Shown here in pieces: positions 1 to 64,000 of a stretch of DNA of 64,000 nt (position 1 is the first letter of the stretch; each line of letters begins with the position of its first letter). The notes under the pieces are model-generated. The model was not told the origin of the DNA, searched no databases, and worked only from the letters and a program-made list of their open reading frames with translations. Where the stretch lies: contig CBDDCX010000008.1 in assembly GCA_965226375.1 (NCBI GenBank), positions 416,001-480,000 of the forward strand. The letters run 5' to 3'. This DNA comes from Longimicrobiales bacterium (GTDB lineage Bacteria > Gemmatimonadota > Gemmatimonadetes > Longimicrobiales > Gaopeijiaceae). Made by a program: the position numbers and the translations under genes.

Positions 1-513
1 GGTGTCGACCCGAGGACGCTCGGCCCGCAGATTCGCGAAGCCGTTTGGAACATCGACAGCCGCATCCCCATGGAGAACCTGCACACCATGCAGGAGTTCA
101 TTTCCGACAGTGTGGCGACCCCCAGGCTGGCCATGATGGCCGTGGGCTCGTTCGCGTTGCTCGCTCTCTTGCTCGCTTCGATCGGGGTATACGGGGTGCT
201 CTCGTACACCGTGGGCCTTCGGCGTGCCGAGTTCGGAATCCGGCAGGCGCTCGGCGCGGATCGGGACCGAATTCTGGGGCTGGTGCTGAGACAGGGACTG
301 CGCGTTACAGCGCTGGGGGTGGTGTCGGGGCTGGTGCTCTCTTTGGCTCTCGGACGCTTCCTGAACTCCTTGCTCTATCAGGTCACGGCAACGCATGTGC
401 CGACGCTCGCGGGTGTGACCGTGGTGCTCACGTTGGTGGCGATGGTGGCGTGCATCATTCCGGCTATTCGGGCGACCCGAGTGGATCCGGCGGGGGCGCT
501 CCGCGCGGAGTAG
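1..513 (+). CDS. ABC transporter permease (ADOP/MacB-FtsX-like), C-terminal part, runs off window start
   Basis: Frame open from base 1; motifs GVYGVLSYTV, EFGIRQALGA and terminal RATRVDPAGALRAE; paralog at 39751. Confidence 0.9.
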   Translation, partial: GVDPRTLGPQIREAVWNIDSRIPMENLHTMQEFISDSVATPRLAMMAVGSFALLALLLASIGVYGVLSYTVGLRRAEFGIRQALGADRDRILGLVLRQGLRVTALGVVSGLVLSLALGRFLNSLLYQVTATHVPTLAGVTVVLTLVAMVACIIPAIRATRVDPAGALRAE

Positions 514-634
514 CACTCGAAGCGGTCGTCACGACGAGCCGTTGGCTATGTGAATTGCGTGGCAGAATCTTCCGGTCCCATCCGTTCACTTCAAGTTGGC
601 TGACGGAGAGACTCGATTCCGGGAGGGGTAGGGC

Positions 635-2974
635 ATGGGTCGGTGGGGCTTTTTGAGGTACGGATGGGTGCCGCTCGCGGCGGTGGTTGGGCTCGGCTCG
701 GCGGGTGGCGTGCAGGCTCAGGACGTGACGGTGCGAGTTTCCGGCGTCGTGAGCGAAGCACAGACGAACACACCCGTGGCCAGCGCACAGGTCCGGATCC
801 CGGAACGAGGACTCCAGGCCGTCACGGGGTCGGACGGACGCTTCACGTTCAGTGCCATCCCGTCGGGCACCTATACGCTCCGGGTCGATCGACTCGGATA
901 CCGTGTAGTCGAGGACGTTCTTCGGATCGGGACGTCTGACGTCACGGTCCCGATCCTTCTCGCACCCGAAGCTCTGCGACTCGCCGAGATCGTGGTGACG
1001 CCGGGCCATTTCGGAGTGATGGGTGACGCCGCGGTCCGGCAGCAACAGACGTTGACCCGAGAAGATCTCGAGACCGTACCCCAATTGGGAGAGGACGTCT
1101 TCCGGGTATTGCGCACGATTCCGGGGGTCGCCGTCGATGACATCTCGACGCGACTCAACGTGCGTGGCGGTGGGGATTCGGAGCTCCTGAATCTGCTGGA
1201 CGGGATGGAGCTCTACGAACCGTACCATCTAAAAGACTTCGATGGCGTGTTCGGTATCGTCGACGTGCAATCCATCGGAGGCATCGACCTGGTTACCGGC
1301 GGCTTCGGCCCCGAGTACGGTGACAAACTTACCGGCGTCTTCGACATGAGGAGTCGCACCGCGCCCGTGAGTGGTGCGCGCACCACAGTCGGTCTGAGTG
1401 TCTCGAACGCTTCCGTCATGACGCGCGGGTCCTTCGAGCAGGGGCGCGGACAGTGGCTCTTTCAGGCCCGTCGCGGCTACCTCGACCTCCTTCTGAAGCT
1501 GACGGACAGCGACGACGATGACGAGGAGCTCTCCCCGCGGTACTTCGATATCTTCGGCAAGACGCGGTACGAGATCACCCCGAACCATCGGATCTCGGCC
1601 AACCTCCTGTACGCGGGTGACGAGTTGACGTTCGCCGCCCCTGACGGCCGAGTCGACAGCAGATGGACCAGCGCCTACGGATGGCTCACGTGGGACGCCG
1701 TGTTCGATCGGGTCTCCATCACCACGAGGGCCTCGGGCGGAGGGCTCGACCGCAGTCGTGTGGGCAACATCGATGAACCCGAGGCGCTGCGAGGCCCCAA
1801 CCTTCTGTCGGTCGATGACCAGCGCACGTTCCGCTTTGCCGGGCTGAAGCAGGATGTGCGAATCGACCTCGGTGAACGACTCTATCTCAAGCTCGGGGGA
1901 GAGGCGAAACAGCTCGAGGCCGACTACGACTACTTCAACGCATCTCGGCGTATCGCCCTGCTCCCGAGTGGGAGTATCGGTAACGTCCACGACACGGTCG
2001 ACGTGGATCTCGCACCTACGGGAAGCGAGATCTCCGGGTACCTGGCCGCGCGGGTTCGCCCCTTCGAGGTCCTGACGGCCGAAATCGGCGTGCGCTATGA
2101 TCGCATCTCACATACCGGCGACGAGGACTTCGCGCCACGCGTGCTCACCGCGCTGCAGGTGACCGAGGCGACGAGTTTACGTGCCAGTTGGGGAAGCTAC
2201 TACCAATCTCACGGACTCCATGAGCTCGAGGTGGGGGACGGCGAGGAGCAGTTCTTCCCGACCGATCATGCGGAGCAACTCGCTGTCGGGATCGAGCACC
2301 GATTTCCAAACGAACTGAGCCTCAGACTCGAGCTGTATCGGCGTTCGATGGACGATCAGAGACCCCGCTTTCTCAACGCCGATCGCGAGATCGATCCGTT
2401 CCCTGAAGCCGAGGGTGACCGCCTCCGTATCGACCCCGGCGAGGGCCGTGCCCGGGGGATCGAACTCCTGATGGGGCTCGACCGCGGCGGTGCCTGGGGA
2501 TGGTCCGGTAACTACACGTTATCTCAGGCCGAAGACGAGATCGATGGGGAGTGGGTGCCCCGCACTCTGGATCAGAGACACGCGTTCGGCTTTACCTCAG
2601 CATACCGCCGGGGCAGTGCCTGGCAGTTTTCCACGACCTTCCAATATCACACGGGCTGGCCGGCTACCCCATCGACCTTTGTCATCGAAGAGCTTCCAGA
2701 CGGCACCCTCATTCTCGCGCGGAAGGTAGAGGACCTCAATACACTCCGCCTGCCGGCGTACCACCGTCTCGACTTCCGAGTCTCCAGGAATTTCAATGTC
2801 GGAAACGGTGTGCTACAGGCGTACCTCGACGTGTTCAACGTATACAACCGCGCGAACCTTCGAGGATACGCGTGCTATCCGCAGGTGAACGATGGAGTGG
2901 TAACCGTCGTTCAAGCGAACGGCGAGGAGCTGCTCCCGATCCTTCCGACGATCGGGTTCCGCTGGGAGTGCTGA
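635..2974 (+). CDS. TonB-dependent receptor with N-terminal carboxypeptidase-regulatory-like domain
   Basis: Signal peptide (VQA-QD), plug motifs (NVRGG, LLDG, GGFGPEYGD), barrel end YHRLD...DVFNVYNR; ends WEC rather than the usual Phe. Confidence 0.9.
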   Translation: MGRWGFLRYGWVPLAAVVGLGSAGGVQAQDVTVRVSGVVSEAQTNTPVASAQVRIPERGLQAVTGSDGRFTFSAIPSGTYTLRVDRLGYRVVEDVLRIGTSDVTVPILLAPEALRLAEIVVTPGHFGVMGDAAVRQQQTLTREDLETVPQLGEDVFRVLRTIPGVAVDDISTRLNVRGGGDSELLNLLDGMELYEPYHLKDFDGVFGIVDVQSIGGIDLVTGGFGPEYGDKLTGVFDMRSRTAPVSGARTTVGLSVSNASVMTRGSFEQGRGQWLFQARRGYLDLLLKLTDSDDDDEELSPRYFDIFGKTRYEITPNHRISANLLYAGDELTFAAPDGRVDSRWTSAYGWLTWDAVFDRVSITTRASGGGLDRSRVGNIDEPEALRGPNLLSVDDQRTFRFAGLKQDVRIDLGERLYLKLGGEAKQLEADYDYFNASRRIALLPSGSIGNVHDTVDVDLAPTGSEISGYLAARVRPFEVLTAEIGVRYDRISHTGDEDFAPRVLTALQVTEATSLRASWGSYYQSHGLHELEVGDGEEQFFPTDHAEQLAVGIEHRFPNELSLRLELYRRSMDDQRPRFLNADREIDPFPEAEGDRLRIDPGEGRARGIELLMGLDRGGAWGWSGNYTLSQAEDEIDGEWVPRTLDQRHAFGFTSAYRRGSAWQFSTTFQYHTGWPATPSTFVIEELPDGTLILARKVEDLNTLRLPAYHRLDFRVSRNFNVGNGVLQAYLDVFNVYNRANLRGYACYPQVNDGVVTVVQANGEELLPILPTIGFRWEC

Positions 2975-3076
2975 GGGGCGCCTCGGCCGCAACGGGTCTG
3001 ACTGGAGCTTGACGGCGATGCACCGGGGGAGAAGGTTGCAGAGTGCGACAAACTGACCTCGGATGGAGGTGCCCCT

Positions 3077-3949
3077 ATGCGTCAGACGAATCGTGCAACC
3101 CGGTCTTGGCATGGCGCGGTGACTGGCTGCGTTGTGTCCGCTGTCCTCTTGGCGGGGGCGCCTCTCGGTGGACAGGACCGCTCGGGGCCATTGCTCATCG
3201 GGTCCGGTGTTTCGTACCCGCCGTTCGCGACGGAGAAACCGACCGGCGGTTACGAGGGATTCTCGCTTGATCTGGCATCCGAGATCGCCGAGCGCATAGG
3301 ACGATCCGGCACGAAGCTGGTCATCCAGGACTTCGCCGTCATCTTCGACGGGCTGCTCACCAGAGACTTCGAGGTCATCGTGACGCCCACAAACATCACT
3401 CCCGACCGCGCGCGCCGTGTGCTTTTCTCCGAAGGGTACATGGATACGGGATTGGGCTTCCTCGTCTTCCGAGGGGCGGAGCTACGCGACGTCACGGACT
3501 TACGTGGCAAAATCCTGGCGGTCGAAGTCGGAACCGTTTCCGACACGTGGGCGAGCGTCAACGAGGCTTGGCTCGGGTTCTCCGTTGAACGATACGAGGA
3601 GAACGGGGACGCGGTGAGTGCGGTGATCACCCGGCGAGCTTTCGCGAGCCTGTCCGACTTGCCTGCGGCAGCGCACACGGCCGGCCAAGTGGGAATCGTT
3701 ACAGTCGCCTACAGCCTTCCGATCGCCGGAAAGTTCGGGCTTGCCTTCCATCCGGACGACGCAGACCTCCGCAAGCAGGTGGAGAGTGCCCTCGAGTGTA
3801 TGAAGATGGACGGCACATTGGCGGGTCTCCACGAGAGGTGGTTCGGGTTCCGTGCCGGGGAGGATACCGCGACGAACACCGTGTACATGGGATACGGTCA
3901 CCCCGGGATCGAAGGGCACGACCCCGAATCGCACGTGCCGCAGTGTTAG
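3077..3949 (+). CDS. Polar amino-acid ABC transporter substrate-binding protein (family 3)
   Basis: YPPF, GFSLDL, NITPDR, FSEGY, DGTLAGLHERWFG motifs; N-terminal signal. Confidence 0.85.
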   Translation: MRQTNRATRSWHGAVTGCVVSAVLLAGAPLGGQDRSGPLLIGSGVSYPPFATEKPTGGYEGFSLDLASEIAERIGRSGTKLVIQDFAVIFDGLLTRDFEVIVTPTNITPDRARRVLFSEGYMDTGLGFLVFRGAELRDVTDLRGKILAVEVGTVSDTWASVNEAWLGFSVERYEENGDAVSAVITRRAFASLSDLPAAAHTAGQVGIVTVAYSLPIAGKFGLAFHPDDADLRKQVESALECMKMDGTLAGLHERWFGFRAGEDTATNTVYMGYGHPGIEGHDPESHVPQC

Positions 3950-5127
3950 TCGAGCGGACCACCGGCGATAGCCCGTAGGAACAACTCTGTAAGGTCCGAC
4001 TCGGTCAGGGGCAGGGGATTCCCGGCCACCGAGGGATCCAACGAAGCCATCCGCGCGAGCACTTTCACGTGTTGCTCTTCGACCCCGAGCTCGGATAGGG
4101 TGTGCGGAATGCCTATCGCCTCCCGTAGCTCGAGCACCCAGCCCTGGACGGCATCGAAGGACGGGGTTGGAAGGTCGAGGTAGCGTGCGAGACGGGTCAT
4201 CCGCTCTTCGATGGCCGGGCGATTGAAGGCGAGTACGTAAGGCATGACCACGCCGTTGGTGAGCCCATGGTGTATATCGAGCACGGCTCCGATGGGGTGG
4301 CTCAGCGCATGGATGGCTCCGAGCCCCTTCTGGAATGCCGCCGCACCCATGCTGGACGCAGCGAGCATATGGGCCCGGGCGCTGACGTCGCCACCGTCCC
4401 TGACGGCCACGGGGAGCCACTCGTGGATGAGCCGTAGCCCCTCGACGGCCAGGCCGTCGGCCATCGGGTGATACCCCGGCGCACACAGCGCCTCGAGGTT
4501 GTGGGCCAACGCGTCCATGCCCGTGGCGGCTGTGAGCTGCGGTGGTAGGCTCACCGTGAGTTCCGGATCGGAGATCACGCAGCCCGGCAGCATGTTCGGG
4601 TGGAAGATGATCTTCTTGGTGCGGGTCTCCACGTCGGTGATTACCGAGGCACGCCCGACCTCAGAGCCGGTACCCGCCGTGGTGGGGACGGCTATCACAG
4701 GGGCCATGCCGTCCACGTCCACGCGTGTGTACCAGTCCTCGCGATCTTCGAAGTCCCAGATGGGGCGGCTCTGGCCCACCATCAGGGCGATGGCCTTTCC
4801 GGCGTCCAGAGCGCTTCCACCGCCAAGCGCGACTACGCCGTTACATCCGCTTTCCCGGTAGGCAGCGACGCCGTCGTCCACGTTCTGGCCGACCGGGTTG
4901 GATCTCACCTCGGAGAACACCGGTGTCGGTAATCGCGCCGCCCCGTTGGCGGCAACGGCATCGTGCACCATTGCGAGGTCCCGCAGACCCGGGTCTGTGA
5001 CCAGGAGAGGATGCGTAATGCCGAGTGCAGTGCACGCCTCGGCGAGCTCCGCAATGCGGCCGGGTCCAAAGCGGACCTCGGTGGGATAATGCCAGTCGCC
5101 CCGTAGGGTCTGAGGATCGACGTGCAT
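3946..5127 (-). CDS. Iron-containing alcohol dehydrogenase
   Basis: GGGSALDAGK, PTTAGTGSEV, GMDALAH, HALSH...HHG motifs. Confidence 0.93.
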   Translation of the reverse strand: MHVDPQTLRGDWHYPTEVRFGPGRIAELAEACTALGITHPLLVTDPGLRDLAMVHDAVAANGAARLPTPVFSEVRSNPVGQNVDDGVAAYRESGCNGVVALGGGSALDAGKAIALMVGQSRPIWDFEDREDWYTRVDVDGMAPVIAVPTTAGTGSEVGRASVITDVETRTKKIIFHPNMLPGCVISDPELTVSLPPQLTAATGMDALAHNLEALCAPGYHPMADGLAVEGLRLIHEWLPVAVRDGGDVSARAHMLAASSMGAAAFQKGLGAIHALSHPIGAVLDIHHGLTNGVVMPYVLAFNRPAIEERMTRLARYLDLPTPSFDAVQGWVLELREAIGIPHTLSELGVEEQHVKVLARMASLDPSVAGNPLPLTESDLTELFLRAIAGGPLD

Positions 5128-6516
5128 CTATGAGTCCCGTGTTGTCGTTCGCAGATGGAAGGACTTGGGGCGGGTGAGCTGCTCGTAGCCGAGCGCCGAG
5201 AGTGTGCAACCGCGACCCGAGTCTTTGACGCCGACCCAGGCCAGGGCGGGATCCAGGTAGTCGCATCGATTCATGAACCACGTACCGGTGTCGATGCGGT
5301 CACCGATTCGGATGGCTTCGTCCTCGTCGGTCGTGCAGACACAGGCAGTCAGTCCATATCGGCTGTCGTTCATCAGCTCGATGGCTTCTGAGTCGGAGGC
5401 AACCTCCATGATGCCGATGGCCGGTCCGAAGGTTTCCTCGGTCATGAGTTCCATGGAATGATCGACGTCGACCAGAACCTGAGGGCCGAGGTACGGAGTG
5501 TCGGGCCGCCCCGCCGGGAATCGGGCGCCATCGATTAGAGTCCGAGCACCCTTGGCTTCCGCGTCCGCTATCTGGGCTCGTACGGCGTCTGCGGCGCGGG
5601 TGCGCACCATCGGGCCAAGAGTGGTCTCTGCGTCGAGCGGATTCCCGAGGCGCAGCCGGTACGTCTCCTCTACGAAGCCTTCGACGAAGGCCTCATAAAC
5701 GTCGCGGTTCACGTAGATGCGCTCGATGCCGCAGCAGGACTGTCCGGCGTTGAAGAACGCTCCGTCGGCCAACAGAGCGACGGCGTGTTCGAGATCGGCG
5801 TCCGCGCGCACGTAGGCCGGGTCCTTGCCGCCCAACTCCAAGCCCGTGCCGATGAAGCGTTCCCGAGCCGCTCTTTGCACGGCCTGGCCTCCAGATACGG
5901 AGCCCGTAAAGGACACGAAGTCGACTCGGCCGTCACCCACGACCCGAGCCACGTCGTCATGATCCAGGTGAAGGTATTGGAATACACCCTCGGGTAGATC
6001 GGCGGTGGCGAACGCATCGGCGAACCGCTCCGCGCAGAGCGGTGTTTGAGCCGAGTGTTTGAGGACGACGGTGTTGCCTGCCATGAGCGCCGGTATGACG
6101 GCATTCACGGCCGTGAGATACGGGTAGTTCCACGGGGCGACTACGAAGACCAGCCCCAACGGCTCCCGCCGGATGAACCGCCGAAATCCCGGCTTGAGCT
6201 CTGCGTCCACCTCCTTTAGAGCATCGTGGGCGGCGGAGATCATGTAGCGTGAACGCTCCTCGAAACCCCCTACTTCGCCTGGAGATTGGGATAAGGGGCG
6301 CCCCATTTGCCAGGTGATCTCAGTGGCGATGTCGTCCTTGGCTCTTACGAAAGCGTCCACCGCGTCGCCCAGCATTCGGGCCCGGCGCTCGAGCGAGGTG
6401 GCCTTCCAGCCGGGCCGTGCGGTCTCGGCGCTGGCAAGGGTCTGATCGATCTCCGTTGGTGAAGCAAGATCCCGCTCGACAAAGACACTTCCGTCGACAG
6501 GTGAGATCGTCTTCAT
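5128..6516 (-). CDS. Aldehyde dehydrogenase
   Basis: PWNYP, FTGS, LELGGKDP, NAGQSCC, EETFGP motifs. Confidence 0.95.
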   Translation of the reverse strand: MKTISPVDGSVFVERDLASPTEIDQTLASAETARPGWKATSLERRARMLGDAVDAFVRAKDDIATEITWQMGRPLSQSPGEVGGFEERSRYMISAAHDALKEVDAELKPGFRRFIRREPLGLVFVVAPWNYPYLTAVNAVIPALMAGNTVVLKHSAQTPLCAERFADAFATADLPEGVFQYLHLDHDDVARVVGDGRVDFVSFTGSVSGGQAVQRAARERFIGTGLELGGKDPAYVRADADLEHAVALLADGAFFNAGQSCCGIERIYVNRDVYEAFVEGFVEETYRLRLGNPLDAETTLGPMVRTRAADAVRAQIADAEAKGARTLIDGARFPAGRPDTPYLGPQVLVDVDHSMELMTEETFGPAIGIMEVASDSEAIELMNDSRYGLTACVCTTDEDEAIRIGDRIDTGTWFMNRCDYLDPALAWVGVKDSGRGCTLSALGYEQLTRPKSFHLRTTTRDS

Positions 6517-6607
6517 GACCCTTGCATGTCGGGGAAGCAGACGAGGATCGTGTCGATCTCGTCCGCCTCTACCAAACCACGTAGCCGCTCCGGATAGAGG
6601 TTGCCGC

Positions 6608-8071
6608 TCATCTGGATTCGCCTTGGGCGAGCTCGCGCACCGCGAACTCTTCTTCGGGAGAGTATACCAACGTCTTACGGCCGTAGAGGCCGAAATAGGC
6701 GACTCCGGCCAGGAACCAGATCGCGCATCCGTATACCCCCCATCGGTAGTCCGGATTGATGAACAGGAAGATCAACGTGACCCCCGCGATTATGCCCGCC
6801 ACGATAGCTCCCGGGCTACCGGAACGGCTCAGGTAGGGCCGTTCTATGTGGGGGAGCCGGCGGCGCAGGAGCACGAAGGACAACATCTGCATGATGTAGG
6901 CGATCACCGCTCCGAACACCGCCATGTTCAACAAGACCGCCCCCACCGGACTGCCTTGGGGCACGAAGTGGATGATGAGCGCGACGATGTATCCGATGAT
7001 CGCACCCACGACGAGGGCAATGTGGGGCGTGTGCGACCGCCGCGAGGTCACCGAGAGCCAGTGTGGAAGGTATCCGGCGCGGGACAGCGAATAGATGTTC
7101 CGGCCGTAGGCATAGATGATGGTGTGAAAGCTCGCGATCAGACCGGCCACGGCGAGAAGGGCCAGGACCTTGGTCCCGACCCCATCCCCGAAGATGGTTC
7201 TGAAGCCCAGCAGCAGCGGCTCGTCGGACAGTCCGACCTCCTGAGCTCCGGGCGCGATTCCCGCGTTCAAGAACAGGGTCAGAAACGCACACACAACAAG
7301 CGTCAGGAGCCCCAGCAGAATGCCCCTGGGCATGTCCCGCTTGGGATCGTGGGACTCCTCGGCCGCTAGAGGCAGCTCCTCGATGGCCAGGTAAAACCAG
7401 ATCGCGAACGGAAGGGCCGCAGCCACGCCTCCCCATCCCCTGGGTAGCCATCTGGTGGCCCCGGCGACCGGCTCGATGTCCAGAGCGTTGTCCCACGAGA
7501 AGTGTGAGAGGGCACCGACGTAGAAGATCAGGAGAATGCCCAGCGCCACCAGAGTGATGAAGACGGTGAACTTGAAGCTGACCTCGACCCCCCAGACGTT
7601 CAGACCCACGAAGAGCGTGTAGGCGAGGGCCCACCAGACGGGTGCGAATGCCTCCGGCGTACCGAAGATCGCTCCCAGGTACCCGCCGATTCCCACCACG
7701 ATCACCGCTGGAGTCAGCACGTATTCCATGTTCTCGGCAAGTCCGGTGATGAACCCGCCCCAGGGACCCATGGCCGAACGTCCGAACGAGTAGGCCCCTC
7801 CCGTGTGGGGAAGGGCAGGGGACATCTCGGCGATCGCGTCGCACATGCCGATATACATCACCGTGATGATGACCGTGGCGACGAACAGACCGCCGAACCC
7901 TCCGGCGTCGAGACCGAAGTTCCAGCCGAAGAAGTCGCCCGAGATGACCGCACCGACACCGAGTGCCCACAGAGACCAGACACGCGCGTGGCGTTTCAGC
8001 CCACGCTTCTCGAAGTACTCGGCGTCCACCTGGTGATATTGGACACCGCCGACAGTTTCTTTTTCGGGCAA
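6608..8071 (-). CDS. Ethanolamine permease-like APC amino-acid/amine transporter
   Basis: LGVGAVISGDFFGWNFG, AIWFYLAIE, GLIASFH motifs typical of Eat-like permeases; TTG start at 8071 after GGAGG chosen over the longer track ORF. Confidence 0.85.
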   Translation of the reverse strand: MPEKETVGGVQYHQVDAEYFEKRGLKRHARVWSLWALGVGAVISGDFFGWNFGLDAGGFGGLFVATVIITVMYIGMCDAIAEMSPALPHTGGAYSFGRSAMGPWGGFITGLAENMEYVLTPAVIVVGIGGYLGAIFGTPEAFAPVWWALAYTLFVGLNVWGVEVSFKFTVFITLVALGILLIFYVGALSHFSWDNALDIEPVAGATRWLPRGWGGVAAALPFAIWFYLAIEELPLAAEESHDPKRDMPRGILLGLLTLVVCAFLTLFLNAGIAPGAQEVGLSDEPLLLGFRTIFGDGVGTKVLALLAVAGLIASFHTIIYAYGRNIYSLSRAGYLPHWLSVTSRRSHTPHIALVVGAIIGYIVALIIHFVPQGSPVGAVLLNMAVFGAVIAYIMQMLSFVLLRRRLPHIERPYLSRSGSPGAIVAGIIAGVTLIFLFINPDYRWGVYGCAIWFLAGVAYFGLYGRKTLVYSPEEEFAVRELAQGESR

Positions 8072-8254
8072 GAAGATGCCTCCGGAGTGGGTTTGGGATC
8101 GAAGTGCCGGCGGCTGGGCCGGTTGCACACCGGAACGTCCCGATGTTCTGAAGACAACGAAACATCCGGCGCTCACAACCGCAAACCGCTTGTGTGGTCT
8201 GGCTCCTACCGGCCAACGGCTATTTGCCCCACCACTACAGGCCGGCGGAGGGCT

Positions 8255-8284
8255 TGTCACATTCGTGCCGGCTGGCTCGTTCTA
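8255..8284 (+). promoter_or_regulatory. Putative ECF-sigma promoter, possibly autoregulatory
   Basis: TGTCACA-N16-CGTT about 100 bp upstream of the ECF sigma gene. Confidence 0.5.
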
Positions 8285-8382
8285 TCTCCGGGCTTTGGCT
8301 GCGCAGCCCTTGCCCCGCGTGAGGCGCTCGGGTCAAATCCAAGCTGTAGGTGTGAACCGACCCTTCCAGGATTCCGATCCGA

Positions 8383-8886
8383 GTGGACTTCGAGAAGACC
8401 TTCGACCAACTGCACCCGGCGCTGTTCCGGTACTGTCATCGCTTGACCGGTGACCCGGACGTGGCCGACGACGTGGCGCAGGAGGCTTTTGTCAGGCTGT
8501 ACGACCACAAGGTCGAAGGTGATGAGCGGGGTGTGCGTGCCTGGCTCTTCCGCACGGCCACGCACCTGGTGCGCGACCGTTACCGAGTGGACGAGAACCG
8601 GAGACGGCTTCTCGAGGCGAATCCGGTCCGACCGGCGTCCCTCGAGCAACCGGACCGAGAAATTCATAGAAGAGAAGACGTGGCAAGAGTACGGATGGCA
8701 CTGGAGGACCTGAGCGTGCGTGACCGGGCGATGTTGCTGGCACGATACGAAGGGTTCAGTTACCGCGAGATCGCCGAGGCGTTCGACGTGGCGCCGGGAT
8801 CGGTCGGGACGCTACTTGCTCGGGCTGAGAGGCGCTTTGTCAGCGCCTATGGGCCCGCTGAGGAGAACGATGACGCATCTGGATGA
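8383..8886 (+). CDS. ECF RNA polymerase sigma-70 factor
   Basis: Region 2 DDVAQEAF...AWLFRTA; region 4 YREIAEAFDVAPGSVGTLLARA. Confidence 0.93.
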   Translation: MDFEKTFDQLHPALFRYCHRLTGDPDVADDVAQEAFVRLYDHKVEGDERGVRAWLFRTATHLVRDRYRVDENRRRLLEANPVRPASLEQPDREIHRREDVARVRMALEDLSVRDRAMLLARYEGFSYREIAEAFDVAPGSVGTLLARAERRFVSAYGPAEENDDASG

Positions 8887-9721
8887 GGGACTGCTCCGCG
8901 CGCTGCTCGACGGCGAGACGGTCGACGGCGGCGAGGCTTCCGCCATAGGACATCTCGACGAGTGCGACCGCTGCCAGGCTCTCCTGGACGAGCTCCGCGA
9001 CGCCGGCTCCGTAGTCGGCACGGCTCTCGCGCATCTCGACACGGTTCCCGCACCGGTGGGCGCGAAGGCGGCGGTTCTCGCACAGGTGGGCTTTGACGTA
9101 CCGGATGCGACTCGCACACCGGATGCCGCGATTCCCCAGGACATCAGCCCGACCGCGCCGGCACGCCCAACGGGAGTCGCTCCCACGCTCACCGAGCGAT
9201 TCGCCTTCGCCCGTGCGGCCATCCTGGTGCTACTCCTGGGAGGTGTGGTGGCCACGGCCTTGCCGGCCTCGCCCTTGAGCGGGTGGATTGCCGGAGGCTG
9301 GGACCGCGCCGTGACACTCTTTACGGGGCCGACGCAGGCCGAAAGTGCCGCCACTCCGGCGGAGAGCACTCTCACCCCTCAGACCCCCGAATTCGCAGGA
9401 GTTAGTCTCGAGGTCGAAAGCGGAGAGCTCATTGTATTGCTTCTGGACATCGAGCCGGGGACCGAGCTGGATGTGCGCCTCGTGGACGGCTTCCAGGCCG
9501 CCGCGTTCGCGGCTCAGCCGGCGCGCTTTCGTACTGCCGAAGGGTTGATCGAGGTCACCGGTGGCTCCGGCCGAGTGCGCATAGACATCCCCCGATCCGT
9601 GGAAGTGGCATCAATCCACGTGAACGGACGTATGTACCTAACGAAGGCCGGGGACGAGTTGGACGTCGCAGGTCCGATCGTCACCCGAACGTCAGGCGAG
9701 ATTCGCCTGAGGGTCCAATAG
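8870..9721 (+). CDS. Zinc-binding (ZAS/zf-HC2) transmembrane anti-sigma factor
   Basis: HLDECDRC (HxxxCxxC), one TM helix, overlaps sigma stop; ATG after AGGAG. Confidence 0.85.
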   Translation: MTHLDEGLLRALLDGETVDGGEASAIGHLDECDRCQALLDELRDAGSVVGTALAHLDTVPAPVGAKAAVLAQVGFDVPDATRTPDAAIPQDISPTAPARPTGVAPTLTERFAFARAAILVLLLGGVVATALPASPLSGWIAGGWDRAVTLFTGPTQAESAATPAESTLTPQTPEFAGVSLEVESGELIVLLLDIEPGTELDVRLVDGFQAAAFAAQPARFRTAEGLIEVTGGSGRVRIDIPRSVEVASIHVNGRMYLTKAGDELDVAGPIVTRTSGEIRLRVQ

Positions 9722-9772
9722 CCACGATCAAGGGGTCCTGAGACACCACCGGTCCGGAGGCAGATCGACCGA

Positions 9773-10892
9773 ATGCCGCTCCACCTGACGCTCGCGACCG
9801 TGCTGTTGGCGGTTCAGGTCCCGACCCACGGGACGATCGAAGGCGTCGTGCGCGGATACGAGCAGACCTCCGGCAGGACCCTGGCTTTTGCCACGGTCGT
9901 AGCGGCGACTCCCGGAGGACACCGAACCGCTGCCGCCGACAGCCTGGGGCGATACCGCTTCGAGGACCTCCCGGCCGGACTCGTGCGACTGCGAATCAGT
10001 CATCCGGGGCATCGGTCGGCCCGTGTGGACGTCCAGGTACCGGCTGGTGGCACGGTCTCCCTCGATGTCGATTTGGAGCGACGACCGATCTTGCTGTCAC
10101 CCATCGAGGTGTTGGGTGACCCGGTTACACGGGGAAGGACGCCTGGTGCGGTCGACCCTCCCCTTGCCGACATCGAAGTGATCACCCTGGGTCTGAGCCC
10201 CGGGCTGGGCGAGTCGGGCCTCGGTGAAGCGGCGGCAACGCTGCCCGGAAACGATCCGGCAGATCCGACGGACGTTCTCTTCATGCGAGGCTCGACGACG
10301 GATCTGAAGCTCGTCCTTCTGGACGGGGCCCCCCGTCTACACGCCGTTCCATCTCGGAGGGCTGCTCAGCAGCTTCGACGCGTTCGCCCTTGGAGGGGCG
10401 GCGCTCCATGTGGGGGGCGCGCCTGCTCGTTACGACGGGGGGCTCTCCTACATACTGGACCTGCGCACCAGGACTCCCAGGAGGGACCGGTTGCGGGGAC
10501 GGGGGGGAATCGACCTGATCAGCGGGCAGGTGGCCCTGGAGGGGCCCATCGGTAACAAGGTCGGCTTCGCGGTCTCCACGCGGGCTCTGCACGATCTGGG
10601 TGCGAGCGTCTTGGGCAGCTCCCATAATCCGTACGGCTATCGTGATGCCCTCGGGAGGGTGGACGTCGAGCTTGGGAATGACCATCTGCTGAGCACGACG
10701 GCGTTCTGGAATCACGAGTCCGTCCGTCTCTCGGTGGACGGTGGGTCGGCAACGCCTAGCACACCTCTTCCGGGTCCGGAGGACGCCTCCCGGGGCAACC
10801 AGGCGCTGACGGTGGCCTACCGTGGGATTCTGGGTGACGTAACACTCGACGCGGCCGCTTCAGCCAGTGGCTACCAAGCGGACCTGCCCCTC
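9773..10892 (+). pseudogene. TonB-dependent receptor, frameshifted (C run 10329-10334) and truncated near 10890
   Basis: Plug motifs continue across frames (LLDGAP / VYTPFHLGG / GGAPARYDGGLS); barrel far too short and replaced by unrelated sequence. Confidence 0.75.
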
Positions 10893-11378
10893 GTGGCGCG
10901 CGAGAAGCTGGGTACGGTGCCGGCGGGACTGGTGCCTGCAGCCGGCAAGGTGCTTGTGCTCTCCGTGAGAGATCTGGCCAACCCGGATCTCGTCTGTGGT
11001 GGAGGAAACTGGAGCGACACATGCGCCAGCATGGTTGTGCTAGAACAGCCGGGGATCGATCCGGGGCGGCGTCCGGGAAGGGTTGAGCTGAGTCTGTTGA
11101 CCGGGCGACGGACCTGGTACCCGCAGGCCGATACGGTCACGCTGGCCGAGGCTCCTCCCCCTGGCTGACCCGTCACCCAAGTGGGCGGGTCCGCCCACCA
11201 GTGGACGGTGTTACTTGGCGACGACGTGAGGCCGGGTACGGATTTCGTGGTGCGATTGACGGTTGGGAAGGCCGGTGGGGCCCAGACCAGGGTCGGTTGG
11301 CAGCTCTCGATCGAGGATCCCGCGGTGGCCGCCGCGCCCGGTGTGGGTCACGACGACTGCGTGATGGAGATCAGCTAG
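10893..11378 (+). CDS. Candidate selenoprotein fragment (in-frame TGA 11166-11168), fused behind the TBDR remnant; own start missing
   Basis: Track ORFs 10410-11168 and 11181-11378 share one frame, interrupted only by TGA; SECIS-like hairpin follows. Confidence 0.5.
11169..11208 (+). promoter_or_regulatory. Putative bacterial SECIS element
   Basis: GTGGGCG-GGTC-CGCCCAC upper stem-loop plus lower stem CCGTC/GACGG; loop starts 19 nt after TGA. Confidence 0.55.
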
Positions 11379-11736
11379 GCTCCAGCCAGGTCGTATCACT
11401 TCCCAGGTTGATGGCCAGGTGCTCCCCCTCACCTCCGGGGGCAGCTCCGTGCCAATGCTCTTCCTCGGGATCGACGACTACCATGTCTCCCGGGAGGAGC
11501 TGAACCTCGGTGCCGTCGCGATTGACGACTACGCACGTGCCACTGAGGCCGAAGAGTATCTGGATATCGTCGTGGCGGTGCCAGTTCATGCGTGACCCCT
11601 CGCCGAACGTTACTCGATAGATCCGGATCGGCAGCTCATCGTCGCGACCGAGCAGCTTCTGCACGAACGCCGGAAGCACGAACGTGTTCTCGTCCGCACG
11701 GTTCCGGGGAAGGCTGGCGCCGTCGATCGCCTTCAT
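11371..11736 (-). CDS. Cupin domain protein
   Basis: NWHRH...Q and EEHWHGA cupin motifs. Confidence 0.88.
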   Translation of the reverse strand: MKAIDGASLPRNRADENTFVLPAFVQKLLGRDDELPIRIYRVTFGEGSRMNWHRHDDIQILFGLSGTCVVVNRDGTEVQLLPGDMVVVDPEEEHWHGAAPGGEGEHLAINLGSDTTWLEPS

Positions 11737-11765
11737 TGTGGGTCACCTCGGGTCCAAGTCGGGCT

Positions 11766-12116
11766 CTACCTCTGAATAATGTCGAAGACCAAGCCGAAGG
11801 GGTCCTTGAAGTACATGCCCCCCGAATCGAGCAGCACGGTTTCGCAGCCTGCGGCGGCCAGGTGCTCCTTAGCGGCCGCCAGGTCCGGGACGTCCAAGGA
11901 TGGAATGAACGACCGGACGTCCCGCTCGTCCCGGTTCACATAAAGTCGCAAGGCGCCGCTGTCCAACTCCAGGTAGTTCGCGGTCCTGGCTATCAGTCGG
12001 AATCCGAGCACACCCTCGTAGAAGGCCCTGGCCTTGTCGAGGTCCGGTACGTGAATGGCGACTTCGGTGTTCGACTTGAAGGCAACGTTGGGTGTTCCCG
12101 CCTCGTCTTGGCTCAT
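11766..12116 (-). CDS. VOC/glyoxalase family protein
   Basis: VPDLDKARAFYEGVLG, YFKDPFG. Confidence 0.88.
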   Translation of the reverse strand: MSQDEAGTPNVAFKSNTEVAIHVPDLDKARAFYEGVLGFRLIARTANYLELDSGALRLYVNRDERDVRSFIPSLDVPDLAAAKEHLAAAGCETVLLDSGGMYFKDPFGLVFDIIQR

Positions 12117-12151
12117 GGTACCTCGGGTCTATCTGAATGAAGGGTTCGACG

Positions 12152-13507
12152 TTATCCACCACCGCTCGCCATGAGCGTTTCGATTTCTTCGGCCGTGTAG
12201 GGAAGCCCCGCGCTCAGGACCTCGTGCCCGTTCTCCGTCACCAGGATCATGTCCTCCAGGTAAAAGGCGTCCACACCGACCGCGAACATGGGCTCGAAGG
12301 CGAGGACGGAGCCGGCTTCCAGGGTGGGCAGGGCCTCCTCACCGCTATCCACGCCCACGCCATGAATGCTCCAAATACCGCGACCGGCGTCGGACAACAG
12401 AAAGTCCCCGGCCTGACGCCCCATCGGCGTCCGGAGGTCTGGTGCGAGTTCCTCGATTCTGGCGGCCGCGGCGGTCCCCACCTCGGTCCTGGTGACACCG
12501 GCTCGCATTGCGCTCATGCCGGCTTTGTATCCTTCGATGAGCAGGTTCCAAGCCTCTCGTTGGCCGGCACTGAAGAAGCCGGAGACCGGGATGGTCCGTC
12601 CCACGTCGCCCCCATAGTGGCCGTCGGCACACCCTACATCCATCCGGACCAGCTCGCCGGCCTGCATCGTCCGGTCGAGAGCCTCGTAGTCGTAGAAGGC
12701 CCTCACCAGCCGTCCGACGTGTGCGTTGGGTCCCGACATGGTCCAGGGCCAGAAAGACGGCCCCTCGGCGCCTGATGCGAGGCATCCGTTCACTACTGCG
12801 GCCTCCGAGTCGCGTTGGGCGATGCCGGGCCTCACGGCCCTCATCCCGGCGATGAGGGCGGCCGCCGTCATGCGTGCGTTGCGTCGCAGAATGTCTACCT
12901 CCGCATCGGACTTCACCCACCGCATGGCCGTGATGGCGGGTCGGGCGGACTCGATGCGGGCCGATGGAAAGGCCTCACTTAGGGCCGTCTGCCAAAGAGT
13001 GATCGCACCCGCGACGGGGCGGAACCCCGGTGGGTTGCCCGTCGATTCCGGGCGTCGCGAGGCGTCCACATACAACGTCGTGACTTCCTCTCCCATGCGG
13101 CTGCGAAGGTAGTCTGCCAAGCCGTCCCAGGATCGTACGCTGGTCAGTCCGTAAGTCTCGGCCGCCTCCCGTGTGGTGGGTAGGACAAGGCCCTGGACCG
13201 GCCGTCCGAACGAAAGCGGGGGAGGCGGGACGAAGAGGTGAGCTTCTCGCCTCGGGCCGTCCAATGCCAGCACAGCATCCGGATGATTGGCGAGCCCGGT
13301 GAAGTAGTAAAACGTGGCGTCCTGACGGAAAGTCGGCTGATCTTCGTCTTTGGCTCCCGACCGCGCGTGAAGCAATACGATGCCGTCGGAGACGGTGTCC
13401 ATGAGCCGAGCCCTGCGCTCCCGGAATTCAGCCTCGGGGACGCCCTGTGCGGTCAAAGGGAACTGCATCACTGCGATGCCGAGAAACACCAGACAGGCTC
13501 TCACCAT
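12152..13507 (-). CDS. Xaa-Pro aminopeptidase-like M24 peptidase, secreted
   Basis: FRQDATFYYFTG, DVGC...DVGRT, HGVG, FEP, LED ligands; ATG after GGAGGA. Confidence 0.9.
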   Translation of the reverse strand: MVRACLVFLGIAVMQFPLTAQGVPEAEFRERRARLMDTVSDGIVLLHARSGAKDEDQPTFRQDATFYYFTGLANHPDAVLALDGPRREAHLFVPPPPLSFGRPVQGLVLPTTREAAETYGLTSVRSWDGLADYLRSRMGEEVTTLYVDASRRPESTGNPPGFRPVAGAITLWQTALSEAFPSARIESARPAITAMRWVKSDAEVDILRRNARMTAAALIAGMRAVRPGIAQRDSEAAVVNGCLASGAEGPSFWPWTMSGPNAHVGRLVRAFYDYEALDRTMQAGELVRMDVGCADGHYGGDVGRTIPVSGFFSAGQREAWNLLIEGYKAGMSAMRAGVTRTEVGTAAAARIEELAPDLRTPMGRQAGDFLLSDAGRGIWSIHGVGVDSGEEALPTLEAGSVLAFEPMFAVGVDAFYLEDMILVTENGHEVLSAGLPYTAEEIETLMASGGG

Positions 13508-13720
13508 TTCCTCCAGCGTTGGACTCGATCGGGGCCGGGATGTGCGGAGTGTCCCCTTATGTGGGCCGAAGCCTCCGGGCGGACGGATAAGACGGCCGTT
13601 CGCACTCGAAGACAACCTTTGCTGGAGGTCCCACGGCCGCAAGCGAGTCGTCGTTACGCAAGTCTGCCACCCCCGCCTCGCCCCACCTTGGGCGAGCGAG
13701 AGAAGGAGGTCGGAACTACC

Positions 13721-15236
13721 TCAACGAATGCGGACGCGTGCGAACCCGGTTTCGTCCGCACGGAAGCGGTACGTCTGAACGGAGACGATGTCACCTTGGG
13801 CGACGTCGCGTAGTGCGTTCTCGAGGTCTCTTTCGGAGCGGACGCGCACGTCGTTCACATGGGTGATGATGTCGTAGTCGGCGAAGAGCTTACCGTACGA
13901 CGGACCGGCCGGGTAAATGCCCGTGACCACGGGTCCGGCGTCTTCCGGGGCGATGTCACCAGGTAGTCCGCGGGCCCGATCAAACCCCACGAGGCAGATG
14001 CCCAGCGGATGGTCCGCGCACGGCAGCTCGAGTTCAGCGTCACCGAGCCCTGGACTTTCGCTTGCCGTCCGAGCCTCGATCTTCTCAGCGCCCAGATGTA
14101 CGATCAGGTGCTCGACGACACCGCCTTCTCGGTGCACCGTCAAGGCCACACTGTCGCCCGGAGCCTTGAACCACACGCTCCGCTGGAGTTGGGCCACGGA
14201 CATCACAGGGTAACCGTCCACCTCGACGATCACGTCGCCCGGACGGAGTCCTGATCGCCGCGCCGGACTGTCCACGTCGCCAACGTCCTGTACGACGACG
14301 CCACAGATCGTGTCGAGGCGTACGGCGAAAGCGTCCTCCGAGGTCGCTCGCGAGGTGGCTGCGCCGAGGACTCTCCGGGTGACGAATCCCTGCTCCATGA
14401 GCTGCGACACGACCGGGAGGATCAGCTTGGCCGGGATGGCCAGCGTGTACCCCTGGTAGTATCCGGATCGGCTGGCGATGGCGGAGTTCATCCCGACGAT
14501 GTGCCCATAGAGGTCCACAAGAGGCCCCCCCCGAGTTGCCACTGTTCGCTACGGCGTCGGTCTGAATGTACTCCTGCATCGAGCCTCGGGAGTTGGGCAT
14601 GACCATCGAGCGGTCCGTCGCGCTGACAATACCTGCGGTCACGCTGAACATGAGCGTACTACCCATCGGATTGCCGATGGCCAGCACCCACTCTCCCACC
14701 CGCATCTGGTCTGAGTCGCCAAGGAAGGCGGTCGGCAGATTCGTCTCGTTTATGCGCACGACCGCTATGTCGCTCAGGACATCTTGGCCGACGATCTCGG
14801 CCTCGTACTCGCGACCGTCGAAGAGACGGACGAACACTCGACGTGCTCCATCGATCAGGTGTTGATTGGTGACGATGTAGCCGTTGGGCAGGATGATGAA
14901 CCCTGTGCCACTGGATGTGGCAGCCCGCGGAAGAGCCCCGGCGAAGGCGCCCTGGAGGCTCAGTGGCATGTCCCGTGACGGGCGGAAGCCCTTGGTCACG
15001 GTCTCAACCCTGATAAATACAACTGCGGGCTGAACGGCACGGGCCACCGCAGCGAAGGCGTTTCCGAGCTGTAGTGCCGAGGCCGTGCCCTCTATCTGGA
15101 CTCGCCCATTGGCGCCGCCGCCGGAGGCGGATCCCGGCTCGGCCGCAGACGCACCGTTGAGAGGGAGGATGGACGCGGCACCCAGCACGAGGGCGAAGCG
15201 TCGCCCACTGGCTCTCGTGATCGCTGTTCGCCTCAT
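13721..15236 (-). CDS. htrA: HtrA/DegP-family serine protease with two PDZ domains; frameshift in a G8 run at 14525-14532
   Basis: Triad TNQH / SDIAV / GNSGG; IQTDA; removing one G gives GNSGGPLVD and joins the two ORFs. Confidence 0.88.
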
Positions 15237-15270
15237 CTCGACCTCCGTGCATCGTTCGCGAGTCGCCGGA

Positions 15271-15505
15271 GATCACCTCGTCTTGCTTACCGCTCTACCC
15301 GTGTTCCGGCACGTCGCTTCGATGCGCCATGGTCCCGAGACTCGCTGGCGACCGGTTCTGGCATCAGCAAGGGGACCTTTGCAGATAGTAGGGGATCACC
15401 TCGTCTTGCTTACCGCTCTACCCGTGTTCCGGCACGTCGCTTCGATGCGCCATGGTCCCGAGACTCGCTGGCGACCGGTTCTGGCATCAGCAAGGGGACC
15501 TTTGC
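15271..15505. repeat. Perfect tandem direct repeat, 2 x 112 bp (15271-15382, 15394-15505), 11-bp spacer
   Basis: Both copies read gatcacctcgtcttgc...ggggacctttgc identically. Confidence 0.97.
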
Positions 15506-15519
15506 TCATGACCTTTCAC

Positions 15520-15535
15520 TGCAACGGCCGTGCCA
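15520..15535 (-). promoter_or_regulatory. Sigma-54 (-24/-12) promoter
   Basis: Minus strand TGGCACGGCCGTTGCA matches TGGCAC-N5-TTGCW; points at the repeats and htrA. Confidence 0.8.
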
Positions 15536-15589
15536 GAGCGAGAGGCGAGTCCCGGGAAGGGCTCGCTATCGGGGGCGATCGGACGTCAC

Positions 15590-15623
15590 CGGAAGTGTTT
15601 TCCGAAATTCGGAAGTGTTTTCC
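15590..15623. promoter_or_regulatory. Putative enhancer (bEBP binding) sites
   Basis: CGGAAGTGTTTTCC twice at 20-bp period, with internal palindrome TTCCGAA-A-TTCGGAA, 55-90 bp upstream of the sigma-54 box. Confidence 0.6.
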
Positions 15624-15649
15624 TTGACCCCGAGAAGAGTCAGGAGAGG

Positions 15650-16576
15650 TCAGCCCGCGTCGAAGAGTCCTTCGACGCTCATGTATCGCTCTCCGCTGTC
15701 GCAGAGCATGCATACGATGACCTTGTCCCGGCATTCGGAATCGCGCGAGAGCCTCAGCGCCGCGCTCACACTGGCGCCCGAGGAGATCCCCACGAGGATT
15801 CCCTCCTTACGGGCCAGTTCACGGCACGTCTCGAAGGCTTCGTCCTCCGAAACCAGGAGTATTTCGTCGATGAGCTCACGCTCTAGAATCCCGGGCATGA
15901 AGCCCGGCGCCGTGCCCATCATACGGTGGGGAGCGAAGCGGCCTTCCGACACGAAGGGTGCCTCCTCGGGCTCGACGCCCACCACCCGCAACTCCGGCTT
16001 TTTTGGTTTGAGCGCCTCGGACACCCCGCACAGTGTGCCTCCGGTCCCGATCGGTGCCACGAAAATGTCGATCAGGCCCTCCGTATCGTCCCAGATCTCC
16101 CTACCCGTGGTCTCGACGTGGGCCTTGCGGTTGTCCGGGTTGTCGTGCTGACCCACGTAGAACGAGCCCGGCGTAGCCTGGTGTACCTCCAGGGCCTTGG
16201 CCTTGGCGCCCTTCGTACCCAACTCCTTCGGCGTGAGGATCAACTCGGCGCCGAGTGCCTTGGGCACGCTGCGTCGCTCCACACTCTGAATCTCGGACAT
16301 GCAAAGGAGCACTCGGTAACCCCGCATACGGCCGATGTAGGCCAGGGCCATGCCGGTATTGCCGGACGTCGCTTCGACCAAGGTCGTTCCGGGACCGATG
16401 TCTCCCCGAGCCTCTGCTTCTTGGATCATCCACAACACCGGCCGGTCCTTCACCGCGATCGGGTTGAAGAACTCGCACTTGCCGAAGAGGCGTGCGTGGC
16501 CGTCGGTGTTGATACGATCGAGGGCGAGCAGGGGTGTGTTGCCGATCAGGTCGACGACCGAGGCTGCGTACTTCAT
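15650..16576 (-). CDS. cysK: Cysteine synthase A (PLP-dependent)
   Basis: IGNTPL, VKDR (PLP Lys), EATSGNTG, GTGGT, GISSGA, DSGERY. Confidence 0.88.
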   Translation of the reverse strand: MKYAASVVDLIGNTPLLALDRINTDGHARLFGKCEFFNPIAVKDRPVLWMIQEAEARGDIGPGTTLVEATSGNTGMALAYIGRMRGYRVLLCMSEIQSVERRSVPKALGAELILTPKELGTKGAKAKALEVHQATPGSFYVGQHDNPDNRKAHVETTGREIWDDTEGLIDIFVAPIGTGGTLCGVSEALKPKKPELRVVGVEPEEAPFVSEGRFAPHRMMGTAPGFMPGILERELIDEILLVSEDEAFETCRELARKEGILVGISSGASVSAALRLSRDSECRDKVIVCMLCDSGERYMSVEGLFDAG

Positions 16577-16613
16577 GGGTGTCGCCCTACGATGAGCGTT
16601 CGGCTCACGTCGC

Positions 16614-17330
16614 TCAGCGGCCGAGAGCACCGTCGATCCAATCCATCACTATCGGTATGTTCAGCGACAGGATGTGACCTTGGCCATCGAGAACCTCGAG
16701 AGTCGCGTCTACGCCACTCGCCTGCAAGAAGTCGAGTGTGGTCTGTGAGTCTTCGAGCCAGCCCGTATCGAGCCCTCCGACAAGAAGCAGTACCGGTGTC
16801 CCGGCTAGACCGTCGAGGTCGGATCCGTCGCCTTCGTACCGTCCAGGCATGCCGACGAGCGCGCCGAATCGATCCGGGTGCTGCACCGCGCTGATGAACA
16901 CGCCGCGACCGCCGTTCGATGCGCCGACCAAAGCTACCTGGCCGGGATCGTACGAGATTTCTCCGTCCAGCCAATCGAAAACTGCCGGCACGAGGTCGTC
17001 GTACAGAGCCAGGGAAGAGGCTCGTATCTGCGGTGCCACGACGTAATAGCCGCGCAGTGCCGGCTCGTCGAGCCAGTAGGTGAAGATCATGTCCATCACC
17101 TCGGTGACGCTGCCATCCCCCCAGGTGAGGGCGAAGATCACGGGGTGAGGTCCGGGGCCCGCCGCCGGGTCCGGACGGACCAAGGCCACGTCGGCGAAGG
17201 CACCACGCCACGGTGCTTTCAACCACTCCACCTGGCGCTGCTCGGCGAGGATGTCGGCAGGGTCCGTCCCGCCGCCGCCGCACGCGCCGAGCAGGAGCGA
17301 AAGGCCCAAGATGCCAACCAAGTTGCGCAC
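16614..17330 (-). CDS. Alpha/beta hydrolase (esterase-like) lipoprotein
   Basis: Lipobox LLGAC; GASNGG nucleophile elbow, Asp and C-terminal GH. Confidence 0.8.
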   Translation of the reverse strand: MRNLVGILGLSLLLGACGGGGTDPADILAEQRQVEWLKAPWRGAFADVALVRPDPAAGPGPHPVIFALTWGDGSVTEVMDMIFTYWLDEPALRGYYVVAPQIRASSLALYDDLVPAVFDWLDGEISYDPGQVALVGASNGGRGVFISAVQHPDRFGALVGMPGRYEGDGSDLDGLAGTPVLLLVGGLDTGWLEDSQTTLDFLQASGVDATLEVLDGQGHILSLNIPIVMDWIDGALGR

Positions 17331-17433
17331 TACGATCGCCCTTTTTCTCGGTGAAAATCCCGACGCTCCGCTCCCACTGGCGGAGTATCATGGTAACCCC
17401 AGACCCTAGATGATACGAGTCTGGACCATCGCA

Positions 17434-18534
17434 TTACCCCCGTTGGGTGGCCGGTCCTCCGGGGGGAGTGCTCTCGAGCTCGTTCGTCCTCGCTGCCGCC
17501 TCTACGGAGGCCAAGCGAACGGTTTCCCGTTTCCCCCGTAGCTGCACTTCGCCCACGGATTCGACAACCAAGGTGGCGGGCAGGATCAGGAGGTCGAGGA
17601 TCTCCTGGGAGATGAGCAACCGAGCACCCCGATCCTTGCACAGTGACAGGATGCGGGCCGTCGCGTTCAGCGCGTCACCGTGGAACGCGCGCTCCTTCTT
17701 GGCTTCGCCCACCCAAGTGGTCACGACCTGTCCACCATGGACCGCGCCGCGAAGTTCGGGCGTGCATTCGTAGCGCTCTCGATATTCGCGGCCACGCTCC
17801 TCGAGGGACGTGACCATCTCCGTGAAGCACCTCACACAGGCCGCCTTTTGCACTCCTGCCTCGATACGCCAACTGATGATGACCTCGTCTCCGGCGTACT
17901 GATACACCTCGCCATGCCAGGCGAGGATGGCCTCCGATACGTCGGTGAAGAGATTCCGGAGTAGCATGCTGTACTTCAGCGGCCCCAAGCGCTCCGCATG
18001 GGCGGTGGACCCCACGAGATCAGCGAAGAGAAAGATCCGTGACTCCTCCTGGGGATAGTAGTACCGCCCCGTGAGGAGTCGCCTGATCTCTCCCTTGTTG
18101 TGCAGGCGGCGGACCTGGAGGACCGAAGTCAAGGAAATGGCCGCCAGGACCGAGACGATCAGGTCACGGGTGGAGTTTGCGTCGCCGATGTAGATGGACG
18201 CCGCGCTCCCGAGGCCGACATCCAGCGACAGGGCGAATCTCAGGGCATTCACGAGAACCAGAGCCACGAGGATGATGCCGGTGTAAGCCACGACTCGGGT
18301 GAAGTTGAGCATCAGGAAGCTCAGCTTCCGGCTCAGGCGGGGCACTACGAACTCCTCGCCGACCCCGAAAAAGAGGCCGATCAGGAGCCCGACGGAGGCT
18401 CCTCGCACTCCACTCCAAAAGATCGCCGTCTCGTCGAACGCGCTGGCCGCCAACCCGATCAGATAGCCTACGACGACGCCTAGCACGACAAAGGTCCACG
18501 TGGACTTGATCCGCCTACGGAGAATCGCGCTCAT
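17434..18534 (-). CDS. Membrane-bound class III adenylate/guanylate cyclase
   Basis: N-terminal TM helices; FADLVGST, YAGDEV, HGDALNATAR. Confidence 0.88.
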   Translation of the reverse strand: MSAILRRRIKSTWTFVVLGVVVGYLIGLAASAFDETAIFWSGVRGASVGLLIGLFFGVGEEFVVPRLSRKLSFLMLNFTRVVAYTGIILVALVLVNALRFALSLDVGLGSAASIYIGDANSTRDLIVSVLAAISLTSVLQVRRLHNKGEIRRLLTGRYYYPQEESRIFLFADLVGSTAHAERLGPLKYSMLLRNLFTDVSEAILAWHGEVYQYAGDEVIISWRIEAGVQKAACVRCFTEMVTSLEERGREYRERYECTPELRGAVHGGQVVTTWVGEAKKERAFHGDALNATARILSLCKDRGARLLISQEILDLLILPATLVVESVGEVQLRGKRETVRLASVEAAARTNELESTPPGGPATQRG

Positions 18535-18615
18535 TGCAGTTGGAAGATGGGGCGTAGGCCTGTTCGTGAAGTTGGGGCCACGGTCGACCACACGAGCGAC
18601 CGTGGCCCCACGCCA

Positions 18616-21033
18616 TCACGTGATGGGCTGTCTCTTTTTCAGGATGAAGAGTCCCTCGAAGCGACTGCTGACGATGATGTTGCCACTAGGGAAGTACGGA
18701 TAGTTGCTCCACGACCCCCCCGTTCCGGACCCGTTGTCCCCGTGGGGCACGGTGTCGAAGAAGCCCACCTCGACCGGATTCTCCGGATCACTGATATCGA
18801 GCACTCGCATGCCCGCACGGTTGTTGGACTGGTACAGGAGGTTGCCCAGGACGTACATGTTGTGATCCGTGGATTCGTGCGTGCCGAAGAACTCCTTGGC
18901 GAGCTGCGGATCGTCCAGGTCCGAGATGTCCCAGACCAGAGTGCGCGTCTTGCGTCCGTCCCCTTCGTCCAGCTCGTCTCCCTGGAAGAAGTACTGATGG
19001 TCCTCGGAGAGCCAGCCCTGGTGCGTATAAGCCACGTCAGGGTAGGTCGCGAGCCCCAGGGCCTCCGTGTTGGCCGGATCCGTCACGTCAGCGATACTGA
19101 AGGCCGTCTCGTTGGATCCGAAACAGATCTGCTTGCCCTCATGCTCCTCGTCGGGCCCGTGATAGGTCACGCACTGAGCGTCATGGGTGTAGCCGGTGCC
19201 GTTGCGGCCGGTGCCGGGCTGTGAGAAGCAGCCCGCGAACGTCGGGCTCGCGGGCTCCTTGAGATCGATGATGTGGATCCCCCCGCCACACGTTTCCCCG
19301 CCGGAGCTGTTCCCTACGCTGTAACCGAAGCCCGTATCTTCGTTGATGGCGATGTTGTGCACGCTGGCCACGCCGTCGTAGTGCGCGGTCTCCTCGAAGG
19401 TGACGGGGTCGGTCACGTCGCGAAGCTGTGTCAGGTCGAAGATCTGAATGCCGTGCAGGCCCGAGCCGTCGGCCACGATGTAGGCGTGGTTCTTGTAGAC
19501 CTTGATGTCCCTCCACGAGGCGAGGGGTGATCCCTCGGTCCTCCAGAGCTGACCCAGGTAGCGCGGTTGGAGCGCATCGGTCACGTCAACGAACGAAGTG
19601 CCATCCCGCCGACCCACGAGAGCGTACTCCCGCCCCGTGTCCGGATCCGTCCATCCCCAGAGATCGTTTACGTTGACCCCTCGCGGGACACCCATGTCGC
19701 CGACCGGGAGGAAGGACACCAAGTCGTAGTCGGAGCAAGCGAAGGCGGTAGCCGCGCCTTCGGCGCAGTCGACCTGGCCTCCCAGGACCGCCGCGTACTG
19801 CTCCATCTCCGACACGACGACATCGGCCGCCTGCCAACCCCGGTCACCACGTTCGAAGATCGTGGCCGTACCCGCCCCGAGGTCTGCGCCCACGACTCCG
19901 ACCACGGCCACGTCGCCTGCCACGGCCAGGGCCGAGGCGAACCCGTCACCCGACTGGGGATCGTCGTTCGACACCTTTGCGGCTCCGGCCCACCCCCTGG
20001 TCCCACCGGAGAAGACGTAAGCCACGCCCTGTCGATTATCGGCTCGCGGCGAGCCGACCCACACCTCACCCCCATCCAGGGCGATGGTCGAGCCGAACGC
20101 GTCTTGCTGGAACCCGTCGAAGGCGACCAGCTGACCCGTGGGCCTCCACTCGCCGTTCCCATCCACTTGGAAGGTGAAGACGGCGCCTTCGGCCTGGTTG
20201 TGGCCGGGGGCGGACACGACAGCTAAATCGCCCTCCATGCTCAGCGACGCTCCGAAGGAGTCGTCGCCGGCGAGACCCTGAGTCGCCAGGGTCCCCTCCA
20301 GCTGCCAACCACCACCGTCCTCACGGAAGGAGTAGACGGCTCCGGTTCCGCTCGCTAGAGGTGCTCCCACCAGGAGCCGGCCGGACTGCACGGACATGCT
20401 GGCACCGAAGGCGCCGTCGCCTTCACCGGCGGTCAGCCGGCCCTGATCGGTCCAGGCATCGCCTGAGCCGCCGAATACATAGACGGCTCCTCGTCCGGTG
20501 GACTGTGGAGCCGGGTTGCCCCGCCCGCCCCCGGCCGACAAAGCCGGTGCTCCGACAAAGGCTATGCCTTCGCCCAACGCGAGGGAGCTTCCGTACGCGG
20601 CATCGGTGTCCACGTCGACGACTGGGAGACGACCGACCTCTGCCCAACTTCCCGGGGCCGACCGCTCGAACACATAAACCACGGCCGGGCCTCCCACCTG
20701 CGGATGAGGCCGAGTGCTCAGGAGCATGGTCCCACTGTCCACAGCGATCGCGGTGCCGAAGCCGTCGCCTCCGAACCCGTCCGAGGCCTCGAGGCGGTTA
20801 ACCTCGGCCCAACCACCCGCACCCCTTCGGTAGATGTACACAAAGCCGGGACCGATCAAGTTGCCGGCCTCGCCTACAAATACGTCGCCATCACTCACGG
20901 CAACGGCGCCGCCGTATCCGGGCGCCGCACCGGCAGCTTGGGTTCCACCCGCCATCGACTGCCCCGACACGGGCACCGTCCCCCACACGAGAGCGATGAT
21001 CATCGCCACCAACCCATAGCCAGTCCGTCTCAT
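18616..21033 (-). CDS. Choice-of-anchor B family protein with N-terminal FG-GAP repeats
   Basis: Repeated FGxSxA...VGAP; NDLWGWTD, WRDIKVY, HNIAIN, YTHDAQC, YTHQGW, WSNYPYFPSG. Confidence 0.88.
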   Translation of the reverse strand: MRRTGYGLVAMIIALVWGTVPVSGQSMAGGTQAAGAAPGYGGAVAVSDGDVFVGEAGNLIGPGFVYIYRRGAGGWAEVNRLEASDGFGGDGFGTAIAVDSGTMLLSTRPHPQVGGPAVVYVFERSAPGSWAEVGRLPVVDVDTDAAYGSSLALGEGIAFVGAPALSAGGGRGNPAPQSTGRGAVYVFGGSGDAWTDQGRLTAGEGDGAFGASMSVQSGRLLVGAPLASGTGAVYSFREDGGGWQLEGTLATQGLAGDDSFGASLSMEGDLAVVSAPGHNQAEGAVFTFQVDGNGEWRPTGQLVAFDGFQQDAFGSTIALDGGEVWVGSPRADNRQGVAYVFSGGTRGWAGAAKVSNDDPQSGDGFASALAVAGDVAVVGVVGADLGAGTATIFERGDRGWQAADVVVSEMEQYAAVLGGQVDCAEGAATAFACSDYDLVSFLPVGDMGVPRGVNVNDLWGWTDPDTGREYALVGRRDGTSFVDVTDALQPRYLGQLWRTEGSPLASWRDIKVYKNHAYIVADGSGLHGIQIFDLTQLRDVTDPVTFEETAHYDGVASVHNIAINEDTGFGYSVGNSSGGETCGGGIHIIDLKEPASPTFAGCFSQPGTGRNGTGYTHDAQCVTYHGPDEEHEGKQICFGSNETAFSIADVTDPANTEALGLATYPDVAYTHQGWLSEDHQYFFQGDELDEGDGRKTRTLVWDISDLDDPQLAKEFFGTHESTDHNMYVLGNLLYQSNNRAGMRVLDISDPENPVEVGFFDTVPHGDNGSGTGGSWSNYPYFPSGNIIVSSRFEGLFILKKRQPIT

Positions 21034-21113
21034 GAGATCCCCTCACATCAGAAAGAAATGTCGCATTCGACCGATTCGCCCCGTTCGGGCACGGTCGTCC
21101 CTCATCTTTCGGT

Positions 21114-21564
21114 CTATAAATCGCCTGGCAACCTCGGTGAAGCCAGAAGCTGCATGAAGTGCGTCCATCGATCGTCCTGAGAGCGAACGTCTCCGTCACC
21201 GTCTACGAAGGCTCGCACAACATCCTTGCCGAGGTTGTAGTTGATCACATAGCTGCGATACTGATCCACGAATCGCATCCGCTGTCTGGCGCCGGCCGGG
21301 CTGTACATGGCGAATTGCTGCAGCCAATCGACGGCTCCGTCAACGTCGACCTTGTTCGGTGACCTGCTCGCGCCACTCTGCCGGCCCGTAGAAGGCGTCG
21401 ACGTAGTCTGCATCGTGCTCACCCACCGCAAGGACGAGCCGGACGTACGATTCCGCTATCGTGTCCATCTGGTTGGTGCCTTCAAGTTCGCTCGTATCCG
21501 GGGCGCATGCCGCGCCGGCTGCTACGAACACGAGCGCGAGCGCCAAGGTCTGATGCCGCCTCAC
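21114..21564 (-). pseudogene. Lipoprotein gene remnant with apparent large internal deletion (junction near 21350)
   Basis: N-terminal part (lipobox, YVRLVLAVGEHDADYVDAFYGP) joined out of frame to a C-terminal part (YRSYVINYNLGKD...LLASPRLP). Confidence 0.7.
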
Positions 21565-21699
21565 CTATGACTCCAATCCGGTATCCGATTGCCTGTTTGG
21601 ATTCTACTCCCGCCCGGGCGGGGAGCAAGGACGTGGCCCGCTCCCGTCGACCCTCCTAGCTTGCCAGGAACGCTCCACGCGAACCGGAGAGATATACGG

Positions 21700-23103
21700 A
21701 TGACTCGCTTCTTATTGTCGTTCCTCGGCCTGGTGGTCGTGCTGGTCCTGACGCCGGCCGGCGCGATTGCCCAAGGTACGCCTCCCACCGAGGACCTGAA
21801 TATTCCCGGAGCCAAGGAGAGGCAGGAGATCCGGTCCGACCTGATCGCGAAGCGTCTCGACACGGTTCTCCTCGACGCCATGCGCAAGCACGACATCGAC
21901 GCGTGGCTCACCTTCAGCCGGGAGCACAATCTCGATCCCATGCTCTCCGAGATCGGCGGCGGATGGGGTGGCGTGCGGAACGCGTACATCTTCTTCGACC
22001 GCGGCGGTGACACACCCGAGAAGATCTTCATCGGATCCCATCAGCTCAGGGACCAGACCATTCCCGACAGCTACGACGAGCACATCTACTACGGCTACAC
22101 GCCCGAGGGCATCCGACCCCACCTGCGCAGCGTGATGGAGGAACGTGACCCGCAGCGTATCGGGATCAACGTGTCTCCCACGCTTCCCATGGCGGACGGT
22201 CTGACCTGGACGCTCCGGAACTTCCTCGAGGAGAGCCTGGGGCCGGTGTTATCCAGCCGCCTGGTCTCCGCCGAGCTCTTGGTCAGGGATTTCCGGACCA
22301 ACCACATCCCCGACGAATGGCCGGTCTTCAGCGCTCTGTGCGAGTGGACGGTGGCTTGGGAGTCGGAGGCCTTCTCCGATCATGTCATCACCGTGGGTGA
22401 GACGACCATGGAGGACATCCACTGGTGGATGCGGCAGCGAACGCTAGAGCTCGGCTTGACCAACGAGTTCCTGCCGGGAGTCCGGATCAATCGAATGGGG
22501 GTCAACCTTCCCACCAATTCTCCGGATCACACGGTGGAACCGGGGGACGTCTTGTCGGTGGACGCAGGACTAGCCTTTCTCGACTTCCGGACGGACATCA
22601 AGCGTTCGGCGTACGTGCTGAGGCCCGGTGAAACGGAGCCGCCGGAGAGCATCCGGAAAGCGTTCGACGACGCCAAGCGTGTAACCGACCGCATGACCTC
22701 GAAGTGGAGGCCCGGCGCGATCGCGTACCAGGTGTTCGAAGAGACCATGGGCGAGCTGGCGGAGGAGGGTTATGCGACCGGCATCGCTACGGGCGGAGCG
22801 CAACGCCCGACGCAGATGTCGGCCGAGGTGGGCATCTACTCCCACTCGGTGGGTAATTCCACCCACGATATCGGGGCTCGCGTGGCCGTGAACGCTCCAT
22901 TCGCCTACGGCGATCGCGTCCGATACGCCCTGGCCCAGAACGCCTGGTACTCGGTTGAGCTCCACGTGAGCACACCGATCCCGGAATGGGATGGGTTGGC
23001 ACTCCAGGTCATGATCGAAGAGAACGCGGAACTGACGGCGAACGGGGTTCGCTACTGTGCTCCGAGACAGGAGGAATTGCTGATCGTTCGTGGGGGCGCA
23101 TAG
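21700..23103 (+). CDS. M24 family metallopeptidase, secreted
   Basis: VDAG...TDIKR, HSVGNSTHDIG, VELH, IEEN; signal peptide. Confidence 0.88.
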   Translation: MTRFLLSFLGLVVVLVLTPAGAIAQGTPPTEDLNIPGAKERQEIRSDLIAKRLDTVLLDAMRKHDIDAWLTFSREHNLDPMLSEIGGGWGGVRNAYIFFDRGGDTPEKIFIGSHQLRDQTIPDSYDEHIYYGYTPEGIRPHLRSVMEERDPQRIGINVSPTLPMADGLTWTLRNFLEESLGPVLSSRLVSAELLVRDFRTNHIPDEWPVFSALCEWTVAWESEAFSDHVITVGETTMEDIHWWMRQRTLELGLTNEFLPGVRINRMGVNLPTNSPDHTVEPGDVLSVDAGLAFLDFRTDIKRSAYVLRPGETEPPESIRKAFDDAKRVTDRMTSKWRPGAIAYQVFEETMGELAEEGYATGIATGGAQRPTQMSAEVGIYSHSVGNSTHDIGARVAVNAPFAYGDRVRYALAQNAWYSVELHVSTPIPEWDGLALQVMIEENAELTANGVRYCAPRQEELLIVRGGA

Positions 23104-23214
23104 CGGGCGGCGGACAGCCGGTCGGTTGACTGGCCCGCTCCCGGGCGGCCCAATAGCTTCTGCCCGCCCGAATCCAAGGCCTCGATCGCACCCCTGGCGT
23201 CCGGAGTCCACGCA

Positions 23215-24540
23215 ATGAGCTCAGAGTCCACCCAGTCCCTGACCCGCGTTCTCCGCATCCGGGACGGCTTGGCCGTCACCGTCGGGATCGTCATCGGTGC
23301 CGGTATTCTCCGGACGCCGGGGCTCATCGCGGAGTACCTGGGAGATCCCTGGTTCATCCTGGGCGTCTGGGTCCTGGGGGGAGTGGTGGCGGGGCTCAGC
23401 ACCCTGTTGCTCGCCGAGATGTCGGCGTCGATCCCCGAGGCCGGCGGCAAGTTCGTCTATGCCCGGGAGGCGTGGGGTCCGGTCATGGGCTTCGTGGCGG
23501 GGTGGTCCGAGCTTCTGGTCACGCGTGGATTCTCGGGCGCCTCGAAGGCCGTCGTGATCGCCGAGTACATCCGGATCCTGGCGGGGCGGGGCAACATATC
23601 CATCTTGGCGGGAGGCGTGGCACTCGCGTTCTTTTTTCTTCACACCCGAGGCTTGAAGACCAGCACGGTCTTCCAGAACGTCACCACCGCCATCAAGGTG
23701 CTGGTCGTGTTCCTCATCGCGGTGGCGGGCATCTGGGCCGGAGACATGGTCGGATTCACCGCCGCCCCGTTGAGTGTCGAGGGGTCGAGGCTGCTCGGCT
23801 TCGCCCTCGCGTACCAGGCCGTCGCGTTCGCGTACTACGGTTGGGAGGATGCCGCGAAGATGGCGGAAGAGGTCAAGGACCCCGGCCGATCGCTCCCCAA
23901 GATCCTTCTGGGGGGGGCCGTGGCGGTCGCCTGCCTGTACTTGCTCATGAACGTGGCGTTCCTTTCCGCGCTCACCCCCGCTGAGATGGCCGGCTCTGAG
24001 CTCGTGGCCCAGGATGCCATCGCCGGCGTGTTCGGAAGTGCGGCGGGAACAGTGGTCGTTCTGGCCAGCCTCCTGATCCTGATGAGCAGCATCAACGTGA
24101 ACTTTCTGGGGATGCCTCGGGTGGCCTACGGATTGGCAAAGCACGGCCTGGCGTTCAAATCACTCGCGAAGGTGGATGGGCGGGGAACGCCGCGGAACGC
24201 CCTTTACTTCATATCGGCGTGGATCGGCATCCTGGCCGTTTCCGGCCAGTTCGAGTTGCTAATCCGGTTCATGATGATGGTGGCCATCACCGTCGACACG
24301 ATGGTGCTGTTGGGCTACTTCCGCCTGCGCAGCAAGCTCCCGGACCTCGAGCGTCCGTTCCGTGTGCCGGGGCATCCCTGGATTCCTGGTCTCACGGTGG
24401 TGCTCTACGTGGCGATCTTGGCCATCTTGATAAAATCTCAGCCGGCGTTGACGGTGGGTGCGGGGGCGATGCTGACGGCGCTTGTGGTGGCGGGCTGGTT
24501 TACGGTGCGGAGGAACAAGGCCGTCGCACGTATGTCTTGA
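23215..24540 (+). CDS. APC family amino-acid permease
   Basis: VIGAGILRTP, AYYGWE...AEEVKDP, ERPFRVPG. Confidence 0.92.
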   Translation: MSSESTQSLTRVLRIRDGLAVTVGIVIGAGILRTPGLIAEYLGDPWFILGVWVLGGVVAGLSTLLLAEMSASIPEAGGKFVYAREAWGPVMGFVAGWSELLVTRGFSGASKAVVIAEYIRILAGRGNISILAGGVALAFFFLHTRGLKTSTVFQNVTTAIKVLVVFLIAVAGIWAGDMVGFTAAPLSVEGSRLLGFALAYQAVAFAYYGWEDAAKMAEEVKDPGRSLPKILLGGAVAVACLYLLMNVAFLSALTPAEMAGSELVAQDAIAGVFGSAAGTVVVLASLLILMSSINVNFLGMPRVAYGLAKHGLAFKSLAKVDGRGTPRNALYFISAWIGILAVSGQFELLIRFMMMVAITVDTMVLLGYFRLRSKLPDLERPFRVPGHPWIPGLTVVLYVAILAILIKSQPALTVGAGAMLTALVVAGWFTVRRNKAVARMS

Positions 24541-24630
24541 ATCGGATCATACGTATGGCATGGGTGGACTTGGGACCCGGTTCGGGCGGCCAGAGCGACC
24601 CGAGCAGCGGGCTCGCTGGCACCCTCGGAT

Positions 24631-24658
24631 CGAAATCACGTTGACGAAATCACTTTGA
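24631..24658. promoter_or_regulatory. 14-bp direct repeat upstream of the M1 peptidase, possible regulator site
   Basis: CGAAATCACGTTGA CGAAATCACTTTGA, one mismatch. Confidence 0.4.
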
Positions 24659-24700
24659 AACGAGCGGATCGTGAGATCCATCTTACTCAGGAGACAAGAC

Positions 24701-26419
24701 GTGCTTAGACGCTGGAGCTCAAATATCCGCACTGCGGTGACCCAGGGTGGAATCAGGGGGATCGCAACCACCGCGATTCTTGTCACCACTCTGGGCGCAT
24801 CCGGTGCGGTGGACACGTATCCGCGGCAGTGGGGGATCGACGCTCTCAACTACGCGTTTAGCGTGACGTTCAGCGACGACACCGATCGCATCGAGGGTGA
24901 GACCACCATCGAATTCAGGTTCGTCGAGGATGGCGTGGGGGAGTTCGCTCTCGACCTCATCTCGGCCTCAGCGGACCTCGACGGCAAAGGCATGACGGTG
25001 TCGGGGGTCACATCGGGGGGGGCTTCACTCCAGTGGACCCACGAGAACGATCGCCTCCGCGTCACGCTCAATGCGTCTCCGGCGCGCGGAGAGCGGCGCA
25101 AGTTCACGGTGAGCTACGGGGGCGTTGCCGCCGACGGGCTCAAGATCGGTCCGAACCGTCATGGCGAGCGGACGTTTTTCAGCGTCAACTGGCCCAACAA
25201 GGCGCGGCAGTGGCTTCCGATGATCGACCACCCCTACGACAAGGCCACCAGCGAGTTCCTCGTCACGGCGCCCTCCCACTATCAGGTGGTGGCGAACGGG
25301 CTTCTCCGTGAAGAGACCGACCTCAGCGACGGCCGGCGCATGACACACTGGAAGCAGTCGGTACCCATCGCATCGTGGCTCAACGCGGTGGGTGTCGCTC
25401 GCTTCACGTCGCGCACTTTTGGGGAGGTAGACGGCATTCCGCTTCAGACGTGGGTGTTCCCACAGGATCGTGAGTTGGGAATCACCACGTTCGAAGTGCC
25501 CGTACGCCAGGCCATCGAGTTCTTCAACTCACACATCGGGCCGTATACCTACGAGAAGCTCGGCAACGTTCAGGCGGCGGGCATGGGCGGGGGAATGGAG
25601 CACGCGAGCGCCATCTTCTACGGAGAGCGCTCGATCACGGACCGCCCCGCCACCGGGCTGGTGGCCCACGAAATCGCCCACCAGTGGTTCGGCAACGCCG
25701 TCACCGAGAGCGATTGGGACGACGCGTGGTTGAGCGAGGGGTTCGCGACCTACTTCACTCACCTCACCAGGGAGCACTACGAGGGTAGAGACGTGTTCAT
25801 TGCGGGCCTGGTGCGCGACAAGGACCGCATCGCCCAGACGGAGGAGCGCCTTCCGGGTGCCACGATCGTCCACGACAACCTGGACGACATGAGCCGAGTG
25901 TTGAGCTCGCTCCAATCCCAGAAGGGCGGATGGGTGCTCCATATGCTTCGTGGGCAGATCGGCACGGACAACTTCTGGGCGGGGATCCGCGACTACTACG
26001 CGACCTACCGCGATTCGAACGCATCCAGCGCCTACCTGCAGCGCGTCATGGAGGAGGTGTCCGGCCAAGAGCTCTCCTGGTTCTTCGACCAGTGGCTCCA
26101 TCGTGCTCCCACACCCGTAGTCGAAGGCCGCTGGAGCTACGATGCCGCCGCGCAGAGTGTCGTGATCGAGCTGACGCAGGCGCAAGACAGTGAGCCGTAC
26201 AGGTTGCCCTTCGAAGTGGAGATCACGGGGGACTGGGAGCCGGATGAGCCGGAGGATCCGCGCGATCGTCGTCGCGGAGATATCGTGCCACCGCTGGAGC
26301 ACATCGAGATGACGGCGGCGAGTCAGCGCTTCGAGATTCCCGTAAAGGGTCGGCCGGACACGGTCGTGCTCGATCCCAACACGTGGGTTCTCATGCACGT
26401 CACCTTCGATCAGCGGTAG
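24701..26419 (+). CDS. M1 family zinc aminopeptidase
   Basis: GGMEH, HEIAHQWFG-x-WLSEGFATY; GTG start after AGGAG. Confidence 0.92.
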   Translation: MLRRWSSNIRTAVTQGGIRGIATTAILVTTLGASGAVDTYPRQWGIDALNYAFSVTFSDDTDRIEGETTIEFRFVEDGVGEFALDLISASADLDGKGMTVSGVTSGGASLQWTHENDRLRVTLNASPARGERRKFTVSYGGVAADGLKIGPNRHGERTFFSVNWPNKARQWLPMIDHPYDKATSEFLVTAPSHYQVVANGLLREETDLSDGRRMTHWKQSVPIASWLNAVGVARFTSRTFGEVDGIPLQTWVFPQDRELGITTFEVPVRQAIEFFNSHIGPYTYEKLGNVQAAGMGGGMEHASAIFYGERSITDRPATGLVAHEIAHQWFGNAVTESDWDDAWLSEGFATYFTHLTREHYEGRDVFIAGLVRDKDRIAQTEERLPGATIVHDNLDDMSRVLSSLQSQKGGWVLHMLRGQIGTDNFWAGIRDYYATYRDSNASSAYLQRVMEEVSGQELSWFFDQWLHRAPTPVVEGRWSYDAAAQSVVIELTQAQDSEPYRLPFEVEITGDWEPDEPEDPRDRRRGDIVPPLEHIEMTAASQRFEIPVKGRPDTVVLDPNTWVLMHVTFDQR

Positions 26420-26440
26420 TCGGAGCCAGACAAGCGGGAC

Positions 26441-26488
26441 AAAAAGCGGGCCGACCCCGAACCTACCAGGGTCGGCCCGATTTCTTTC
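26441..26488. terminator. Bidirectional intrinsic terminator
   Basis: 11-bp stem CGGGCCGACCC/GGGTCGGCCCG flanked by A5 and a T-rich tail, between convergent genes. Confidence 0.85.
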
Positions 26489-26504
26489 CGGGGGGTTTGC
26501 TACC

Positions 26505-27836
26505 TCAACTGATGGGCCGGGACATCGCCCCCGCGGGCCCGTTGTCCCAGTCCTGCACGCTGGAGATGTTGGGCATTCCCCAGTCCTCGCCGTTCCAACC
26601 CGAGAAGCCGTTCATCTTGAAGGCCCAGAGTCCGCTGAACCCACTGGTGACGATCAGGCCGTCGGCGTTACGTACGTCCACACCGAAGGTGCCGCCCGTG
26701 CCACCGGCACCCGGGATGTCCGGCATCTCGTAGGTATCGTAGTAGCCCACGGTATACGGATTGGTCGGATCCATCATGTTGAAGACCTGCAGTCCGTCCC
26801 GGTAGCCGGACACGAAGACGTAGGGCCAGCGCACCTCGTGGTTGTGCACAAGGTTCTGCCATTTCGCGGTCCAGGCTCCGATCGCCCGGTTGATCGTGGG
26901 CACGTCTCCGTCCAGGCCCGGCTTGAGATCGAAGATCAGGAGCGGCGCGTTCACGTACTCCATCTCACCGACGGCGTACCGTCCATCGGGAGAGGGGGTG
27001 AACGTGTGCGCGATGTCCACGCCGGCGAAGTTGGTCACCGAGGTGAGGAGTTCGGGCTCATCGATATTGGTGACGTCGAAGACGTAATAACCGTTGAGTC
27101 CGGAACCGTAGAACTTGTCTTGCCCCGTCGCCGGATCGAAGGCCACGTAGTAGTCGTGATATCCCCTCCAGCGATACTCCTCCGGTGTGGGGCGGGGAAC
27201 CTCTGCCACCCGAGCCTCCTCGGAGTCGGCTCCCGCCACGACCATATCCATGTCGTAAACGAATGCGGACGTCGCACTGAGCAGAGCACCGTACAGCAGG
27301 ATCTGCCCGTTGGAGTGCTTGTACGCGAAGATGTTGTGGAACCCGCCGGGAACGAGCGGCTCCGTGATGCGAGCGACTTCGCGGACCTGCGTGGGATCGG
27401 GCAAGCCCGTCACGTCGAAGACGATGGCCCCGAGATCATAGTCCGGGCCCGACTGCCGGAATTGAAACGACTGTACGTAGTAGTAACGCCCGTTCGACTT
27501 GAAGTACTTCCCGTCAAGAGCGCTGCCTTGATGCAGCTCCGGGTTCTCGATCTGCCAGGTGTAGATCTTCTCGGGATTGTCCGGGTCCTCGAAACTGAAG
27601 ATGTCGAAGCTAGCCTCCCCGCCTCTGCTCAGGTACACGTAGGGCCGGTCCATGTCCTGTTCCATCTCGATGTCGGCGGCTCGCCCGGGTACGTGAGCGA
27701 GAATCTCGATGTTCGAGCTGCCCTGCTCGCCCGGAGCGGGATGGTACTGTTGTGCCTGGACGGACAACGGGCCCAGCGTCGCGAACAAACCCCCGAAGAG
27801 GGTAGCGGTCTCCCAGAGTCTCCACCCTTTACTCAT
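26505..27836 (-). CDS. Secreted LVIVD-like beta-propeller protein, paralog 1
   Basis: Signal peptide; repeated (F/V)D(V/I)TxxxxP blades; HNIF/HDYY/HTF/HNHEV. Confidence 0.75.
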   Translation of the reverse strand: MSKGWRLWETATLFGGLFATLGPLSVQAQQYHPAPGEQGSSNIEILAHVPGRAADIEMEQDMDRPYVYLSRGGEASFDIFSFEDPDNPEKIYTWQIENPELHQGSALDGKYFKSNGRYYYVQSFQFRQSGPDYDLGAIVFDVTGLPDPTQVREVARITEPLVPGGFHNIFAYKHSNGQILLYGALLSATSAFVYDMDMVVAGADSEEARVAEVPRPTPEEYRWRGYHDYYVAFDPATGQDKFYGSGLNGYYVFDVTNIDEPELLTSVTNFAGVDIAHTFTPSPDGRYAVGEMEYVNAPLLIFDLKPGLDGDVPTINRAIGAWTAKWQNLVHNHEVRWPYVFVSGYRDGLQVFNMMDPTNPYTVGYYDTYEMPDIPGAGGTGGTFGVDVRNADGLIVTSGFSGLWAFKMNGFSGWNGEDWGMPNISSVQDWDNGPAGAMSRPIS

Positions 27837-27924
27837 CTCTTCCTCCGATAATCGCTGAAGAGGGTGACCCTGCGTCCCCCTCGTGATGCGGCCGAAATCG
27901 TCGCTCGGTCACCCGATTCACGGT

Positions 27925-29271
27925 TCAACTGATGGGTCTCTGGGCCCCTTCCGGCCCGTTGTCCCAGTCCTGTACGCTCGAGATGTTGGGCATTCCCCAG
28001 TCGTTTCCGTTCCACCCGTCGAAGCCGCTCATCTTGAAGGCCCAGAAGCCGCTCTCGCCACTGGTGACGATGAGTCCGTCTGCATTCCGCACGTCCACCC
28101 CGAAGGTGCCCTTCATGGAGACGCTGCGGTCGGACGTGTGTTTGTCGGGCATCTCGTACGTGTCGTAGTACGCCACCGTATAGGGGTTCGTGGGATCCAT
28201 CATGTTGAAGACCTGGAGCCCGTCCCGGTATCCGGACACGAACACGTAGGGCCAGCGCACCTCGTGGTTGTGAACGAAGTTTTCCCACTCGACCGTCCAG
28301 GCGCCGATGGCCCGGCGTATGGTGGGCACGTCGCCGTCGAGCCCGGGCTTGAGGTCGAAGATCAAGAGCGGCGCGTGGCTGTACTCCATCTCCCCGACGG
28401 CGTAGCGCCCGTCGGGTGTGGGAGTAAACGTGTGGGCGATGTCCACTCCCGCGAATCCGGTGACCGAGGTGAGGAGCTCGGGCGAGTCCAGGTCGGTCAC
28501 GTCGAACACGTAGTATCCGTTGAGCCCGGACCCGTAAAACTTGTCCTGCCCGGTTCCCGGGTCGTAGCCCACGTAGTAGTCGTGATAGCCGGTCCAGCGG
28601 TAGTCCACGTCCTCGGGGCGCGGGACGTTCCCCACCAGGGGCTCCTCGCCGTTGATGAGCCTCCCCATATCGTACACGTATGCCGAGGTGGCCGAGAGCA
28701 GCGCCCCGAAAAGGAGCACGCGCCCGTCGGAGTGCTGGTACGCGAAGATATTGTGGAATCCTCCGGGCACGTCGGCGGCCCGGATGCGGCCGACCTCCCG
28801 TACGCTGGCCGGATCGGGCAGATCAGTCACGTCGAAGACGATGGCTCCCAGATCGTAGTTCGGCCCTCCGGCCTGGAATTGGAACGATTGGATGTAGTAG
28901 TAGCGACCGTCCAGCTTGAAATACTTGCCGTCGAGGGCGCTGCCGCGGTGCAGCTCCTCGTTCTCGATTCGCCAGCTGTAGATCTTCTCCGGGTTTTCCG
29001 GATCCTCCACGCTGATGATGTCGAAGCCCGTCGACCGCCACCTGCTCATGTAGACGTAGGGCCGATCCATATCCTGCTCGAGCTCGATGTCAGCCGCGGC
29101 TCCCGGGACGTGCGCCAGGATCTCGACGTTGGAGCTGCCCTGTGCACCCGGGGCGGGGTAGCCCTGGGCCGCGGTGGTCGACGGACGCAGGACCAGCAAG
29201 ATGGCTCCGACCACCGTCATTACCCACGGCCTCGAGAGTAGCCGATGCTCGCGCGTGTCTCGTGTGCCCAC
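27925..29271 (-). CDS. Secreted LVIVD-like beta-propeller protein, paralog 2
   Basis: Long identical blocks shared with 26505-27836; GTG start after AGGAGG. Confidence 0.75.
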   Translation of the reverse strand: MGTRDTREHRLLSRPWVMTVVGAILLVLRPSTTAAQGYPAPGAQGSSNVEILAHVPGAAADIELEQDMDRPYVYMSRWRSTGFDIISVEDPENPEKIYSWRIENEELHRGSALDGKYFKLDGRYYYIQSFQFQAGGPNYDLGAIVFDVTDLPDPASVREVGRIRAADVPGGFHNIFAYQHSDGRVLLFGALLSATSAYVYDMGRLINGEEPLVGNVPRPEDVDYRWTGYHDYYVGYDPGTGQDKFYGSGLNGYYVFDVTDLDSPELLTSVTGFAGVDIAHTFTPTPDGRYAVGEMEYSHAPLLIFDLKPGLDGDVPTIRRAIGAWTVEWENFVHNHEVRWPYVFVSGYRDGLQVFNMMDPTNPYTVAYYDTYEMPDKHTSDRSVSMKGTFGVDVRNADGLIVTSGESGFWAFKMSGFDGWNGNDWGMPNISSVQDWDNGPEGAQRPIS

Positions 29272-29484
29272 TGGTGCCTCCTGGTCCTCGCAGATTGGCG
29301 TTCCTATATCCCGGCGTTGGGGGATAGACCCCAGGCCGGCCCGGACGATGGTGCAAGAAGGTATGGACTGGCGGCCCGACGGGATAGCGGAACGGTTCTG
29401 GACTGCCAAGCCGGGAGAACGTATGTGTTCTGCCAGCGTTATCCGTCTCAAGCGGACCACCAAATTGCCGGAGTAGCCTTACAG

Positions 29485-30669
29485 ATGCGCATGCCTTTCA
29501 CTCGTTCGGGCCTCCCCCTTCTGATCGCTCTGCTTTCCGCGCCCTTCCTGAACTGGGGCGAAGCGTGCGCCCAGGACGACGCGTTCGTCATCCGCGGCGT
29601 GACCCTCATCGACGGTGTGTCGGAGCGCCCGGTCGAGAGCGCGGCGGTCTCGGTGATCGACGGCCGCATTGTCGCGGTCGGCACGGATGATGCGGTGTCG
29701 GTTCCGGGCGGCACCCGGGTGGTGGACGGGACCGGGAAGTTCCTGATACCGGGACTGTGGGACACGCACGCTCACCTCTCCTACTGGGGTGAAGATGCTC
29801 TCGAGATGTTGGTCAACGCGGGCGTCACGAGCATCCGAGAGCTCGGAGGTGATCCCGACGAGATCGAGGGCTGGAAGAGAGAGATCGAGTCGGGCACACG
29901 CGTTGGCCCGGCGATGATCTGGTGCGGTCCGTTCCTCGAGGGTCCCGAGGCCGAGGATGAGTACAGGTTGAAGGTCGCCACTCAGGCGGAAGGTAGGGCG
30001 GCGGTCCACACGCTAAAGGCGCGTGGAGTCGACTTCCTGAAGATCCAGCCCCGCATCGATCGCGACATCGTGGAAGCCGTCATCGACGAGGCACGATCGG
30101 TGGGTCTCACCGTCGTGGGTCATCTGCCGCAGGGCGTGAACGCGATCGACGGATCGAACATGGGTCTCCGGAGCATCGAGCACATGAGCCCCTACATGCG
30201 GCTCGACGATGCGGAGATGGGGCAGGTCATCGAGACCTATCTGGCTAACGACACCTGGCTCTCTCCGGCGCTCTACAGCATGGTTGCGCCCCTGGAGGCA
30301 CGGGGCGACGACCCGGCCGAGGACGAGCGTGTGCAGCGAGCCAACGCGATCGTACGCCGAGCCCACGAGGCGGGTGTTCCGATCCTGGTGGGGGCGAACT
30401 TCGCCTACCGGGACTGGCCACAGAAGCCCGGCTCGGGCTTGCACGGAGAAATGAGGGCACTGGTGCAGGCCGGGCTGCCTGCCATGGACGTTATCAAGCT
30501 CTCCACGAGTCGGGCTGCAGAGTTCTCGGGTGTGACCGACCGGGGCTCGATTCAGCCGGGGCTCTGGGCCGATATGGTGCTGTTAGACGCTGATCCACTG
30601 GCCGACATCGGCAACACCGAGCGCATCGCGGCGGTGATTCAGCGGGGCCGGTTCATCACGGGGCGCTGA
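29485..30669 (+). CDS. Metal-dependent amidohydrolase family protein, secreted
   Basis: LIPGLWDTHAH, FLK, VGH, SIEH, GLWADMVLLDADPL. Confidence 0.9.
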   Translation: MRMPFTRSGLPLLIALLSAPFLNWGEACAQDDAFVIRGVTLIDGVSERPVESAAVSVIDGRIVAVGTDDAVSVPGGTRVVDGTGKFLIPGLWDTHAHLSYWGEDALEMLVNAGVTSIRELGGDPDEIEGWKREIESGTRVGPAMIWCGPFLEGPEAEDEYRLKVATQAEGRAAVHTLKARGVDFLKIQPRIDRDIVEAVIDEARSVGLTVVGHLPQGVNAIDGSNMGLRSIEHMSPYMRLDDAEMGQVIETYLANDTWLSPALYSMVAPLEARGDDPAEDERVQRANAIVRRAHEAGVPILVGANFAYRDWPQKPGSGLHGEMRALVQAGLPAMDVIKLSTSRAAEFSGVTDRGSIQPGLWADMVLLDADPLADIGNTERIAAVIQRGRFITGR

Positions 30670-31996
30670 TCAGCACGAGATCCTCCTGGGGCTCGCACAG
30701 GTATTCGCCACCATTCTCGGTCACTAGGCCCATCTCTTCGATGGTGATGGACTTGGTACCGGTCACGCCGTCGTCTTCGGCGGGCCAGACCGCGTTCCCG
30801 TCATAGCCGAACATCATTCCGGGCTCGAGTTCGCGTAGCTGATTTCCTCGGGGTGGCGTCCCGGTATCGTAGCCACCGATGCTCGGACCCACATCATGGG
30901 CCCAATACCCGACCGGGTGACCGGTGCTCGCCCAATGTCTGAGCGAGCCCCTCTCCCTCTGCCATTCGATCTGGACCCTGTCCACCTCCCAGCCCTTCAC
31001 GCCCGGACGCATAGCCTCGAGCATCTTCCGGCTGCTGAGCTTGGCTGTCTCCCAGGAATGCGTGATCTCTTCCGGTGGCTCGGTCTCGCCGGGACGCAGG
31101 ACGTACGCAAACCGTTGAAGGTCGGTATGCCAGGTGTCGAATACGGTGACGCCGGCGTCGATGTTGATCAGGTCACCTGGCTTTATCAGCCGCGCCAGAT
31201 CACTCCCGCGCCCCCGGTCGAGACCGGTCGTGATGCCCGGATTACCGCGCCAGGAGTGATCGAGGCCGAGACCCTCGATGCGATCGCGGATGGTCTGGTG
31301 TAGGTCGCCGTTGGTCGTTTGGCCGGGCACCACCGTCAGGAACGCCTCACGCTCGATCAAATCCGTGATCTCGGCGGCTTTCCGAATGATCGCGACCTCC
31401 GCCGGGATCTTTACGCTCAGCCACCGGATGACGAGCTCTTGTGACGATGTCAGTCGGCTCGCAAGTGTGGCCCCGAGCGCGGCTCTGAGCTTGGCATCCT
31501 GTGTGGCCGTGAGCCCGTCCGCGGCCGCCAGGTCGCTCCGGTTGACCGCGATGGAGCGCGACCCCGCCGCGCGGAGTTCGGTCGCTACGGCGGCGTATAC
31601 GTCCTGGTCGCGTTCGCGGGCCTCGACCCTCGAGTTCGGAGAGCGCTCTCGGATCGTGATGACCTCGCTGGACGGCGTGATGATGACCCGGTCGACACCC
31701 TCGGCAGTGCGAAAGAAGAGGTAGGCGGCGTCGCCTCCGGCAGACTCTCCTCCCACATGGATTGCCAGAGGGTCGTTGGCGTTCTCTCGGCAGAACACCA
31801 CCCAGGCGTCGACGCCTGCGGCGTCCATAGCCGCGGGCAGCAGAGTCCGGATCCGCTCCTCTCGTATGTCGGGCCAGGGATCACCCTGCCGAAGTTCGGC
31901 TGCCAGCCGCTCGATGGGCCCCTCCGACGGTTGCTCGACCGGGGCGGCGCATGCGAGGAACACAGAAGTAGCCACCAGCATCCTTGTCACACTCAT
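30656..31996 (-). CDS. M24 family metallopeptidase (lipoprotein)
   Basis: Lipobox FLAC; IDAG...TDLQR, GHPVGYWAHDVG, IEEM. Confidence 0.87.
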   Translation of the reverse strand: MSVTRMLVATSVFLACAAPVEQPSEGPIERLAAELRQGDPWPDIREERIRTLLPAAMDAAGVDAWVVFCRENANDPLAIHVGGESAGGDAAYLFFRTAEGVDRVIITPSSEVITIRERSPNSRVEARERDQDVYAAVATELRAAGSRSIAVNRSDLAAADGLTATQDAKLRAALGATLASRLTSSQELVIRWLSVKIPAEVAIIRKAAEITDLIEREAFLTVVPGQTTNGDLHQTIRDRIEGLGLDHSWRGNPGITTGLDRGRGSDLARLIKPGDLINIDAGVTVFDTWHTDLQRFAYVLRPGETEPPEEITHSWETAKLSSRKMLEAMRPGVKGWEVDRVQIEWQRERGSLRHWASTGHPVGYWAHDVGPSIGGYDTGTPPRGNQLRELEPGMMFGYDGNAVWPAEDDGVTGTKSITIEEMGLVTENGGEYLCEPQEDLVLISAP

Positions 31997-32236
31997 GTCG
32001 GTCTCCTTCGCTCGAACGACTGCGCGGGTGACGGCTACCATGCGCCGGTGACAAGCGGGCCGCTAGTGGCTGCCGGAGTACTGGCCGACTGTGAGGGGAC
32101 CGCGCATGCAAGCGATAGGCACGCGCCGCCTCGTCCTCGGGTGGCCGCAATGGACGGAGCAGGGTAATTATGGTCGGTAGATGACTCCCCGCTCCGCCTA
32201 CGGCCTCCTCCACTCTTTGTCATAGGATATCGAGCT

Positions 32237-33568
32237 ATGAGAGCAGCATATGCGACGCTCGCGCTTTCTCTGCTTGTTCCGACGCTGACCGGGGCGCAAA
32301 ACCTGCCCTCCCGCGAGCGTACTCAGCCGATGAACCGTGTGCTCACGCACCGGGAACAGGCTCCCATCGTCCGCTCCCGTATCGTGAAGCGCTTCGAGAC
32401 GGTACTCCCGGAGCTCATGCGCCGGGAAGGGATCGACATGTGGATCATGGTCACGAGGGAGTACAACAACGACCCCGTGTTCCAGTCCATGGCGCCGCTC
32501 ACCACTTATTCATCCCGGCGCCGGACGATTCTGGTCTTCTACGATCGAGGTGAAGCGTTGGGGGTGGAGCGGCTCTCCATCGGGCGGTCCGACTACGATG
32601 GGCTCTTCGAGGTGGTACGTACGCACAACGATGCGCAGTACGAGGGGCTCCTCCAGGTGGTCGAGGCCCGCGATCCAGAGCGTATCGGCATCAACGTATC
32701 CCAGTACTGGAACCATGCGGATGGTCTCACGGCCAACGAGCGTGACAACATCCAGGAGGCCCTCGGGCCCGAGTACTCGTCCCGCCTCACTTCCGCGGAG
32801 ATGCTGGCCGTGGGGTGGCTAGAGGTGAAGCTCCCCGAGGAAACCGATCAGTACCGGTTCGTCATGCGGATCGCCCACCAAGTGATCGCCGAGGCTTTCT
32901 CGAACCAGGTAATCGTGCCGGGGGTGACCACAACGGAGGACGTCCGTTGGTGGATGCGCCAGCGCGTGGCCGAGCTCGGACTGGGGCAGTGGTTCCATCC
33001 GTCGGTGAGCGTACAACGGCAGGGTGGTGCAGAAGCGGGGGCCGACGGTGTCGTCATCCGGCGCGGCGATATGCTCCACACGGATTTCGGCATCATCCAC
33101 CTCGGCTACTCCACGGACACCCAACACAACGCCTACGTGCTCCGGTACGGGGAGACCGATGCCCCGGCGGGGCTCAAGGCCGGGCTGGCGGCAGCCAATC
33201 GACTGCAAGATCTCAACATGGAATACGCCGAGATCGGTGGAACGGGGAACGAGGCCTTGGCCGGTGCTCTGGCTCAGGCCGAGCGTGAGGGCCTGGACGC
33301 CACCATCTACTCCCATCCCATCGGTTACCACGGCCACGGCGCGGGGCCTCCTATCGGCATGACCGACTATCAGGATGGGGTACCGGTTCGCGGTGATGCC
33401 GTCCTACATCCGAACACCTGGCGGTCCATCGAGCTCAACGTCAGGCACCCGGTGCCCGAGTGGGACGATCAGGAGGTACGCTTCGCTCTGGAGGAAGACG
33501 CCGTGCTCACCGAGGACGGATGGGAGTGGATCGGGGGCCGTCAGTCGGAGTTCTACCTGATCAGGTAA
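32237..33568 (+). CDS. M24 family metallopeptidase, secreted
   Basis: TDFG...TDTQH, HPIGYHGHGAG, IELN, LEED. Confidence 0.9.
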   Translation: MRAAYATLALSLLVPTLTGAQNLPSRERTQPMNRVLTHREQAPIVRSRIVKRFETVLPELMRREGIDMWIMVTREYNNDPVFQSMAPLTTYSSRRRTILVFYDRGEALGVERLSIGRSDYDGLFEVVRTHNDAQYEGLLQVVEARDPERIGINVSQYWNHADGLTANERDNIQEALGPEYSSRLTSAEMLAVGWLEVKLPEETDQYRFVMRIAHQVIAEAFSNQVIVPGVTTTEDVRWWMRQRVAELGLGQWFHPSVSVQRQGGAEAGADGVVIRRGDMLHTDFGIIHLGYSTDTQHNAYVLRYGETDAPAGLKAGLAAANRLQDLNMEYAEIGGTGNEALAGALAQAEREGLDATIYSHPIGYHGHGAGPPIGMTDYQDGVPVRGDAVLHPNTWRSIELNVRHPVPEWDDQEVRFALEEDAVLTEDGWEWIGGRQSEFYLIR

Positions 33569-33606
33569 TCGAGCGAGTCTGGGTCCGTGAGTGACCGTCC
33601 GGCCTT

Positions 33607-34839
33607 CTAGGAGTCCAGCCCGAAAAACGTCTCGACGGGAGGTACCGCCGTGGGTACGAAAGACGATCTCGTCGTGGGTGACCATCCACCGACGGCCGAG
33701 GAGCCCATGGCGTTGAAGAGCTCCATATGGCCATCGACCACGCGACGACGCTCGTCCTCGTTCGGTTCCAGAGACCACTCTCCGCGCTCGTTCGTGCCGC
33801 CGAGGATGATGCCGTCACTCCGCGACAACATGTGGAGATTGCCACCTCCCCCTCCAGGAAGACCGCCGATGGTGGAGTAGTTCACCTCCGATTGAGGGAC
33901 CATCACGGTGAGCTGGCCCTTCACCGGAACGAGCTCCTGGTCGTCGAACAGAGCCTTGGAGCCCAGGCCTGTACAGTTGACGACAACCGCTTCTTCCAGC
34001 GCCGCCATGTCCCGGGGTGTATCGAACTTTCGGATGACGATGCGGCCCCCGAAGAGTACGAAATCCTCCATCAGAGCGTCGAGGTAGATGGAGGGCTCGA
34101 TCCGCAACGACGGTCGGGAGCTGGCATATCTCGAAGGAAACGGATGCTCACCGGGTTGCAGAATGACCCGGCCGGTACGCGCCGCGGGCGGGAGCAGCCG
34201 TGCCGCACCCTGGGCCGTTCCGGCCGCAGGCAACTCGTTCATCATGGAGTAGCTGTTCACCCACGAGACGCCGTACTTGGGGCCGACGAGGAGCTGGAGA
34301 CGCCTATACGCGATTTCCACGGCACGTCGAAACTGGGCGTCCCATTCCAGGGTGCGACCCCCGACTTCCACGAGGCCCGAGGTCGGGGTAAAACTCGCCC
34401 ACGACATGTTGGAGGTCGTATTGGGCGGCAGGGCCATGGCGTAGATGGTGACGTCGAAGCCTCTCTGCTGGAGCTGTCGACCCGTCGTCAGCCCCGCCAC
34501 CCCGCTCCCGATCACTGCTGCACGGCGGGATTCTTGTTCGAGGGCCAGTGCGGCGGCCAGGTCCGCGGTGCCCCAGGAGAGGGACATGCCGGCTCCACCA
34601 TGCCCGTAGTTATGGACGAGCGTCTTGTCGTCCAACTTGTCGGCCTTGACCACGAACCCGGAGCGTCGGTGAGGGCGGAGGCCCACGGTGGTGCGGATAA
34701 CCCGCTCCCAAGATGCCTCTACCGGGGCGAGCCTCACCGGAGTCCGCGTGGATGCAGATCCGGGACCAGTGGCACAACCACCGAAACCGAGTCCCAAGAC
34801 TCCCATTCCACCGGTCTTGAGCAACGTCCGCCTGTCCAT
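33607..34839 (-). CDS. D-amino-acid oxidase-like flavoprotein with Tat/lipoprotein signal and permuted motif order
   Basis: MDRRTLLK...GGC; GLRP and HNYGHGGAG precede AVIGSGVAG; VVNCTGLG, PVKGQ. Confidence 0.85.
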   Translation of the reverse strand: MDRRTLLKTGGMGVLGLGFGGCATGPGSASTRTPVRLAPVEASWERVIRTTVGLRPHRRSGFVVKADKLDDKTLVHNYGHGGAGMSLSWGTADLAAALALEQESRRAAVIGSGVAGLTTGRQLQQRGFDVTIYAMALPPNTTSNMSWASFTPTSGLVEVGGRTLEWDAQFRRAVEIAYRRLQLLVGPKYGVSWVNSYSMMNELPAAGTAQGAARLLPPAARTGRVILQPGEHPFPSRYASSRPSLRIEPSIYLDALMEDFVLFGGRIVIRKFDTPRDMAALEEAVVVNCTGLGSKALFDDQELVPVKGQLTVMVPQSEVNYSTIGGLPGGGGGNLHMLSRSDGIILGGTNERGEWSLEPNEDERRRVVDGHMELFNAMGSSAVGGWSPTTRSSFVPTAVPPVETFFGLDS

Positions 34840-35139
34840 CACTGGCCTCTCTCGTAGGAAACGACGATATGGTGGGCCCTCGGGAGCTTGAGTCTGCACG
34901 AGGTGCGCCGATGAGGACCGCCGATGTGGGACAGGGTGCCGACCCGTGTCGGGGCCGTCAAGCACTGTGGCCGTGTGGATGAGACTGGACGTGTCCCACC
35001 ACCGACGGGTCGGGTGGGCGTGACCGTTCGAGGAACCCGGACCGGGGCAGGACGAGTTCTTATCGGGACTGCCGTATGGCGACGGGCCACCGGGGTCCGG
35101 GACGAAGCCACACGGCTACTCACCTCGTGGAGACCGATA

Positions 35140-36369
35140 GTGAACTATCGACGACGAATTCTGGGGACCCTTTACTGCGTGCTCGTCCTCGCCGCGTGCT
35201 CGAGTGATGATGGCTCCGGGTTGGACGATGGCGGTGGACAACCCGGAGGACAGCCGGGCGATGGAGGGCAGGGTGGTGCTGTCGAGCAGATGATCGTGGA
35301 CAACACCGACTTCGATTGGACACGCACCCTGGTCGATCGAGGCACTAAGCCCCACATCGCCCTGCGGCAGGGCGACCCGGTCATTGCCTACATGCTCGAA
35401 CGCATCGGCGATGCGGGTTTCGTCCGGGTGGTGCAGGGCGGTGGTGGGACCCTGGGTGGTCCGGAGACTCTCCAAACCGGGTACCACTATGGGCCGCTCG
35501 ATGTGGCGGTCGGCTCGGCCGGTACGGTGGCCGTGGCCTACCACAATCATGATTGGGAGGACGGTGCCGTTGCTGTGCTCGAGAACGATACCTGGGAAAT
35601 CTCACGGATCTCACACTCGGGGCATGACGGCTGGGACTTGTCCATCGCGTTCGCCGCCGACGGCACGATACATACGCTCGGCATCGACCCGTCTCAGTTC
35701 GGCACTTCGCAGTCTATCGAGCACGCGGTGTTCGACGGTGCCTCTTGGCAAGTCCAGAGTGTCGGTTCCGGACCTCAGCCGTACGAATGGGGCACGGACC
35801 TGGCGATCGACTCGGAGGGTGTGCTCCATGGCGTGTATCACACCGTTTCGGGACGGGACTTGATCTACGCCCGGAACGACGGAGAGAGCTGGACCCTGAC
35901 CCCGATCTATGAGCAAGGCGATGCAGGTCGCTTTGCCGCGATCACGGTCGACGGCAACGATGATGTTCATGTAGCCTTCTTCCAGTCGAACGATGTGGTC
36001 CTCGATGCGGGTCAGGCTACTGGGAGCATCATTTACGGAAACAACGCTGCGGGTGAGTGGCAGTTCCAGGAGGCGGGCACCGTAGCAAGCCACATCCTGG
36101 GTATGGAGGGAGCGCGGCGCACCGTGGCGTTGGCCGTGGCCGATCAGACGGCTTACGTGGCGTTCATCGACACGGACAAGCTACACGTGGCGCGGATCGC
36201 GGGTGGTGATGTCCGTTCGACCCTGGTCGCCGAAGCGGGTGACGACCCTTTCCAGGTCGTGAGCCTCGCGGTAGACGGGCAGGATCAGGTCCACCTCGTC
36301 TACTCGACCGTGACCACGCCGAGTCCTCTGGACGGACAGGTCTGGTACCTGACCGGATCGCCTCGCTGA
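35140..36369 (+). CDS. Lipoprotein with repeated beta-propeller-like units, function unknown
   Basis: Lipobox LAAC; recurring (L/I)AxDxxGxxHxxY and GxxW repeats. Confidence 0.7.
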   Translation: MNYRRRILGTLYCVLVLAACSSDDGSGLDDGGGQPGGQPGDGGQGGAVEQMIVDNTDFDWTRTLVDRGTKPHIALRQGDPVIAYMLERIGDAGFVRVVQGGGGTLGGPETLQTGYHYGPLDVAVGSAGTVAVAYHNHDWEDGAVAVLENDTWEISRISHSGHDGWDLSIAFAADGTIHTLGIDPSQFGTSQSIEHAVFDGASWQVQSVGSGPQPYEWGTDLAIDSEGVLHGVYHTVSGRDLIYARNDGESWTLTPIYEQGDAGRFAAITVDGNDDVHVAFFQSNDVVLDAGQATGSIIYGNNAAGEWQFQEAGTVASHILGMEGARRTVALAVADQTAYVAFIDTDKLHVARIAGGDVRSTLVAEAGDDPFQVVSLAVDGQDQVHLVYSTVTTPSPLDGQVWYLTGSPR

Positions 36370-36442
36370 GGGGGCGCCGGACGGCACGATCTTGTGGGGG
36401 CTTACGGAGTGACCTGCGCGGACCGAGGGCAGGCCGCGTGGT

Positions 36443-37048
36443 TCAGGGCAACTCCGCAACGCGAAGGTTTCGCCATCGGACCTTGATACCACCCCCGGAG
36501 TGGATTTGTAATGCAATAACGCCTTCGGCCGCACCGATGGCCGGGTCCGTCAGGTCGATCATTTCGACACCGTTCAACCAGGTCGTCACTCGGCCGCCCA
36601 CGACCCTCACTCGCATGGTGTTCCACTCGCCCCTGCGAAGGGCTCGGTCCTTGTCCTCTGTCGGTTGAATCAGCCAGCCGCGTCCGTAGGATTCGTAGAT
36701 TCCGCCAGTCCACAGACCCGGTGGAGCGACCTCGGCCTGCCATCCGGTTATGCGGGTGCCGTCTAGGGAGGAACGGAAGAACACTCCGCTATTGCCGTCG
36801 GCCTCCTGCCTGAACTCGAGCGTCAGGTCGAAGTCCGTGTAGACCCGCTCGGTCGCCAGATATCCGTACTTGGCGTCGGGGCCGCTCTCGCACACGAGTT
36901 CACCGTTTTCGACATACCACAGCTCGGTCCCGTGTATTTTCCAACCGGTGAGGTCGACACCGTTGAACAGCGGGGCGTGCTGGGCGGCGGCTTTCGGGGT
37001 GTGCCAACACAGGGCGACAACGAGGACGGCGACGGCAGAGGATTTCAT
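36443..37048 (-). CDS. DUF1080 (3-keto-disaccharide hydrolase-like) protein
   Basis: LFNGVDLTGW, NSGVFFR, GEWN, IALQIH, WRNLRV. Confidence 0.9.
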   Translation of the reverse strand: MKSSAVAVLVVALCWHTPKAAAQHAPLFNGVDLTGWKIHGTELWYVENGELVCESGPDAKYGYLATERVYTDFDLTLEFRQEADGNSGVFFRSSLDGTRITGWQAEVAPPGLWTGGIYESYGRGWLIQPTEDKDRALRRGEWNTMRVRVVGGRVTTWLNGVEMIDLTDPAIGAAEGVIALQIHSGGGIKVRWRNLRVAELP

Positions 37049-37062
37049 TTCGAGCCCCTCGC

Positions 37063-38307
37063 TCAGTTACTCAACCGATTGTAGGCGCTCAAGAGCTCAC
37101 GGAGTCGGTCGTGCGGAATCGCATCGGAGCGATTGCCATCTCGTCCGACCATGGTCTCGGCTGCGACCATCGCGTTGATGATGGCTTCCTCCGTGGCCTC
37201 GACCGTGGCCCCGAACAGCGCGCTGATCTGGGAGTTGCTCAGCATCGTGATCTCGGCTGTGGGGCGGGCGCCGGCGGTGCCTCCGTTCGCCGTGGAGAAC
37301 GCCACGAAGATGTCGCCGGAGCCGTTCCCGGAAATGCCTCCCGTACGTGCCACTCCCAGCGACGCCCTACGAGCGATTCTCTTGAGCTGATGGGGGAGTA
37401 GTGGCGCGTCCGTGGCTACGACGATGATGATGGAGCCACGGCCCTCCCGTTCGAGGTTGATCTCGAATCCGGCCACGGGGTCGGCCTCGTCCCCCGCTGC
37501 CGAATCGATGCCGGCTCCACGCTCCTGCTCGCGCGCGAACTCCATCCCCATGGGGACGCCGGCGATAGTCAGTCCCCGCCCTCCACCGAAGTTCGCCTGC
37601 ACCAGGACGCCAACGGTGTAGCCTCCCGCCCCCAGACCGGCTCTGGACGATGTGCCTATGCCGCACTTGAAACCGAGACAGCGCATGCCGGTGCCGCCGC
37701 CCACGTTGCCCTCTTGGACCGGCCCCGAGGAGGCGTTGTCGATCGCGCTCACCAGGTGCTCGGCTTTGACGTGGAAGCCGTTGATGTCGTTGAGGGATCC
37801 GTCGTATGTCTCGGCCACCACAGGCAGCGACCAGGGCTGGAACGCGGTGCCGTTCGCCCTTTGCCAGGCGATGATCGCGTCCCGCACGACTCCGACGCTG
37901 TGGGTGTTGGTGATGGCGATGGGCCCTTCGAGGAAACCGGATTCCTCGATCCACGTCGTCCCGGTCATCTCACCGTTCCCGTTCAGGGCGAACCAGCCGC
38001 CGAAAACGGGGTCGGCGAGAGCGTCGGCTCGCGGCAGGATGGCCGTAACACCGGTACGCACCGGCCCTTCACCCACGCGTAGCTCACCCTCGCCGCTGAT
38101 GAGCGTCGTATGACCTACGTGCACACCCGCTACGTCCGTGATGGCATTGTAGGGACCGGGAGTCCCTGCGAAGGGCACACCGAGATCCCGGGCCCGCGGC
38201 TTTACTTGTGCGGAGGAGGTGGAGGCCAGGGCGGTCGAGCCCAATACGAATGAGGCCAGGAACAGGACGGCCGCACGGCCGCCGGGTCGAAACAGTGGAC
38301 GTGTCAT
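37063..38307 (-). CDS. dmpA: P1/S58 family aminopeptidase (DmpA-like), secreted
   Basis: NAITDVAGV, NGNGEMTG, VVAETYD, G-SIIIV autoprocessing site, GSGDIF. Confidence 0.9.
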   Translation of the reverse strand: MTRPLFRPGGRAAVLFLASFVLGSTALASTSSAQVKPRARDLGVPFAGTPGPYNAITDVAGVHVGHTTLISGEGELRVGEGPVRTGVTAILPRADALADPVFGGWFALNGNGEMTGTTWIEESGFLEGPIAITNTHSVGVVRDAIIAWQRANGTAFQPWSLPVVAETYDGSLNDINGFHVKAEHLVSAIDNASSGPVQEGNVGGGTGMRCLGFKCGIGTSSRAGLGAGGYTVGVLVQANFGGGRGLTIAGVPMGMEFAREQERGAGIDSAAGDEADPVAGFEINLEREGRGSIIIVVATDAPLLPHQLKRIARRASLGVARTGGISGNGSGDIFVAFSTANGGTAGARPTAEITMLSNSQISALFGATVEATEEAIINAMVAAETMVGRDGNRSDAIPHDRLRELLSAYNRLSN

Positions 38308-38333
38308 AGAATCCTCCAAGCGGAGTGAGTGAG

Positions 38334-39164
38334 TCAGGAGGAGCTCGGAAGCACTGCGAAGATCCTGACCTGGCCGCCGGAGCCGCCTTCGATCTTGATC
38401 GGGGCTACGATCAGGTAGGCGCCGACGGCTGGGACCTGTCCCAGGTTGGCGACGTTCTCGAGATGGAACTTGCCCGAACCGTTCACGATGCCGTGGACGG
38501 GAAAGCCGGGTCCGACTCCGGGGTCGATGGAGAGGTTGTCGATGCCGATACCACGGATTTCCCGCTCGTTGATCAGGAACTCCCCCACCTCCGCTGAGAA
38601 TCCCGGAAAGTGGAGCCGACCTTCGTCATCGAGGTTGGCGTAAGCCACTGCATCGGTGTACTTCTCGGACCACCCGGTATACAGGAGCACGATGGCACCG
38701 GTGGGGAGACGTCCGTGCTGTCGCTCCCACTCTTCCACGTCCGCCAAGGTGACGCTGTAGTCTGGGTCGGCGGCGGACTGTGCGGAAATGTCGATGACGG
38801 CTGCGGGGCCGAAGAGGTCACTGGACGTGAGCTGATCGACGGACGGTTGTCCTTCAGCCCCGTGGACCGGAGCATCGATGTGAGTGCCGTGGTGTTCCGG
38901 CGTCGAATACGCCGCCATGGAGGGCGATCCGTCGGCATGGGCTCGAATCGTGTCGTGCGTGAAAGGATTGCCATTGGGGCTCGGCCAGTAGGGAGCCGTG
39001 GCACTGAGTGCGTGGGTCAGATCCACAACCTCCAACTCGCCCGAAAAGAGCTGGGTTAGAGAGTCGGATCCGCTGCCTGCCTGCGGTTCGCAGCCCGCCA
39101 TCGAGGACACCGTCAACCCGGCCAGCACAGCCGTCCGACCGAGCCATTGGGGGATTGCGGACAT
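38334..39164 (-). CDS. Cyclase family (kynurenine formamidase-like) metal hydrolase, lipoprotein
   Basis: EHHGTHIDAP, GIDNLS, LENVANL; lipobox MAGC. Confidence 0.88.
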   Translation of the reverse strand: MSAIPQWLGRTAVLAGLTVSSMAGCEPQAGSGSDSLTQLFSGELEVVDLTHALSATAPYWPSPNGNPFTHDTIRAHADGSPSMAAYSTPEHHGTHIDAPVHGAEGQPSVDQLTSSDLFGPAAVIDISAQSAADPDYSVTLADVEEWERQHGRLPTGAIVLLYTGWSEKYTDAVAYANLDDEGRLHFPGFSAEVGEFLINEREIRGIGIDNLSIDPGVGPGFPVHGIVNGSGKFHLENVANLGQVPAVGAYLIVAPIKIEGGSGGQVRIFAVLPSSS

Positions 39165-39344
39165 AGGGGCCTCTGCAGGTTGAGTGGTTCTTCGGCGTGG
39201 TGCTAAAACTAGGGAGCCAACGTGCGCCATGGTCAACGTGCTCGCGCATACGGCGCGCCGCAAGCAACCCTCCAGCGACCGCTCCAGCAACCGTCCAACT
39301 GCCCTCCGTCACCCTCCGGCCACCTTCCGGGGCAATGCCCGTAC

Positions 39345-39403
39345 TTGACAGGTGCCGCAACCCTTTGGATACTGACACTGTCAATACTAACAACGTCAGT
39401 ATC
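39345..39403 (+). promoter_or_regulatory. Sigma-70 promoter with tandem palindromic operator (likely PadR sites)
   Basis: TTGACA-N17-GATACT; TACTGAC-N3-GTCAATA and TACTAAC-N3-GTCAGTA overlap the -10 and start site. Confidence 0.75.
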
Positions 39404-39427
39404 TAACTCTTTCAGGAGTGACCTCTG

Positions 39428-39754
39428 ATGAGCCAGGAAGTTCTGGGTGGGTTCGAGCACCGTGTACTCTTGGCCATCGTGCGGCTCGGGTCGGAGGCGT
39501 ACACGGTCCCGATCGTCCTCGAACTGGAGGTACATGCCGGGCGTACCGTAGCGCCCGCTTCGGTCTACGTGACGCTTCGTCGGCTGGAGAAGAAGGGATT
39601 CCTCACCTCACGGATGTCTCCGCCGCCGGCCCACCAGGGTGGCCGGGAGCGGCGGGTGTTCACGCTCGAAGAGCCGGCCCTGGAGATTCTTCGGGAGTCG
39701 AAGCGGGTGTTGGGGAGCCTTTGGGAGGGTCTCGCGCAATTGGACGAGGTATGA
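39428..39754 (+). CDS. PadR family transcriptional regulator
   Basis: LGGFEHRVLLA, SVYVTLRRLEKKG, GGRERR. Confidence 0.92.
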   Translation: MSQEVLGGFEHRVLLAIVRLGSEAYTVPIVLELEVHAGRTVAPASVYVTLRRLEKKGFLTSRMSPPPAHQGGRERRVFTLEEPALEILRESKRVLGSLWEGLAQLDEV

Positions 39755-42479
39755 GGGGATCATCGCCGCACGGATCAGGGCACCGCCTCGGCAGACGGCT
39801 CGCCATGCTTTTGCTGGCACCTTGGCTCTCGGCCGAAGAGCGTCGCGAGGCCTTGGCCGATCTGGAGGAGCTCGGCAGGGTGCGGAGTTCGCGGCATGGC
39901 AAGCTGATCTCTGGAGTCTACTTCTGGTGGCAATTGCTCAAGTATCCCCTGCGCCTCCTGGGGCAGGAATGGTCGGCAGGTGGGCGCCCGCGAGCGGTGC
40001 GGGCCGGAAGCATGGGAAAGGGGAATGGGATGGAAGGCTTTCTGCAGGATCTCCGGTACGCACTTCGGACGCTGATCAAGAGTCCGTCGTTCGCGCTCAT
40101 CACCATCGCGACCTTGGGCATCTGCATCGGGGTGAATACCGCGATCTTCAGTGTCTCCAAGAGGGTCTTGATGGACCCGCTTCCATACCCCCAGCAGGAA
40201 CGGGTGGTGGCTGCGTGGCTGTACGACGTTCCGGCGGCCAAACAGGCCCGTGTGACTCCGGGGCACTACACCGACCTGAGGAGCCTCACGGAGATCTTCG
40301 ACCATCTCGCGGCATTCTGGGCAATTACGAGCACGCTGACCGAGGATGGGAATCCGGAATTCCTACAGGGGAGTCGGGTGACGTCGTCCTACTTCGAGGT
40401 CTGGGGGTGCCGCCCGTCATGGGGCGCGACTTCCTCCCCGAGGACGATGTGCAGGGTGGACCGGCCATCGTCATCATAAGCCACGACCTGTGGAGTGGGC
40501 GCTTCGGCGCCGATCCGGGAATGGTGGGCCGCACCCTCCTTCTCGATGGCCGTTCGTTCGAGGTCGTGGGTGTAATGCCGCCCGGGATCTACCCCACGGT
40601 GGCGACGATTACTGGAGAAATCCGTTTCTCACCGAAGAACCAGGACTTCTGGGTTCCTCTTCGATTCAGCGAGCAGTTCTACGGCAACCGGAGACCTCAC
40701 CTCCTGGGCGTAGTCGGCCGGTTGGCTTCTCAGGTCTCGTTCGAGCGGGCGCAAGCGGCCGTGAGCGCGTTGGGCAGTGCGCTTGTGGCCGAGGGTGCGT
40801 GGAGCCAGGACGAGCGACTGCGACTGAACCTCATGCGTGACGAGGTGGTTGGCAGTGCCCGTGTCGGGCTTCTGATGCTCGGGGTCATGGTGGGCTTCCT
40901 GTTGCTCATCGCCACGGCGAACGTGGCCGCGCTCCTCATGGAGCGCTCCGAGCGGCGCAGAACGGAGATGGCGGTTCGGGCGGCCCTCGGTGCCGGGCGG
41001 CTCCGGTTGATTCGACAGCACATGGGGGAGAGCCTGGTGTTAGCGGCGTGCGGGGGCGCGTTGGGGGTACTGCTCGGTGTTATCACACTCGACTTCATCA
41101 AGATGCTGGTGCCGTTCCAGATCCCCCGGTTGCAGACGGCGACTATCGATGGTGACACGCTCATGTTCACGGGCCTCCTCTCTATTGTCACAGCCCTGGC
41201 TTCGGGGGCGGTGCCGGCCATTCGAGGAGCGGTGCAACAGACGACGGTGTCCCTTACACACGGCGTCCAGAGCGCGGGGGATGGGCGGGTGCGCAGAAGG
41301 GTTCACGGTGTCCTGGTAGCGTCCCAAACCGGGCTCGCGGTCCTATTGGTCATCGGGACTGGCCTGATGGTTCGTGCGTTCTGGACTTTGACACATGTGG
41401 ATCCGGGCTTTTCACCCGAAGGTGTCATGACGATTCCCATCACGCTCCCGGCGGGCCGGTACGCGGACGAGTGGGCATTCCACGAGAGGCTTCGGAACGA
41501 GCTCGAAGCCGTCCCGGGCGTGCTCGCCGCGACGGTGGCGTATGACAACCCGCTCCAACGCACGTGGAGCGACGGGTTCAGGATCGAGGGGAGGGAGACC
41601 TCGGACCAGGACGACTCCCCGCTCGCGAGCCTTCGCCCTGTGGGGCCGGGCTATTTCTGGACCATCGGTGTCGGGCTTGTCAGCGGCCGAGCCTTCAACG
41701 ATGGAGACATTCCCGGCGCCCCAGGCGTGGCCGTAGTCAACGAGACGCTCGCTCGCACCTACTTCCCAGAGACGGACCCGCTCGGAGAGGTCCTCCAGAT
41801 TCCCTCGGCGCAACGAATTCTCGGGTCGGATGAGGAGGGTGTGTTCGAGATCGTCGGGGTGGTCAACGATGTGCGGTTCTTAGGCCTCGATCAGAACCCT
41901 GAACCGGCCCTGTATCTGCCCTTGGCTCAGTTCCCGGCTGGGGGACGAAACCTTCTGATTCGCGGTGATCGGGACGACATGAGCCTTCTGCCGTCCCTGC
42001 GTCGGGCTATTTGGGATCTGGACGGCGACATTCCGATTCGAGACGTCTCCACCTTGGACGGCATGCTCTCGGACCTGGTGGCGCCGTCACGATTCAACAT
42101 GGTCATGCTGGCGGCGTTCGCCGGTCTCGGACTCCTGTTGGCCGGCCTCGGGGTCTATGGACTCGTGTCTGCCGTGGTGGTGTCGCGATTCAAGGAGATC
42201 GGCCTGCGCATGGCGTTGGGTGCCAGCCGCGGACGCGTACTCCACACGGTGATGAGGGATGCGCTCTGGCCAGCCGTGTGCGGTGGAAGTCTGGGACTCG
42301 TGGCGGCTGTGGTGCTTTCCCGCCATCTCCAGGTCCTCCTTTTCGAAGTCGACCCGACGGATCCTACGGCGCTCATGGCTGCTCCGGTCATCCTGGTCAC
42401 CGTAGCGGTTGTGGCGAGCTATGTGCCTGCCCGGCGAGCTGCGGCCATCGATCCGGCGTCAACGCTCCGGGAGGATTAG
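39751..42479 (+). CDS. ADOP-type duplicated ABC permease; frameshift near 40401
   Basis: QDLRYALRTL, GVNTAIFS in one frame; GVPPVMGRDF through RRAAAIDP in the next; one base missing at gtc-tgggggtg. Confidence 0.88.
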
Positions 42480-42552
42480 CCGGCCCACTCGCCCGTTCCA
42501 CGGCGCGCATCTAGATTCTCACCGCCAGGTTACTCAACAGAGCGGGTGAATC

Positions 42553-43752
42553 ATGACTGTGTCTCGTCGTTCCTTCGTGGCCGGTGCCGCAGCCGCGGCC
42601 CTCACGCGGCCAACGTCCCTCTCCTCCATGACCCACCAGACCTTAGATATCACGGAGCGATTCGATCCGTGGTTGGAGATCGATGCTGCCGCCCTCCGAT
42701 ACAACGTCGGGGTGGTCTCCCGATTGGCCGGGGGCCGTCCCATCATGGCGGTCATCAAGAACAACGCCTATGGACTGGGCGTGACTACGGTCGCGTCAAT
42801 CCTGGAGGAGCTTCCGGAGATCATGGGGTTCGCGGTGGTCAAGACGCAGGCCGCGTTCACCCTGCGTGACGCCGGGATTCGCAAGCCGGTCTTGCTGATG
42901 GCGCTGTTTTCCGAGGCCGACGGGGCGGATCTCGTCGCTCAGGATATCGATCTGATCCTGGCGACCGACGACTCGGGTGAGCGTGTGGCCAAGGCTGCCC
43001 GGCAGGCGGGACGTCAACCGCGGGTCCATATCTACATGGATACCGGGATGAGCCGCATGGGCATTCCGTACCATCGCGCCCTCCCGTGGCTCGAAGACGT
43101 GGCGCCCCTCGGGCTCGATGTCCGAAGCACGTTCATGGGGTGCACGGAGAAGCCGGACTTCGACCCCGAGCAGCTTCGACGCTTCAAGGAGGTCACGGCG
43201 ACTGCGAAGGCACGAGGGTTCGAGCTCGGTGCTCTCCACGCAGCCTCGTCGAACGGTGTGTATCACCTCCCGGAAGCGCATCTCGACATGGTCCGCCCCG
43301 GCATCGCCCTTTACGGCGCCTACCCCAGCGACGCCGAGAGCGAGCACGCCAAGGCCGAGTTGCACCCGGCGGTGAGTCTGCGAGCTCGGATCGTCAGGGT
43401 CGAACGCCTCCGCGCCGGTGACACGGTCAGCTACGGTGGGAATTACACGGCCGAGCGCCCGACCTGGATCGCGACGGTGCCGGTCGGCCACACGGACGGC
43501 TATCCGCGTCAGGCGGTCAATGGAGCCAAGATCCTGGTCAACGGCACCCTCTATCCGGCCATCGGGGCGGTGAGCGCCAGCCATACCATCATCGAGGTGG
43601 GCGAAGAGCCTGATGTGTCCATCGGCGATGTCGCGACCCTGCTGGGTCCTGACGATCCGGCGATCAGGCCCAACGCCCTGGCGGAGGTAAGCGGATCGGT
43701 CTACGACGTGTTGATGCACCTGAACCCGGGGCTACCGAAGGTCCTCGTATAG
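42553..43752 (+). CDS. alr: Alanine racemase family protein with Tat signal peptide
   Basis: SRRSFV Tat motif; AVIKNNAYG (PLP Lys), DTGMSRMG, VRPGIALYG, VSYG (catalytic Tyr). Confidence 0.88.
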   Translation: MTVSRRSFVAGAAAAALTRPTSLSSMTHQTLDITERFDPWLEIDAAALRYNVGVVSRLAGGRPIMAVIKNNAYGLGVTTVASILEELPEIMGFAVVKTQAAFTLRDAGIRKPVLLMALFSEADGADLVAQDIDLILATDDSGERVAKAARQAGRQPRVHIYMDTGMSRMGIPYHRALPWLEDVAPLGLDVRSTFMGCTEKPDFDPEQLRRFKEVTATAKARGFELGALHAASSNGVYHLPEAHLDMVRPGIALYGAYPSDAESEHAKAELHPAVSLRARIVRVERLRAGDTVSYGGNYTAERPTWIATVPVGHTDGYPRQAVNGAKILVNGTLYPAIGAVSASHTIIEVGEEPDVSIGDVATLLGPDDPAIRPNALAEVSGSVYDVLMHLNPGLPKVLV

Positions 43753-43778
43753 GCGGTCTGCCGCCGGGATACACCACA

Positions 43779-44723
43779 CTAGCGTACCTCGGCCAACAGG
43801 CATAACAGCTCGTACATCATCGTTGCTCCGATGAGGGCGGTGGTCCCACTCGGGTCGTAGGCCGGCGCCACCTCCACCACATCGGCACCGATCAGTCGGA
43901 CACCGCGCAGCTTTCGCAGCAGGGTCAGGCTCTCCACGGTGGTCAGGCCGCCCACCTCGGGAGTGCCCGTGCCGGGTGCGAAAGCCGGATCCAGGCTGTC
44001 GATGTCGAACGAGAGGTAGGTCGGTCCGGATCCGACGACTCGTCGGGCCTCCTTGGCCACCGCATCGATCCCCATGCGGGTGACATCTTCCATGAACAGC
44101 ACCCGCATGCCGCTGGACTGCGAAAAGTCCCATCCCTCGCTCGAATTCTGCGCCCCTCGAATGCCGATCTGCACCGTACGCTCAGGATCGATCAGGCCTT
44201 CCTCGGTCGCCCGGCGGAACGGTGCGCCGTGGCTGTAGGGGGAGCCCATGTATTCGTCCCAGGTGTCGGTGTGGGCGTCGACGTGGATCAGGCCCACCGG
44301 TTGCTCAGACGCTATGGCGCGGAGGATGGGGAGCGTGATGGAGTGGTCGCCTCCGGCGGCCAGTGGAGTCACCCCTTCGCGGTGAAAAGCAGAGAAGAAC
44401 TCTTCGATGTCGGCGTGGGCCCCCTCGATGTCGTACGCCCTGGAGAAGGGGACGTCTCCTCCGTCACCGACCCGGCAGAGCTCGTACGGGTCGATCCGCG
44501 TCGATGGGTGGATGGAGCGCATCATACTCGAGGCGTTTCTGATCTCCCGCGGACCGTGCCTGGCCCCGGGGCGGTTCGTCACAGCCCCGTCGTACGGGAC
44601 CCCGATCATGGCGATGTCGAAGACGGACAGATCGTCGATCAACGGCGCCCGCATGAAGGAGGCGATCTCCATATAACGAGGGGCCGACATGGGATCCTGT
44701 CCGCGTGGGGTGTTCTGACTCAA
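43779..44723 (-). CDS. speB: Agmatinase / ureohydrolase
   Basis: GGDHSIT, DAHTD, SFDIDSLDP, PGTGTP; start could also be ATG 44690. Confidence 0.88.
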   Translation of the reverse strand: MSQNTPRGQDPMSAPRYMEIASFMRAPLIDDLSVFDIAMIGVPYDGAVTNRPGARHGPREIRNASSMMRSIHPSTRIDPYELCRVGDGGDVPFSRAYDIEGAHADIEEFFSAFHREGVTPLAAGGDHSITLPILRAIASEQPVGLIHVDAHTDTWDEYMGSPYSHGAPFRRATEEGLIDPERTVQIGIRGAQNSSEGWDFSQSSGMRVLFMEDVTRMGIDAVAKEARRVVGSGPTYLSFDIDSLDPAFAPGTGTPEVGGLTTVESLTLLRKLRGVRLIGADVVEVAPAYDPSGTTALIGATMMYELLCLLAEVR

Positions 44724-45142
44724 TAGACCTCCCAGACACCGGGGCTAGCCAATTCGACGAGGTGATCGTCGGGATCGCGAAAGTAGAGGCTTTGGCCTCC
44801 GCGTGGCCAATCGATCTCGCTCTCGATTTCGATTCCCTGGGTAACGAGGTGATCGCGCCAAACCGGGAGCTGCTCGGCGTCCACCGCGAACGCGAAGTGG
44901 GCGGGTCCGCTGCCGTCGTGCGCAGGCATCCACTCGCTGGACGTGCCGAGACCGGACGCGGTGGCACCACGCAGGAAGAGGAGCAGGACCGTACCCTCCC
45001 CGGCGTCGAGGGCATTTAGACGGGCGCTGGTGCTGAGGGCGCGTAGACCCAGCACGTCGCTATAGAAGGCTCGTGCACGCTCCAGGTCGTCAACGTAAAG
45101 TGCCGTCTCCAGCACGCGGCGGATGGGTGGAGGAGTGCTCAT
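44720..45142 (-). CDS. VOC/glyoxalase family protein
   Basis: LETALYVDDL, HFAF, SLYFRDPDDHLVEL. Confidence 0.9.
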   Translation of the reverse strand: MSTPPPIRRVLETALYVDDLERARAFYSDVLGLRALSTSARLNALDAGEGTVLLLFLRGATASGLGTSSEWMPAHDGSGPAHFAFAVDAEQLPVWRDHLVTQGIEIESEIDWPRGGQSLYFRDPDDHLVELASPGVWEVY

Positions 45143-45157
45143 GACAAGGCGTTACGG

Positions 45158-45568
45158 CTAGTTGGGTTCCAGAATCCCTGCCCACGGCACATCCGCGTCG
45201 GGGGTTCGCCGCCACAGCATGTTCCTCTGATTCGGAAAGTAGATCCGACCCCCATCCTCCTGTGTGAGGTAGAACCGGAACGAGTAGATGTCGTTCTCGT
45301 CTCCGCGATATTCGATCGAGTACAGGGGGAGGTCATCGTGAATGAGTTGCACCTCTTGAATCCTGTGCACCGAGAACGTGTCCCCGCCCTGGAGCAGGTA
45401 GATGTAGTCCTCCGTGATCTCGAACGCCCGGTCGGCATACTCCAACGCGTCCGTGGTCCATCTGCCGGTGACGTCCGCGGGGGGCGTCTCGACAATCTCG
45501 GGTCCGCACGCCGCCACGATCATCGACACGCAGGCTGTGGAAAGCCAGGTCCGGAGCTTGGTCATCAT
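45158..45568 (-). CDS. Small beta-rich lipoprotein, paralog B
   Basis: Lipobox VAAC; shares YADRAFEIT, LLQGGDT, YSIEY, FRFYL, YFPNQR with its neighbour. Confidence 0.75.
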   Translation of the reverse strand: MMTKLRTWLSTACVSMIVAACGPEIVETPPADVTGRWTTDALEYADRAFEITEDYIYLLQGGDTFSVHRIQEVQLIHDDLPLYSIEYRGDENDIYSFRFYLTQEDGGRIYFPNQRNMLWRRTPDADVPWAGILEPN

Positions 45569-45575
45569 CGATCCC

Positions 45576-45992
45576 TCACGGTGACCCGGCAACATTGGAT
45601 GCTTCCGCCTGATGGGTACGATGCCACAGCAGCTCCCTCTGGTTCGGAAAGTAGAGAGTGCCCCCCTTGGCCTGACTGAGGTAGAAGCGGAAGGTGAAGA
45701 GTTCGTCTCCTTCGCCCGTGTATTCGATCGAGTAGAATGGCAAGTCATCGTGACTCAGGCTGACCAGGTCGATCTTGTCCGAAGAAATGGTGTCGCCACC
45801 CTGGAGCAGGTGCAGCTCCTCCGTCGTGATCTCGAACGCCCGATCGGCGTAGCCCTCGTCCTCGGTCGTCCAGTGGCCGAGGATCTCAGCGGGCGCCGTC
45901 TCGAAGGTCTCGGAGTCGCACGCGGACACAGCCAAGAGGAGGCTGGCTACTCCGCGCGCCGCGCACAGGGGTCTCCGTCCGGAGCGTGCCAT
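45576..45992 (-). CDS. Small beta-rich lipoprotein, paralog A
   Basis: Lipobox VSAC; ATG overlaps HD-GYP stop (TGATG). Confidence 0.75.
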   Translation of the reverse strand: MARSGRRPLCAARGVASLLLAVSACDSETFETAPAEILGHWTTEDEGYADRAFEITTEELHLLQGGDTISSDKIDLVSLSHDDLPFYSIEYTGEGDELFTFRFYLSQAKGGTLYFPNQRELLWHRTHQAEASNVAGSP

Positions 45993-47721
45993 CAGTTTGT
46001 CCCCAACTCCGCCATCAGGCCGGCCCTGGCCCCGATGGCCTCCATGGCACGGCGAGGGACATCTCCTGAGCGCATGACCTCGACAAAGGCGTCTACGGTG
46101 TCTGGGTCGAACTGTGTGCCGGAGCACTCGACGATGACGTCGACGGCCTCCGGGGCATTTCTGCCTGAACGGTAAGGACGGTCGGACTGCAGGGCATCGA
46201 AGGTGTCCGCGACGCACAGGATGCGTGCCAGGAGGGGAATATCGGTTCCCCTGAGCCCTTCAGGATACCCCAGGCCGTCCATGCGCTCATGATGATACAA
46301 GACGATGGGGAGCACATCGGACAAGGCCTTCAAAGGCTCGAGGATTCGAGCGCCGATGGTGGTGTGGTCCTGCATGGTCTGCGTTTCTTCGTCCGTGAGC
46401 GGTCCGTTCTTATCGATGATGGTGACCGGGATTCCGATCTTGCCGATGTCGTGTAGCAGGCCGCCCCGATGCAGGCGATCGAGCTCCTCGTCGGGCAGGC
46501 CCATGGTCCGGGCGATCAGGACACCCATCTGGGCAACCCGCTCGGAGTGACCGGCCGTCCAGTGAGACTTGGCATCGATGGTGCGGGCCAAGGTGGCGAT
46601 GGTACTCCAACTGAGATCTTCCAACTCCTCGAAGAGGGTGCCGACCTGTCGGGCCATATCGTTGAAGGATTCCGCGAGTTCTTCGAACTCATCACCGCTG
46701 GAGATGTGAGCGCGTGCACTGAAGTCCTTCGCGGCCAGGCGGCGCGTCCCCTCTCGGAGCTGGGCCAACGGTTCCATGCTCTGACGGATCCGCATGGCGG
46801 CGAGGAGAACGACTACGGCCAGCGTCAGCACCAGGAAGCCGCTCAGGCTCCTTCGGAAGTCGCTCAGCGTGGCCAGCATCGCCTCTTCGCTCTCCCCCAC
46901 CACTACCGTCCAGTTTTCGGAGTTGAAGCCTCTGAGATAGACCCTCCGGTAGTGGCCATTATATCTCTTGGCACCATTGATCACGACACGGCCCCATGAA
47001 GCGAGTCTTCGGGGATCGACATGCCTTCGGGCGGGCCGGCCGTCGTCCAAGATACTAGACCTCCGGCGCAGTCTATGGGTCGAAGCAGCGGATCGAGGAT
47101 GCAGTAGCCCTTGTCGTCCTGAAAGTCGACCTCGGTGTTGGCGATGCTAGTGGCGTAGACCTGCGCCGTGGACCATAGGCTGTCGCCGATGACCCGCCCC
47201 CAGAGCACGCCGTCCTCGGGTCTGTCCGTATTCCACGCCCTGGCAATCAGGACTTGGAGGTCTCCTTCGGCCGCACCCTGAGCGACTGCCAGGGCCGACT
47301 GCCCCAGGATCACATTACCCTGTGCCATGGCACCCAACTCGGGGACCTCTCGGAGGGAGCCCACCAGGATCGTGGGGGCACCGCCGACGTTCGAGACCAG
47401 GCTGACGTCGCTGAGGCGTCTGAGATCCTCCGACCGCAACGGCGTCTCGATTCCAGCCTGCACTGCCGCCGCTAAGGGGTTGGACGCTGCCGCCAGGAGT
47501 ATCATCTCGCTTTCGATGGCCTGCACTCGCTCGATGATGGCCATAGCAGCGTCGGTCGTCGCCTGATCCATGCGCGCGCCGGTCTGGTTCTCGAGTTCCG
47601 TGCGGACCCGTCTGTACGAGATCACGGCCAGCGTGGCCGTGGGGAGGAGGGCGGAAAGGAAGAAGAGGAAGACGATCTTCCTGCCCAGCTTCGTTCTGAA
47701 ATGACGGACGTCGAAGATCAT
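45992..47721 (-). CDS. Membrane sensor with periplasmic domain, HAMP and HD-GYP phosphodiesterase; frameshift near 46992
   Basis: TM1 in the upstream frame; TM2, HAMP (DEFEELAESFN), LLHDIGK, HHERMDGLGYP downstream; frames joinable at a G4 run. Confidence 0.85.
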
Positions 47722-47749
47722 GCGCTAAGCCGAGGCAACGTTCATCACG

Positions 47750-48310
47750 TTAGAAATCCGCGGCCAACCCGACGAAAGCCCCGTCCATAGCGCGCAGAAT
47801 GTCGTCCTGGCTCACCTTTGCCGAGAGAGGTTTCTTGCTCTCGCCGTCCAACCCCAGGCTGTACAGATCGTAGTCGCTGTTGAGAGGAACCAGGAACTTG
47901 TCCTTTCGTCCCCCCGCGGAGGCGCCCTTCTTACCGGTATCAAGGGGCTGGTAGGAATACGGATTACCCCACGGGTCCAGCATTCCCGCCCGCCCGATGG
48001 CGGCCAAGCTGACGGGCGATGCGTAGTTGTCCTCGATGTAGATGGCCAGCTCGGATTCCATGACCCGAATGTCGGCGATGGCGCGCACGTTCATCGCACG
48101 TTCCCGGGCCCGCTGAAAGGTAGGTGCAGTCATGGACGCGAGCGTGCCGATGATCACCGTGACTATGAGGAGTTCCAGCAAGGTGAAGCCCTGATAGATC
48201 TCTTCTAGTTCGCGCCGCCGCCGGACTCGATCGCGTGACTTCAACAGCGGGGTCCTCAGGGTCCGTTGCCTTTCATCTGCGTGGAAGAACGAAGACTCTG
48301 AAGCAAACAT
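47750..48310 (-). CDS. Type IV pilin / GspG-like pseudopilin
   Basis: Prepilin site QG-FTLLELLIV (Glu5); DPWGNPY and LYSLGLDG GspG-like motifs; start uncertain. Confidence 0.87.
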   Translation of the reverse strand: MFASESSFFHADERQRTLRTPLLKSRDRVRRRRELEEIYQGFTLLELLIVTVIIGTLASMTAPTFQRARERAMNVRAIADIRVMESELAIYIEDNYASPVSLAAIGRAGMLDPWGNPYSYQPLDTGKKGASAGGRKDKFLVPLNSDYDLYSLGLDGESKKPLSAKVSQDDILRAMDGAFVGLAADF

Positions 48311-48406
48311 CTGAATTTCGGTATGTAAAAGTTACACTCCCACCCCGAAAAGATGAAAGGATTTTGCGTCAGCTGGAATCGCAGAACGCATAGGTGGTGG
48401 GGGCCG

Positions 48407-49828
48407 CTAGGAGACCAGAAGGACGTAGGCGACCGCCATTGCCAGGTGCAGGAGGGCGAAGGGAAGCGCCTTCCTCACGAACGCCACGAAGGAGAGCGGG
48501 ACGCCGTGCTTGCGCATGACCGTCACGGCCACGAGGGTCGACGCCGACCCGATGGGTGTGATGTTGCCGCCCAGGTTAGCGCCGAAGATGACCGCCCACC
48601 ATAGAGGATCGTCAGGGGGGCGCAGCCCGCCACTCGCCATGGGAATCCCCGCGATGATCTTCGAGAGCATGGCGGCCAGCGGGATGTTGTCCGTCACCGA
48701 GCTGAACGCCGCCGATGAAAGCAGGACGGCCGTGGTGCCGGCCCTCGGACCCAGCGCGATAAGGCTCTCCACGCCACGGCCGATAAGCGCCAGAACCTGC
48801 GCGTGCTCCATCACCGAGATGACGACGAACAGCGCGGCGAAGAAGGCGAGCAGGTCCCAGTCGATGGTTCGGTAGAACTCGTCGACCTCGTGCTTGTAGC
48901 GTATCAACATGATGGCGGCGAATGCCAGAGCGATGAAGCCCATGCCCAAGTCGCCGACGAACGGAGTGATCGACGCCGTTGCGATCGCCACGATGAAGAG
49001 GATGAGCATGGCCGCGCCGAACCAGAAGAACCCACGGCTTTCGATACCGTCCCTCTCATCGAACCCGGCAACGAGGCGTGCCGCTTCTTCGATCTCCTCG
49101 GGTGCGGCGAGGCCATGGATCCCGAAGAGCCTGGCGCCGAGCATGAGCGTGGCGACGCTTGCCACGACCACGAACGGCGCGGATTTGAAGAAGAAAGCCA
49201 TGAAGCTGATGCCGGCCGCCGCTCCGACGATGATGTTGGGGACCGAACTGATGAGCGTCAGCAGCCCTCCGATATTGGTGAGCAGTCCCTCGATCAGGAG
49301 AAACCCCAGGAGCTTGTCGGATCGTTCGAGCTTGGCCAGGGAGACGGCGGAGAGCGACCCCACGATGATCATGGCGGTGACGTTGTTGAGGACGGCGGAG
49401 AAGGCGACGGTCATGAGGCCGTAGTACCAAAGCAGCTTGAGGGGATCTCCACGCGACGCCTTGGTGAGTTTGATGGCGATCCATGTGAATAGGCCGGAGC
49501 GCGACGTTACGTCTACGAAGAGGCTGGCTCCCAGAATGATCGTGATGACCCCCCAGTCGATCGCCGGGATGTAGACGGGCATGTCCACCTCGTGCCCGCC
49601 GATCAGGTAGGGTCCGAATGGAAGCGGAAGTAGGACTGCTCCGAGAAGCAGGGTCACCACCGCGAACAACCCCACGATGAGCGACTTCTGAGCGTGGAGT
49701 TTCTCCTCCAGGGCCAGGCACACGATCATGCCCGTCAGGAGAGTGGCGAAGAGCATCGTGACCGGGAGCGTCACCTCGGGTGCCGGCCCGTGGGCTACCC
49801 CCTGCACAAGAATCGACGGGAGCGCCAT
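48407..49828 (-). CDS. ArsB/NhaD (SLC13-like) permease
   Basis: LNNVT, NIGGLLTLISSVPN, TDNIPL, NLGGNITPIGSAS. Confidence 0.88.
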   Translation of the reverse strand: MALPSILVQGVAHGPAPEVTLPVTMLFATLLTGMIVCLALEEKLHAQKSLIVGLFAVVTLLLGAVLLPLPFGPYLIGGHEVDMPVYIPAIDWGVITIILGASLFVDVTSRSGLFTWIAIKLTKASRGDPLKLLWYYGLMTVAFSAVLNNVTAMIIVGSLSAVSLAKLERSDKLLGFLLIEGLLTNIGGLLTLISSVPNIIVGAAAGISFMAFFFKSAPFVVVASVATLMLGARLFGIHGLAAPEEIEEAARLVAGFDERDGIESRGFFWFGAAMLILFIVAIATASITPFVGDLGMGFIALAFAAIMLIRYKHEVDEFYRTIDWDLLAFFAALFVVISVMEHAQVLALIGRGVESLIALGPRAGTTAVLLSSAAFSSVTDNIPLAAMLSKIIAGIPMASGGLRPPDDPLWWAVIFGANLGGNITPIGSASTLVAVTVMRKHGVPLSFVAFVRKALPFALLHLAMAVAYVLLVS

Positions 49829-50688
49829 CACAGCATCAGGAGCGGAATGGTCCGCAACTCGATAGCCAGCGGATACGCCAGCCCATGCATGGCAAGCTGA
49901 TCCTCGTCCTTGGTGTTCATGACCAGGAGGTCGACGGCGTGCTCCTCGACGAGGCGGCGGTACTCTTGGATGTGGTGTCCTGAAGTGACCAGGGACTCGA
50001 CCGTGAGGGAGGGGATGCTCCTCGCGAGGCCGACCCGGCACGATTCGATATAGTCTCTCGGGTCCTTGATCAGGCGGGCTGCGATCTCACTTCTTGCCGC
50101 GTCCGTGTCGATGGTGGAGATCTTCGATATGGCCTCCATGTAGCGCTCGAATACCGCCCCGTCTTCTACGTGGCTGAGGTATAGTGAGCCATCGTTCTGA
50201 GTGTACCGGGCCGCATGGTTGACCAGCCGGTTGTCTCCCGTCAGGTGGTCGGTCAAGGCCATGACGGTATGGGTACGACGACGGGCCACATGCTGCGACT
50301 CGGCTCGTTCCGGGTGAGGCATGACGAGAACGGGTGTCGTGGTCGCCTGGGTCAGAACGTCCACGTACTCACCCAGCGTATACGGCCAGCGCCAGCTCTC
50401 GGAGTGCAGGTGGCGGTACGTACAGATCAGTCCCGGGTGTTCTCCTTCAACCAACACCAGCAGATCGGGAACGTTGCTGAACTCGTTTCCGTGGACCACG
50501 CGCCACCGGATGTTCTCGGTCTGATCGAGGACTTCGAGGAACGCGCGCGTCTGGGCCGCGAAGTCATCCGCTTGTGAGGCGTCACGGTCGGAAACGACCA
50601 GAACCGAGGCGACCTCCACCGGCTCCGGCGTAAAGACCGTCCGGGCAGCGGCCCGGAAGACACTCTCGAACTGGTCGACCTTGGTCAC
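49828..50688 (-). CDS. Universal-stress-protein-like tandem-domain protein
   Basis: VDLLVMN...PLLML and TTTPVLVMP Usp-type C-termini; coupled to the permease. Confidence 0.6.
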   Translation of the reverse strand: MTKVDQFESVFRAAARTVFTPEPVEVASVLVVSDRDASQADDFAAQTRAFLEVLDQTENIRWRVVHGNEFSNVPDLLVLVEGEHPGLICTYRHLHSESWRWPYTLGEYVDVLTQATTTPVLVMPHPERAESQHVARRRTHTVMALTDHLTGDNRLVNHAARYTQNDGSLYLSHVEDGAVFERYMEAISKISTIDTDAARSEIAARLIKDPRDYIESCRVGLARSIPSLTVESLVTSGHHIQEYRRLVEEHAVDLLVMNTKDEDQLAMHGLAYPLAIELRTIPLLML

Positions 50689-51269
50689 GACCGTGGCGAC
50701 CGTGAGGCGCGTTTTCGTTCGGACGCCGGGGCGGTGTTGGCCTGTGCTATCGACGCCTGGAAGATCGTCACCCCCGTCTCGCCGCTCAGGCGGGTCCGAC
50801 CCCGTAACGCCGGTGGCAGGGCTTGATCACGCGCGTGCTCAACGCCGAGGATTCGCGAGAACGGACACTCGGCCCACACGCGGAGAATGCGATCCAGTTT
50901 CCGGGAGCCGTACGGGGCGTCCACGAAGGCGATGTCGTACCTACCTTCATCCAGGGCTTCGACGAAGGGGATGGCGTCGCGCTTGAAGATCCTGGTCCGC
51001 TTCGTCTCCCTGAGCGCCGCCACGTTGGCCTTGAGAGCGTGGAGTGCCTTCGCCCCGTTCTCGACGAAGTCTGCGGACTTCGCACCTCGGGACAAGGCCT
51101 CGAGCCCGAGCGCTCCCGACCCGGCGAAGAGGTCGAGTACGCGTGCTCCGTCCAAGTCCCCCTCCAGGCGACCGAGCCAACGATCACGGACGCTCTCTGC
51201 TGTGGGACGGACTCGCTTGCCCGGCGACGTCAGACGTCGATCGGCGTACTTTCCGGCTACGATACGCAT
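50685..51269 (-). CDS. rsmD: 16S rRNA m2G966 methyltransferase RsmD family
   Basis: MRIVAG, RPT, LDLFAGSGALGLEALSRGA; DAPY in place of DPPY. Confidence 0.9.
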   Translation of the reverse strand: MRIVAGKYADRRLTSPGKRVRPTAESVRDRWLGRLEGDLDGARVLDLFAGSGALGLEALSRGAKSADFVENGAKALHALKANVAALRETKRTRIFKRDAIPFVEALDEGRYDIAFVDAPYGSRKLDRILRVWAECPFSRILGVEHARDQALPPALRGRTRLSGETGVTIFQASIAQANTAPASERKRASRSPRS

Positions 51270-51281
51270 CTCGCTGCCCCC

Positions 51282-52643
51282 TCAGCCGGGCGTGCCGGCG
51301 GGTCCGGGGGTGCCGGCGGGTCCGGCCGACCGCCCACTCGCCGCCATGCCGGCCTCCTCGTCGACCCCCATCAGGATCAACCCGCCCACAAGGAAGAATA
51401 CCATTATGATTCCGACTCCGACGCGCTGATTCCCGAACAGGGTGATGGCTAGGCCGTAGAGGAACGGTCCCATGAACGCCATGGCTTTACCCGAGAACGC
51501 GAAGAACCCGTAGAACTCGGTCTCCCTATCGGGGGGCACGAAACGCCCCAACAGCGAGCGACTGGCGGCCTGGTTGGGCCCCACGAAGACTCCCACGAAC
51601 ACACCGGCCAGGAACATGGAAATCTTGGCGCTGGCCACGGTGGCCCACAGGGTCGCGATGAACAACCCGACCAGCGAGATCAGGATGGTCTTGCGGCCCC
51701 CGATGCGGTCGTCCAGGAACCCCATGGCGAACGCACCGAGACCTGCCGTCACGTTCAGTGCCAGCCCCCAGAGCATGACTTCCGTGAGCGTGAACCCGAA
51801 CACTTCGGCGGCGTAGAGCGGGCCCAGCGCGAAGATCGTCACGAGCCCGTCGTTGTAGATCATCCGGGCGACGAGCAGCCGCACGATCTGGCCATAGCGT
51901 TTGATCTCCCGGAACGTATCGGCGAGCTGCTTGGCCGTGCCCCTCAGGAGTTCTCCCAGGGGCGGGGGATCGGGGTGCACGGGTTCCGGCACCCACCGGA
52001 ACATCGGAATTGCGAAGACCCCGAACCACACCGCCACGAGGACCGTGGTGGCTCGCACGTTCTGAAAGAGCGACTCCTCTCCAGTGCCCAACCCGAACCA
52101 CGGGTTCTCGGCCTGCACGAAACCGACAAGTGCTATGCCCATGGCCACCAGACCTCCCAGGTAACCGAGGGCCCAGCCATAGCCGGACACCCTTCCGATG
52201 TCGTCGGAGCCGGCGAGGTCGGGCAGGTAGGAATTGTAGAAGACGCCCGACAGCTCGAACGCGATGTTGGTCACCACGAAGACCCCGAACGCGAACATGA
52301 CCTGACCCGGGGTGGGGAAGTAGAGCAGCACACTTCCCAGGACGGCGATGACCGTACTGATCAGCAGATAGCGGCGTCGATGCCCACCTCGGTCGGCCAG
52401 CGCGCCGAGGAACGGCGAGGTCAGGGCGACGATGACGGCCGTAAGGGCGATCCCGTTCGCCCAGATCTTGGTTCCCGTGTCTCCGTCCGGTGCGATCTCC
52501 TGGGCGAAGAAGAACGAGTAGATGAATGTCACGATGAGCGTCGTGAACGCCGAGTTGCCGAAGTCGTAGAAAGCCCATCCCCAGATTGCCTTCTTACCGG
52601 CCGGGGTTCGGGTCTGCGCTTCAGCCGCCTGGTCTTGCGCCAT
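51282..52643 (-). CDS. MFS transporter (UMF1/Atg22-like)
   Basis: WAFYDFGNSAF, GRVSGYGWALGY, QAASRS, FYGFFAFSGK. Confidence 0.9.
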   Translation of the reverse strand: MAQDQAAEAQTRTPAGKKAIWGWAFYDFGNSAFTTLIVTFIYSFFFAQEIAPDGDTGTKIWANGIALTAVIVALTSPFLGALADRGGHRRRYLLISTVIAVLGSVLLYFPTPGQVMFAFGVFVVTNIAFELSGVFYNSYLPDLAGSDDIGRVSGYGWALGYLGGLVAMGIALVGFVQAENPWFGLGTGEESLFQNVRATTVLVAVWFGVFAIPMFRWVPEPVHPDPPPLGELLRGTAKQLADTFREIKRYGQIVRLLVARMIYNDGLVTIFALGPLYAAEVFGFTLTEVMLWGLALNVTAGLGAFAMGFLDDRIGGRKTILISLVGLFIATLWATVASAKISMFLAGVFVGVFVGPNQAASRSLLGRFVPPDRETEFYGFFAFSGKAMAFMGPFLYGLAITLFGNQRVGVGIIMVFFLVGGLILMGVDEEAGMAASGRSAGPAGTPGPAGTPG

Positions 52644-52724
52644 GTCGTCTACTCGTCCGTCTGGTTGAGATTGTCGTCCGTTCGCTGTAGGGGACGGGTC
52701 CGCTCGTGAATCGGCAACGGGACA

Positions 52725-53576
52725 CTAACTCCCCAGCAGCTCCCGGAAGAACTCGATCGTTCTAGGCCACGCACCCTCGGAAGCGGCCATGTTGGCGCCC
52801 TCCATCCCCCCCTGACCCTTCAGGAAGCCATGACCCGCGCCGTCGTAGATGTTGACGTCATAACGTTTGCCCAGGCGTTCCATTTCGGCCTGAGCGTCCG
52901 GAATCGTAGCGTTCACGCGGTTGTCCGCCCCACCGTAATGGCCGAGAACGGGTGCCTGGATGCGCGCCAACGTTTCGGTGTCCGGAGAGGTGCCGTAGTA
53001 GACGACGGCCGCGTCTAGCCCTTCGAAGTCGACCGCGAAGTTGAACGAGGTCGAGCCGCCCCAGCAGAAGCCCACCGAGCCGACCCTGTCGCTCGCCGCG
53101 GGAAGAGACGTTCCGTAAGCGGCGGCCGCTTGCAGTCGGCGATTGACTTCGGCCCGATCCAGATCTCGCATGGCCCGTCCGACGTCCTGCGGATCGAGGG
53201 AGTCGGTGCCGCCACCTCCCGGTCCCTTGCCGGACAGCAGATCCGGCGTCACGGCGATGAACCCGTCCGCCGCGAGCTGGTCGGCAACGGCCCGGGCCCA
53301 GTCGGACATGGCCCGGATGTCGTGGATCACAACGACGACGGGTGCGTCGTCGCTACGCTCGGGATACGAGACCCAAGCTTGCACCTCATCACCGTCTCCC
53401 GCGTCATACGTCACCCACTCCCCGTGCCTGGGCGAGGCCTCCAGACGGGCGGTGGCCGTCTCTCCGTCGGGGGGCAGACTCTGCGCGTCTCCGGCGTGCG
53501 GGAGGACTGCAGCAGCCAGGACCAGGCCAGCCAGTACCAGCCCGGCCAGAACATGCCTTCGTGCCGAAGAAGTCAT
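52725..53576 (-). CDS. Dienelactone hydrolase family protein, secreted
   Basis: GFCWGG, YYG, DNRV, AGHGF. Confidence 0.92.
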   Translation of the reverse strand: MTSSARRHVLAGLVLAGLVLAAAVLPHAGDAQSLPPDGETATARLEASPRHGEWVTYDAGDGDEVQAWVSYPERSDDAPVVVVIHDIRAMSDWARAVADQLAADGFIAVTPDLLSGKGPGGGGTDSLDPQDVGRAMRDLDRAEVNRRLQAAAAYGTSLPAASDRVGSVGFCWGGSTSFNFAVDFEGLDAAVVYYGTSPDTETLARIQAPVLGHYGGADNRVNATIPDAQAEMERLGKRYDVNIYDGAGHGFLKGQGGMEGANMAASEGAWPRTIEFFRELLGS

Positions 53577-53649
53577 TTCGAGTCTCCGAGGTTGAGATGT
53601 ATGCGTACCGTCACGCGGGGCCGCCTGAGGATGCCGAGCGATCGCCGCG

Positions 53650-54594
53650 TCATGCCGGACCGATCCGGAACATGAGTTCTATGCCCCAGTACCGCTCGTC
53701 CGTCAAGAAGAATTGACCCATGGGTGATGGACCGTCGTGGAACACGCCGTGCAGGTAAGCGGACCGATCACCGTTCTTGGCCGACACTCCGAAGACGGCG
53801 GACACTTGTCCTCGCCAATCCGTCCGATCGGTGCTCTGCCAATCGAGTCCGGCGTCCAAGCCCAGGTCGCCGCCAGACCACGGGTACCATTCGAGGTCGG
53901 CCCCGAGGCGCACGAGGGCATTGTCCGAGAAGTCCGGACCGAGTTGGCCTTCGTTCTCCAGACTGGAGCGTGTGACGATGGCCCCTCCTCCGTAGAGGCG
54001 TACCCGTCCCGCCCGATACGCAAGAAGCGCCTCGAGCGTCTCCGACGTGAAGTCGATGCGCTCGGCCCCGGCCTTCTCGATCATCTCATCGCCGAGATGG
54101 GCGCTCCAATGCGTGAGTCGTAACCGCGCCGACCAGAGTCCCCATCCGGCCTCGACCGGTAGGGCGACCACCCAATCCGAGGCGACCAGATCGCTGCTCG
54201 ATACCTCCAGCCTGAAGCGACCGAAGACGCCCGCCTGGAGGCCCACCGTCAGGCCCCCGCCTTGCCACCGCGCCGGACTCCAAAGCCGGAACGACCCACC
54301 CAGGGCGGCCTCGCCCTGGAGTTCGGTGTCGAGCCCGGTCTCCCCAGGAAAGTCGAAGGGGGGGCGTTCGGCCGGGTCGGCGCGGCCACGAAACACGGGG
54401 CTCCACAGAACCCGTAGTGCGAACACGGGCTCCCGCAGCGAGGCGTGGGGCACGGCGAAGTAACCCTGATCGGGAAGCCAAGTGCGTTCCGAACGGCCCT
54501 GAGCCTCGATACCGGACGCCGTGAGCCCCAGGGCAAAGAGGACCCGGGCAGGGAAGACCACGGCTGTACGATGGGAACGGACTCTCACGCGCAC
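53650..54594 (-). CDS. DUF1207-like outer-membrane protein
   Basis: Signal peptide, beta strands, HWSAHLGDE, DGPSPMGQFF. Confidence 0.7.
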   Translation of the reverse strand: MRVRVRSHRTAVVFPARVLFALGLTASGIEAQGRSERTWLPDQGYFAVPHASLREPVFALRVLWSPVFRGRADPAERPPFDFPGETGLDTELQGEAALGGSFRLWSPARWQGGGLTVGLQAGVFGRFRLEVSSSDLVASDWVVALPVEAGWGLWSARLRLTHWSAHLGDEMIEKAGAERIDFTSETLEALLAYRAGRVRLYGGGAIVTRSSLENEGQLGPDFSDNALVRLGADLEWYPWSGGDLGLDAGLDWQSTDRTDWRGQVSAVFGVSAKNGDRSAYLHGVFHDGPSPMGQFFLTDERYWGIELMFRIGPA

Positions 54595-54716
54595 TCCGAC
54601 ATGTATGTCTGGACTCAGGGGCCGCTCATTCTACCGTGGCGGAGCATCGGTGGAAAAGGGACCCAGCGGGTGATGGCGATGGTACGACAGACTTCCTGAC
54701 GGAGCAGCCGACGAGG

Positions 54717-55619
54717 ATGGATATGGATCGTGTAGAGATTCCCAACCAGGCTACGTATTCGCCTGTGGCCCTTACGGACGTGTTCATGCTCGCGCCGCTT
54801 GCCTCGCGTGTGCTGTTGGGAGCGACCGTTCCCGGTCGGATCGTACAGGCGCTCGCGCTCGGGGCGTACGCCGGAAGTGCGCTCAGCGACTGGATTTCCA
54901 GGCAGGATGCCCGACCCATCGACTTCGAGAAGGTCTTCGGTGAGGACCTGTCGGCTCTGGAGCCCATGACCGACGAGGTCCGCCAGACCGAGATCGACGA
55001 GCTCGTCGAGAAGCTGAACGCCAACTACGAGCCGGTTGACATGTCGCGCGAGAAGTTGGCGGTGATCGTCGATGAGCGGCTGACCGACTACATCGCGTCG
55101 ATCACCGGCCAAAGGGTGGAGACGAGCGCGGAAGTGCGAAGCTTCGCCATCTCCAAGCTCATTTTTCCGTTCGCTTTAGGCGCGTGCGACATCCTCTCCG
55201 GAGACGTGACGATCTTCCGCGACTGCGGGGTGTTCGAGGCCCACATCATCGCCCATGAATTCTGCCACCGGAAGGGTTATTACAAGGAGCTTCAGGCTCA
55301 GGCGCTGGCCTATCTGGCCATGAGCACGGCCGAGGAGAACATCCTCGTGCAGTCGGCCCAGTGCGAGCGTGTGCACCGGAACATGCGGGTGCTCGCGGAC
55401 AGCGACCTGGACCGCTACCACGAGATGGTGGACGAGTCCGGTCTCCGTGAGGAGCTGGCCAAAGATTTCCACGAGATCCGCCCCAAGCCGTCCGCCTATG
55501 AGCGGGGTGTGTGGACCGTCATGAAGCCCCTCATGGAGGAGCGGATGAAGATGACCGGGCAGAACGGTCTGGCCGACTACGACGCCGGATTCACGGACTT
55601 CATCCACACCCAGGGCTGA
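54717..55619 (+). CDS. DUF3810-like putative zinc metallopeptidase
   Basis: IAHEFCHRKGY-x-E (HExxH); start uncertain. Confidence 0.6.
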   Translation: MDMDRVEIPNQATYSPVALTDVFMLAPLASRVLLGATVPGRIVQALALGAYAGSALSDWISRQDARPIDFEKVFGEDLSALEPMTDEVRQTEIDELVEKLNANYEPVDMSREKLAVIVDERLTDYIASITGQRVETSAEVRSFAISKLIFPFALGACDILSGDVTIFRDCGVFEAHIIAHEFCHRKGYYKELQAQALAYLAMSTAEENILVQSAQCERVHRNMRVLADSDLDRYHEMVDESGLREELAKDFHEIRPKPSAYERGVWTVMKPLMEERMKMTGQNGLADYDAGFTDFIHTQG

Positions 55620-55703
55620 CGGGCGGCTCCTTCCCCCTTACATTGCCGGCCGTCCATCAGCAGGGTGTCCTGTTCCGGATTCACCTGAAATCTCGGTCGC
55701 ACT

Positions 55704-57383
55704 ATGAGCGCAATGATCCCCGCGGTAATCGGCCTGGTGGCCTTGGGTCTCGGCTATCGTTTCTATTCGAGCTTCATCGCCGAGAAGATCTACCAACTCG
55801 ATCCGGACTTCGAGACGCCGTCCCATGCCCTGCGGGACGACGTGGACTACCTGCCCACCAACAAGGTCGTGCTGTGGGGCCATCACTTCACGTCGGTCGC
55901 GGGCGCTGCACCCATCATCGGACCGGCCATCGCCGTTATCTGGGGGTGGCTGCCCGCGTTCTTGTGGGTCGTGTTCGGCACCATGTTCTTCGCGGGCGTA
56001 CACGACTTCGGGGCTATTTGGGCCAGCGTCCGTAATCGGGGGACGTCGCTCGGATCGCTGACCGGCGAGGTGGTGGGGCCGCGTGCCCGCACCCTCTTCA
56101 TGATCGTCATCTTCCTGCTGTTGCTCATGGTCAACGCCGTGTTCGCCGTGGCCATCTCCAACGCATTCGTGGCCACACCGAGCAGCGTGATTCCGGTGTG
56201 GAGTGCCATCGCCGTTGCGGTGGTGATCGGAATGCTGATCTACCGGCTCAAGAAGCCGATCCTGTGGCCCACGATTATCGGCACGGTGATCCTCTATTCC
56301 GTGATCTGGGTCGGCGATGCCTTCCCGGTCTCGTTGCCCGATACGCTGTTCGGTCTGGCCGCCGGCCCGCAGTGGATCGTGATCCTGTTTGTCTACGCGA
56401 CCATCGCTTCGCTGCTTCCGATTTGGATGCTCCTGCAGCCGCGGGACTACATCAACGGCATCCAGCTATTCGTGGGGCTGGGTCTGCTGTTCGCCGCGGT
56501 GTTCCTGGCCAACCCGACCATAGTGGCCCCGGCATTCAACCAGAACGTGCCCGCCGGGACCCCGCCCTTGGTGCCACTCCTGTTCGTGACGATCGCCTGT
56601 GGCGCCATCTCGGGCTTCCATGGACTGGTGGCGTCGGGTACCACATCCAAACAGCTCGACAAGGAGCCTGACGCGCGCTTCGTCGGCTACGGGGGCTCCT
56701 TGGGAGAGGGCCTGCTAGCCATCTGCGCCATCATCGCCGTCAGCGCAGGCTTCGCTACGCGGGGCGAGTGGGAGGCAGCCTACTCGGCGTTCGGCACGAC
56801 GGGTATCGATACCTTCGTGGCGGGAGGCTCGGTGATCGTTACCGCGGGCACCGGGTTGCCGATCGGGTTCACCGCCACCCTTCTCGCCGTCATGGCAGTC
56901 CTCTTCGCCGGCACCACCATGGACACGGGGGTGCGGCTCCAGCGCTACATCGTTCAGGAGTGGGGGACCATCTACAATCTCCCGGTGCTCCAGAACGGCT
57001 ATGTCGCCACCTTCATCGCGGTGGCGTCGTGTCTCGCTCTCGCGTTCGGAGCCGGCGGTGCGGACGGTCAGGGAGGCATGCTCATCTGGCCGCTGTTCGG
57101 GACCACCAACCAGCTTCTGGCTGGACTGACCCTGCTCGTGATCAGCGTCATGCTGGTCAAGCGGCGGCGGCGGTACGCCTTCACGCTCGTGCCCATGATC
57201 TTCGTTACCACCATGGCGTTCCTGGCGGCGCTCTATCAGCTCTGGAACCTGTTCACGACCGGCCAGTATTTCCTCGCTGCACTGGACGTTCTGATCGTGG
57301 TGGCGGCCGTCCTGGTCATGCTCGAGTCGACATCGGCGTTCCTCCGGGAGCACAGGAAGGCCACGGAGACGCCAGCGGTCTGA
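55704..57383 (+). CDS. cstA: Carbon starvation CstA family transporter
   Basis: GHHFTSVAGAAPIIGP, LLQPRDY, TIACGAISGFH, WPLFGTTNQLL. Confidence 0.95.
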   Translation: MSAMIPAVIGLVALGLGYRFYSSFIAEKIYQLDPDFETPSHALRDDVDYLPTNKVVLWGHHFTSVAGAAPIIGPAIAVIWGWLPAFLWVVFGTMFFAGVHDFGAIWASVRNRGTSLGSLTGEVVGPRARTLFMIVIFLLLLMVNAVFAVAISNAFVATPSSVIPVWSAIAVAVVIGMLIYRLKKPILWPTIIGTVILYSVIWVGDAFPVSLPDTLFGLAAGPQWIVILFVYATIASLLPIWMLLQPRDYINGIQLFVGLGLLFAAVFLANPTIVAPAFNQNVPAGTPPLVPLLFVTIACGAISGFHGLVASGTTSKQLDKEPDARFVGYGGSLGEGLLAICAIIAVSAGFATRGEWEAAYSAFGTTGIDTFVAGGSVIVTAGTGLPIGFTATLLAVMAVLFAGTTMDTGVRLQRYIVQEWGTIYNLPVLQNGYVATFIAVASCLALAFGAGGADGQGGMLIWPLFGTTNQLLAGLTLLVISVMLVKRRRRYAFTLVPMIFVTTMAFLAALYQLWNLFTTGQYFLAALDVLIVVAAVLVMLESTSAFLREHRKATETPAV

Positions 57384-57404
57384 AGGCCCGCGCCCGAGAG
57401 AGCC

Positions 57405-57677
57405 ATGAAGCTTGCCGAAATCAAGCAAATAGTTGACAGAGTCAAGTATCTGCTTTCGGAGTTCTACTATGCGCCCTACCGGGGCGCGATCGCCCGGGCG
57501 AAGCGGGACGAGGACGACCTTTTCATGCTGCTCGTCTTCTCCGAATTGATGGGCGTGCCCAATCCGGCCAGCTACTACACGCTCGAGCTCCAGCCGATCA
57601 TGCTCGAGAGGTTCCATGAGTGGCACGTCCGCATGGGCATGGAACATTCCCCCCTCGACGATTTCCGTTGCTGCTGA
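57405..57677 (+). CDS. cory-CC-star family small protein
   Basis: EDDLFMLLVFSELMGVPNP...FHEWH, ends Cys-Cys-stop; between cstA and arsA. Confidence 0.85.
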   Translation: MKLAEIKQIVDRVKYLLSEFYYAPYRGAIARAKRDEDDLFMLLVFSELMGVPNPASYYTLELQPIMLERFHEWHVRMGMEHSPLDDFRCC

Positions 57678-57748
57678 CGGCTCTCGCGGCCCCGGCCCGT
57701 GCTTGCGTCCCCAGCGGTCGGGCTCCACGCCCGGGGTCGTAGGCGGCC

Positions 57749-58753
57749 GTGAGGAGATTCCTCGATCGACGCATCCTCTTCGTGGGTGGCAAGGGGGGCG
57801 TCGGTAAGACCACGACGGCGAGCGCACTCGCGCTCATGGCGGCGGAGTCGGGCCGCAGGGTCCTCATCGTCTCGATGGATCCTGCCCACTCCCTGGGCGA
57901 CATCTTCGGAGTCCGAATCGGCAACCACGAGGTGGAGTTGGCGGAGAGCCTGTGGGGTCTGGAGATCGACCCGGACGCCGAGGCGCAGGATCACATCCGG
58001 ACGGTCAAGGCGAGCATGAAACGCCTGGTCGCTCCCAAGATGTACCGGGAGATCGACCGCCAACTCGATCTGGCCCAAGACGCCCCGGGCACCGTCGAAG
58101 CCGCCGTTCTTGAGCGTATGTCCGAGCTCATGGCAGACGCGATGAGCCGCTTCGATCTGGTGGTGTTCGACACCGCGCCTACCGGTCAAACGATACGGTT
58201 GTTGTCGTTGCCCGAGATCATGGCCGCGTGGAGCGACGGCATGCTCAAGCACCAGGACCGTTCCGCCAAGCTGGGGCAGGTTCTCAAGGTGTTCAACCGG
58301 GCCCAGTCGAAGGAGGACGAGCTCGGAATGATCAGCGGGGGAAAAGAAGACGACGAAGACGCCCGGACCACTCAGATCAACGAGATTCTCCTGGCCCGGC
58401 GGCGAAAATTCCATAGGGCCCGTGAGCTCCTCACAGATGTGGATACCACGGCGTTCGTACTCGTCATCAATCCGGAGCGGCTGCCGATTCTCGAGAGCAA
58501 GAAGGCCCTGGCGGTGTTGAACAAGTTCAATGTTCCGGTGGCGGCCATGGTCGTGAATCGGCTCTTGCCCGACGATGCCGAGGGCGAGTTTCTGCGTGAG
58601 AGGCGGCTCCAGGAGAGGGAGTACCGCGACGAGATCGACCGTGAGTTCGCGGCCCTACATCGTGTTTATGTGCCGCTCCTGCCCCATGATGTGCATGGAA
58701 TCGACACGTTGCGCCGGATCGGACGCATTCTCGTGCCCGCCGTCGACGCGTAG
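57749..58753 (+). CDS. ArsA/GET3-family ATPase (single domain)
   Basis: GGKGGVGKTT, DPAHSL, FDTAPTG. Confidence 0.92.
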   Translation: MRRFLDRRILFVGGKGGVGKTTTASALALMAAESGRRVLIVSMDPAHSLGDIFGVRIGNHEVELAESLWGLEIDPDAEAQDHIRTVKASMKRLVAPKMYREIDRQLDLAQDAPGTVEAAVLERMSELMADAMSRFDLVVFDTAPTGQTIRLLSLPEIMAAWSDGMLKHQDRSAKLGQVLKVFNRAQSKEDELGMISGGKEDDEDARTTQINEILLARRRKFHRARELLTDVDTTAFVLVINPERLPILESKKALAVLNKFNVPVAAMVVNRLLPDDAEGEFLRERRLQEREYRDEIDREFAALHRVYVPLLPHDVHGIDTLRRIGRILVPAVDA

Positions 58754-58768
58754 ATCAGCCGAGCCTCG

Positions 58769-59359
58769 ATGAGATCACTGCACCGGCTAGCCGCGATGGT
58801 CGACCGGCTCAACGATCGCATCGGTGCGGCCATCCAGTGGCTCGCACTTCTCATGGTGCTGGTCGGTGCGTTCAATGCCCTGGCGCGATATGCGACCCGG
58901 TACACGGGCGTTGCCCTCAGCTCCAACGCCTACCTCGACCTGCAGTGGTACTTCTTTACCCTGATCTTCCTTCTCGGGTCGGCCTACGGACTGAACCACG
59001 ACTACCACGTCCGGGTCGACGTGCTCTACGCCAAGCTGGGGCGGAGGGCCAAGGCCTGGGTGGATCTACTCGGTACCGTGCTCTTCCTGATCCCCTTCTC
59101 GGTGGTCATGCTCTGGGTCTCATGGCGGCCCGTGTGGAACAGCTGGGCCATCCGGGAGACCTCGCCGGATCCGGGAGGGCTTCCGAGATATCCGATCAAG
59201 GCCGTCATTCTGATCGCGTTTCTCCTCCTGCTGTTGCAGGGGATGAGCTATGCGCTGAAGCAAGCCACCATTCTATGGGGACCGGAGCCGGAGGACGGAT
59301 CCATTTCAGGTGCGGATGACCCCCTGGACGGCTCAGGCGTCTTGGAGACGGAACGCTGA
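58769..59359 (+). CDS. dctQ: TRAP transporter small permease
   Basis: LQWYFF, HVRVDVLY, SPDPGGLP. Confidence 0.9.
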   Translation: MRSLHRLAAMVDRLNDRIGAAIQWLALLMVLVGAFNALARYATRYTGVALSSNAYLDLQWYFFTLIFLLGSAYGLNHDYHVRVDVLYAKLGRRAKAWVDLLGTVLFLIPFSVVMLWVSWRPVWNSWAIRETSPDPGGLPRYPIKAVILIAFLLLLLQGMSYALKQATILWGPEPEDGSISGADDPLDGSGVLETER

Positions 59360-60657
59360 TGGGCGACGTCTGGGGTCCCATCATGTTCCTGGGGGTCTTG
59401 GCCCTCATCTTCACGGGATACCCGGTTGCCTTCGCTCTGGCGGGGACCGCCCTCGTGTTCGCCCTGCTCGGTACATTGGCCGGCGACTTCGATCTGATCC
59501 TCCTTCGGGCGCTGCCCGATCGAACGTTCGGGGTCATGTCGAACTACACGCTGCTGGCCGTTCCCTTTTTCATCTTCATGGGCACGGTTCTGGAGAAGTC
59601 CCGCCTGGCCGAAGACCTGCTGGAGACCATAGGAATCCTGTTCGGGCGCTTCAGAGGTGGATTGGCTCTGGGGGTAATCGGGGTCGGGGCACTGTTGGCG
59701 GCCGCCACCGGAGTGGTGGGGGCGTCCGTGACCGCGATGGGTCTCATCTCGATGCCTGTGATGCTCAGGAACGGATACAAGGACGATCTGACACTCGGGG
59801 TCATCGCGGCGTCTGGAACCCTGGGCCAGATCATCCCGCCCAGCATCGTTCTGATCGTGCTCGGGGACCAGATGGGTGTCTCGGTAGGCGCGCTGTTCCA
59901 GGCAGCCGTGATCCCCGGGGTCATCCTGACCGGGGCCTATGCGCTCTACGTGGTCGGTGTGGCGGTCGTGAGACCGGAAGATGCGCCAGCGATGGCGGAA
60001 GCCCGCAACGTGCGAGGCCTGGAGCTCGCCCGCCGTGTCGTAGTCTCTCTGATTCCGCCCCTCGCGCTGATTCTCGTGGTCCTCGGAAGCATCTTCGCCG
60101 GCGTGGCCACGCCGACGGAGGCCGGCGCGCTGGGTGCCGTGGGGGCGATGATGCTGGCGGCGGCCGGTAGGCAGTTGTCCATGGACGCCCTCAAGGCCGC
60201 CATGAAGGACACCACCCGCCTCACCATCATGATCACGTTCCTGCTCATCGGCTCGACCGTATTCACGCTCGTCTTCCGTGGTTTGGAGGGTGATCTGTGG
60301 ATCGCGCACATGCTGTCGAACCTTCCCGGGGGCGCCCTGGGATTCCTGTTGATCGTGAATGCCGTCGTCTTCGTTCTGGGATTCTTCATCGACTTCTTCG
60401 AGATCGCCTTCATCATCGTTCCGTTGGTGGTGGCGCCGGCACAGATACTGGGCATCGACCTGACCTGGCTGGGAATCGTCCTGGCGGTGAACATCCAGAC
60501 GTCCTTCCTGACACCGCCCTTCGGATTCTCTCTCTTCTACCTCAGGGGGGTCACGCCCGCCCATATCTCCACCGAGCGAATCTACAGAGGGGTCGCGCCG
60601 TTCATCGTCATCCAGCTCGTCGTGCTGGCTGGGCTGATCGTCTGGTTGTTGAGGTGA
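59359..60657 (+). CDS. dctM: TRAP transporter large permease
   Basis: LLAVPFFIFMG, SGTLGQIIPPS, TPTEAG, SFLTPPFG. Confidence 0.93.
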   Translation: MGDVWGPIMFLGVLALIFTGYPVAFALAGTALVFALLGTLAGDFDLILLRALPDRTFGVMSNYTLLAVPFFIFMGTVLEKSRLAEDLLETIGILFGRFRGGLALGVIGVGALLAAATGVVGASVTAMGLISMPVMLRNGYKDDLTLGVIAASGTLGQIIPPSIVLIVLGDQMGVSVGALFQAAVIPGVILTGAYALYVVGVAVVRPEDAPAMAEARNVRGLELARRVVVSLIPPLALILVVLGSIFAGVATPTEAGALGAVGAMMLAAAGRQLSMDALKAAMKDTTRLTIMITFLLIGSTVFTLVFRGLEGDLWIAHMLSNLPGGALGFLLIVNAVVFVLGFFIDFFEIAFIIVPLVVAPAQILGIDLTWLGIVLAVNIQTSFLTPPFGFSLFYLRGVTPAHISTERIYRGVAPFIVIQLVVLAGLIVWLLR

Positions 60658-60715
60658 CGCTCGTGTCTCCGGGCTTCGACCGCCATTCGTTACGGCCCGG
60701 CATGCGATTCGACAC

Positions 60716-62221
60716 ATGACCGGCACCGTGCCGTTCCGGGAACGGACCAAGGAAGCGATCTCCCGGGCTGCACCGTACCTGATCATCGTCGTGCTCGGCA
60801 CGGCGGTACGTATAGTCTGGGCCGGCCATGTCGCCCCCTGGTGGAGTTCGGTGGACAACCTGGTCTGGACCACTGTGCTCAACGCCTCGAGCCCGGGTAT
60901 CCGGCTGGATGAGCTCATTCACTATCCCCACCAACCGGGCACACTCCTTTATAGCCTCGCCGCCTTGGCGCTTCCGCCCCAGCTAGGCGACTGGCCGGCC
61001 TTGAACGTTGTGAGCCTTTGGGTCGAGACCGGGATGCGACTCGGTCTTATCCTGTGCGCCCATTGGGTCTTTGGGCGGCGAGTGGCCTTGCTCTTCGCGC
61101 TGTGGACCATCATGGCCACGCCACTCATGCTGGAGTGGTCCGTGATTCCTCACGGAATGCACGCCAATGCTGCGTTGTGGCCTCTACTGGGGCTTGCCCT
61201 GATCCGCGCGGGGGACCGCATCGACGCGGTCGCCGTAGGCGCTCTCTGCGCCGCATCACTCTTCTGGTCCCTGGACAACGCCCCGTTGGTGTTGTGGGCT
61301 TTCGGGTACACGGTATGGATCGCACAAGATCGGGGCCCGACCATCGTGCGGTACACAGCGACGTTCGCACTGGCGCTGATCCCGCTCGTGCTTCTTCGCG
61401 TTTATGGGGATCTCGGCTTCGACCTCCAGCAGGCCGGCCCAACCTGGATTCGCGGCATCGACCTCTCTCTGGGGTCCACCGTCGGCAACGTACCCAACGT
61501 GATCGCCGTGTGGCTCCACGCGGTACCAGGCTCGAGCTTGATGCCCGGGGTCGGGCTACGAGTCGCGTGGGCGAGCCTCGTCTACGTGGGAATCGTGATC
61601 GGACTGCTGCGAGCGAGTTCGCCGGAAGCGCGTTGGGGTACCGGCTTACTTTTTGCCTTCGTCTCCCTCTATGCGCTGTCGCCTGTCTACGAACCCGGTG
61701 GGGGGCACAAAACGGGCATCGCCTACCGGCACTTGGCGTACATCTCCCCATTGATGGTGCTTCTGGCCATGAGAGGCTGGAGCGGGATCTCCAGGCGTGC
61801 CGGCAATGGCATCGCGGCCGCGATCATCGTACTCGGTATCGGAGCGGGAGTGACGAGCTACTACCTGGCGAAGCCGGAAGCCCGCTCCGCGGCGGAACCC
61901 GTGGGAACCGTACTGGCCTGGAAGTTCGGGCACGACGTGCCCCGTCTGCTCGCGCTACTCGACGCCGCACCCCTTGGCGTCGATCCCTTGATGCTGGAGG
62001 GAGTGGGGAGGGGGTACGCCAGCGCAATCTTGCCGACCGGTGATATCGCGGCGCTCGTAGCGAAGATAAGCGAGCATCCCACCGCGCATCACGAGGCGCT
62101 GAAGCGAGGCGCGTTGCTCGCCTTCGACCCGGATTTCACGCCCCGGTCCCCTGCGGAACTCCTCTCTGAGGTCCGCAACGCTTTGGATCTGGTCGGCAGA
62201 CCGACGAGGGAGCTGCCGTGA
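60716..62221 (+). CDS. Polytopic membrane protein, possibly GT-C glycosyltransferase-like
   Basis: Many TM segments, N-terminal acidic loop, YRHLAYISP; family not certain. Confidence 0.55.
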   Translation: MTGTVPFRERTKEAISRAAPYLIIVVLGTAVRIVWAGHVAPWWSSVDNLVWTTVLNASSPGIRLDELIHYPHQPGTLLYSLAALALPPQLGDWPALNVVSLWVETGMRLGLILCAHWVFGRRVALLFALWTIMATPLMLEWSVIPHGMHANAALWPLLGLALIRAGDRIDAVAVGALCAASLFWSLDNAPLVLWAFGYTVWIAQDRGPTIVRYTATFALALIPLVLLRVYGDLGFDLQQAGPTWIRGIDLSLGSTVGNVPNVIAVWLHAVPGSSLMPGVGLRVAWASLVYVGIVIGLLRASSPEARWGTGLLFAFVSLYALSPVYEPGGGHKTGIAYRHLAYISPLMVLLAMRGWSGISRRAGNGIAAAIIVLGIGAGVTSYYLAKPEARSAAEPVGTVLAWKFGHDVPRLLALLDAAPLGVDPLMLEGVGRGYASAILPTGDIAALVAKISEHPTAHHEALKRGALLAFDPDFTPRSPAELLSEVRNALDLVGRPTRELP

Positions 62222-63282
62222 AGTCTGATTGGACTCTTCGCCCGTACGTCGCAGGTGATGAATACGCAGCGGCCGCACTGTTTCGAGACGTATTCAGCGC
62301 CGAAATGACGGCCGAGGAACACCGCTGGAAGTTTGCAGCTGACCCTTGGCCGTACCGATCCGCCAACGTTTGGCTTGCCGAGTCTCAAGGGCACGTCATC
62401 GGCCAATTCGCCGGTGTGCCGCTGAGATTCAAGCTCGGCGACCAGCTCTTGGACATTGTCCAGGGCTGCGACGTCATGACGGCCGCCAAGTACAGAAGAC
62501 GGGGCCTGCTCGGCGCGCTGGGCCAGGCCACGCTGGGCGCCTGGAAAGGGGATGGCGTACCGTTCTTGATCGGTCTCGACAACGACGCCTGGGGTTCTCG
62601 CAAACGATTGCTGAACTTGATCCCGCAGTTCCGAGTCGCATCGCTTTGGAAGCCGTTGCGGCCCGAACGCTTGCTTGCCGGCCGGGTGCAGCTTCCGGGG
62701 ATCTTGACCCGACTGCTTTCTGTTACCGGACTTCCGTTGCAGGTGGCCGAACGAGTCGCGGCTATCGGAGTGGGCGACATCGAAGTGCAACCCGTCGAGC
62801 AAGCGGGTGTCGAGTTCGACGAGCTGTGGGAGAAGCTCGGGCCGAAACTCGAAGCCTCCGTGGTGCGGGATCGTGCCTGGCTCGCCCACCGGTACTTTGC
62901 AGCGCCCGACCGGTCATACCAGGTCCTGTTGGCCAGAGGGGTTTCCGGACCCGCCGGATACCTCGCTTACTACATCTCCATAGACGGAGATCGCAGGCAG
63001 GGCGTGCTTGCCGACCTCTTTTTCGCCGGTGGCGATCGAGCTACCGGATACGCGCTGGTCTCCGCGATGCTGACCTCGCTGCGCGCCGTCGGAGCGGACA
63101 GTGTCCGGGCACCCCTGGTGTCGAGTCCGGCTTGCCTCGGCGTCCTTCGTCGCATGGGCTTCATGAGAACGCGCGAGGGTTATACGATCGTCGTTATCCC
63201 GCTCGCCCATGAGTCGCCCGATCCGGCGCTCGCCGACCCGAACCGCTGGTTCGTCACGGCGGGTGATTTCGACATTGGCTGA
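62218..63282 (+). CDS. GNAT family acetyltransferase (tandem domain)
   Basis: DVMTAAKYRRRGL acetyl-CoA motif, RDRAWLAHRY, GDFD end. Confidence 0.85.
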   Translation: MKSDWTLRPYVAGDEYAAAALFRDVFSAEMTAEEHRWKFAADPWPYRSANVWLAESQGHVIGQFAGVPLRFKLGDQLLDIVQGCDVMTAAKYRRRGLLGALGQATLGAWKGDGVPFLIGLDNDAWGSRKRLLNLIPQFRVASLWKPLRPERLLAGRVQLPGILTRLLSVTGLPLQVAERVAAIGVGDIEVQPVEQAGVEFDELWEKLGPKLEASVVRDRAWLAHRYFAAPDRSYQVLLARGVSGPAGYLAYYISIDGDRRQGVLADLFFAGGDRATGYALVSAMLTSLRAVGADSVRAPLVSSPACLGVLRRMGFMRTREGYTIVVIPLAHESPDPALADPNRWFVTAGDFDIG

Positions 63283-64000
63283 TTCCGGCCTCGGTTCGGA
63301 GGTCCGGCGATCTGCCCAGAGATTGATCTCGGCTGCCGTCACACCGTGTTGGTCATGGCTGCTGAAGGCGTGTAGGCCGTTTTGGCAGACCAACCCGACG
63401 GCGCGACGCTTTTCTCCGGAGTCGGGCAGGGTCGTAATCATATCTCCCCACCCCGACGACGAAACCATCGGCGTGGGTGGAGTAGCAGCGCTCTACGTGC
63501 GAGCCGGTGCTCACGTGACGGTGGTAGTGGTCACCGATGGAGGGGGCTCACGAGCCGGGGGGCTCGCATCGGGAGAGATGATCGCTCGCCGGACGGCCGA
63601 GATGGAATCGGCCATGATCGAGCTCGGAGTCGAGTCGTTGGTCCACCTGCGGGCTCCTGAACGTCAGGCGGACAACGCGACCGTACGAACGGTGCTCGGG
63701 TCGCTGGTCGCCGACGCCGACATCGTGTACTCACCCTCGTGTATCGACTTCCATCCCGACCATCTCGACGTGGCTTCGGTCGTTGCCGATGTCGTGCGTG
63801 ATCGTCATTCGGTTCGAATCTACGAGATCGGGGTTCCGTTGACGCCGACGCTCGTGAATCTCGTCGCCGACATCTCTTCGGTCCTCGATCGGAAGAGGGC
63901 GGGCGTCGCACGGTTCGAGACCCAGGCCGGAAATTTGGCTCCACTCGTCAGACTGGAGCGATACCGCACAGCGCTCTTCGGCGTGGAGCCCTCGGAGGTG
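63275..64000 (+). CDS. PIG-L family deacetylase, runs off window end (absent from the ORF track)
   Basis: Own translation from TTG 63275: SPHPDDETIG, VTDG, DFHPDH, IYE; open to 64000. Confidence 0.88.
   Translation, partial: MADSGLGSEVRRSAQRLISAAVTPCWSWLLKACRPFWQTNPTARRFSPESGRVVIISPHPDDETIGVGGVAALYVRAGAHVTVVVVTDGGGSRAGGLASGEMIARRTAEMESAMIELGVESLVHLRAPERQADNATVRTVLGSLVADADIVYSPSCIDFHPDHLDVASVVADVVRDRHSVRIYEIGVPLTPTLVNLVADISSVLDRKRAGVARFETQAGNLAPLVRLERYRTALFGVEPSEV

Follow-up and report, generated by a model that had tools for sequence, protein, structure and literature searches.

A probable selenocysteine codon in a rare family of predicted jelly-roll lipoproteins, represented in a Longimicrobiales genome by a 5'-deleted allele

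Whether an in-frame TGA ends a protein or encodes selenocysteine (Sec) is the question raised by a reading frame in a 64,000-nucleotide stretch of DNA (the window) from a Longimicrobiales bacterium of the phylum Gemmatimonadota. The frame, at 10893–11378 on the forward strand, contains a single in-frame TGA at 11166–11168 (codon 92), after which 69 codons follow before a TAG. A preliminary description, made from the sequence alone, had proposed a selenoprotein of unrecognised family at this site, in which a hairpin just downstream directs Sec insertion at the UGA. The frame reads as it was quoted there, the approximately 70 codons past the TGA being 69; its start is not the GTG at 10893, for the open frame extends upstream as far as 10410, within part of a TonB-dependent receptor-like gene. 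Here we ask how the TGA is read, what became of the gene in the window, and what the intact protein might do.

The TGA and the hairpin in the window

Two features of the frame bear directly on decoding:

11166–11168, forward strand: predicted selenocysteine codon TGA, with a Pro codon next to it, assigned from the codons and residues at this column in homologues.
11181–11198, forward strand: 7-bp upper stem of a bacterial SECIS element with a GGUC loop at 11188–11191, encoding VGGSAH and assigned from folding, codons and covariation.

The 7-bp stem and the GGUC loop, which begins 19 nt past the UGA, are present as first described, and the upper stem sits on a lower stem. This lower stem exists in the window, but the family consensus calculated with RNAalifold holds a 5-bp upper stem only. 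A 50-nt stretch containing the hairpin folds at −24.7 kcal/mol (z −2.64; 3 of 200 shuffles were equally good), and folding of longer or shorter stretches gives z values of only −1 to −1.9. Similar hairpins (GGUC loop, stem of at least 5 bp, 16–37 nt downstream) follow 130 of the 110,353 TGA triplets in the source genome. Four other GGUC hairpins with a 7-bp stem and 19-nt spacing occur in that genome, all within short non-coding frames. We considered a GGUC loop at 19 nt as a common SECIS type of the source genome and rejected it, the four other cases being out-of-frame chance matches and the selD loop being different. No Rfam model matched at an E value of 10 or better across 10800–11500, and the hairpin fits the consensus bSECIS model as given in the legend to Fig. 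2A of PMC13188914. Taken on its own, the hairpin is rare, yet only suggestive and no proof of recoding.

Homologues retain TGA or Cys at the same column

Protein or profile searches of whole genomes yielded 13 distinct genes (hereafter protein-found genes), of which 11 carry TGA at the column in question, one carries TGC and one is a fragment that does not reach it. The preliminary description had named other codons at this site, and loss of conservation downstream of it, as observations that would speak against Sec. None of the 13 protein-found genes has TAA, TAG or TGG at the column, and the protein is conserved past the TGA at about 30% identity. The protein-found TGA genes span 31–78% identity; four weak matches, three to the Pro-rich linker (E about 7e-4) and one without a stop (E 9e-4), were left uncounted.

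The protein databases give the same picture from annotated sequences. A first search returned 11 proteins that end exactly at the TGA, 10 of them in PPPG and one in APG. Together with two wider searches, 58 database proteins were gathered, of which 53 match the family profile; five long or repetitive matches (P0025, P0029, P0030, P0038 and P0044) do not match it and were dropped, and P0063, which had clustered with a C-terminal piece, is unrelated to the family. Of the 53 homologues, 36 stop at the TGA column and 11 continue through it; five consist of a C-terminal piece alone, and one is truncated in another way. The residue at the Sec column of the 11 continuous homologues is Cys in five (P0014, P0015, P0020, P0023 and P0039; the DNA of P0015, at locus L048, reads TGC), His in three and another residue in two, with Cys one column off in the last.

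Additionally, the GTDB collection was scanned for a DNA pattern in which TGA is combined with a Pro codon and the core of the hairpin; the pattern matched 21 stretches, every one of them encoding a member of this selenolipoprotein family. The pattern adds 13 genes, for 24 distinct TGA genes in all; these 13 were selected on TGA and hairpin and are thus no evidence for either. By record titles, they belong to Chloroflexota, Actinomycetota, Dormiibacterota, a delta proteobacterium, Kiloniellales and Gammaproteobacteria. The Kiloniellales and Gammaproteobacteria genes group with Acidimicrobiia on the tree, so that binning or transfer is possible for them. Pattern-seeded scans for loci, run with single proteins, gave no match in genome or metagenome contigs.

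Pro directly follows the TGA in all 24 genes, including 11 of 11 in the set that was not selected on Pro, and the residue before Sec is G, S, A, T or F. The conserved motif is therefore Sec-Pro, in place of the Gly-Sec motif first suggested.

The hairpin is conserved as RNA

Codon choice in the hairpin was compared in 10 protein-found genes. All nine that encode GGSA use the same four codons for it, for which codon usage predicts a share of about 1% per gene, and the codons flanking GGSA vary synonymously. The Cys gene L048 has other codons at the hairpin, and its core folds at only −3.6 kcal/mol. In an alignment of the hairpin from 24 genes, 13 of them selected on the hairpin pattern, pairing is 89% in register versus 42–56% in slid controls. 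Pairs 19–30 and 20–29 of this alignment (A4) are altered on both sides in L053 and L061, where the amino acids differ and pairing is retained; the two-sided changes amount to 3 cells, a value reached in 1 of 500 shuffles and resting on these two sequences. The covariation that had been proposed as a check on the hairpin is hence present as compensatory changes in two sequences. The 48-nt minimum-energy fold favours another pairing in several genes. Together, the codon and pairing patterns indicate that the hairpin is constrained at the RNA level in Sec genes. The mechanism would be the same as in-frame-SECIS Sec decoding in bacteria, as set out in the parts of the literature covered here, but with a hairpin core unusually frozen in sequence across phyla.

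A different reading of these alignments is that the TGA is a true stop, with a second gene restarting at a GTG 12 nt downstream, or that it is read as Trp. Codon +5 is indeed GTG in 23 of the 24 genes and ATG in the other, and gene callers report C-terminal open reading frames (P0013, P0035, P0043 and P0058). However, this GTG is part of the hairpin stem; of the two pieces, the downstream one would be without an export signal, and the upstream one is missing three core strands of the predicted fold (see below). In the spacer, the amino acids are conserved and their codons vary synonymously, Pro being encoded by all four codons; moreover, 11 homologues are continuous, the residue aligned with the TGA may be Cys but is never Trp, and the Trp conserved at position +12 is encoded by TGG in all 10 genes compared. 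We therefore consider a stop with restart, or Trp, very improbable.

Selenocysteine machinery and distribution of the family

The source genome encodes tRNA-Sec(TCA) (selC), selA, selB and selD, the complete set that the preliminary description had proposed looking for; its selD carries its own in-frame TGA. With TGA or Cys kept in homologues, compensatory changes in the hairpin and this machinery in the genome, the comparison strongly supports the original proposal that the UGA at 11166–11168 encodes Sec: SelB with Sec-tRNA would bind the GGUC hairpin, and the codon would almost certainly be read as Sec.

Among 24 other carrier genomes, 21 have selA. It was not found in carriers G408, G658 and G665, of which G408 has selB and tRNA-Sec and G665 has tRNA-Sec; none of the searched Sec components was found in G658. 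Within the host family, co-occurrence is hardly informative, because 247 of the 314 genomes have selA. The selenolipoprotein family itself is rare, with carriers making up 9 of the 314 host-family genomes, 3 of 401 genomes sampled from the phylum (one of them a weak match) and 2 of 301 sampled from the class of G663. A tree, calculated without the partial L033 and L022 and with L053 on a long branch, splits subgroup A (Gemmatimonadota, including the window gene) from subgroup B (mixed phyla) with support of 97/92.

Some genomes carry two copies of the gene. G621 has a Cys form (L048) and a Sec form (L055) on separate contigs. Two tandem Sec-bearing paralogues, L049/L077 (G530:C125:4607-5967), lie divergent from DUF1326 and a PpoB2-family gene, the second paralogue having a frameshift in its 5' part. 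A near-identical pair, L029/L030, is found in a genome titled Proteobacteria in which no Sec genes were found and which is possibly mis-binned.

The window holds a 5'-deleted allele

The window copy is incomplete, as becomes clear from its surroundings:

8383–9721, forward strand: ECF sigma factor gene and probable anti-sigma gene, upstream of the receptor fragment (Sigma70_r2 and r4_2; weak zf-HC2).
9773–10891, forward strand: 5' fragment of a TonB-dependent receptor-like gene, with a carboxypeptidase-regulatory-like domain first (PF13620, E 2.7e-14) and without the 3' half.
10890–10891, forward strand: deletion junction (2-nt microhomology) at which the receptor fragment runs in frame into the selenoprotein gene, located with contigs of public runs.
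10890–11378, forward strand: 3' three-quarters of the selenolipoprotein gene (intact residues 68 onward), from identity to P0002 and to the gene in G402.

Over 92 aa the window copy is 100% identical to P0002, a protein that starts with a lipoprotein signal, and it shares 78% DNA identity with the intact gene in G402. Missing from it are the signal peptide, the lipobox Cys, the Pro-rich linker and the first beta-strand; residues 1–68 of P0002 gave no tblastn match in the source genome. The neighbouring gene is labelled a putative TonB receptor from its domain layout and a reading of its sequence, with no barrel-domain match. Its fragment has a +1 frameshift near 10329, and the copy in G402 runs about 390 residues beyond the junction. 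In G402 and G401, this receptor-like gene is also split into at least two frames (L087:1022-3291; L088:4951-6764), and it may be decaying across the genus, or the splits may be assembly indel errors. Both genomes are syntenic with the window (ECF sigma, anti-sigma, receptor) up to about 10892–10905, and synteny resumes at about 11370; neither has the selenoprotein gene at this locus, the intact copy of G402 lying 740 kb away. The ECF sigma and anti-sigma genes are context only, with no link to the family elsewhere.

We checked the junction in contigs of four runs from four studies (X1, X3, X4 and X9), one of which may be the source of the window. One X4 contig bridges the junction, covering 10769–11171 with more than 100 bases on each side; contigs of X1 and X3 reach it from both sides; in X9 it is absent, and the receptor continues past 10891. 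The extra base near 10329 is kept in X1, X3 and X4 and lacking in X9. Additionally, X1, X3 and X9 contain an intact lipoprotein 5' half, matching P0002, as a loose end at 10890; an intact 5' half exists in related populations.

The junction might be thought an assembly chimera, its overlap being only 2 nt, or else the fusion a new functional gene, being in frame and called as a protein in three assemblies (P0003, P0061 and P0062). The bridging contig from another study and the frameshift common to three runs show, however, that the junction is no assembly error; the fused frame, moreover, is downstream of the frameshift and lacks a signal peptide. Either version of this explanation thus seems improbable. 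The window allele is instead a real 5'-deletion remnant, fused to a frameshifted receptor gene, and very likely non-functional: its frame has neither a start of its own nor a signal peptide, and it is probably a pseudogene. The deletion had been overlooked in the preliminary description, whose codon assignment stands for a gene that in the window is probably dead. The broken allele is a small example of selenoprotein gene loss within a population, and, with the window copy decapitated, the biology of interest lies in intact alleles.

Further broken copies were observed elsewhere: L054 (G541:C4:32465-32752) is a 5' fragment only, and in L033 and L038 the 5' part of the gene and the part bearing Sec are in different frames, so that gene loss may be frequent. 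The source genome also has, on a 59-kb contig (C2:1703-3908), 17 tRNA genes in 2.2 kb, resembling the tRNA arrays of mobile elements.

Intact members are predicted jelly-roll lipoproteins

At about 200–230 aa in total, an intact member begins with a hydrophobic signal that includes a lipobox Cys; a Pro-rich linker then leads into a single domain of about 170–180 aa. A simple lipobox pattern is found in 35 of the 53 database homologues, many of the others being fragments. This architecture, supported by comparison, predicts that the intact product is exported and anchored to the membrane by lipid, with the domain held on its Pro-rich linker. The domain was also observed at the C-terminus of two longer lipoproteins, P0042 (473 aa), which has Ser at the Sec column, and P0055 (386 aa), which stops there.

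AlphaFold models of one member from each subgroup, with pLDDT values of 89.3 and 96.5, are both all-beta. Comparison supports a predicted jelly-roll beta-sandwich with Sec at the start of a strand. In both models, three long strands are encoded 3' of the UGA, so that termination at the UGA would leave the fold incomplete. Two Cys-containing features of the domain are retained in the window copy:

10995–11024, forward strand: C-x8-C pair, both Cys at least 90% conserved in alignment A3 and also retained by members that have neither Sec nor Cys at the Sec column.
11358–11360, forward strand: C-terminal Cys (H-D-D-C) in a low-confidence tail, a candidate resolving Cys or metal ligand from the tail-Cys pattern described below.

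The C-x8-C pair had been placed alongside Sec in the preliminary description. The pair is present, but lies 48 residues before Sec, and because members without Sec or Cys keep it, it is probably a structural disulfide and no partner of Sec. The tail that carries the C-terminal Cys has a pLDDT of 56–62 and ends in a beta-bridge in the model.

The structural neighbours of the models are generic jelly-roll domains, with best Z scores of 6.7 and 7.2 that are tied with unrelated entries. The P-domains of furin, Kex2 and KP-43, the C1 region of TPP II, carbohydrate-binding modules and GOLD domains resemble the family in their beta-sandwich arrangement. In the best alignment (Z 7.2), rmsd is 3.4–4.0 over about 110 aligned residues at 5–14% identity; scores at the level of this common arrangement allow no function to be transferred. 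Foldseek gave no match at E 0.001 or better for the models of both subgroups, and PDB sequences gave no match, the best E value being 0.13. For two natural homologues, the ESM Atlas returned no usable match (three unnamed clusters at 0.76–0.77), a blank that signifies neither novelty nor absence.

Comparison with known selenoproteins

No Pfam or NCBIfam model (June 2026) matches any of 54 members at E < 0.01. Thioredoxin-like selenoproteins differ from it in motif and fold, the alignments containing no UxxC/CxxU motif and the models being all-beta without a thioredoxin fold. Listed selenoproteins with Pro near Sec, namely SaoX (NF040735, UxP) and PrdC form 2 (TIGR04481, UPGQ), have models that match no member, and the same holds for DUF1573 (PF07610, UGC) and DUF3179 (PF11376, UxxC/T). 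Exported or all-beta domains occur among these four.

Known bacterial selenoproteins are mostly thioredoxin-like or occur in known redox enzymes, according to the portions of PMC13188914 covered here. Its catalogue of 119 families or subfamilies (Table 1) has no fitting row and no jelly-roll lipoprotein among the rows covered, and those portions nowhere use the words lipoprotein, periplasm or Gemmatimonad. The family shares with catalogued prokaryotic selenoprotein families, to the extent that these were covered, a single Sec, Cys homologues and truncation at the UGA. It is not described in the parts of BSepDB (PMC13326102) and deep-Sep (PMC12013277) covered. No description was found in the published literature covered, whose supplements might still contain one, and the portion of the Actinomarina preprint covered reports many unnamed selenoprotein candidates. 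The selenoprotein family is probably uncatalogued.

On balance, we favour with moderate confidence a selenoprotein family of exported jelly-roll lipoproteins, with a fold not yet linked to selenium, that has moved between Gemmatimonadota, Actinomycetota, Chloroflexota and other groups, with a frozen SECIS and with Sec, Cys and His interchanging at one site. The decoding mechanism would be ordinary, and what we infer about function comes from residue patterns. A beta-sandwich protein that bears an export signal and occurs naturally in Sec, Cys and His forms would point to a wider use of selenium; these forms would be a ready comparison set, made by nature, in which the contribution of selenium outside the cytoplasm could be tested. 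Recognition of the family also corrects an annotation error, affecting the 36 database homologues that stop at the UGA and the five orphan back halves.

Possible roles of the selenocysteine

If the family is as predicted, it could be a new class of cell-surface selenoenzyme or of selenolate metal-capture protein. In the first case, Sec would act as a redox-active nucleophile on an extracytoplasmic substrate; in subgroup A, to which the window gene belongs, the tail Cys would resolve oxidised Sec as a selenenylsulfide, and subgroup B would work with Sec alone. A Cys in the C-terminal tail accompanies Cys at the Sec column in all 5 such members and is absent from the 5 that have neither Cys nor Sec there; among Sec members, 7 of 9 in subgroup A have the tail Cys and 0 of 13 in subgroup B. 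This distribution is consistent with a resolving Cys that is dispensable for Sec enzymes, a part of the redox reading with less support, the related sequences not being independent and the pattern reflecting few events. Cys forms of thiol and selenol oxidoreductases generally keep a second Cys, which Sec forms may lack. A natural Sec enzyme without a resolving Cys is the 1-Cys type MsrA of Clostridium oremlandii, as described in the part of PMC4479559 covered. The analogy of the family with MsrA and glutathione peroxidase-like enzymes concerns how they work, namely an optional resolving Cys, whereas fold and sequence are unrelated. Fold searches returned no jelly-roll thiol oxidoreductase (best Z 6.7–7.2, generic), and the neighbours at 19 loci include no conserved redox partner. 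The whole chain, from Sec decoding through an exported jelly-roll lipoprotein to a redox-active Sec with a resolving tail Cys in subgroup A, is a tentative proposal to which we give slightly less than even chances.

The three subgroup-B members with His at the Sec column fit a metal ligand better than a nucleophile. Sec could accordingly be a ligand of a soft metal (Cu(I), Hg, Ag or Zn) in an exported scavenging or buffering lipoprotein, the site being completed by His or Cys from nearby loops in subgroup B or from the C-terminal tail in subgroup A. G-F-H and U-P-H are retained in the Sec members of subgroup B, as is the His of C-x-x-x-H-P-x-S-G-C, and the three members with His at the column (P0031, P0048 and P0049) have Asp replacing the loop His. 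Subgroup-A tails often end in H-x(1-2)-C, and the two tails without Cys are His-rich. At two of 19 loci the gene adjoins DUF1326, in one case together with a gene of the PpoB2 'copper chaperone' family, and the portions of PMC13188914 covered mention Sec as a possible metal ligand in SaoB, SaoC and UXX-star proteins. Nevertheless, the His residues of the presumed site are not common to both subgroups, metal transport or resistance genes are not conserved neighbours, and metal-binding jelly-roll proteins match only at background level (PHM, Z 4.8; CorA, E 0.013). A metal site appears the main alternative to the redox role, though a rather unlikely one.

A non-catalytic Sec, forming a structural Se–S bridge to the tail Cys or tuning a carbohydrate-binding-like ligand surface, would suit the best structural neighbours, which are non-catalytic (protease P-domains, carbohydrate-binding modules and GOLD domains), and the five members that do without Cys or Sec at the column. 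However, none of the 13 subgroup-B Sec members has a partner Cys, and Sec is nonetheless retained, with a SECIS frozen across phyla; a bridge of purely structural function would leave this unexplained. We judge a non-catalytic role to be less probable than a metal site, at under one chance in five.

No conserved neighbour gene was found in 19 loci of up to 13 kb, in which 44 flanking proteins were scanned against Pfam. In three of these loci, tRNA genes lie beside family genes (tRNA-Gly, L062:6383-6455; tRNA-Ser, L067:3761-3847; tRNA-Ala, L076:6539-6612), possible integration sites that would be in line with sporadic transfer. In one Acidimicrobiia genome (L071:6868-11441), the family gene is directly downstream, on the same strand, of an ergothioneine-type cluster with a His methyltransferase gene and FGE-sulfatase/DinB genes, an arrangement not observed at the other loci.
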